A stretch of 48,140 nucleotides of DNA, counting the filler, from Jimgerdemannia flammicorona (Eukaryota): assembly GCA_003990765.1 (NCBI GenBank). It is 2 parts of 2 records of this genome, joined end to end, with 100 filler letters (N's around TTAATTAATTAA, not from the genome) between each part and the next. Parts side by side here need not be neighbours in the genome. Positions count along the whole stretch, not along the records: positions 24,121 to 48,140 come from RBNJ01001031.1; 1 more part is not named here. The stretch is one strand, 5' to 3'. Position numbers and translations under genes: made by a program. Position 1 is the first letter of the stretch; each line of letters opens with the position of its first letter. Shown here in pieces: positions 1 through 48,140 of the stretch. The notes below the pieces were generated by a model, which ran no database searches, was not told the origin of the DNA, and saw nothing but the letters and a program-made list of their open reading frames with translations.

Positions 1-3000
1 CCCCCCTTACCCCTTCCCTGTGAAAGACCACTTTGTCGAATACTATCCCCACCCTCCCTCCACTCTGCTCACATATTCAGATCACCAAACCATGATGACG
101 TCCCCCCTGAGGACCCCAACCCACCCACCAACCAGTCAGCAGATCTCCTACCAGCTCCTCCCACCTCAACACCTTCTCTCGCAGCTTCAACCGCTGCCCC
201 TCCTCAAATACAAAAAGCCAATGGCCTGCCAATCCCACCCATACTGCTAACACCCATCCTACAGTGAGCCAACTATCCCCCACCCCACCCACTAGCCGAG
301 ATTTTAAGTCCTCCCAGTGACCCCCCTCCCCCACCAGCCAATGCCCAACACCCAGTCTATCCCCTATCTCAGCCCAAAATTCCCCCAAGACCTCACACTC
401 TCCCAGCCAATGTTCCGGCATCTGTACATAACTCCCAGCTTACCCAACATCATAGCACTCCTCACAGTCAAATTGTCCACCCTCTACTAAATACCCCAAG
501 TGGAAATTCAGCATGATATTCCTCCGCAACATTCTCCACCATACCACCCAGTACTTGGGAGGGAGCCACCTCCATACCTCAGTACTCCAAGACCAGATGC
601 CTGCCCAGTCCCACTCCTCTCTGATTCCAACCGCCTGTCAGCCACATGGCCAAAGGTTCTGGCTAAGCCCCTGCTGACACTCCACTCCCTACCCAATATC
701 GAACGCAGTCAGGGGAGTACCCCCCAGGAGCAGACTATCCCAACGCCACATATTAGGCCCCCACGCCACCTCCCCCTTGTTACCTCGCCAGTGCAGGCCA
801 ATTCGGTGAGCTCCCTCAGCCACTCTCCACCAAAACCCCTTGAACTGCAGCCTCCGAACTCCATTCAGCCCCACCAAAGAGAGCAGATCCCCAGAGGACC
901 CTCGAGGAGATGTTTGCATCTCCCATACCTTCTACAGCAGAGGCACCCAACCTCTGCCCTGCAATTCCACAGCTCTCTTCAAACACCAGGCTCTCAAGCA
1001 GTGCAGCCTCTTAGGGAAATCCACCTCCCCTGACTACCGGTCTTGCAAGAATATCCCAACTGACCTGAGACCTCCTCCCTGCCCAAATCCAATCCTTAGC
1101 CACCTTCATTAGCTTCTTCACCATCCATGCTGGGAAGTCTAGGTGATATGCCACATACTACAGCTTTGGGAACCAATATACATTCAGGATTGACACCCAC
1201 CCTGCTAGAGAGATATGGCGGCCTCCCCATCCTCGAAGGGCCTCCCCCCAACTGTTCACCTTGCCCTCCCACCACACTCATGGCAAGACAGAACCATATA
1301 CAGAGAGGAAGATGCCCAGATACTGCACCACCTCACCAGTAGGGACAATTGTTCCAATAACATCCCCACCCACTAACCCATTCCCTAGCACCATTGTCTC
1401 ACACTTATGCCAGTTGAGTTTCACCTCTGAATGAGCCTCATACCATTCCACAGTCTCCTGAAGTATTTCTACATCTGCCACAGACCCAAGTCCAACTACC
1501 ATATCATCAGCAAAGGCCCCCACCTTCCACACTATGCCATATATAGAGAGCCCTGCTATCTTCTGGTGAATCCTATCCATCAATGGCTCCAGTGAAAGGG
1601 CATAGAGAAATGGGAAAAGAGGGTCCCCCTGAGGTACTCCTCTTCCCAAGGGAAATGCCCTCCTGTGGTGACCATTACACATCAGAGCTGCCCGACTACT
1701 CTCCAGCAGACTCAACATAGAGGCCCTAAATATTAGGGGAACACCAATGCAGTCCAGTACCTTTCCCAGCCACACCTGCCATACATGGTCATAGGCCTTC
1801 TCCTGGTCCAGAAAGACCAACCTCCCATCCAGTCTACAGGCCCAGGCCCCTTCAATGACACCATGAACCCATGCAGTCCCATCTCTTATTAGTCTACCCC
1901 CAACAAAGCCCCTCTGCTCTTCCTCCAGCACCTGTTGGGCAACCTTCTGCAGCCTTGCGACAATAACCTTAGTCACCATCTTCCTGTCCATATCCAGAAG
2001 CATGATCAGCCTCCAGTTCTTCCAGTCTTCCCTTCTTCCCTTATCTTTGTACAGGAGGGCCACCAGCCCTAGATCCTGCTCTCCAACCCACTTACCACTC
2101 TGAAGGACATGGTCACAAAGATCAGCCATCTCACCCAAAACGCCAGGGACATTCACCATCTTCATCCAGAAGTCCCAAGGCAATCCATCCTCCCCTGGTG
2201 CTGTCCCAAGCTTAGTTGCTGCCAGGATACCCTGGATCTCCGCTCCCTGGACTGGTAAGACCAAGTCCCTCAGTCCATCAACCTGCAGTGGTTCCCACTC
2301 CTCTAGTGTATCTGCAATCTCTGCCTCATCTGCACCCCCTTCTCCCTCACTCCACAAACCCTGCCATCTCTCCTTCAAGATCCCCAGGATTTGTTGCGTG
2401 CCATGAACCATGTCCCCATCAGCATCCAGGACTCCATCCCACCGATGATGCACCCTCCTAGCTTTGAGAAGTCTCGATAAGTACCTAGTAGGCCGCTCAC
2501 TCTCCTCAAGCCCCTGCCATCGCAGCCTAGCAGTCATGCCCCACATATGTATCTCCTCCTCTTCCTGCAGCACCTGTTGCAGTTCCACTATCTCCAATTT
2601 CGCCCTCTCTATCCTCCAATCCTCCATCCCTACAACAGTGACCAAGTCAGCTCAATTTATTTATAGTCTCCTCAGCCTACTGGAAGCACACCTCGTGCGC
2701 CTCCTTCTCTGCCGCCCAGCCTCCCTACCAGCCTCTCCTCAATAAAACCTTGCAGCCTCTTTCAATCTCATCCATCGGACAGCCACAGGCAAACCCTCAT
2801 GCTTCCAGGTACAAACTTTTGCCTGAATGTCCTCCACCCATAGTTTCCACAGCCCCTTCTCAGCCAGCAGGGAGGAGTTAAGGTGCCAATGTCCGGGTCC
2901 ATCTCCACTCTCCCCAAACTGTCCCTGCCCCAACAGTCCCCAATGATCAGACCATGGGCACCACTCCACTTCCAACGCCTTCCAAACATCTGAACCCCAG

Positions 3001-3623
3001 CACTCTGCCGTCAAAATCCAGTCAATCCTTGTGCCCAGGCCATTCACCCAATGCATGTAAACCCTGGCGGCACCCCACCTCATTCGGCCCATATCCCCCA
3101 AGGAGCTCAGTGTCTCCACTTCCTCCCATGTATCCAGACCTCCACTTCTACCCCCAGCACCCCTCCCTCCATCAGTTCTATCCAGACGCTGAACCCGAAC
3201 TATATTAAAGTCCCCACCGAGAACATTGACCCCTTCCTCCAAGAAAATACCCTCCTCCAGCAATCCCCTAATCCATGCAATCCTCTCACCCCTAGCCGCA
3301 GGGCAGTAGCAAGAGCCCACCTTCACCGATTCCCACCCTGGCCAATGCCAATCTCCCCAGACCAAGCGATTGCCCCAGCTTCTGATTCTCCCCAAGTCTC
3401 CTCTGCCCTTCCTCACCAGAATTGCCACCTTTCCAAACCAAGCAGCAGCCCCCCCCCACTCCCTAGTCCACTCCTCCCGATCATCCTCATCCTCACATCG
3501 AACATCCTGTAACAAAAAGAGATCAGCCTCCAATCCCTTGAGCCAAGTAAAAATGTTCCTACGCTGCCCAGAGCCCCTTAGCCCATTCATATTCAAGGAA
3601 AACATGTTGGTTGTACTGTTCAT
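1..3623 (-). pseudogene. A1 ORF2 (APE endonuclease + reverse transcriptase + C-terminal Cys/His motif); stops and frameshifts
   Basis: EN motifs SLNMNGLR, LLQD, GGDFN, TRIDW, WSDH (2739-3623). RT motifs APGEDG, NWRLIMLL, QRGF, LDQEKAYD, GVPQGDPL, AFADD, YLG (1278-2645). C-terminal DCEEC...PEHWLGEC near 400-470. Confidence 0.93.
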
Positions 3624-3655
3624 AAAGAATAATGGTATAAGTCAGGGCCCATCCT

Positions 3656-5670
3656 CTATAAGCTGGCATCCTGCCTCTCCTGCACCAAGTCCAAGTTTAG
3701 TTCAGTAGCCAGTTCCCTCTTCCCAGCTTCCCGTGCCTCCAACTCTCCCAGAAGTTCTACCATTGCCCCGTTCTCACGCTCCTCAAAATCCTCGCGGTAC
3801 TCTAGACAGGCCTCTTGCCAGAGCTGCAGACCATGATGCTCTGCCCAACAGTAATCTGCCCGCTCACCAGTGACCACCCCCAGCTCTGCCTTCCTCACCT
3901 TGTCAACCTCATATCCCTCCTCCTCCAGCAAAATCGCCAGAATTTCCACCTTCAGTGCCTCCACCATGCCATCCCCATGCAGGATCCTTGCCCAATGCTC
4001 CTCAGGCATCACTCGCAGGTCCACCTCCCCGAATGCTTCAGCTGCAAGGTTATCCATCACCTTGCATACATACCCACAACAAGTTCCCCACCTCCTTCCC
4101 TCCCAGAGTCCCCGGTCACCCTGCATCCAACATCATGGTGTTAGCTCCTACACTAGCAGCCTCATCCCACTCCTCCTCAGGGACATCCACCAGCTCATCC
4201 TTACCAACTGCCACAACCTGACCCCCTTGAGCCATATCAGGGACCCCAAAGCGCACCTGCTGGGCCCCCTGCATCTGTGTATCCTCTGTCCTCCCTTGCT
4301 TCCCCACTGGGCCCCTCCTGATAAGTGGGGGGGGGGGTGGCATCCAACTCTGGCTCCCACACTTCAAAGGTACCATCAGCAAATGGATCCTTATCCAGCC
4401 CCTTCCCAGTCCCTGCCTCCTTTGCCTCCACCTCCTCTCCCTCTTTACCAGCCCAGACACTGGCCTCAGTATCTCCAGCCCCCTCAGCTTCACCCGCCTT
4501 CTTCTTCCCCCCACCAGTCATACCCGCCAACAGCTCCTTCTGCTTCTTGCATCCCTGAATCCACTCCCACTGCTTCTTATCCATATGGATATGCCTCCCG
4601 CCCACAACCTTCAGATGCGTCAACTCCTCATACAGTTTCCAGGCCTTTGCCCTCCTCTCCACAGCCCCACCCAACTCCTCCAGTGCCTCCAACAAGTCCT
4701 CCTCCTCCTCTTCGCTCCCCTTCACCCTCGATACCTTGCAGATGACAGCCCCCTACATCAGCACCAAGGGCCAATCACTCGTCTTTCCTGTGGCCTCCTT
4801 CTCTGCCAACCGAATCCTGACATCAACGTCGTCTGTCCTGATAGTTGTCCCCTCCCACAACTGAAAGCCAATGTCTACCATATCTCCATACTCAACCATC
4901 ACCTCCTCCACCCTCCTCCTCATCTCCTCCTTAGTCACCATGGGCACCCCCCTCACCAGAAGCTGCACCACCCTGGGGTCCCACCTCAAGCACCTCACCA
5001 TGGGGACCACCACCTCCCCAACCACCACTCCTGTCTTCATGGCCTCGTCCAGTAGGCCCGCCTCCTCAAAGCCCACCTCAACCCCCTCCATGCCCTTCAA
5101 GAACTTCACCGAAGCCACCCCAGCCACCTGCCTCAAGATAAGCCCCAGGACCATCCTTGCCGTCACCACCAAGCCTCGGAAGCACAAGGTAGCTGCGAAC
5201 TCTGAGATTGACTTCTTGAGCAAAGGGGCCACCACCAGTCCCATTACACCATCTGCCAGGTCCTCCTTCCTCATTGGGAACCCCTGCCCCCCCTGGCCAT
5301 CAGCCATTACATCTCTTTTTTTTTCCTGATTTGCCATCACGCCACCATCAGCAGTCCCACCACTACCCCCAGCAGTCCCTCCACTTCCCCCACCTCCCAC
5401 CAGTGAAGGCCCAGCACCCCCAGCAGTTCCATCCTTCTGCTTCCCCTTCCCTTCTGCCGGTCCACCACGAGTGCCCAATGGCCAGCCTCCATCTCTCAGC
5501 GTGTCTGCAAAGCTCCTCCCCTGCTTCCCTCCAGCCCCCCCACCAGTGCCACCTCCACTCCCTGAGCCGCCTTGCCCACTTGAGCCACCAAAGGACCCCA
5601 TCCCCAATCCATACCCTCTCCCAACATGCTGCCAGTTGAAGGCCCCAGGTCCACCCGACCTAGTACACAT
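3656..5670 (-). pseudogene. A1 ORF1 (Gly-rich N-terminus, RRM-like region, acidic/helical C-terminus); frameshifted
   Basis: Pieces 4753-5715, 4237-4725 and 3656-4126. Contains RSFAD and the RRM-like VRGVPMVT...YGDMVDIGFQLWEGTTIRT, homologous to family B ORF1. Confidence 0.85.
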
Positions 5671-5777
5671 GTCAGCTTGCTTGCTGGTTGATATCTCCTT
5701 AATATCTTTCTCCAATAAATGCTTTGAAAGTATGTTGTAAAGTATGTATAATGTGAATTGTAGTGGAGAGAGATGTC

Positions 5778-8700
5778 CAGCTCACTACACCACTTACACT
5801 CCTTTTCACCTTCATCCTCCATCCACCCCATCCTGTACCCCAGCATAACATTCCTCAGTAAAAATCACCACCATACCACCCAGAACTTAGGTGGGGTTAT
5901 CTTGAGTAGAGAGGTCCCCCAACTCCAAATCTGGCCCCACTCCCACTCTTCTCCAAACCCAGCCTTCTGCCAACCAACTGGCCACCTCTCGAGCAGTCCC
6001 ATCCATATCCACTCCATCACCCCAGTTAAAGAGGATTCTGCCAATGAGTGGCCACCAATATGAATCACACCAAATTGCCACCATCACTGCTCTGAGTCCT
6101 CCTCTTTACTGCCAGGCTCCAGGCCCAGAAGTCCCATTGCTAACCAAGCTTCTACAATACCCCACCAGAATCCCCAATAACACAACCTGCCAACCATTCC
6201 AACCTGGAGCAAACCTCGCATATTCTTCTGAATCTCACTCCGGGGGCAGAACCTAACTTCCCAATTGTCCATAGCCAGTTTGCTCCAACCCTCCCCTCCT
6301 AGTTCCACCATTCGACGACCCCACCAGCCCCGAAGTACCTTCAGCCACCTTCTAAAGTCCACCAGCCCCAGCCCTCCATCTGCCTTCAGCATTACCATTA
6401 TCTCCCAACTAATCTGTGATCTCCTTCCCTGCCATAGCCATCTTTCGACCACCTTCTTCAGTTTCTGTACCACCCACCCTAGAAAGTCCAGATGATACCC
6501 CAAGTACCACAGCTTCAGCAACCAATATACATTCAAGACCACAATACTCTCAACCAAGGAGAATCCCCTCCCAGACCAGCCCACCAATGCATTCTCCCAT
6601 CTTTGTATCAATCCACACCACCACTCTTTTGACAGCACTGTCCCATATACCAAGAACCAGATACCCAAATATTGAACTGCCTCCCCAGAACCAACTAAAT
6701 GTCCAAAATGTCCATGCTCTTCCAAGCCTGCTCCAAGCTCCATGGTCTCGCACTTGCCCCAGTTCAATTTCACCCCTGCCAGCATCTCATACTGTCCTAC
6801 CCCTTCCTGCAGGCCGCCACATCTTCCACACTGCCTAACCCTACCACTATGTTATCCGCAAATGCCCTCATCTTCCAGACCACTTCCCCCATCTTCAACC
6901 TGGTAAGCCTCCCCTTCAGCCATGCCAACAAGGGCTCCAAGGATAAAATATAAAGTAGGGGTGAGAGAGGATCCCCCTGCGGCACTTCTCGCCCTAAGGA
7001 AAACTCTGGGCCATTCCACCCATTCATCAGCACTGCAGCCCAGCAACCTCGCACCAGACCCATCAGTTTTTGAGCCTCCCCCATCCCAAACCCAGCTTTC
7101 TATAGAACCACCTCCAAGTAGTTCCACCTCACCCTGTCATAAGTCTTTTCCTGGTCCAAAAACACCATTCTTCCATCTACTTGCTGGCTTCTACAACCCT
7201 TCAAAACATTTTGCACCCAGGCAGTGCTGTTTTGAATCTGTCTCCCCTTCACAAACCCTCGCTGTTCCTCACCAACCAATCTGCCAATCCATTGTTGCAT
7301 TCTCCCTGCCAGAATCTTAGAGACAAACTTCCTATCCACATTTAGTAACATGATGGGCCTCCAGTTCTGCCACACATGTCTATCCCCTTTCTCCTTGTAG
7401 AGCAGAGAGACTAGTCCCAAGGAGCCATTGCCTATCCAGCAGCCTTCCCCCAGTGTAAAGTTTGCCATTTCCATGAGCCATGCCCCAAACTCAGTTTGAA
7501 ACTCCTTCCAGAACTCCCAGGGCAGTCCATCCTCCCCTGGTGATGAGCCCATCTGCACTTTCCTCAGAACCTCCAACACCTCTTCAAGGGTCACCCTACC
7601 CATTACAGCCCCACCAATTGCCGGCTCTGCCACCACTGGCCAGCTGCCAACCAAATTGTTGTTATCCTCCAGCACTACCTCTCTCTCTACTAGCCCTCCA
7701 TTATCCTGCCATAGGGAGCACTATCAACCAGAGATCTCCCCAAGCATATTCGCAATATCTGTCACCTCTGTTCCATCCTCTCACAACACCGAAGCCCAGC
7801 TGTGCCACACTCTCCTAGCCTTCAAAATTCTGGATAAGTATTTGGTGGGTCGCTCCCCTTCTTCCAACTGTTTTGCTCACAATCTTGCCAGCAACCCATC
7901 CACCACCCTATCTTCTGCCACCTTCAAATCTGACCGCAACTCTGCCACCTCCTTGATCAATAGGGAGTGTCACTCCCCTGAGGTGTTCTCTCTTTCCAGA
8001 AGTTTTAGCTGCCAGCAAAGCCCCCACTCCACTCTCCTTTCTCTATCCTTTCACTCCCTTCCAGCTACCTCTCCTATATCACACCAGTATGCACCTGCTA
8101 GATGTTTAAATTTCCCCCACTACTGTGCTATTGACTGGCCACTGTTCTTCCACTGTGCTACTTCCTGTCTTGCAATTTTAAAAAACTTTTCCCATTCCAC
8201 CTGTCTCTTGAGTAGTGCCACATTAAGTCACCATCAGCCTCTGCCACCACTGGCTGCCTGGAATCTCCCACACACCTCCACACCCCAATGATCTGACCAG
8301 GGACACCACCGTACCTCTGACAAATCCAAAATATTACCCCAGCATTCCACTACTAGGATCCAGTCAATCCTTGTCCCAACCAAATTCTCACCAATCGGAT
8401 GCCACCTAGTAAATGACCCTAACTTCTCACCTCAATATTGTCGTACTCCATCAACCAATCCCATTTCCTTCTCAGCTTGAAGCCATCGCAAGAGCCCAGT
8501 GGATACTGCCACACTAACTCCACCATCCGACCTATCTAATGTCCTATCATGCACCATATTGAAGTCCCCTCCCAGAATGTCCAGCCCAATCTCATCTTGG
8601 CCTCCCCAATCTAGCCAACCTTCCACCCATTGGTTTTGCTCCCTGCCAACCACTGGTATATATACAGAGCCAACCACCAATCCATCATCAGCTCCTCCTT

Positions 8701-10551
8701 TCAATCTCCCCAAACCAATCGATCACTATATATCTCAACCTCCTTCAGCTCTCCTCTCCCCAAGCCAACCAAGATGCCCACCTGCTCATTCCACCCTGTA
8801 CTACTATACCATTCCTTGCTCCACTCCTCATAATCTTACTCCCCATAGGCATGAATATCCTGCAGAAATACCACATCATACTTCCTGTTCTTCAACCACC
8901 GAAACAAATGCCTTCACTTCACTCCATCACACAAACCATTGACATTTAGTGATAATATACATAAACTGTTCATCATCATGAATATAAGTATTTAAAGCTC
9001 AGCTAGAGCTGCCACCACCTTTTCAGCCCTACTACAGATTATTGCCTTCCGTTCCTTGCAGATAGCCCTCCAGATGTGGGCTCCATTCACACTACTGCAG
9101 AAGGCATCCACTCACTCTGATGCCACCTTCCTGATCTCAGCTATATGGTCCTCATCAACCTCATAACCTTCATCATCCAGAAGCACTGCCACCATTGCTG
9201 TCACCAACTTTGGCCCCTACAACACTACATTGAGAAACCCTTCCCAGGTCTCCTGTAATCTATTAAATATATCCACTTCCTTGATATCCTCCTCTGCAAG
9301 TTCCTCGAGCACTGCCTGATACCAGTCATCTGCCATCATCACCATGGGCCCAGGAGTGGCTGGCCTTGGAGTCCTGCTCAGCTCCTGCAGCATCTCTCTA
9401 TCTGCTGACACATCAGAAGCCACATCCACCAGGTCATCCTCCTCAGTGCCTTTCTCCAGCCAAACTACTTTGCCTGCTTCTGGGCATTCCCAATGAACAT
9501 TTGCTGCTCTGGCCATGCAAACATCCTCCAGCTTGGTCTCTAGTATCACCTCGATAACCTCCTCAAGGTCCCCTGTGTTCACCTCCTCCTTATCAGCCCA
9601 CTTTCCCTTTACTGGTATATGAGTAGAGTTCTCCACTCCCCCTAGTTGTGAAAAGGATACCTCAGCCATCTCCACCTCTTCCATCTGATTTTTGGCCAAC
9701 TCCACTCTCTCCTTTTCCTCCTTTTCTGAGCCCTGGAGGACTGTCTGCAGGCACTCCCAGTTTGCCCTTCACCACCTCTTCCTCCTCCCATCTGTCGGGA
9801 TCTAGATCCAGTCCTTGGTGAACTCCTCCCATCTCCTCTTCTGCAATTCCTTCGCAGCCTCTCTCTCTTTAAGGGCAACTAGCAATTCCTCCTCCTCTTG
9901 TTCAGAACCCTTCCTTCTCCACACTTTGCACTTCTGCCCTCTGACATGAATCACTTCTGGTCAGTCCCTCCCTTGCCCTGTGGCCTCCTTGCCCTCTAGT
10001 CTCACCATCACCTCGCAATTGCCATTCCTCAGCTTAGTCCCCTCCCAGAACATGAATCCGAAGTCAACCATCTCGCCGAACACCCCCAGTGCCTCCGCCA
10101 CCATTCCTTTGGTCTCCTGTCTCCCCAATGTTGGCAGCCCTTCAACCACCAGATGCACTGCCCACAGGTCCCATCTCAGGCACCTCGCCATACCCACCTT
10201 GATGCTCTTGACGACCAGCCCTTTCTCCAGGGCCTTCACCATGTCCTCCTCCTCAACAAATCCTATCTCAACTGCCTCTGCTGATGGGATGAACTTCAGC
10301 GACTCTGCCCCTGCAATCTCCTCCCCCACTAGCTGCAAGACCTCTCTAGCAGACATCCCCAGCCCCAAAAAATTTGCAGAAATGGCCCATGTCAACACTA
10401 ACTTATGGAAGAAGGGACGCACCATCAGTTCACCAGAACCTGCTGCCATCATCACCTTCTTCTTATTCTCCGATACTCCAGCAGTCACCCAGCCACTGGT
10501 CCAGCCCCAGGAATACCAGTCCCAGCCACACCACTTCTGGACCCCTGGCCC
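5778..10551 (-). mobile_element. Family B LINE copy B1, 5'-truncated, cut at its C-terminal Cys motif by A1
   Basis: Reverse complement aligns with B2/B3: ORF1 remnant ~8992-10551, ORF2 start ATGATGATG at 8971-8979, GGDFN, SPGEDG, LDQEKTYD, QGDPLSP, AFADN. It breaks at ECKWCSELD where A1 begins. Confidence 0.92.
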
Positions 10552-10697
10552 CAGAACTGGGAGTGTCTGCAGGCAGCCCTTCAAGGGGCAGCCATAGAAG
10601 AGGAGGTAAGAGTAGAGGCAGCCAAAAATCAGATAGAAGGAGTGGAGGCAGTAGAGGTGTCCTTCTCCCAGCTGGGTGGTGTAGAGAACTCAACACA
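10552..10697 (+). mobile_element. Fragment of a further B-subfamily ORF1 (host remnant between B1 and B')
   Basis: NWECLQAALQG...EVSFSQLGGVENST closely matches 13045-13190. Confidence 0.8.
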
Positions 10698-11279
10698 GAC
10701 TCAAACCACTTGGAGCGAGCTAAGCCACACAGGCATCTTTCAGCAAAAGACAATACGTTTTCAAGTTTTTATTTCGAACATACTGGTGCACATCGTGGGG
10801 CAGGAGTCTACCTACAAGGCATAACAAGTTTCATGGAAAATGGTCAAGTTTTGGTGACATGGCTAGTCAAGATTCCTCTAGCTCTGAGCATCTGGTAAGG
10901 AGGGGGCTGGGTTTGGATATTCCCAAGAGCTTTGCAGCTGCTGCCAAGACTGGTGTGACTGCAGGAAGGGCTGGTGGACAGGAGAGGACTGGGGGAATTG
11001 AGGCCTGGCATACAGTGGTTAGAAATAGGAGGGCTGCAGTTAGGCCCATGGAGGTTAGACAGGGGGGGCATAGTGTTGACAGGGGGAGGGGTCAGGTGAT
11101 GAGTCAGGTGACAGGTCAGGTGGCTGGCAGGGGACAGGGGTCTGGTGGTGGGATGCTGGGGACTGGTTCTTCTGTGGCTGGGCAGATGGCTGGGGAGAGG
11201 ACAGCTGGTCGCACAGCCATGCCTGGTGGGACAACTGCAGGTATTTTAGGGACTAAGAGAAAGGTGACTCTGGTGGCAG

Positions 11280-12350
11280 AACTTCTTACTCTCAAACCAT
11301 ACTGGTCAAAAGGTCTAGGTGGAAATTGGATCCCTACAGTGCAGGGGAAGGGGGGCCATCAGTGCCCCAAGGTTGGGTGTGCCAGAAGCAGCAAAAGAAG
11401 AGAAGTCCAATGGTGTCAAGTTGCCTCAACCTAAAGGCTACAGTTTTCAAGAATTCAAGAGTTTTGTATGCTCTGGTGGGCTGCAGGATGTGGGTCAGGC
11501 CCTTAGGCTTTCTTTCACTCAGGGGGGGGACTCTCACTGTATCCTCAAGGCATAGAGGTGTACTGAGTGATTTCAGAAGGGGCTTGGAGAATTTCGGAAG
11601 GTGCAGCTGGTGATTGGCTAAGATGGATGATGTGATTTTGAGACATATGGTGATGGTAGCTAGTGATTGGTAGATGCAGGATGGTGTGATTCAAGATGGC
11701 AGTGAAGATTGGGCCAGGCGATTGGCTATTGATGGTGTGATGATCAGCAGGGAGATCAGCAGGTGACTACTTTGCCGCTTTGGGGAGAGAGGAGCCGGTA
11801 GGCTGGGTGCATACTACAGGGGTACTCGAGGTGCTGGAGTCACATCCAGTGGCTCTTTAGGATAAGACCAGGTATGATGGCGGTATCACTTGAGGTACTG
11901 GTATCATAAGCCAGATGGTAACTTCTGACTCAGAGTTGGGAAGAGAGAGTAGCAGTCAGATGGCAGACCCATTCATTAAGTATGTAAGCTGGCACTGGGC
12001 AGCCAAGGTAAGGTGGAGTAACTCATGGTTGGGGATTATCAGGCCTGTATGCCATTTCATTTCTCTATATTATATATATTATTTATATGAGGGGGCCGGT
12101 TGTGGCCTTGGTGGTGCATTGTTATTGGTGGGGAGGGGGGGGTGAGAGTAACTCAGGGCAGAGAGAACCTGGCCCTGGCCACCTTGGCCTTGCCAAGATT
12201 AGGTGTCGGGTAGTCCAAGGCTACTCTTTTCAGGACCTGACCCCACTTACTTTCTTGTCAGGTAATCCGGGGGATGTTTTCCCACTGTTCACTATATAAC
12301 TATATTTGGAATAAATGAGTGTAGAAAAAAAAAAAAAAAAAAAAAAAAAA
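11280..12350 (+). mobile_element. Non-autonomous poly(A)-tailed retroelement 'D' (~1.05 kb, no recognisable protein)
   Basis: Flanked by AGGTGACTCTGGTGG(C/T)AG at 11262-11279 and 12351-12368. AATAAA lies just before a ~27 nt A tail. No EN or RT motifs in any frame. Confidence 0.85.
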
Positions 12351-15300
12351 AGGTGACTCTGGTGGTAGGGACAGGTGAGTTGGTGGTGAGGCCTTTCTTC
12401 CACAAATCAGTGTTGACATGGGCAGTCTTGGTGAACTTCCTGGGATTGGTGATATCAGCAAGAGAGGTTCTGTGGCTGGTGGGGGAGGAAGTGGCTGGGG
12501 CAGAGTCTCTGAAGTTCATCCCTTCAGCAGAGGCTGTGGAGATTGGATTTGTGGAGGAGGATGCAATGGTGAAGGTGCTGGAGAAAGGGATGGTAGTCAA
12601 GGGTATCCAAATTGGGATGGCAAGGTATCTGAGGTGAGATCCATGTGCAGTTCGGCTGGTGGTGGAGGGATTGCCAACCCTGGGCAGACAGGAGACCAAG
12701 GAGATGGTGGTAGAGGCACTGAGAGGATATGGTGAGATAGTGGACTTCAGGTTCATGTTCTGAGAGGGCACCAAATTGAGGAATGGTAACTGTGAGGTGA
12801 TGCTGCAACTGGAAGGCAAGGAGGCTACTGGGCTGGGCCATGATTGGCCTGAAGGGATTAGAATTGGGGGGTAAGAGTGCAAGGTGTGGAGAAGGATGGA
12901 AGCAGAACAGGAGGAGGAAGAGTTGGCAATTACTCTGGAGGAGAGAGAGGCTGCCAAGGAGCTGCGAAAGAGGAAGTGGGAGGAGTTCGCCAAGGATTGG
13001 GTCTGGATTGAGACTGATGGCAAGAGGAAGAGGTAGAGGAAAGAGAACTGGGAGGGTCTGCAGGCAGCCCTTCAAGAGGCAGCTGTGGAAGAGGAGGCAA
13101 GAGCAGAGGTGGCCAAGAATCAGATGGAGGGAGTGGAGGCAGCAGAGGTATCCTTTTCCCAGCTGGGTGGTGTAGAGAACTTGGCACATGTGCCGGTGAG
13201 AGGAAAGTGGGTGGATAAGGAGGAGGTTGGTGGAGGGGACTTTGAGGTCGATAATGAAGTGGTGCTGGAGACTCAGGTGGAGGATACCCATATGGCTGAG
13301 GCAACAAATATCCATTGGGAGTATCCAGAAGCTGGTGAGGTTATTTATTTGGAGAAAGTTGCAGAGGAGGATAAGCTGGTAGATGTGGCTTCTGATTTGT
13401 CGGCAGACAGAGAGCAACTGCAAGAACTGAGCAGAACCCCCAGGCCTTCAACTCCTGGGCCCCTGGTGATGATGGCAGAGAGCAGGTATCAGGCAGTACT
13501 TCAGGAGCTGGCAGAGGAAGACATCAAGGAAGTGGATATATTTCATAGATCTCAGAAGGCATGGGAAGGATTCCTCAATATAGTGATGCAGGGACCTAAG
13601 CTGGTGATAGCAATGGTTGCCACCCTTCTGGATGATGAAGGATATGATATTGACAAGAGCAGAATGGCTGACATCAGGAAGGTAGCAACTGAGAGAGTGG
13701 ATCTTTTCTGCAGCAGTGCCAATGGTGATCAAATCTGGAGGGCAATTTGCGAGGACTAGCAGGAGATCATTAGAGGAAGGGCTGAAAAGGTTGTGACTGT
13801 CCCAGCTGAGCTTTAAACAATTTCCTTTATGATGATGAACAATCTACATATTTTGTTGATTAATGTCAATAGATTGTGGGATGGTGTCAAAAGACAGCAG
13901 CTTTTCAGATAGCTTAAAGTCAGGAGATATGATGTTGTATTTCTTCAGGATGTTCAAGCTTATGGTAAGTTGGACTATGAGATGTGGAGTAAAGAATGGT
14001 ATGGTAGAGCAGGTTGGAACAAGCAGGTGGGCATCTTGTTTGGTGTAGGCAAAGCTGAGCTGGTGGAGGTAGAGATCTTTGATGACAGACTGATCTGGGG
14101 ATGACTAAAAGATGGGGCAGGTGATGGCTTGATGGTTGGCTTGGTTTATCTCCCTGTAGTTGGCAGAGAACAAAAGCAATGGGTTGAGAGATGGCATATA
14201 TGGAATGGTCAAGAGGTAGTTGTTTTGGACATTCTGGGGGAGGACTTCAATATGGTGCATGATCATACACTAGATAGGTCTGATGGTGGAGCAGGAGTCA
14301 TGGTATCTTCTGTATTTTCTCAATGACTGCAGGTGGAGAGTGACATGGGTTTGGTAGATGGCATTTGTCAATGACAGTGGGATAAGTTGGGACCTTTCAC
14401 CAGGTAGCATCCAGTTGGAACAGTATTGGTTGAGATACATATTGATTGGGTGTTAGTAGCAGAGCACTGGGGCAATATACTGGACACTGCTGGGGTATAC
14501 TGGTGCCCTTGGTCTGATCACTGGGGAGTGGAGGTTTGTGGTAGATTCCAAGCAGCAAGCAGTGGTAGAGGGTGCTGGTGCCTCAATGTAGCCTTACTCA
14601 AGAGGAAGAAGGAGAGAGACAATTTTGTGACAGTTATGCTACAGGAAGTTTTGCGATGGCAGAATAAAGGGCAGTTGATAGCAGAATGGTGGGGTAGATT
14701 CAAACATTTGGCTAGTGCTTACTGGTATGATGTTGGGGAAGTGGCTGGAAAGAAACAGAAGGACAAGGAAAGGAGAGTAGAGAAGGGGCTGAGATGGTAA
14801 TTGAAGCTTTTGGAAAAGGGGTACTTGTCTGGAGAGGTGCACCACCAGTTGGTAGTAGAGGTGGCAGAGCTGCAGGCAGATTTAAGGGTGTCTGAGACTA
14901 GAGTGGTGGACAGCCTGCTGGCTAGACTGAGAGCTAGAAGGTTGGAAGAAGGAGAGAGGCCGACAAGATATCTGTCTGGTGTTTTGAAGACCTGGAGAGT
15001 ATGTCATAGTTGGGCCTCAGTATTGTGCGAAGATGGAGTAGAGGTCTCTGGAATTGCTGACATGTTAGGGGAGGTATCTGGTCAATAATAAGCTCTTTAG
15101 CAGGATGGTGGAGAGCATGCTGAAGTTACTGGGCATGGGGAGGATAATGACAATATGGTGACCAATTGGCCAGTAACAGCAATACCCAAGATAGGGGAGG
15201 CAGTTATGGGGGAGGTGTCTCTGGATGAAGTATTGGAAGTACTGAGGAAGACATAGACTGGTTCATCTGGGTTGCCCTGGGAATTCTGAAAGGAGTTCAA

Positions 15301-15935
15301 GATGGAGTTTGGTGACTGGTTGGTGGAGATGGCCAATGCTGTTCTGAAGAAGGGTAGCTGGATTGGCAATGGTTCCTTGGGGCTGGTTTCTCTTCTATAC
15401 AAGAAGAAGGGAGATCAATGAGTGTGGCATAATTGGTGACCTATCATGCTGCTGAATGTGGATAGAAAGTTGGTGTTGAAGATTCTAGCAGGGAGGATAC
15501 AGTAGTATGTTGGTGTACTAGTTGGTGAAGAGCAGTGAGGCTTTGTCAAGGGGAGATAGATCAGGGATAGTACTGCTTGAGTGCAGAATGTCTTGGAGAG
15601 CTATAGGAGCCAGTAGGTGGATGGCCAGATGGTCTTTCTGAATCAAGAGAAGGCCTATGACAGAGTGCAGTGGAACTATCTGGAGGCTGTTCTGAGGAAG
15701 GCAGGGTTTGGTGTAATAGAGGCAGGGTGATTGATAGAATTGGTATGGGGATGCCAAGCAGGGGGGACTCCTTTTGCTCAAACCATTCAGAGCAAGCTAA
15801 GCCACACAGACATCTTTTCATGACAAGCAACATGTTTTCAAGTTTTCCCGTCATCTATTCTGGTGTACAAGGTGCAGCAGGAGTCTAGCTACAGCATACT
15901 ACAAGTCTCATCTATTTCAGTGGAGTTTTGATCAG

Positions 15936-17798
15936 ATGACAACCCAGGGTTCATCAAGCTCTGAGCATTTGGAGAGAAGGAGGCCTGGTCTGGGTCTCCC
16001 TAAGAGTTTTGTGGTTATGGTTGGGGCTGGTGGAGGTGTAGGGGCTAGTGTAGGGGCTAGAGGAGCAGGTGGTCTGGGAAGGCAGGCTGGCATTGAGAGT
16101 TGGTACATGGTGATGGGGGGCAGGAGGGTGGCTACTAGGCCCATGGGGGCGGGGCAGGGGGGACATAGTGTTGATAGGGGTAGGAGTCAGGTGACTGGCC
16201 AGGTGACTGGTCAGGTGACTGGTCAGGTGCCTGCCAGGGGCCAGGGGTCCAGAAGCAGTGTGGCTGGGACTAGTATTCCTGGGGCTGAGCCAGTGGCTGG
16301 AGTGACTGCAGGAGTGTCAGAGAACAAGAAGAAGGCAATGATGGTAGCAGGTTCTAGTGAACTGGTGGTATATCCCTTTTTCCACAAGTTAGTGTCTACA
16401 TGGGCCATTTCTGCAAATTTTTTAGGGCTGGGGATGTCTGCTAGAGAGGTCTTGCAGCTAGTGGGGGAGGAGATTGCAGGGGCAGAGTTACTGAAGTTCA
16501 TCCTATCAGCAGAGGCGGTTGAGATAGGATTTGTTGAGGAGGAGGAGATGGTGAAGGCCCTGGAGAAAGGGCTGGTCATCAAGAGCATCAAGGTTGGCAT
16601 GGCGAGGTGTCTGAGGTGGGACCTGCGGGCAGTACATCTGGTGGTTGAAGGGCTGCCAACATTGAGGAGACAGGAGATCAAAGGAATAGTGGCAGAGGCA
16701 CTGGGGGCATTTGGTGAGATGTTTGACTTTGGATTCATGTTCTGAGAGGGGACCAAGCTGAGGAATGGCAATTGTGAGGTGATGGTGAGACTGGAGGGCA
16801 AGGAGGCCACAGGACAAGGGAGGGACTGGCCAGAAGTGATTCGTATCGGAGGGCAGGAGTGTAAAGTGTGGAGAAGGAAGGGTTCGGAACAGGAGGAGGA
16901 GGAATTGCTAGTCGCCCTTAAAGAGAGAGATGCTGTGAAGGAGTTGTGGAAGAGGAGATGGGAGGAATTCACCAAGGACTGGATCTGGATCCCAACAGAT
17001 GGGAGGAGGAAGAGGTGGCAGAGGGCAAACTGGGAGCGCCTGCAAACAGTTCTCCAGGGCTCAGAAAAGGAGGAAAAGGAGAGAGCAGAGTTGGCCAAAA
17101 ATTAGATGGAAGAGGTGGAGACAGCAGAGGTGTCCTTCTCGCAACTAGGAGGAGTAGAGAACTCCACTCATATACCAGTAAAGGGGAAGTGGGCTGATAA
17201 GGAGGAGACGAACACGGGGGGCTTTGAGAAGGTTATCGAGGTGGTACCGGAGACCCAGTTGGAGGATGTTTGCATGGCCGGAGTGGCAAATGTTCATTGG
17301 GAATGCCCAGAAGCAGGCGAAGTAGTCCGGCTGGAGAAAGGCATAGAGGAGGATGACCTGGTGGATGTGGCTTCTGATGTATTGGCAGATAGAGAGATGC
17401 TACATGAGCTAAGCAGGACCCCAAGACTGGCCACTCCTGGGCCCATGGTGATGACGGCAGACGACTGGTATCAGGCAGTGCTCAAGGAACTTGTGGAGGA
17501 GGATATTAAGGAAGTGGATGTATTTAATGGATCGCAGGAGACCTGGGAAGGGTTTCTCAATGTGGCATTGCAGGGGCCAAAGTTGGTGACAGCAATGGTG
17601 GTGGTGCTTCTGGATGATGAAGGTTATGAGGTTGATGAGGACCACATGGCTGAAATCAGGAAGGTGGCTTTGGAGTGAGTGGATGCCTTCTGCAGTGGTG
17701 TGAATGGAGCCCACATCTGGAGGGCTATCTGTGAGGAATGGAAGGCAATTATCTGTAGTAGGGCTGAAAAGGTAGTGGCGGTTCCCGCTGAGCTTTAA
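15936..17798 (+). pseudogene. B2 ORF1 (in-frame stops at ~16743, ~17103, ~17676)
   Basis: One reading frame across ORF-track pieces 15936-16745, 16779-17105 and 17106-17678; the stops derive from TGG, CAG or CGA codons. Confidence 0.88.
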
Positions 17799-17810
17799 AT
17801 ATTTATATTC

Positions 17811-20800
17811 ATGATGATGAACAGTCTATGTATATTATCACTAAATGTCAATGGCTTATGTGATGGAGTGAAGCGAAAGTGTTTGTTTTGGTGGTTGAAG
17901 AACAGAAAGTATGATGTGGTATTTCAGCAGGACATTCGGGCCTATGGGGAGCAAGACTATGAGGAGTGGAGCAAGGAATGGTATGGTAGTACAGGGTGGA
18001 ATGAGCAGATGGGCATCTTGGTTGACTTGGGGAGAGGAGAGCTGAAGGAGGTTGAGATATAGGGTGATCGATTGGTCTGGGGGAAATTAAAAGGAGGAGC
18101 AGGTGATGGATTGATGGTTGGCTCTGTATATATACTGGCAGTTGGCAGGGAGCAAAACCAATGGGTGGAAGGTTGGCTGGATTGGAGAGGCTGAGATGAG
18201 ATTGGGCTGGACATTCTGGGAGGGGACTTCAACATGGTGCGTGATAGGACATTAGATAGGTCGGATGGTGGAGTTGGTGTGACAGTTTCCACTGGGCTCT
18301 CATGATGGCTTCATGCTGAGAAGGAAATGGGATTGGTTGATGGAGTACAACAACGTCGAGGTGCAAAGTTAGGGTCATTTACTAGGTGGCATCCAATTGG
18401 TGAGAATTTTGTTGGGACAAGGATTGACTGAATCCTAGTGGCAGAATGCTGGGGCAATATTTTGGATTCGTCAGAGGTATGGTGGTATCTCTGGTCAGAT
18501 CACTGGGGTGTGGAGGTGTGTGGGAGATTCCAGGCAGCCAGTGGCAGCAGAGGCAGATGGCAACTTAATGTGGCACTACTCAAGAGACAGGTGGAGCAGG
18601 AAGAGTTTGTTAAAATTGCAAGACTAGAAGTAGCATGGTGGAAGAACAGTGGCCAATCAATAGCACAGTGGTGGGGAAAATTTAAACATCTAGCAGGTGC
18701 ATACTGGCATGATGTAGGCGAGGTAGCAGGAAGGGAGCAGAAGGATAGAGAAAGGAGAGTAGAGCAGGGGCTTCACTGGCAGCTAAAACTTCTAGAAGGA
18801 GAGAATACCTCAGGGGAGCAATGCTCCCTATTGATCAAGGAGGTAGCAGAGTTGCAGTCAGATTTGAAGGCAGCAGAAGATAGAGTGGTGGATGAGTTGC
18901 TGGCAAGATTAAGAGCAAAGCAGTTAGAAGAAGGGGAGTGACCCACCAAATACTTATCCAGAGTCTTAAAGACTAGGAGAGTGCAGCACAGCTGGGCTTC
19001 AGTGTTGTGAGAGGATGGAACAGAGGTGACTGATATTACAGATATGCTTGGGGAGATTTCTGGACGATGGTACTCCCTATGGCAGGATGATGGAGGGCTA
19101 GTAGAGGGAGAGGTGGTGCTGGAGGATAATAACAATTTGGTAGGTGGCTGGCCAGTGGTGGCAGAGCCTGCAATTGATGGGGCTGTAATGGGTAGGGTGA
19201 CCCTTGAAGAGGTGTTGGAGGTTTTGAGGAAAGTGCAGGTGGGCTTGTCACCAGGGGAGGATGGACTGCCCTGGGAATTATGGAAGGAGTTTCAAACTGA
19301 GTTTGGGGCATGGCTCATGGAAATGGCAAACTTTATGCTGGGGGAAGGCTGCTGGATAGGCAATGGCTCCTTGGGGCTAGTCTCTCTGCTCTACAAGGAG
19401 AAAGGGGATAGACGTGTGTGGTGGAACTGGAGGCCCATTATGTTACTAAATGTGGATAGGAAGCTGGTCTCTAAGATTCTGGCAGGGAGAATGCAACAAT
19501 GGATTGGCAGATTGGTTGGTGAGGAACAGCGAGGGTTTGTGAAGGGGAGATAGATTAGAGACAGCACTGCCTGGGTGCAAAATGTTTTGGAGGATTGTAG
19601 AAGCCGGCAAGTTGATGGAAGAATAGTGTTTTTGGACCAGGAAAAGGTATATGACAGGGTGAGGTGGAACTACTTGGAGGCAGTCCTACAGAAAGCTGGG
19701 TTTGGCATAGGGGAGGCTCAAAAACTGATGGGTCTGGTGCGAGGTTGCTGGGCTGCAGTGCTGATGAATGGATGGAGTGGCCCAGAGTTTTTCCTAGGGC
19801 AAGGAGTGCCGCAGGGGGATCCTCTCTCACCCCTGCTTTATATTTTATCCTTGGAGCCCTTGTTGGCATGGCTGAAGGGGAGGCTTACCAGGTTGAAGAT
19901 GGGAGAGGTGGTTTGGAAGCTGGGGGCATTTGCGGATGACATGGTGGTAGGGTTAAGCAGTGTGGAAGATGTGGTGAGCTTGCAGGAAGGAGTAGGACAG
20001 TATGAGATGCTGGCAGGGGCGAAATTGAATTGGGGCAAGTGTGAGACCATGGAGCTTGGAGCGGGCTTGGGGGAGCATGGACATTTTGGACATTTAGTGG
20101 GTACTGGGGAGGCAGTTCGTTATTTGGATATCTGGTTCTCGATATATGGGACAGTACTGCCGAAAGAGTGGTGGTGTGGATTGATACAGAAGTGGGAGAA
20201 TGCCTTGGTGGGTTGGTCTGGGAGGGGATTCTCCTTGGTTGGGAGGATTGTTGTCTTGAATGTATATTGGTTGCTGAAGCTATGGTACTTGGGGTACCAC
20301 CTGGACTTTCCAGGGTGGATGGTATGGAAACTGAAGAAGGTGGTCAAAGGATGGCTATGGCAGGGAAGGAGATCACAGATTAGTTGGGAGATAATGGTGA
20401 TGCCGAAGGCAGATGGAGGGCTGGGGCTGGTGGACTTTCGAAGGCAGCTAAAGGTACTTCAGGGCTGGTGGGGTCATCAAATGGCAGAACTAGGAGAGGA
20501 GGGTTGGAGCAAACTGGCTATGGACAATTGGGAAGTTAGGTTCTGTCCCTGGAGTGAGATTCGGAAGGATATGCAAGATTTGCTCCAGGTTGGATAGGTT
20601 GGCAGGTTGCGCTATCGAGGATTCTGGTGGGGTATTGTAGAAGCTTGGTTAGCAATGGGGCTTATGGGCCCGGAGCCTGGCAGTGAAGAGGAGGACCCAG
20701 AACAGTATTGGTGGCAATTTGGTATAGTCCATATTGGCAGCCACTCATTGGCAGAATATTCTTTAACTGGGGTGATGGAGTGGATATGGACGGGACCACT

Positions 20801-21444
20801 CGAGAGGTGGCCAGCTGGTTGGCAGAAGGCTGGGTTTGGAGAAGAGTGGGAGTGGGGCCGGATTTGGGGTTGGGGGACCTCTCTACTCAAGATAGCCCCA
20901 CCTAAGTTCTAGGTGGTATGGTGGCAATTTTTGTGGAGGAATGTTATGTTGGGGTACAGGACAGGGTAGATGGTGGATGATGGTGTAAAGGAGTGTGAGT
21001 AGTGTTGTGAGCTAGATGGGAGAGTAGTGCAGACACTGGAGCATGTTCTGGCAGATTGCCCAGGGGTTGAAGGATTTTGGTGGACATTAGAAGGTTATTG
21101 GAGAGTAGAGAGTGAGCAGGCAGGGGGCCCCACTTGTCGGATGATCAAGCGTCGACTGGTGGGAGAGATTGGAGACATCTGGGGAGGCCTGGGTCAGATT
21201 ATCGGCATCTGGGCTGATGGCAGTGTACTGGCGATGGGTGTTCGAGAGAGATCCTTGGATGGGAATTGGAGAATTGGTGGAGCAGTGGAAGGGGTTGCTC
21301 TTGGAAGTGGTACAAGGGTGGTGGTATCAGGGGAAGAGGCACCAGTTGGGTGCCATGAGGAAGGTGTTGGACATTGTCCAGAGGAGTCAGGAGAACCTCG
21401 TACTTGGAGAGAAGGGGGTGAGGTGGAAAGAAGGTATAGGCTAA
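17811..21444 (+). pseudogene. B2 ORF2 (EN-RT-Cys motif), disrupted
   Basis: SLNVNGL, GGDFN, WSDH, SPGEDG, NWRPIMLL, LDQEKVYD, GVPQGDPLSP, AFADD, GGLGL, QTLEHVLADC. Confidence 0.92.
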
Positions 21445-23340
21445 TTGGCCCTTCCTTGTATTATTATTAATAGTAGAGGGATGGGTTTGTTGTTGTTCTA
21501 AGGTAATCGATGAGAAGCATAGATAGTGTAAATCTTTAGACTAGTGGAATAAAGGAGTCCAAGTAACTATAAAAAAAAAAAAAAAAAAAGGGGATACCGA
21601 GCAGTGGTTATGATGAATGGATGGTGTGGACCAGAGTTTGCCTTGGAGCAAGGGGTACCACAGGGGGATCCTCTCTCCCCCCTTCTTTATATACTCTCTC
21701 TAGAGCCTTTGCTGGTGTGGCTGAAGAAGTTGCTCTCTGGACTGCAGATGGGAGATGTGGTCTGGTGGCTGGGTGCCTTTGCAGATGATATGGTGATAGG
21801 GTTGGATAGTCAGGAGGACATAGTAGTCCTACAAGAAGGGGTTGGACAGTCAAAAGGCTAGCAGGGGCAAAGTTGAATTTAGGCAAGTATGAGACAATAG
21901 AACTTGGTGCTGGCCTGGGGGGACAGATACAATTTGGCCAATTGGTAGCCACAGAAAGTGCTGTTCAGTATGTGGACATCTGGTTCTCTGTGTATGAGAC
22001 AGTCCTGCCAAGAGAGTAGTGGTGTAGATTGATTCAGAAGCTGGAAGGTGCTTTGATGGGTTGGTCAGAGAGGAGCTTCTCCTTGGTTGGCAGGATAGTA
22101 GTTTTGAATGGGTATTGGTTGCCCAAACTGTAGTATCTGGATTATCACCTGGATTTTCCAGAGTGGGTGGTACAGTGGCTGAAGAAGATTGTAGAAGGGT
22201 GGATATGGCATAGAAGGTATCTGCAGATTGGATGGGAGACTTTGGTGATAAGGACTTCTGATGGCGGCCTGGGGCTAGTGGATTTTAGGTACTGGCTGAA
22301 GGTACTTTGGTGTTGGTGGGAGCACTGAATGATAGAACTTAGTGAGGAAGGTTGGGGCAGGCTGGCCATAGACAATTGGGAGATCTGGTTCTGCCCTCAT
22401 GGTGAGGTCTGGAAGGATATGCAGGGCTTGCTTCAGGTTAGAAGTGTAGGTAGGCTGGAGTTTAAGGGGTTCTGGTGGGGCATTGTGAAAGCCTGGCTGG
22501 TCATGGGGTTGGCAGACCCAGAGATAGTGGTGGGTGAGAACCCTGAACAGAGATGGTAGTGATTGGGCAACCTGCACATTGGTGGCCATAGTCTGAAAGA
22601 GTACTCTTTGATTGAGGCAATGGAGTGGATCAGGTCTGGCCCTCTGGAGAGATGGCCACCTAGTTGGCAGAGAGCTGGTATTGATAAGGACTGGGAGTGG
22701 GTTTGAATTTGGAATTGGGGAGCCTCGGTATGCAAGATGGTGCCCACCAAATAATGGATAGTTTGGTGGCAATTCTTGAGGCATAATGTGATGCTGAGCT
22801 ATTAGACAGACTGGATGGAGATAGATGGCTGTCAGGACTGTGAGTAGTGTAATGAGGTGGATAGAGGGATTGTTCAGATGCCAGAACATATTCTGGGGGC
22901 CTGCCCAAGAGTGGAAGGGTTTTGGTAGTGTTTGGAAGGTTACTGGGGCCCAGAGAGGTGAAGGGCAGAGGATCTGGCCAGTCTAGTGGTCAAGCACCAG
23001 CTGGTAGGGGAAATTGGTGATATATGGGGGGGTCTAGGTCGAGTTTTGAGGGTCTGGGTCTTGATGGCAGTACATTGGCAGTGGATTTTTGAACAGGACC
23101 CATGGATGGGGATTGGAGAGATGGTGGAGCAGTAGAGGTGGCTTATCCAGGAGATGGTTCAGGGGTGGTGGTATCAAGGGAGGCAACTTCAGCCAGGGGC
23201 CTTAAAGAAGGTGCAGGATATTATACAGTGAAGTCGAGGGTACCTGGTATTAGATGATAGTGGGGTATGATGGAAGGAAGGAGTTGGCTGAAGAATTCTA
23301 CTTCTATATATTGTATGATATTAGTAGTGGTTTGTAGTTC

Positions 23341-23447
23341 TTTTTTTTTTTTTTTAGACTCATATCTCATGGAATTTTATTGGAAGAGAACCTAGACTAT
23401 ATAGGCCAAAACCCTCTCCCACTACCCACCAAGCACTGCCCCTCCAT
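23341..23447 (-). mobile_element. 3' end of a family C element (poly(T) on the + strand)
   Basis: Reverse complement matches 31925-32019 (GGCAGTGCTT...TTTGGYCTATATAGTCTAGGTTCTCTTCYAATAAAA...GAGTCT-polyA). Confidence 0.85.
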
Positions 23448-23481
23448 TAGTGCATCACAACCTGAGCCGACCCATGTACAT

Positions 23482-23790
23482 ATTTAACCTGACCCAGAAT
23501 TATACGTCACCCATCTTTAACCCGACCCGGAATTATACATCACCCGTCTTTAACCCGACCTGGAATAATACGTCACCCGTCTTTAACCTGACCTGGAATA
23601 ATATGTCACCCGTCTTTAACCCAACCTGGAATTATACGTCACCCATCTTTAACCCGACCTGGAAACGTACGTCACCTGTCTTTAACCCGACCCAGAATTA
23701 TATGTAACCCGTCTTTAATCCAACCCGAGAAATATATGTGACCTGACCCGAGAAATATACGTGACCTGACCCTGACCCGTATTTAACCCG
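23482..23790. repeat. 33-bp tandem repeat (TTTAACCCGACCYGGAATTATACGTCACCCGTC, ~7 copies plus decayed ACCCGA units); probably the subterminal array of a hAT-like DNA transposon starting TAGTGC at 23448
   Basis: Periodicity is directly visible and gives an 11-aa periodic translation. It begins abruptly inside the C fragment with TAG, a typical hAT terminus. Confidence 0.75.
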
Positions 23791-24020
23791 ATACAGACCC
23801 ATCTTTAATCTGCCTTTAAGCTACAAGGCACCAAAAAAAAAATATTGCACATCTAAGATATATTTAGAATAAACAAACAGAAACATAATTAGAAATCAGA
23901 AATCAAAATGAAATCGGAAATAAATAGGAAGTAAATCAGAAAAATAAAGAACTTACTAGTGTGAACAGATCTTACTCTTCATTGCTATAAACCAACTGAT
24001 CCTCCTCTTCATCGCTATAA

Positions 24021-24120
24021 NNNNNNNNNNNNNNNNNNNNNNNNNNNNNNNNNNNNNNNNNNNNTTAATTAATTAANNNNNNNNNNNNNNNNNNNNNNNN
24101 NNNNNNNNNNNNNNNNNNNN
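24021..24120. other. Assembly gap with artificial TTAATTAATTAA linker
   Basis: 100-nt N run with a central six-frame stop palindrome. Confidence 0.95.
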
Positions 24121-24252
24121 TTTTTTTATAGTCACAAGAACTTCTACTTTATTATCAAACCATCTATAATATACTAATACAAATGAGCTCCTCACCCAAT
24201 CTCACTTAGAAACTCTCTCTCTCTCTCACTATTTCTCCAAAATATTACTAAC
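24121..24252 (-). mobile_element. 3' terminus of another LINE-like family
   Basis: The minus strand reads ...GATAATAAAGTAGAAGTTCTTGTGACTATA(A)n, the same terminal GTRACTAT-poly(A) as families A and B but with a different upstream sequence. Confidence 0.65.
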
Positions 24253-24480
24253 TAGTATTTCTAACAAATTAAATTAAATTAAATTAGAGTCAAACTTGAT
24301 TTAATTCAAATATTTCAAATCAAATTGAGTATTAATTCAATTTAATTCAATTCAATTCAAGTGTTAATTCAATTCAATTCAAATCAAATTAAGTATTAAT
24401 TTAATTTAATTTGAATTGAATCAAGTTATAATTCAAATCAAGTCATAATTCAAATTGAATCAATTTAATTTGAATCTAAA
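24253..24480 (+). repeat. Putative left terminus/subterminal repeat array of a hAT element (decayed AATCG/GAATC-type units)
   Basis: TAGTATTTCTAACAAATTAAATT...AATTAGAGTC is an inverted, transition-decayed match to 41628-41678, and lies upstream of the transposase. Confidence 0.55.
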
Positions 24481-25772
24481 TATAGTAATTCATACATATG
24501 GTTTAACTCACAATAATATACACTCTCTCAAAGTAATCAAGCATATCTAATGTACTTTTTACACTACTATCTATAGAGGATACTATAATAATAGTCTCAA
24601 TATCAGATATAGCTTCAACAAGTATAGTTACAAGACAGTCTCATTACAGTCTGAGAAAGAAAAAGAAAAAGCACAAGAATACTCTAGTATTTGAAAGGAG
24701 TTTACAAAGGAGTATAAGGAAAATAGAGATATCCAAATTAAATATAACTACTATAAAGTATTATATAAGGCTATTGATAGTTCAACAATAAATTTATAAG
24801 TGCATTTTGATAAATATTATAAGAGTCATTAAAAAGAAGGGGAGATAGAGTTATTTTTTTTTCATAAGTATGTTTTTATAACTTGTCTACTTTTTTTTTT
24901 TTTTTTTTCTTATTAATTTATTGCTACTTTATATTATTTGAAATAGCCAAAATTCTCTATACCATTATTTTGCAAAAAGCTTGTTCACTGGATAATCTAT
25001 AATAATCAGACACTTTCTCTACTACCTTACTGGTCACAATAGTTTGGTAGGCAACCTTCTGAGTCTACTTTTCACAATTATTACCCTCTCTACCTTAGGT
25101 TGATTTGCTGTATCTCTTACAGAGCAGTGGGAGAGAGGCAATGGTGATGAGTTACCCCTTTATCAGTATCAGATCAGTGTCTTCTCAACTTTTTCATAGT
25201 TTCTGGTGCCTTTGGCTGCATCTGGAGTACATCTGTTTTGGTGTGGTGCCTTCTTCCTTTTACTGTCACCAACAAGGTACTGTCTTGGTGTGTCTCAGGC
25301 TATGTAGGGAGTCAGCCAACCTTGGGTATCAAGTACTCAGTATAGGTTACCTGCAGGTTCTTGGTATCTGTAGTGGGGCCCTCTGACTTTAGCGAGCTTC
25401 CTGGTGAGCATGGTTCTGGCATAGATGACTACTTTTCAGATGTTGTCAGAATGGGAGGGGAGATGGCCATCACAGATAGGAGGAAGGGTGATAATGGTGA
25501 ACCAGTAGGGTGCTAGGCTGGGGGCGGTCATCGGGGCTGGGGCAGGTGCTACTTCAGTGGGGCCTTTTGATTGATGCAGTGCAGTTAGGTGGTAGGTGTC
25601 AAAGGACCTTTTGCTCGAACCATTCAGAGCAAGCTAAGCCACACGGACATCTTTTCGTGACAAGCAACATGTTTTCAAGTTTTCCCGTCATCTATTCTGG
25701 TGTACAAGGTGCGGCAGGAGTCTAGCTACAGTATACAATAAGTCTCATCGATTTTGGTGGAGTTTTCATTGG

Positions 25773-27607
25773 ATGGCGACCCAGGGTTCATCAAGCTCTG
25801 AGCATTTGGAGAGGAGGAGGCCTGGTCTGGGTCTCCCCAAGAGTTTTGCGGCGACAGTTGGAGCAGGTGTAGGGGTAGGAGGAGTAGGTGGTCAGGGGGG
25901 GCAGGCTGGCATTGCAGGTTGGCACACAGTGATGGGGGGCAGGAGGGCGGCTACTAGGCCCATGGGGGGGGACATAGTGTTGACAGGGGTAGGGGTCAGG
26001 TGACCGGCCAGGTGATGGGTCAGGTGACTGTTCAGGTGCCTACTAGGGGCCAGGGGTCCGGAAGTAGTGTGTCTGGGACTGGTATTCCTGGGGCTGGGCC
26101 AGTGGCTGGGGTGACTGCTGGAGTATCGGAGAACAAGAAGAAGGTGACAATGGTAGCTGGATCTGGTGAACTGGTGGTGCGTCCCTTCTTCCACAAATCA
26201 GTGTTGATGTGGGCCATATCGGCTAATTTTTTGGAGCTGGGGATGTCTGTGAGAGAGGTCCTGCAGCTAGTTGGAGAGGAGATTGCAGGGGCGGAGTCGC
26301 TGAAGTTCATCCCTTCAGCTGAGGCAGTTGAGATAGGATTCGTTGAGGAGGAGGAGATGGTGAAGGCCTTAGAGAAAGGACTGGTCATCAAGAGAATCAA
26401 GGTTGGCATGGTGAGGTGCCTGAGGTGGGACCCATGGGCAGTACAACTGGTAATTGAAGGGCTGCTGACATTGGGGAGACAGGAGACCAAAGGAATGATG
26501 GCAGAGGCACTGGGGGCATTTGGTGAGATGGTTGACTTCGGGTTCATGTTTTGGGAGGGGACCAAGTTGAGGAATGGCAACTGTGAGGTGATGGTGAGGC
26601 TGGAAGGCAAGGAGGCTACGGGACAAGGGAGGGACTGGCCAGAAGTAGTTCGCATTGGAGGACAGGAGTGCAAGGTATGAAGAAGGAAGGGCTCGGAACA
26701 GGAGGAGGAGGAATTGCTAGTCACCCTAGAGGAGAGAGAGGCTGCGAAGGAATTGCGAAAGAGGAAATGGGAGGAGTTTGCCAAGGATTGGATCTGGATT
26801 CCGACTGATGGGAAGAGGAAGAGGTGGTGAAGGGCAAACTGGGAGCGTCTGCAGACAGTCCTCCAGGGCTCGAAAAAGGAGGAGGAGGAAAAAGCAGAGA
26901 TGGCCAAAAGTCAAATGGAAGAGGTGGAGATGGCTGAGGTGTCCTTCTCACAACTGGGGGGTGTGGAGGATTCTACTCATGTACCAGTGACAGGGAAGTG
27001 GGCAGATAAGGAGGAGGCAACCACTGGGGGCTTTGAGGAGGTTGTCAAGATAGTACCAGAGACCCAGTTGGAGGATGTTCACATGGCGGGAGTGGCGAAT
27101 GTGTATTAGGAATGCCCAGAGGCAGGTGAAGTGGTTTGGCTGGAGAAGGGCACTGAGGAGGACGATCTGGTGGATGTGGCTTCCGATGTATCAGCGGATA
27201 GAGAGATGCTGCAGGAGCTGAGTAGGACTCCAAGGCCTGCCACCCCGGGGCCCATGGTGATGATAGCAGATGACTGGTATCAGGCAGTGCTCGAGGAACT
27301 TGTGGAGGAGGATATCAAGGAAGTGGATATATTTAATAGATCGCAGGAGGCCTGGGAAGGGTTTCTCAACGTGGCATTGTAGGGGCCAAAGTTGGTGACA
27401 GCAATGGTGGCGGCACTTCTGGATAACGAAGGGTATGAGGTTGATGAGGACCATATGGCTGAAATCAGGAAGGTGGCATCAGAGCGAGTGGCAGTCTTTT
27501 GCAATGGGGTGAATGGAGCACACATCTGGAGGGGTATCTGTGAGGAATGGAAGGCTATTATTTGCAGTAGGGCTGAGAAGGTGGTGGCGAACCCAGTGGA
27601 AATTTAA
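25773..27607 (+). pseudogene. B3 ORF1 (frameshift near 25970, several stops)
   Basis: MATQGSSSSEHLERRRPG...KSFAA; homologous to B2 ORF1 through to the stop at 27607. Confidence 0.88.
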
Positions 27608-27619
27608 ATATTTACATTC

Positions 27620-30600
27620 ATGATGATGAACAGTCTATATATATTATCACTAAATGTCAATGGTTTATGTGATGGAGTGAAGCAAAGGCATTTGTTTTGG
27701 TGGCTGAAGAACAGGAGATATGACTTGATATTTCTGCAGGACATTTGGGCCTATGGGGAGCAAGATTATGAGGAGTGGAGCAAGGAATGGTATGGGAGCA
27801 TAGGGTGGAATGAGCAGGTGGGAATTCTGGTTGGCTTGGGGAGAGGAGAGCTAAAGGAGGTCGAGAGATATGGTGATTGATTGGTCTGGGAGAGACTAAA
27901 AGGAGGTGCAGGCGATGGGCTTGTAGTTGGCTCAGCATATCTGCTAGCGGTTGGCAGAGAGTGAAACCAATGGGTAGAAGGTTGGCTAGATTGGGAAGGC
28001 TGAGAGGAGATTGGGCTGGACATTTTGGGAGGAGACTTCAACATGGTTCGTGACAGGACATTAGATAGGTCTGATGGTGGAATCAGCGTGGCAGTTTCTA
28101 CAGGGCTCTCATGATAGCTTCAAGTGGAGAAGGAAATGGGATTAGTTGATGGAGTACAACAACGTCAAGGGGAGAAGTCAGGGCCATTTACTAGGTGGCA
28201 TCCAGTTGGTGAGGATTTGGTTGGTACAAGGATTGATTGGATTTTGGTAGCAGAATACTGGGGTAATGTTTTGGATTCAACTGAGGTACGGTGGTGTCCC
28301 TGATCAGATCACTGGGGTGTAGAGGTGTGTGGGAGATTTCAGGCAGCCAGTGGTGGTGGAGGCAGATGGCGACTTAATGTGGCATTACTCAAGAGACAGG
28401 TGGAGCGGGACCAGTTTGTCAAAATTGTAAGACAGGAAGTAGCATGGTGGAAGAATAGTGGCCAGTCAATAGCACAGTGGTGGGGGAAATTTAAACATCT
28501 GGCAGGTGCATTCTGGCATGATGTAGGAGAGATAGCAGGAAGGGAGCAGAAGGATAGAGAGAGGAGAGCAGAGCAGGGGCTGTGCTGGCGGTTGAGACTT
28601 TTAGAGAGAGAGAACCCCTCAGGGGAATAGCGCTCCCTGTTGATCAAGGAGGTGGCAGAGTTGCAGTCAGATTTGAAGGCTGCAGAAGATAGAGTGGTGG
28701 ATGGGTTGCTGGCAAGATTGCGAGCCAAGTGGTTGGAAGAAGGAGAGCGACCCACCAAATACTTGTCTGGCATCTTGAAGGCAAGAAGGGTGAGGCACAG
28801 CTGGGCTTCTGTGTTGTGGGAGGATGGTACTGAGGTGACTGATATCTCAGACATGCTTGGGGAGATCTCTGGTTGATGGTGCACCCTGTGGCAGGATGAT
28901 GGAGGGCTGATGGAGGGAGAGGCAGCACTGGAGGACAATAACAATTTGGTCGGCAGCTGGCCAGTGGTGGCAGAGCCGGCAATTGGTGGGGCAGTAATGG
29001 GCAGGGTGTCCCTTGAAGAAGTGTTAGAGGTTCTGAGGAAAGTGCATACTGGTTCATCACCAGGGGAGGATGGACTGCCTTGGGAGTTCTGGAAGAAATT
29101 TCAAACTGAGCTTGGGGAATAGCTGGTGGAAATGGTGAACTTTACACTGGGGGAAGGCTGCTGGATTGGCAATGGCTCCTTAGGGCTAGTCTCTCTGCTC
29201 TATAAGGAGAAAGGGGACAGACATGTGTGGTGGAACTGGAGACCCATCATGTTACTGAATGTGGATAGGAAGTTGGTCTCTAAGATTCTGGCAGGGAGAA
29301 TGCAACAATGGATTGGCCAATTGGTGGGTGATGAACAGCAAGGGTTTGTGAAGGGGAGGCAGATTAGAGACAGTACAGTATGGGTGCAAAATGTTTTGGA
29401 AGGTTGTTGAAGTCAGCAAGTAGATGGGAGGATGGTGTTTTTGGACCAGGAGAAGGCTTATGATAGGGTGCGGTGGAACTACTTGGAGGCGGTTCTATGG
29501 AAGGCCGGGTTTGATATGGGGGAGGCTCAAAAGCTGATGGGTCTGGTACGAGGTTGCCAGGCTGCAGTGTTGATGAATGGGTGGAGTGGCCCGGAGTTCC
29601 TCTTAGGGCGAGGTGTGCCACAGGGAGATCCTCTCTCACCCCTGCTTTATATTTTATCTTTGGAGCCCTTGTTGGTGTGGTTGAGGGGGAGGCTTACCAG
29701 ATTGAAAATGGGGGATGTGGTCTGGAAGATGGGGGCCTTTGCAGACGATATGGTAGTAGGGTTAGACAGTGTGGAAGATGTGGCGAGCTTACAGAAAGAG
29801 ATAGGACAGTATGAGACACTGGCAGGAGCAAAGCTGAACTGGGGCAAGTACGAGACTATGGAGCTTGAAGCTGGATTGGGGGAGCATGGACATTTTGGAC
29901 AATTGGTTAGACCTGGGGAAGCAGTTTGATATCTGGGCATCTGGTTCTCGGTTTATGGGATGGTGCTGCCAAAAGAGTGGTGGTGTGGAATGATACAGAA
30001 GTGGGAGAATGCCTTGGTGGGCTGGTCTGGGAGGGGCTTCTCCTTGGTTGGGAGGATTGTAGTTTTGAATGTATACTGGTTACCGAAGTTGTGGTACTTG
30101 GGGTACCACCTGAACTTTCCAGGATGGGTAATTCAAAAGCTGAAGAAGGTGGTCAAAGGATGGCTGTAGTAGGGAAGGAGATCGCAGATTAGTTGGGAAA
30201 TTATGGTAATGGCGAAGGCAGATGGAGATCTGGGGTTGGTGGACTTCAGAAGGCGGCTGAAGGTACTTCGAGGCTGGTGGGGTTGTTGAATGGCAGAATT
30301 AGGAGGGGAGGGTTGGAGCAAACTGGCTATGGACAACTGGGAAGTTCGGTTCTGCCCCCGGAGCGAGGTTTGGAAGGACATGTGAGGTTTGCTCTAGGTT
30401 GGAAGGGTTAGCAGGTTACATTATAGGAGATTTTGGTGGGGTATTGTAGAAGCTTGGCTAGTAATGGGCCTCATGGGCCCAGAACCTGGCAAAGAAGAGG
30501 AGGACCCAGATCGATGATAGTGGCAATTTGGTGTGATTCATATTGGCGGCTGCCCGTTGCTCTTTGTCTGAGGCGATGGAGTGGATCCGGACAGGTCTAC

Positions 30601-31251
30601 TTGAGAGGTGGCCAGTTGGTTGGCAGAAGGCTGGGTTTGGAGAAGAATGGGAGTGGGGTCGGGTTTGGGGCTGGGAGACCTCACTACTCAAGATTGCCCT
30701 GTCCAAGTTCTGGGTGGTATAGTGGTGATTTCTGTGGAGGAACATCATGCTGGGGTACAGGATGGGGTGGATGGTAGAAGAAGGTGTAAGGGAATGTGAG
30801 TGGTGTTGTGAGCTGGATGGGGGAGTAGTGCAGACTCTGGAGTATGTTCTGGTGGCCTGTCCAGGGGTTGAAGGATTTTGGTAGACATTGGAAGATTACT
30901 GGGGGGAGGAGAGTGAGCAGGCAGGGGGCCCCACTTGTCAGGTGGTCAAGCATCGCCTGGTGGGAGAAATTGGGGACATCTGGGAAGGCCTGGGTCGGAT
31001 TATCGGCATCTGGGTACTGATGGTGGTGCACTGGCGATGGGTGTTCAAGAGGGATCCCTGGATGGGAATTGGAGAATTGGTGGAGTGGTGGAAGGGGTTG
31101 CTCTTGGAAGTGGTGTAAGGGTGGTGGTACATATCAGGGGAAGAGGCACCAGTTGGGGGCCATGAAGAAGGTGTTAGACATTGTTCAGAGAAGTCGGGAA
31201 CACCTTGTACTTGGTGAGAAGGGGGTGAGGTGGAAAGAAGGGGTGGGCTGA
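27620..31251 (+). pseudogene. B3 ORF2 (EN-RT-Cys motif), disrupted
   Basis: SLNVNGL, FLQD, GGDFN, TRIDW, SPGEDG, LDQEKAYD, GVPQGDPLSP, AFADD, ECEWCCELDG. Confidence 0.92.
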
Positions 31252-31376
31252 ATGGCCCTTCTTTGTATTACTTTAAATAGTTATGGGTTGAGTTCATTAT
31301 TGTTTTAAAGGTAATCATAGAGATATGTGGATAGTGTTCTCTTTCTAGACTAGTGGAATAAAGGAGTCCAAGTAAC

Positions 31377-31430
<54 letters not shown>

Positions 31431-32015
31431 TGGTAGGTCTCACTCTCAGCTTCTTTTGATGATTCGGCAGGTTGGGCCTTGGTTGTCAGAGGGGGTCAGG
31501 GGGCCCAAGGCTACCTATTTCAGGCATCTTGGCTGCACTCAACTGGAACCAGAAGCTGACATGGCAATGTGATTGAGGCCTACAGGCTTGAGTAGTGAGG
31601 TATTGGAGGTCTCCTCCCACCTCATGTGTAAGTCCCCCACCCACCTCAACTGGGAGAACCAGGCCCTATCTACCATGTTGTACTTTGATGAGGGTTTTTC
31701 TTTGCCTGTCATTCTCTTTGGGGTGGTAGGGGCTATTCTATTCAGCTTGGGCATGGCCTTGTACATACATTGGGTTCTTGGGCATGCGCTTTCAGTCATT
31801 GGCATATGGCTGGGTTTCTCCTAGTAGTAGAGAGAGCATGGTGTGCAGAATGAGGTGCGGGCTGCCATAGGTCCTGCTATACCTGGTATGGTCAAGCTAC
31901 TGGACAATAGCTAGCCTAGATTAATAGGGGGGCAGTGCTTGATGGGTGGTGGAGGAGGGATTTGGTCTATATAGTCTAGGTTCTCTTCTAATAAAAATCT
32001 GCGAGACATTGAGTC

Positions 32016-32056
<41 letters not shown>

Positions 32057-32524
32057 AAAATCTGTAATAGTCAGCCTTTTACAGTTATTGAGAATTTGGA
32101 GTTAAAAGATCTCTTTTGCCTTCTGAAACTAAACATTACTATTCCTTCTACTAGAACTATATAAAATGAAATTAAACTGATCTTTAAACAGAACTGTGAT
32201 ACTGTCAAAATTATGCTACAGATAAGATCTAATATTTTAACATTAAATATCAATTCAAATTAATCTTATTTCAATTTAATTTGTTTAAAAATAGAATATA
32301 CCAGGTTGAATATCCTTTACTGTTAATATATAGATATCACTAAATATGCATATTTCTTAGAATTAATATATATTAGATCTGTCAGAATTAACAACTTAAC
32401 TATATATTGATTAATTTTGTCAAGCTATTAAAATCTCATTTGGGTGAAAATCTTGTTGATACTTTTGGAAGATGTGTTTGAGATTTTGGTATACAGATAA
32501 AGATATATAGAGAGTAAGTCTTTA

Positions 32525-32738
32525 GATCAGGTTTTTAAAAAAGATTAGGATTTTCAAAAAAGATTGAGATTTTCAAAAATTGTTAGGACTTTTGAAAAAG
32601 ATTGGGATTTTTAAAAAAGGTCAGAATTTTCAAAAAAGGTCAGAGTTTTCAAAAAAGATTGGGATTTTTGAAAAAGATCAGGATTTTTAAAAAGATTGGG
32701 ATTTTCAAAAAAGATCAGAATTTTAAAAAAAAAAAAAC
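32525..32738. repeat. ~19-bp minisatellite (AAAAAAGATTRGGATTTTY, ~10 copies) inside a probable intron of the hAT transposase
   Basis: Visible tandem units, bracketed by GTAAGT (32514) and CTCTAG (~32777); transposase motifs resume after it. Confidence 0.8.
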
Positions 32739-33420
32739 TGTTATCTTATATTTTGAATTATTGATTTTTTACTCTAGATATTGGCTATAACAATAGATAA
32801 TATATCCAATAATAATATATTTTTTCAAGCAATCAGAATGGAGTTTGATATTGGTCTCAACTATCAGCCAATATAATATATTCACTATCTGATTTATATT
32901 ATTAATCTGACCACTCAGGCCTTTTTAGTCTATATGAAGACTGATGATGATAGAGAAATGACTTCAAGGCTCCAGACAAGTATTATTAAGATCCAGTCAT
33001 CACCACAGTATCTTGAGTGATTTAAAACACAATATAAAGCTTTTGGAATTAGCAATCTAAAAGAACTTATTTTGGATATTAAGACTCAGTAGAACTTAAC
33101 ATATTTTATAATTGAATAGGCCTTGGAATTATCAGAGATAAGCTTTATATTATTATATTATGTTATATTTATTAATGAATTAATTTTTATTAATAGCCCT
33201 TAACCTCAATAGTTATAGCTGATAAAGATTTATGAAAATATGCTATTGAAGATGAATATACTTAGCAGATGCTAAAAGATATCATTTCTGTTCTAAAGAG
33301 CTTTTGAAAAGCAACAGATTTTATAGCTCAGCATAAATATATAATGATTTATATAACTATTCTGATTTACAACTTTCTACTGAATATATTAGAGGATAAT
33401 AACAAAGATATTCAAATTAC

Positions 33421-36400
33421 CACATCTTTCTCCAGTAACATTCAGGTTATACAATCTTCTGGCAATACTTACAATATAGTTTTTGGAGAAAGACACTCGA
33501 AACATAGTGACTAATGAGTGTTCTAAGATATGTACTGAGCAGAGAGACCCAAGTACATTTGACTGACAATATATAAAGAGAGGCTCTGGCTTGGGGGGAA
33601 GCATGAGGGACCTGTTGGCAGGAGAATGTGGAAGAGGAGAGAGCAGTGTTGGAGGATAGAGAAGTGGGAGAGCAAGCTTTGCAGATATGGTAAAGGGGAG
33701 GCAGATAGTGACTGAACTGGAGGGTTGACTGAAGAGGAGCAAGGAGACAGCAAAGACTATAGGGTAGCAGTAACAGAGGGAAGCCCCTCTGGAGGACCAG
33801 AGCAGTGGGTCTGGTGGAGTAGTGGCTGAGGAGATGGCTGCTGATGGAAGCATAATAGGTAATCTAAAAAAAAATCTAGATAGGACTGCTGATAGTAGAC
33901 CAGGGTGTAGGAAGGATATAAGGCCTAGTGATCTAACTGATAGTGTAACAGGTCTGATGATAGCTCTATTACTCAAAAAGTCAATCTCAGAGTTTATAGT
34001 TATCTTGTACTTCCAGGGCTTGGTAGTGATGGCAAAAATGGTATTGGGGCTGATTGCTAAGCAGGTAGCTAGAGCAGTATTTATGAAGTTCCTGAAGAGA
34101 TTAGATGGGGTGGAGGTGGGCTTTGAGAAGACTGGACTATTGGAGGAGGTACTGAAGGCTGGACTGACTGTTGAGGAGGTGTACATTTTAATAGCATACT
34201 GCTTGAGGTAGGACCCCAGGGTGGTGCAACTTCTGGTGAAAGAGGTGTCATGGTGACTGTGGTGAAGATAAGGAGGAGAGTTGAGGAAGTCATGGCTAAG
34301 TATAGAGAGATAGTGGATATTGGGTTCTGAGTCTGAGAAGGGACCTCATTCAGGACTGGAGATATTGATGTCTGGATTCAACTGGTAGGGAAAGAAGCTA
34401 CTGAGAAGACCAGGAACTGGTCTTCAGTAATAGTATGGGGGGTATTCCTATGCAAGGTGACAAGGGTGAAGAGGAGTGAGGAGGAGAAAGAGAATTTGTT
34501 GGAGATACTGAAGGAGCTGAGCAGTGCCGTAGAGTAAAGGGTGAAGGCTTGGAAGATACATATAGAGTCAACTTATTTGGAGGTAGTAGATGGGAAGTAG
34601 ATCTGGGTGAATAAGGGGCTGTAGGAAAGATCCCAAGAATGCAAGAGGCAGAGAGAGTTATTGGTGAACCTAGAGAGCAGGACAAGAAGGATGCGGGTAG
34701 ACCTGCAGTCATGGAGGGAGCCAAAGCAAGCATCTGGGCTAGTGAAGAGAGAGGGAGTATAGAGAAGGGGCCAGAAGTAGACAAGGGAGGAACTAGTTAT
34801 AACCTATATACAGATAGTACATTTGAGATCTGGGAGGACTCTCTAACTTCTACTTCTCTTATTAGATGAGGTCCAGCTTCAAGGAGCAGAGTGATAGAGA
34901 ATATACCTATGTGGGGGACCCAGCAAGTATACTTTGGAGTTCCTAAGGTAGCAAAGGGTGGCCAGATAGTAGCAGTTGGTGAAGATGAACTAGTAGATAT
35001 TCAAGAGGAGGAGTGGGATGAGACTGTGAGTACAGAGACTAATACCATAATGCTGGATAGAGGGAGACTAGTAACTCGAGAGAGGAAGGAGGCAGAGAAC
35101 CTACTATGGATATACTAAATGATGAACAACTTTACAGTAGAGGAGTTGAGAGAGGTGGATCTGAGGGTAATAAGTAAAGAGTATTGGATATAGATCTTGT
35201 ATGGTGATGGAGTGGTGGAGATACTGAAGGCAGAGATTCTTGTAGTTTTTCTAGAGGAGAAAGTATATAAGGTTGATAAGGAGAGAGAGGCTGAGTTGGT
35301 AGTTGCAGCTAGTGAGCAGGCTGCCTTCTGTTGGGTAGAGCATCATGGATTGTAGCTCTAGCAGGAGGCTTACCTGGAGTATCATGAGGATTTCAAGGAG
35401 AAGGAGGATGGGGAACTTGCTGAACTACTGATTGAATTGAAGACAAAAAGGATTGAAGAGGGGGAGGTGACTACTGAACATAATCTAGACTTGGCTCAGG
35501 AGAAGATGACCATGGAGTAGTAGAGAATGTGCTTGCTATTTTACAATATCCCTATGAACAGTACAACTAATATTTTTTTCTTGAATATAAATAAGTTATA
35601 GGGTTCATTTAGATATAGAAAAAATTTTGCTTGACTGAAGGGATTGGAGGCTGATCTCTTTCTTTTATAGGATATCAGATGTGAGAATGATTTGGATAAA
35701 CTAGAATAAACAAAGAAATAGAGAGGTGAGGTAGTTTAGAAGGGCAAGGTAGAGATTCTGGTCCAGAGAGACAGAGGGGAGATATAGGATATAAAGTGCT
35801 GAAGAGACAGGCTGGTTTGGAGAGAGTGAATATAACCAGGTTAGGAGCCAGTAGCAGTGGATTCATACTACTGTCCAGTGGTATGGGGGGAGTGAGTAGA
35901 TTGGATGAAGAGACTTCAGAAGAGTGGGGCCCTCATAGAGGCAGAAGTAGATGTACTTGGAGGGGACTTTAATATAGTCAGAGATATACTAGTAGATAGA
36001 ACTGATGGAGAGTGAGGGGCAGAGAGCAGAAGTGGAGAACTGGAGGTATAGGAAGAGGTGAAAAGGCTAAGTATTCTAGTGGATACTGGCAGAGGGTTCT
36101 GGGGTAATAGGAGGATATACATGCACTGGGTGGGTGGCCTAGAGACAAGGATCAACTAGGTTCTGACAGCAGACTGCTGGGGATCGGATGTCTAGAAGTC
36201 ACTGGAGGCTGAGTGATATCTGTGGTCTGATTATTAGGGGCTGCTGGGACAGAGTCTTTTTGGAGGGAGTGGAGATAGGCCTGGACATTGATATCTCAAT
36301 TCCTCTTTGTTAGATAATAAGATACTATAGGATGAGTAGGCTGAGGATATTTGGCTATGGGTAGAGGGTTGGATACAAAAAGGTACCCCAATTGGGGTCT

Positions 36401-39300
36401 GATAGATAAGGATGAAAGAGGCTGCTAGGGTCTACAGGAGAGAGGCTGGCAAGATGGCCAGAAGACAGAGGAAGAAGAGGGTGATGTGGGCTTCTGCTAG
36501 ATTGACTAGACTTCTGGAAGGCTGGGGCAGATCTGTTGGCCATGGAGGGGGTCAAGGACTGGTAATTGATATAGGTAAAATTAGAGGTTGGGGAGTTATA
36601 ACAGGTGTTGTGAGAGGAGGAGGAGGTACAGGTATAGAGTTTAGCAGCTCACTTATGTTGGCAGAGACTGGAGGAAGGGGAGAGACCTTCTAAGTATCTC
36701 ACAAGAGTTCTCTAGGTGAGGAGAATAAAGCAGAGATAGGAGGGGGTACTTGATTCTGATGGCCTACTGGTGCATGGAATACAGGACATTCTTGGATCAT
36801 TAAAGGAGAGGTGGAGCAGTCTGTAGAGTGAGAAGGAGGGTGGGGCTAATGCTACCACCATTGACCATACTTTGGAGGATTGGCATCCACCACAAGTAGA
36901 AGGATTGGACAGATTGGTAGTACCTGTACAGGAGGAGGATATTCTTCAGGTTCTTGCCATAACTATACCAGGCATAGCACTAGGGGAGGATGGTCTGCCC
37001 TGAGACTTCTGGAAGAAGATGGTGGGAGTCTCTGAAATACTAGGAGAGCTGAGAGTACTCTACAACTTAATACTACAGTCAGGGAGATGGGTGGGTGAGT
37101 AGGATCTGGGGCTGGTAGCATTGCTTTATAAGAATAAGGGCAGAAAGGAGGACTGAAAGAACTGGTGGCCAATCATACTTCTGGATACATATAAATAGAA
37201 AGTTGGTTACTAAGGTAGTAGTAGCAAGATTACAGAAGATGGCTCAGCAAATCTTGAGTAAAGAGTAGTAGAGCTTTGTAGGAGGCTGACTTATCTAAAA
37301 TAGTACAGCCTAGATACATGAAGTCATTGAAGAGACATAAGCCTGTAAACTGAATGGACATTTGGTTTTCTTGAATCAGAAGAAGACATATGACTGTATT
37401 TGGTGGGTCTGGTTGGAGAAGGTTTTGGATAGGATTGACATCCTATACCAGTTTCAGATAGTGATGATCAGTCTACTGGAGGAGAGCATAGCTGCTCTCA
37501 TATGCAATAGATATTACAGGGTAGTATTCTCTCTAGGTAGAGGTGTTCTCCAGGAGGACCCACTGTCTCCCATTCTGTTTACTCTCTCTTTAGAGTCTCT
37601 GATGGATAGGATCAGACAGAGGATAGTCAGGCTTTCAATATTTGGGATTGGGTGGAAAGTTGGTACCTTTGCAGATAATATGGTAGTTGGCCTGGATTTA
37701 ATTGCTGATGTAGAGAAACTCAAGAAGATGATAGAGTGGTATGATGAGATACACTCTGGGGCTCAACTCAATTGGTATAAGTGTGAAATAATAGTGTTGA
37801 GCAATAGCTTAGTGGAAGGCAATGTCATTGAAACAATTGTCCCTACTGGAGAGACAGTATGATACTTAGGCATCTATCTGTTAGTATATGGGTCAGTCTT
37901 ACTAAGATATTAGTAGAAACAGAGGGTTGTAATCTGGAGAGAGACTCTGTAGAGTTGGGGAGGATGACACTTGTCTCTGACAGGGTGTGTTTCAATTTTG
38001 AATATCTATTGACTGCTGAAATTGTAGTATTTGGCTTATCACCTAGACTTCCCCACCTGAGTGGTTAAGAGGCTATTGAAACTGACCAAGGGATAGATCT
38101 GGGCTAGGAGAAGGAGTCAGATTAGCTGGGAAATTCTGTCTCTACTAGTGATGAGAGGGGGCCTTGGGCTGATTGACTTTCTGAAGAGGTTGTACTGTCT
38201 GTAAGCATGGTGGTTGAAGAGAGCTATAGAACTGAGAGGGGGTAGATAAGTGCCCCTAATGATGAAGATCTAGGAGATGAGGTTCTTATCAAAAGACTCT
38301 ATCAGAGATCTACTATCCTTGGTTGAGCTTCAGAACAATGAGCACATGTAGTATAAAGGCTTCTGGTAGAGAGTAGCAGATGGGGCACACCACATTGAAA
38401 TTCATTGAAGGAGAAATAAAGGGGAGCTGCCTTGGGACCCAGTGATGTAGAGATGAGACTAGATATTGCTAGAGGGCATTCTCCTGATTTATTTTGATAT
38501 TAAAGATGGGGTCAAGTGTCAGAGAGGGTTAGGACAGGATTTGTGACCCAGTGGATGGCAGTTGGTGGGTATTAGTAAGGAGTGAGACTGGAATGGGGTC
38601 TGGGCCTGAAGTGCTGAGATAAAGCAGTGGCTGCCACTGAGATACTGAGTGGTCTGGTAGTACATACTACAAAGAAATATCATGCTTAACTTTTGCTTGG
38701 GCCATCTTGTAGAAGAGAGAAGCTTTGACTGTGAGGAGTGCTATAATGTAGGACAGAAAGGGGGATTTATGTAGACACCAGAACATTGGCTGGGAGAGTG
38801 CAAGGTACTTAGTGAATTTTGACTAGTAATTGAAGATAGATTGGACATTATATATAAGGGGGATGGTGAGAGGGGTTGGTGGGAGGATTTTTGAGATAGA
38901 TTGGTGGGAGGAGTGGGGAAGAAGTGGCTGACTATAAGTTGGATATTAGTAGTTTGGGTGGGATTGATGGGTCATTAGTTATTTGTTTTTAAGGAAAGAA
39001 GATACCTGGGGGTGGAGGTGTAGCTGTTGAGATGAGAAGAGTTGATGGGGGACATCCTGACAGGCTGGTGGTTAGGTTGGGGGTCTGTAGGGTATTTGGC
39101 AGCATTGATTGATAGAGAAAATCTGTAGGTAGAGTGAGAGAAGGTTAGGGTAGTAGGTGGTAAGATAGTTTTCAAATATGATAGTATTGAGAGAGGTGTC
39201 CCAATGGGGATTGGGTAGGGTGAGGGGGTACTGTAATTATATCAATAGACTGGTAATAAATGATAAAGTCTAAGTGACTATAAAAAAAAAAAAAAAAAAA
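33421..39300 (+). mobile_element. Family A LINE copy A2, full length, very heavily C>T/G>A mutated, inserted in the hAT transposase
   Basis: Starts CACATCTTTCTCCA like A1. ORF1 remnant LLKKSISEF..KFLKRLDGVEVGFE; ORF2 ATG at 35554 (MNSTTN); GGDFN, QEDPLSP, TFADN. Ends GTGACTAT-poly(A). Possible short TSD ATTCAAAT (33410-33417 / 39300-39307). Confidence 0.92.
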
Positions 39301-40509
39301 TTCAAATATATAGTAAAGATAGGAGAGTCAGATACTATTTACTAGACAATAACGGTAGCTATTGACAAGTTGAAGATATACTATTCAATGACAGATAGTC
39401 TTTATTATATTGGTACTAGTAAGTAATTTTGGTACTAAAGATAGCATACATATATCTATTTTGAAATTTGAAATTTGTTTAATTAGTTGATTACTATAAA
39501 TCTATTTTGAAATTAATTTTTTTTTTTTTTTGGGAATGAAACCAGTTCTCAATTGTAGGATTAAACTAGAATATTATTCATCCTATGATTGAGAAGACAT
39601 TTGGATTGAAGAGGCTAAAAACACACTTTGCACAATCTATAACAAAAACTATACCCCTCTATCTGGATTAGTTTATTATACATACAAATTCTGAAATAGA
39701 TGATGCTGATACTGTAATTGAAGTAGATGACATCAATGCTGAACTAAATCAATATATATTTTTCAAAAAAAGACAAAAACTGATAACAAATCCTGAGCAA
39801 GAAGTAGATACATATTTAAAAAGTGAAATTGTTAAATTTTAATCAAGAGTTGATATATTATCTTGATAGTAAGTAAGTTGGTTTTTCATTTTTGAATTTG
39901 GTCTATTTCAAAACACTGAGTTTTTCTAATTGATTAATTTATTGAAAACATTAGAGCTATAGTAGAGATTTTCAAAATCTAGTAAAAATAGTATATAACT
40001 ATTTAGCTATCCCAGTAATAAGTGCACTAATTAAGTAGATTTTTAAGTGGTACAGATCTTGTAATGTCCAAAAGAGATGCTTTAGATTCTGAAACAATTT
40101 GTGAATATATGTATTTAAAGGTATAGTAATCAGTCTAGTATTTCAATAATAATAGCCAATCCCAAATATTGAAATATAGTTAAATTTTGAAATACCAAAT
40201 AAATATAGTACTCAGGTATCATATTATACAAGCATGACTCAGAACTTATAGATACACTATATCTGAATATAATTTTTAAATATATACCTAATTGTTATAT
40301 TCAAATATAATTTCTATTATTTCTAGCTCTAATAAGATAAGCAAGATATCATTGTATCTACCTGGGAGTACTAAGGATAGATGACAAGTAGCATAAATGG
40401 TATAATATATAGAATTTCAAATACATATATTCAAAGCTTAAGAATATATATTATATCTACTTAGTTGTTATATCTGAAATACTTATATTTACAAGCTCAC
40501 TAGCCCACA

Positions 40510-40710
40510 GCCTGTAAGCAACAAGTATAAGCTGAGAGCTTTGAATATTGTAACAAATATAGGCCCACAATTCTATAAGCAATAAGCATAAGCCAAGAGC
40601 TTTAAATATTATAATAAGCATAAGTCAAGAGCTTTAAATATTGTAATAAGTATAAGTTTCTCAATCTCATAAGTAATAAGTATAAGCTGAGAGCTTCAAA
40701 TATTATATAG
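40510..40710. repeat. Decayed tandem repeat (AAGYATAAGYYRAGAGCTTYRAATATTRTAA-like units, ~4 copies)
   Basis: GAGAGCTT/AGAGCTTT...AATATT recurs at ~40533, 40594, 40628 and 40688. Confidence 0.65.
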
Positions 40711-40768
40711 ATAAAATATATATAAATAAGCTAGCTTTAATAATAAAAAACAAAACAAAAAACAAAAA

Positions 40769-41400
40769 ATGACCTCATCTTATAAAAAACTTCAATTCTA
40801 TATTAATTATCTTTTTAGAGCCTTTAAGGATATGAACTATACTATCAACAAGATTATTATCTAGTTGGATGATAAGAAACCTAAGACTGATGATAAATAT
40901 AAAGAAGATTGAAGAAGCAATCAAACAATTCATCTCAAAGATAGCTTCTGAAGCCACTCCTCAGACTGCCCCTAAGGTCTCCACTCCTGAGGCCCCTGAA
41001 GCCTCCACTCCTGAGACCCCTGAAACTGCCACTGCTGCCACCCAAACCACTACTCAAGTCTAAGCCACCACCTAAACTCAAGCTACCACCCTAGTTCAAG
41101 CCACTGCTATCCAAGCTCAAGCCACCACCACTATCTAAGCTATTACCCAAACTACTACCCAAACTACCACCCAAGCCCAAGCCACTAAGCCCAAGCTACT
41201 GTCCAAGCCCAAGTCACTACCCCTACTCAAGCTACTACTACTATGTCTCTAAAAACTAAAAGTCAATCTCATATAAGCTGTAATAATTGTAGAAGATATA
41301 GAAAACTATATTGTATCCTTGTCAAAATCTGTCAACAACTTAATCTATTAATCTCTAATATTTCACTAAGAAAGAGATCATATAATAATACTTACTGAAC
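40769..41400 (+). pseudogene. Decayed ORF: short helical region, P/E/A/T/Q low-complexity linker, then a Cys cluster (SCNNCRR..)
   Basis: KKIEEAIKQFISKIASEATPQTAPKVSTPEAPEAS..., TQATT repeats with CAA>TAA stops, then SHISCNNCRRYRKL at ~41270-41310. Confidence 0.5.
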
Positions 41401-41559
41401 AGCTACTACTATGGCCAGATATGGCTGAGACCAAGATCAAGGGTGAGAATTTTGAAAATATATATCAGTTATATATAAATTTTGGTTATATGTTTATATA
41501 TAATACACCTTTCAAATAAAGAACTGATATAATTAGTAAGCTACTGAAAATCTCAAATT

Positions 41560-41678
41560 GATGTTCAATTTTGATTCAACTAATTTGAATTTAAATACAA
41601 AAATCCCCAATTTGAGTCAATTTGAATCAACTCTAATTCAATTTGATTTAAATTGATTTAATTTATTTAGGAGCATTA
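41560..41678 (-). repeat. Putative right terminus/subterminal array of a hAT element
   Basis: Reverse complement TAATGCTCCTAAATAAATTAAATCAA...AATTAGAGTTG resembles 24253 onward. Confidence 0.55.
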
Positions 41679-42482
41679 GATATAGATAACTGTTTTTTTG
41701 ATAGAGTCAGAATAGGAGGAGAGATAGCCATTACAGATAGAAGAAAGAGTAATTATAGTTAACCAGTGGAGTGTCAGACTGAGAGCAGTCATCAGAGCTA
41801 AAGTAGGTACTATATCAGTAGGGTCTTCTGATTGATATAAGGTAGTTAGATGATAGGTATTACTCTTGACTACTTTTGGTAATATATAGAGTTAAGCTCT
41901 GATTATTGAGGGTAGTTAGAGAGCTCAAGGCTATCTAGATCAGATGTCTTAGCTATATTTAACTAGAACTAGAAGCTGATATAGTAATATAATCAAGGCC
42001 TACAGCTTGAGTAATAGAGTATTGAGGGTCTTTTCTCACTTATATATAAGTTCTCTACTTACTTTATCAGGAGGAACTAGGTCTTACTTACTGTTCTGTA
42101 CTTTGATGGAGGGTTTTTCTTTATCTATCACTCTACTTAGAGTAGTAGAGACTATATAAATTGACTCAAGTATGACCCTATATATATATTGGAATTTCAG
42201 ATACATATATATTTTCAGTTATAGATATATGATTGCTTACTTCTTGATAATAAAAAGAGTATGATATATAGAATGAGATATAGGTAATTATAAGCCCTAC
42301 TATGTCTAATATAGTTAAGCTACTAGACAATAGCTAGCTTAGATTTAATAGAAGTATAGTGCTCAGAGGGTAGTGGGGGGGGGGAGTTTGATCTATATAA
42401 TCTAGATTCTCTTCTAATAAAATTCTATAGAACTTTAAGTTTATAAAATAAAAAAAAATAAAATAAAATAAAATAAAAAAAT
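41679..42482 (+). mobile_element. Family C copy C2, lacking its 5' ~400 nt, heavily mutated
   Basis: Colinear with 25420-25601 + 31443-32019; ends TCTATATAATCTAGATTCTCTTCTAATAAAA followed by a decayed A tail. Confidence 0.85.
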
Positions 42483-43294
42483 TCTTTAAGTTTTATATAG
42501 ATATATCTATTATATATTTTATATTTTAGAGTTTATTAAAACTATACTGAGTTTTAAGAGTACTTTGAGATAATTACTAAACAAAAAGAAGAATATAACT
42601 AAAGAAGAATAGATTATCAGATATTAGATATCTTATATCTAAATTACTATTACCAAGTAGGTTTATAAACTATTTAAGAATAATAAGCAAGCTCTAGCTT
42701 ATTTCTGAGAAGTAGTCTTAGGGGATTTTTGGCAGATAAAGAGATATTATTAAAAGAATATAATTAAATAGATTATATAATATAAGAATTTACTATTGAT
42801 CAAAGCTTAGAAGTTTGAATAAGATAATTTAGAGATAAAATTACTTATTCAGAAGAAAGTTGTAATAGTTAATTCAAATTAAAAAGTATAATTAGAGAAT
42901 TATAATATATATCTAAATTTGATTTTGATATATTATAATATTATAGTTAGCAGTCACTTGATCTTATTGTTGTATAATTTGTATAATTTATATAATTATA
43001 TAAAAGTATAACTATACAAAACTTATAATTATACAGATTGTACAAATGTATAATTTGTATAGATATATAGATCTTATAACTATATAAAATAACTTATAGA
43101 AAAAGAAGTTTTAACTTAGCTACTATATAACTAGTAAACATATATAAATATTTCTAATATTTAGAGTAAATAAACTTTATATCAAAATAGTTCAAGCAAA
43201 GAGATAAGAAAATAGTAAGCCTGTAGACAGATATATATACTTCAAACTCATCTACTTTTATATCTAAGGACTTTAAGAAGTTAAAGAAGATTAC

Positions 43295-44761
43295 CTCCTT
43301 TCTCTGCTATCTTACTGATCATAAGGTTTGATAGATAATCTTCCAAGTCTCCTTTCCTCTATTATTATTCCCTCTACCTCAGATTGGTTTGCTATATCTG
43401 CAGAGGCATAGTGGGAGGAGAGCAATAGTAATGAGTTGCTCTTTTATCAGTGTCTAATCAGTCTTCTCTACTTTTTTATGAATTCTGATATCTTCAGCTA
43501 TATCTGAGATATATCTGTTTTGGTATAGTATCTTCTTTCTTTTGCTATTACTAATAAGGTATTGTCTCAGTATATCATAGATTATATAGAGAGTTGGCTG
43601 ATCTTGGACATCAAGTGCTCAGTATAGATTATCTGCAGGTTCTCAGTATTTATAGTGGAGTCCTCTGGCTTTGGTAAACTTTCTAGCAAGTACAGTTCTG
43701 ACATAGATGACTGTTTTTCAGATATTGTTAGGATGAAAGAGGAGATGGTCATCACAGATAGGAGGAAGGGCAATTATAGTGAATCAGTAGGGTGCCAGGC
43801 TAGGAGTAGTCATCAGGGCTAGGATAGGTAGTGCTTCAGTGGGGTCTTTTGATTAATATAGAGTAGTTAAGTGATAGATATCACTCTTGGCTTCTTTTGA
43901 TGATATGTGGAATTAGGCCCCAGTCATTAGAGAGGATCAAAAGACTCAAGGCTATCCATTTTAGGCATCTTGGCTATACTCAACTGGAACTAGGAGCTGA
44001 TACAATAATGTGATCAAGATCTGCAAGCTTGAGTAGTAGAGTATTGGAGATCTCCTTCCACCTCATATATAAGTTTTCTACTCATCTCATCTAAGAGAAC
44101 TAGGTCCTATCTACTGTGATATACTTTGATGAGAGTTTTTTCTTTGCCTGTTATTCTCCTCGGGGTGACAAGGGCTATTCTATTTAGCTTAAGTATAGTC
44201 ATATATATATTGGGGTCTTGGGTGTATACTTTCAGTCATTGGCATATGGCTGAGTTCTCTCTGATAGTAAAGAGAGTATAGTATATCCCTTTGACTATAG
44301 ATAAGATTGTCTTTTAAAATCATTTAGCAGACAAATTAAAGTTTGAAAAAAATGATTTTTTGAAACATTGTTTTTCTGTTAAAAATATATCTCAATTTGT
44401 TTAAAAAATATATTTTTTTTTTTTTGTAAAATTTTTATCAAAAGTAGAATTATTATATAAAAAATTATTGGTAAATTTTTTTTTAAAAGCTATTATGATT
44501 TTAAAAGTTATAAACTTTTAAAATCTTGCCTCTAAATATAGGTGCAAAACAGTCAAAGAGATAGAATGAGATATAGACTACTATAGGTCCTACTGTGTCT
44601 GATATAGTTGAGCTACTGAATAATAACTAACCTAGATTAATAGAGAGACAGTACTTAATAGATAGTAGAGGAGGGTTTTGATCTATATAGTCTAGGTTTT
44701 CTTCCAATAAAAATCTATAAGACTCTGAGTCCATAAAAAAAAAAAAAAAAAAAAAAAAAAA
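43295..44761 (+). mobile_element. Family C copy C3, full length, carrying a MITE-like insert
   Basis: Starts CTTTCTCTGCTATCTTACTGATCA like C1 (CTTTCTCTACTACCTTACTGGTCA) and is colinear through to the poly(A) at ~44735-44761. Confidence 0.88.
44287..44560. mobile_element. MITE-like DNA element (274 bp) with short TIRs and an apparent 2-bp AT duplication
   Basis: Left end CCCTTTGACTAT; right end ACAGTCAAAGAG (rc CTCTTTGACTGT). Absent from C1 and C2 at this site; AT-rich interior. Confidence 0.75.
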
Positions 44762-45191
44762 GTCAAAGATTAAGTATTTAAGATAAAGAAATCTATTATA
44801 CTTTTACTATTAAATATCTATTATATTATATTACATATAGTATATTTAGTCTATTTGATTATTTGCTTCTCTGCTATTATTTGAGTCTTTTTTTTGCTTT
44901 GGTATTTTATAAAAATATTTTTGTTGGACACTGGAATATAGGGTGGTGAGACAGAACACTGGAATGAGCAGTAAGACAGAGTGAAGGGATGAGGCAGAGA
45001 GACAGAGTAAAAGATAAAGCAGAGTATAAGTAAAGAGACAAAAATGAGGTAACCAGTACTGAACACCCTCTCCCCCCCCCTCGGAATGGGTAGGATGTGA
45101 GGCGGTAATAATTTTTATAATTACAAATTTTTGATATTTATATTTAAATCTAATATGCTAACGGAATTTTGAACTACATCCCATGCATTAC

Positions 45192-45199
45192 CACGTGAC
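45192..45199 (-). promoter_or_regulatory. GTCACGTG E-box (Cbf1/bHLH-type) upstream of CNS1
   Basis: CACGTGAC lies ~60 nt before the ATG and is followed by a T-tract; motif match only. Confidence 0.35.
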
Positions 45200-45258
45200 C
45201 TCACTTTTTTTTTGAACAAGGCCTTCGCCGTCTTCGTACGCTTACACCCAAAACACCC

Positions 45259-46568
45259 ATGGCCACTCCGCTAGGACCCGAGTACTTTCGCCCAGACTGG
45301 GCCTTCAGCCGAGACAACTTCCTCAAGGAGATGGACACCATCCCACTCTTCATGACCAAAATGCCTGACGACGCCGAGGAAAATCCCATGCTGGCCGCAC
45401 TGCAATCGCTGGCGTATGACGGGACGCCTGAGGGTGCGTTTGATTTTTGTTTTCTCTTTGGCATGTGTTTACAGAATATTTGTAAATGTGGACTGGACGC
45501 TAACCAATCGAACCGAACCCGACAACCACAGAGGTCGCGGAGAACTTCAAGAACCAGGGCAATGACGCCTTCAAGTCTAGCAAATCTGGGTACGCAGACG
45601 CCGTGCGGTTCTACACGCAGGCCCTCGCCACGGACTGCAAGGACTCCAAAATTATGGAAGCCTGCCACGCGAACCGTGCCGCTGTCAACCTCGAGCTCCG
45701 TATGTCGCGCTAAAATCTCAGTCCTAACTCGATTCTTCCACCCTTCTTCCTTCTAACCGCTCGCTTACTTTTTAGAAAACTACGGCATGGTCCTGAAGGA
45801 TTGCGCAAAGGCACTCGGATACAACCCGCGCAATATCAAGGTCCTGTATCGCTCGGCGCGGGCGTTGTATGCGCTCGACCGGGTGGACGAGGCGATTGAT
45901 TGCTGCGATCATGCGTTGGCGGTCGAGCCAGAGAACGTGGCGGTTAAGGCGCAGAGGGAGAGGTGTGTGGAGGGGAAGAGGATATTGGAGGAGAAGAGAA
46001 GGGTCGCGGAAGAGAGGGAGAGGAGGGAGAGCGAGAGGAAAGAAGCGTTGGCGAAAGCTATTGAGGTAAGTTTCTGCCTGGCATGTGTATGTGTCTTCCG
46101 CCAAACCAGTTCCTCACCTCCCTACCGTGTCCGAAATCTCCACACCAGTCCCGCGGCATCAAAATCGAGACCCCTGACGCTACCGCCCTGTCTACAGCCA
46201 ACATCGTTCTAGACCCTTCCACTGACACGTTAACATGGCCAGTCTTCTTTCTGTACCCGGAGTACAAAGAGAGTGACCACATCCAAGCCTTTGACGAGAC
46301 ACACACCTTCCAGGACCACTTGGACGTGATCTTCGAGCACCCGGCGCCCTGGGATCAACGTGAGAACTACACAGCCAGGGGGGTCGAGGTCTACTTCGAA
46401 CACAACGCTGGTCTGCACCCAGGGTTGGTCAAAGTGGGGAAGAAGCTGCCGCTCGGGGAGGTGCTTAAACATCCCAAATATGTTGTGCAAAATGGGATAC
46501 CGAGTTTTATTGTGTTACCCAGAGAGGGGCCGTTTAAAGAGGAATTTTTGGCGAGGTACAAGAAGTGA
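45259..46568 (+). CDS. CNS1: Hsp70/Hsp90 co-chaperone Cns1/TTC4 (TPR + wheel domain); exons 45259-45433, 45532-45699, 45776-46065, 46149-46568
   Basis: GT..AG introns join in frame: PLFMT..LAALQSLAYDGTPEEVAENFKNQGNDAFK..ANRAAVNLELQNYG..KVLYRSARA..LTWPVFFLYPEYKESD..APWD. These are hallmark Cns1/TTC4 motifs. Confidence 0.93.
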
Positions 46569-46842
46569 GGAGGAAGTTACATAATATGGGAAGAATGGAT
46601 CATAGATTGTATAGAGAGTATCCACAAGGTTTCCGAAGGCACGGTTGTGCGGGGTTGTGTTTGGAAAAAATTGATTGCAATTACAGAAAAGATCATGCCA
46701 CCCCACCAAAATTATTTTCTTGAAAGGCGATTTACATTGCTCGCAACACCCGACAATCTCAATCCCGTCTATGTCAACCCTTACCCCAGTCCGTCATATA
46801 TAACAAACAGTAATGTTTCATCCTATCCTCACCTCCTGCCAC

Positions 46843-48140
46843 TCACACCTCCTCTAGCCCGCCAAACATCTCAAACATCAAGTTCTCATTATCACTCCCG
46901 CATACCAGCACGCGCTCCTGCAGGTGCACGTCGACCGAATTGATCGAGAGTCGGTTGAGTAGGTGCGAGATCCGACGCACGGGCGGTCGCCGATGGTACG
47001 CGACGTACCGGTCCTGCCGCACCTCCTGCCAGTCGTAAATCGCCGCCGTGCCGTCTATAGATGAGAGGAGGGAGGCAGTTGTTAGGAGTGCCGGATGGAA
47101 AAGATGGCGGGATAAGAAGAGACGAGAGGAGTGTACCTTCGGAACAGCTGACAATCTTATTCGAGTCGTCCGGGTGAAACATGAGCTCCCAGACTGACGG
47201 GAAGGAAAATCGGTCAGATATTCATCAGTTTACACGACAAGCCACACACACCCGGAATCTCATCGCCATACGCCAGACAACCCGCGAAACGCGTACCATG
47301 GGAGTCGTGGACCTTGTGGTTCCTCGCCTCGTGCGTGGCCAGGTTTCTCAGGTCCCACACTGTCACCCCGCCGTCCTCATTCCCCGTGGCAATCTTATTG
47401 ATCTACATGACGCAATGGATTGGACGCCGTGTCAGAGATAATGTATTATACATACGAGAGTGATATGGGGTACGCACCTGGGTGGAGTTGACGGCCACGC
47501 AATTGAGCGCTCGGTATCCGACCCTGACGCTTATGAGGCGTGGAAAGAGATGGAAGATAGTGGTGAGACGAGCGAAAGCAAGCAATTCGGTATCCAGAAG
47601 CTTCAACCACGATGTAAAGGGTGACATACTCGACGAGCGTCGCTGTGGGCTTCTGCGTTTGCCGCCTGTCAAACGTCTTCAATTGGCCACCACTGCTCGC
47701 GACTATCTGTTGGAACGGATTGTGTAGGCGGGGTTATGCATCGTGTATCTGGGAGAGTAGAGGAAATCGAAGAGTCCACCTACGATCTGATCGGTCGTCG
47801 CCCACGCTACGTCGTTTATGACCATCGCGTCGGCGTCTGCATGCACGAGAGGGAAACCCTGGTATAAGTCAACCAGCCGTCTTCCTAACACCGACGTGAG
47901 ACCCATACCAATAACGCGAACACCGGGAGCCTACCTATCGACTCGACGGCACCGTTTTCGAACCGCGAAAACACGAGCTTGCCGTCCTCCCCTACGGTCG
48001 CCACCTCCGGGTCCGCTGCGTTGTTTGGACGGATTGCCATGCCCGTGCACGAGGCCGGTACGTACTCCGAAAAACTATGCGGTTGCTTGTGGTAGCGTTC
48101 TTGGATTGTCGGGCCAGCAGCGGACTTTTGAAGGCGGGGG
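46843..48140 (-). CDS. NUP43: Nup43-like WD40 nucleoporin, 5' part outside the window; exons >48140-47935, 47836-47784, 47706-47630, 47529-47478, 47402-47297, 47193-47137, 47054-46843
   Basis: Spliced translation PEVATVGEDGKL..DADAMVINDV..GQLKTFDRRQ..LNCVAVN..IATGNEDGGVTVWDLR..VWELMFHPDD..SCSEDG..SINSVDV..LVCGSDNE parallels, in order, human NUP43 motifs as recalled (PEIVTVGEDG, GQLKIWD, WEVHFHP, TCSEDG, SVNTLDV, LVCGTDAE). Confidence 0.82.

What the first reader, a model, noticed from the sequence alone, without database searches (positions are those of the whole stretch)
25010..32058. Family C: a ~1.17 kb non-coding, LINE-mobilised retroelement present four times
Seen: C1 (reassembled across B3) and C3 start at the same 5' position and have the same ~1.17 kb length, AATAAA and poly(A). 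C1 has a 16-bp TSD, the same size class as the LINE TSDs. Partial copies lie at 23341-23447 (-) and 41679-42482. No EN/RT motifs and no tRNA/5S/7SL head were evident by eye; it starts with a pyrimidine-rich motif like the LINEs. Inference: a long Pol II-type non-autonomous element parasitising the local L1 machinery, unlike classical Pol III SINEs and little described in fungi.
Basis: partly seen in the sequence, partly recalled or inferred. Interest (0 to 1): 0.72.

Follow-up and report, generated by a model that had tools for sequence, protein, structure and literature searches.

The report
Non-coding retroposons wearing partner-LINE heads
A 1.17-kb gene-less jumping element, present in thousands of copies in a fungal genome, is pasted in by the enzymes of full-size LINE retrotransposons, and it and a distant sister family each begin with the same first letters as a different LINE family, which makes it a new variant of a known kind of hitch-hiker element.

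Summary
Confirmed. Family C is a real, high-copy, non-coding retroposon in a fungal genome: 2,720 exact tail-motif hits against 0 control, copies of 1,150-1,175 nt, poly(A), and target-site duplications of 11-21 bp in 22 of 29 copies. 22 of 29 assessable unbiased copies are full-length. No tRNA or Rfam head, no conserved ORF, no unusual RNA structure. One correction: C3 spans 1.47 kb because a MITE-like insert splits it.

New here: C's first ~16 nt match the 5' end of LINE family A. A distant paralogue, family D (also ~1,166 nt, one copy in this window), instead matches LINE B's head at 20 of 24 nt and weakly its tail.

Pol II transcription and the function of the heads are inferred; expression was not tested. 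The kind is known (Sadhu, Blumeria Eg-R1/Egh24, NARTc), so 'little described in fungi' is overstated. Earlier notes of this scan describe similar ~1.2-kb elements elsewhere in this genome (e1-7552570, e1-7507835). Verdict: new variant of a known kind; interest 0.48.

The parts
24994..25009 (+). Left copy of C1 target-site duplication (16 bp)
   Evidence: matches 32059-32074 at 14 of 16
25010..25601 (+). C1 5' half: pyrimidine head matching LINE A's 5' end (about 25010-25026), motif shared with family D right behind it, second shared motif with the AUG at about +132 (near 25141)
25602..31427 (+). LINE B3 (decayed two-ORF element, APE endonuclease plus RT family, poly(A)) inserted into C1 with a 15-bp duplication; its head is the type matched by family D
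31428..32058 (+). C1 3' half, AATAAA at 31990-31995, poly(A) from 32020
   Evidence: joined C1: 1036 matches, 114 C>T/G>A changes, 19 other differences against the family majority
32059..32074 (+). Right copy of C1 target-site duplication
41679..42482 (+). C2: 5'-truncated, heavily decayed copy (majority positions 409-1169), degenerate A tail
43294..44761 (+). C3: full-length decayed copy, AATAAA 44706, poly(A) 44735-44761, about 10-bp duplication
44287..44559 (.). AT-rich MITE-like insert inside C3 (short terminal inverted repeats, TA duplication)
   Evidence: a 129-bp piece recurs in locus L121 at 84%
23341..23449 (-). C4: 3' fragment (majority positions 1072-1168) with A tail
11279..12351 (+). 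Family D copy (paralogue of C; internally shortened, 1,046 nt plus poly(A)) inserted into a B-type LINE with a 17-20-bp duplication; head matches LINE B
5760..5775 (-). 5' terminus of LINE A1, matching the head of family C

Best explanation
Family C is a non-autonomous, non-coding retroposon. A full-length copy is transcribed from a promoter inside its own 5' end, most likely by RNA polymerase II, and polyadenylated after AATAAA (inferred). The RNA is captured in trans by the endonuclease/reverse transcriptase of a poly(A)-type, L1-like LINE and inserted by target-primed reverse transcription, giving 11-21-bp duplications and some 5'-truncated copies (footprint shown; enzyme inferred). Its first ~16 nt are those of LINE family A, and the distant sister family D carries LINE B's head and a B-like tail (sequence match shown). 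The most likely reading is that the head is a LINE-derived start-site/promoter module, kept by co-descent or gained by template switching, which lets C be transcribed when and where A-lineage LINEs are (inferred, about even odds that it is functional and partner-specific). All sampled copies are now decayed by C>T/G>A mutation.
For: Footprint: duplications in 22 of 29 full-length copies with both flanks, median 15-16 bp counting leading A; 5 of 5 truncated main-type copies also show 11-18-bp duplications; LINE B3 and family D give 15-17 bp. Own promoter: 22 of 29 assessable copies picked only by their tail are full-length, with unrelated flanks and a sharp start. Against Pol III: no A box, one B-box-like word at +721, eight runs of 4-5 T, no tRNA/Rfam head. 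Non-coding. Head match: first 25 nt of C align to LINE A's first bases (12 of 13; 0 of 200 shuffles reach the score) but not to B (p 0.31); D aligns to B (20 of 24 anchored; 0 of 200) but not to A (p 0.31). The 13-nt head motif has 2,750 hits against 52 control; of the first 100 listed I counted 74 C-type, 23 LINE A-type and 3 other, and 9 of the 23 A-type heads equal C's 13-mer exactly. C-D homology: global score 320 against 234 +/- 18 in 100 block shuffles; a shared 19-nt motif has 2,169 hits, 0 control, 98 C and 2 D among the first 100. LINE RT is closest to human L1 ORF2p (E 6e-29) against R2 (E 1e-9) among solved structures.
Against: No transcript, cap or start-site data. T4-T5 runs may not stop fungal Pol III (recalled: yeast needs longer runs). 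C shares no significant 3' tail with any of 19 LINE 3' ends tested (lowest p 0.135; C-A p 0.50), so the partner is indicated by the head alone. All four heads are pyrimidine-rich and partly alike (C-B 12, D-A 13, C-D 14, A-B 11 matches in up to 24 nt). The D-B tail match is moderate (p 0.006 for 90 nt but 0.13 for 120 nt with AATAAA fixed, six comparisons each). C looks older than the sampled A copies (CpG decay 0.50 against 0.36; 0 of 21 unbiased C copies sit in A, B, C or D against 21% LINE cover in a 200-kb sample; both samples are biased), so the driver may have been an earlier A-lineage LINE. The L1-clade label rests on a PDB comparison whose hits were only L1 and R2 proteins, not on a tree.
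Confidence: 0.8

Rival explanations
1. C and D are very old internally deleted or rearranged LINE derivatives (bipartite non-autonomous LINEs): head and tail come from the parent LINE and the body is an unrecognisable LINE remnant. D fits with LINE B; C has lost or exchanged its A-type tail.
For: D matches B at both ends: head 20 of 24; tail p<=0.005 for 7 of 9 B-type ends. C 200-600 gives borderline local scores against the 5' 900 nt of both A and B (p 0.04 and 0.035).
Against: No C body match to ten A-copy sequences, near full-length and mostly lacking the last ~100 nt, and none beyond low-complexity hits against the window LINEs; the borderline scores are G-rich and not partner-specific; the motifs shared by C and D occur in no LINE among the first 100 hits. 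Largely compatible with the best explanation; it differs only on the origin of the body.
Confidence: 0.3
2. The head is only a generic host initiator/pyrimidine motif used by all these elements; the C-A and D-B pairing is convergence or chance and any poly(A)-type LINE mobilised C.
For: All heads are pyrimidine-rich and cross-match at 11-14 positions. No partner-specific nesting: C flanks A 3, B 3 of 54; D flanks B 6, A 4 of 17. L1-type enzymes recognise poly(A) in a relaxed way (PMC3747384, passages).
Against: The pairing is reciprocal: the diagnostic core differs between C and D exactly as between A and B, and D also repeats B's first five bases. The second half of the statement (any LINE can mobilise C) is not excluded.
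Confidence: 0.25
3. C is an amplified processed pseudogene or retrocopy of one cellular mRNA or lncRNA, with no mobility of its own.
For: mRNA-like anatomy (AATAAA, poly(A)); first AUG of the commonest C type and of D lies in a conserved motif at about +131-135.
Against: Several subfamilies with diagnostic changes and a swapped 3' interior mean successive source elements; thousands of copies; no ORF constraint; no Pfam hit for 9 of 9 frames; the single protein hit is a 78% identical unnamed product of a 903-nt contig that reads like another C copy; Atlas hits all under 0.9.
Confidence: 0.05
4. C is a long Pol III SINE with a degenerate tRNA/5S/7SL head, or a ribozyme-headed element.
For: T runs are only 4-5 long.
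Against: ARAGORN 0 genes in 13 of 13 loci; Rfam no gathering hit in 6 sources and one chance-level hit at E 0.78 in 5 loci; no folding window with z below -1.3 in 30 windows of C and D (pseudoknots not modelled).
Confidence: 0.07

Closest known systems
Sadhu retroposons of Arabidopsis (PMC2848041, passages read; PMC4494074, passages read)
   Same: About 0.9-1 kb, non-coding, poly(A), 7-16-bp duplications, no small-RNA head, no Pol III boxes, conserved 5' motif and pyrimidine tract, divergent subfamilies, LINE mobilisation inferred from target sites.
   Different: In the passages read no LINE partner or LINE-matching 5' end is named; C is fungal, has thousands of copies, and its head matches a co-resident LINE. 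No sequence homology was tested.
Eg-R1 and Egh24 / BG_Non-LTR of Blumeria (PMC6022598 and PMC10648671, passages read)
   Same: Fungal, high copy (657 and 884 bp; 1,667 and 2,129 full-length copies), non-autonomous; Eg-R1 lacks A/B boxes, has AAUAAA, is taken as Pol II-transcribed; family members conserved in their 5' region.
   Different: Eg-R1 insertions lack a genomic poly(A) whereas C has one; the LINE families listed there are Tad1; Eg-R1 encodes the ROPIP1 peptide, C shows no ORF constraint. No sequence comparison was run.
NARTc/L1Tc and RIME/ingi of trypanosomatids (PMC1874656, abstract read; PMC2996970, passages read)
   Same: Non-autonomous element shares the 5' terminus of its LINE, which in L1Tc is an internal Pol II promoter starting at +1.
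   Different: There 77 nt are shared and the short element resembles the LINE along its length; here only 13-24 nt are shared and the body is unrelated to the LINE.
Bipartite ORF-less non-autonomous LINEs such as Bov-A (PMC5786205, passages read)
   Same: Family D has both a LINE B head and a B-like tail.
   Different: That paper reports them only from RTE, Ingi, Vingi and R2 clades; L1 gives the ORF1-coding HAL1. Here the LINEs look L1-like, the LINE-derived parts are very short, and C lacks a LINE tail.
SVA of primates (PMC4494074, passage read)
   Same: Long, Pol II-transcribed, L1-mobilised non-autonomous retroposon.
   Different: No VNTR or composite Alu/ERV parts in C.

Membership tests
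LINE-mobilised non-autonomous retroposon | 3' poly(A) and variable 7-20-bp target duplications | tested here: met
   22 of 29 copies, 11-21 bp
LINE-mobilised non-autonomous retroposon | 5'-truncated copies with intact 3' end | tested here: met
   7 of 29 assessable tail-selected copies; duplications in 5 of 5 main-type ones
LINE-mobilised non-autonomous retroposon | No EN/RT or other conserved ORF | tested here: met
LINE-mobilised non-autonomous retroposon | Mobilisation in trans shown experimentally | not testable with these tools
   needs a retrotransposition assay
Classical SINE (Pol III) | tRNA/5S/7SL-derived head | tested here: not met
Classical SINE (Pol III) | A and B boxes near the 5' end | tested here: not met
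   no A box; one B-box-like word at +721
Sadhu / Eg-R1-type Pol II retroposon | Pol II-made, capped, polyadenylated transcript starting at +1 | not tested
   no reads were laid; only AATAAA, T runs and full-length excess point to it
Sadhu / Eg-R1-type Pol II retroposon | Sequence homology to Sadhu, Eg-R1 or Egh24 | not testable with these tools
   no Repbase/Dfam or eukaryotic nucleotide library; Sadhu's published 5' motif is not C's head
Bipartite non-autonomous LINE | 5' end from the partner LINE | tested here: met
   C-A 12 of 13 nt, D-B 20 of 24 nt; short
Bipartite non-autonomous LINE | 3' end from the partner LINE (family C) | tested here: not met
   0 of 19 LINE tails significant; C-A p 0.50
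Bipartite non-autonomous LINE | 3' end from the partner LINE (family D) | tested here: inconclusive
   7 of 9 B tails p<=0.005, also 2 of 7 A tails at p 0.02-0.04; p 0.006 at 90 nt, 0.13 at 120 nt
HAL1 | Encodes ORF1p | tested here: not met
   no conserved ORF; no match to ten A-copy sequences
L1 clade (for LINEs A and B) | APE endonuclease plus RT grouping with L1 | tested here: inconclusive
   Pfam APE and RVT_1; best PDB hit human L1 ORF2p (family A only); no tree built; no zf-RVT hit
Ribozyme-headed retroposon | HDV-like or other self-cleaving fold at +1 | tested here: inconclusive
   no Rfam hit, no folding signal; no pseudoknot search was run

The most novel reading that the evidence does not exclude
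C and D are two branches of one fungal ~1.17-kb non-coding retroposon lineage that has split along with, or switched between, two L1-like LINE lineages, each branch keeping the 13-24-nt 5' terminus of its own LINE. Partner choice would then be set at the 5' end (shared start-site factor, or recognition of the RNA head by the LINE proteins) instead of at the 3' tail as in classical SINE/LINE pairs, and the system offers a natural head-swap experiment for how L1-type elements start transcription and complete full-length insertions.
Probability: 0.35. Interest if true: 0.72.

Novelty: new variant of a known kind. Interest (0 to 1): 0.48.

Why it matters
It adds a major, probably unannotated repeat family (at least 2,720 and by motif recall roughly 4,000-8,000 copies, about 2-4% of the assembly) and a paralogue to a small class of long non-Pol III retroposons. 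The reciprocal head match (C with LINE A, D with LINE B) is a sharp, testable clue to a minimal LINE promoter or 5' recognition signal in fungi. If D is confirmed as a bipartite derivative of an L1-clade LINE, it would extend a type that a 2018 survey listed only for four other clades.

Tried and rejected
Antisense ORF seen by eye in C1: broken in the family majority, longest minus-strand frame 110 codons. Longest sense AUG frame: neutral. Structured RNA: no window below z -1.3. C tail shared with LINE A or B: not significant. A 10-nt B/D head pattern was too short to inform (1,228 hits against 1,404 control). Partner-specific nesting: inconclusive. Young copies: only 5 genome-wide hits keep three tail CpGs; the three of them that are full-length are 85-91% identical to the majority, one is a 250-nt piece at 91% and one a 40-nt piece. 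Other genomes: 0 hits for the tail motif and 1 chance-like marine hit for the paired motifs in metagenome contigs; own-genome records may be left out there. Expression: no RNA holder on record was listed, two runs guessed as RNA; no reads were laid, so this is no evidence either way. Host identity: Atlas and protein search of the neighbouring Cns1-like gene gave no taxon; 88 Zn2Cys6 domain hits show a fungus. The window's '11.3-12.35 kb LINE 3' part' was first taken as part of a B-type LINE and proved to be a separate insertion, family D.
Full report
Setting. The window is a nest of decayed G-rich LINEs next to a Cns1/TTC4-like gene. The genome G000 (231 Mb, 35,354 contigs) is fungal: 88 Zn2Cys6 domain matches. 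The LINEs carry APE endonuclease and RT domains; the RT region of family A is closest to human L1 ORF2p (E 6e-29) and far less to R2 (E 1e-9) among solved structures. With poly(A) tails and ~15-bp duplications I call them L1-like; no tree was built.

Observation. The four copies are real. C1 is split by LINE B3, which made a 15-bp duplication inside it, so C1 is older than B3. C1 itself has a 16-bp duplication (14 of 16 identical). C3 is full-length but carries a ~273-bp MITE-like insert, so its span is 1.47 kb. C2 and C4 are 3' pieces.

Family size and anatomy. The 5' half of C1 gave 5,228 first-look candidates, 40 scored. Of the 30 loci fetched I dropped three (the query itself, one cut by a contig end, one interrupted) and aligned 27: 1,150-1,175 nt, 86-91% identical to a CpG-restored majority of 1,169 nt. 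A 31-nt tail motif has 2,720 exact hits and 0 control hits. Motif recall (18 of 27 for the tail, 6 of 22 for an internal motif, 11 of 22 for the head) puts the family at roughly 4,000-8,000 copies; a 200-kb sample of long contigs held only one copy, so the distribution is uneven or the estimate is high. The first 30 tail hits in contig order, chosen without regard to the 5' end, gave 22 full-length and 7 truncated copies, one not assessable. Among 29 full-length copies with both flanks, 22 have duplications of 11-21 bp, median 15-16 counting leading A; a few extra bases, mostly ending in G, lie between duplication and head (G in 36 of 55 at that place). This is the footprint of target-primed reverse transcription. 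There are at least two main subfamilies, a beta form with a replaced 3' interior, and a rarer gamma form, so several source elements were active in turn.

Non-coding. The majority has no stop-free frame above about 140 codons on either strand. The longest AUG frame (95 codons from +132) is intact in 1 of 27 copies, against 1.2% under neutral decay, and substitutions show no third-position bias (0.073, 0.108, 0.099). Nine frames of one C and one D copy have no Pfam hit. One protein search found a single unnamed 93-aa product that reads like another C copy. No tRNA in 13 of 13 loci, no Rfam gathering hit, one chance-level hit at E 0.78, no folding window below z -1.3. There is no A box, one B-box-like word at +721 and eight runs of 4-5 T. 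Pol II transcription from an internal promoter is therefore the best inference, supported by the excess of full-length copies with unrelated flanks, but no transcript data were obtained.

The LINE-matched head. LINE A begins sharply with a pyrimidine motif in 20 fetched loci. The first 25 nt of C align to A's first bases at 12 of 13 positions and no shuffle of 200 reached the score; against B the score is ordinary. The 13-nt motif has 2,750 hits against 52 control; of the first 100 listed I counted 74 C-type, 23 A-type and 3 other. Following a weak hit at 12093-12234 led to a second family, D, with one copy at 11279-12351 inside a B-type LINE. Of 20 D loci, 15 gave full-length copies of 1,165-1,168 nt (two set aside, three without the head motif) with 15-17-bp duplications in 6 of 8. 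D is homologous to C: global score 320 against 234 +/- 18 in 100 block shuffles, with two shared motifs, one right behind the head and one around the AUG at about +131. The second has 2,169 hits, 0 control, and is C (98) or D (2) in the first 100; the first is preceded only by C-type or D-type heads, or truncated forms of them, in the 100 listed. D's head matches LINE B at 20 of 24 anchored positions and not A. D's last 120 nt also resemble 7 of 9 B-type tails at p<=0.005, and 2 of 7 A-type tails at p 0.02-0.04; with AATAAA held fixed the D-B value is p 0.006 for 90 nt and 0.13 for 120 nt. C matches none of 19 LINE tails and its body gave no hit in ten A-copy sequences, near full-length and mostly lacking the last ~100 nt.

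Mechanism. Shown: retroposition footprint, non-coding body, reciprocal head matches, C-D homology. Inferred: capped Pol II RNA from an internal promoter, capture through the poly(A) tail by an L1-like ORF2 protein (relaxed recognition as reviewed in PMC3747384, passages), and a LINE-derived start module gained by co-descent or template switching. Against a simple 'current A drives C' picture: C is more decayed than the sampled A copies (CpG decay 0.50 against 0.36), 0 of 21 unbiased C copies sit in A, B, C or D while 9 of 23 D copies sit in LINEs, and nesting shows no partner preference. These samples are biased by search rank and contig length, but they suggest that C's burst came earlier, under an older A-lineage LINE. 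The heads also cross-match at 11-14 positions, so a generic initiator cannot be excluded.

Known relatives. Sadhu in Arabidopsis is the closest in anatomy (PMC2848041, passages; PMC4494074, passages). In fungi, Eg-R1 and Egh24 of Blumeria are high-copy elements of this broad kind and Eg-R1 is described as Pol II-transcribed (PMC6022598, passages; PMC10648671, passages). A LINE-shared 5' promoter is known from NARTc/L1Tc (PMC1874656, abstract; PMC2996970, passages). A 2018 survey lists ORF-less bipartite LINE derivatives only for RTE, Ingi, Vingi and R2 (PMC5786205, passages). Nine searches (listings seen) showed no report of paralogous fungal retroposons with heads matched to different LINEs; the library lacks most subscription papers, no supplements were read, and Repbase and Dfam could not be searched. 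Earlier notes of this scan describe ~1.2-kb poly(A) elements on other pieces of this genome and a LINE-headed minisatellite element; I did not check whether they are C or D, and a sequence look-up found none.

Verdict. A genuine, abundant, non-coding LINE-dependent retroposon of a known broad kind, with one new and testable feature: two sister families that each wear the head of a different LINE. New variant of a known kind; interest 0.48.

Noticed in passing
window 11279-12351 (+): Family D copy, a paralogue of C with a LINE B-type head, inserted into a B-type LINE; 289 first-look candidates in the genome.
   Followed up: yes
all C copies: Decay is almost wholly C>T/G>A on both strands, in the order CpG 0.49, CpA 0.175, CpC 0.10, CpT 0.02; C2 and C3 have fallen to 32-37% GC while C1 is at 49%. 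Suggests methylation-driven or RIP-like mutation of varying local strength.
   Followed up: partly
window 44287-44559: AT-rich MITE-like insert with short terminal inverted repeats and a TA duplication inside C3; part recurs in L121.
   Followed up: partly
L037, L040, L053, L055, L060, L049: Beta subfamily of C: same 5' half and tail, replaced 3' interior with a ~70-nt tandem duplication.
   Followed up: partly
L185, L187, L190, L191, L202, L204, L207, L050: Older gamma form of C with an A-type head and a D-like next motif; no A run of 10 or more found in the seven loci.
   Followed up: partly
3' ends of LINEs A, A2 and B (window 21570, 31379, 39281): Distant LINE families share the same last ~17 nt before poly(A), which neither C nor D has.
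   Followed up: partly
window 1-24000: Deep nesting of LINEs within LINEs (A1 in a B-type copy, B2 beside another, D in a B-type copy); LINE A covers 17% and B 4% of a 200-kb sample.
   Followed up: partly
window 23479-23790, 32524-32731, 40520-40707: Short tandem arrays (about 29-bp, 21-bp and other units) in AT-rich spacers.
   Followed up: no
window 45260-46568 (+): Intron-bearing Cns1/TTC4-like gene (TPR plus Wheel domain) about 0.5 kb downstream of C3.
   Followed up: partly
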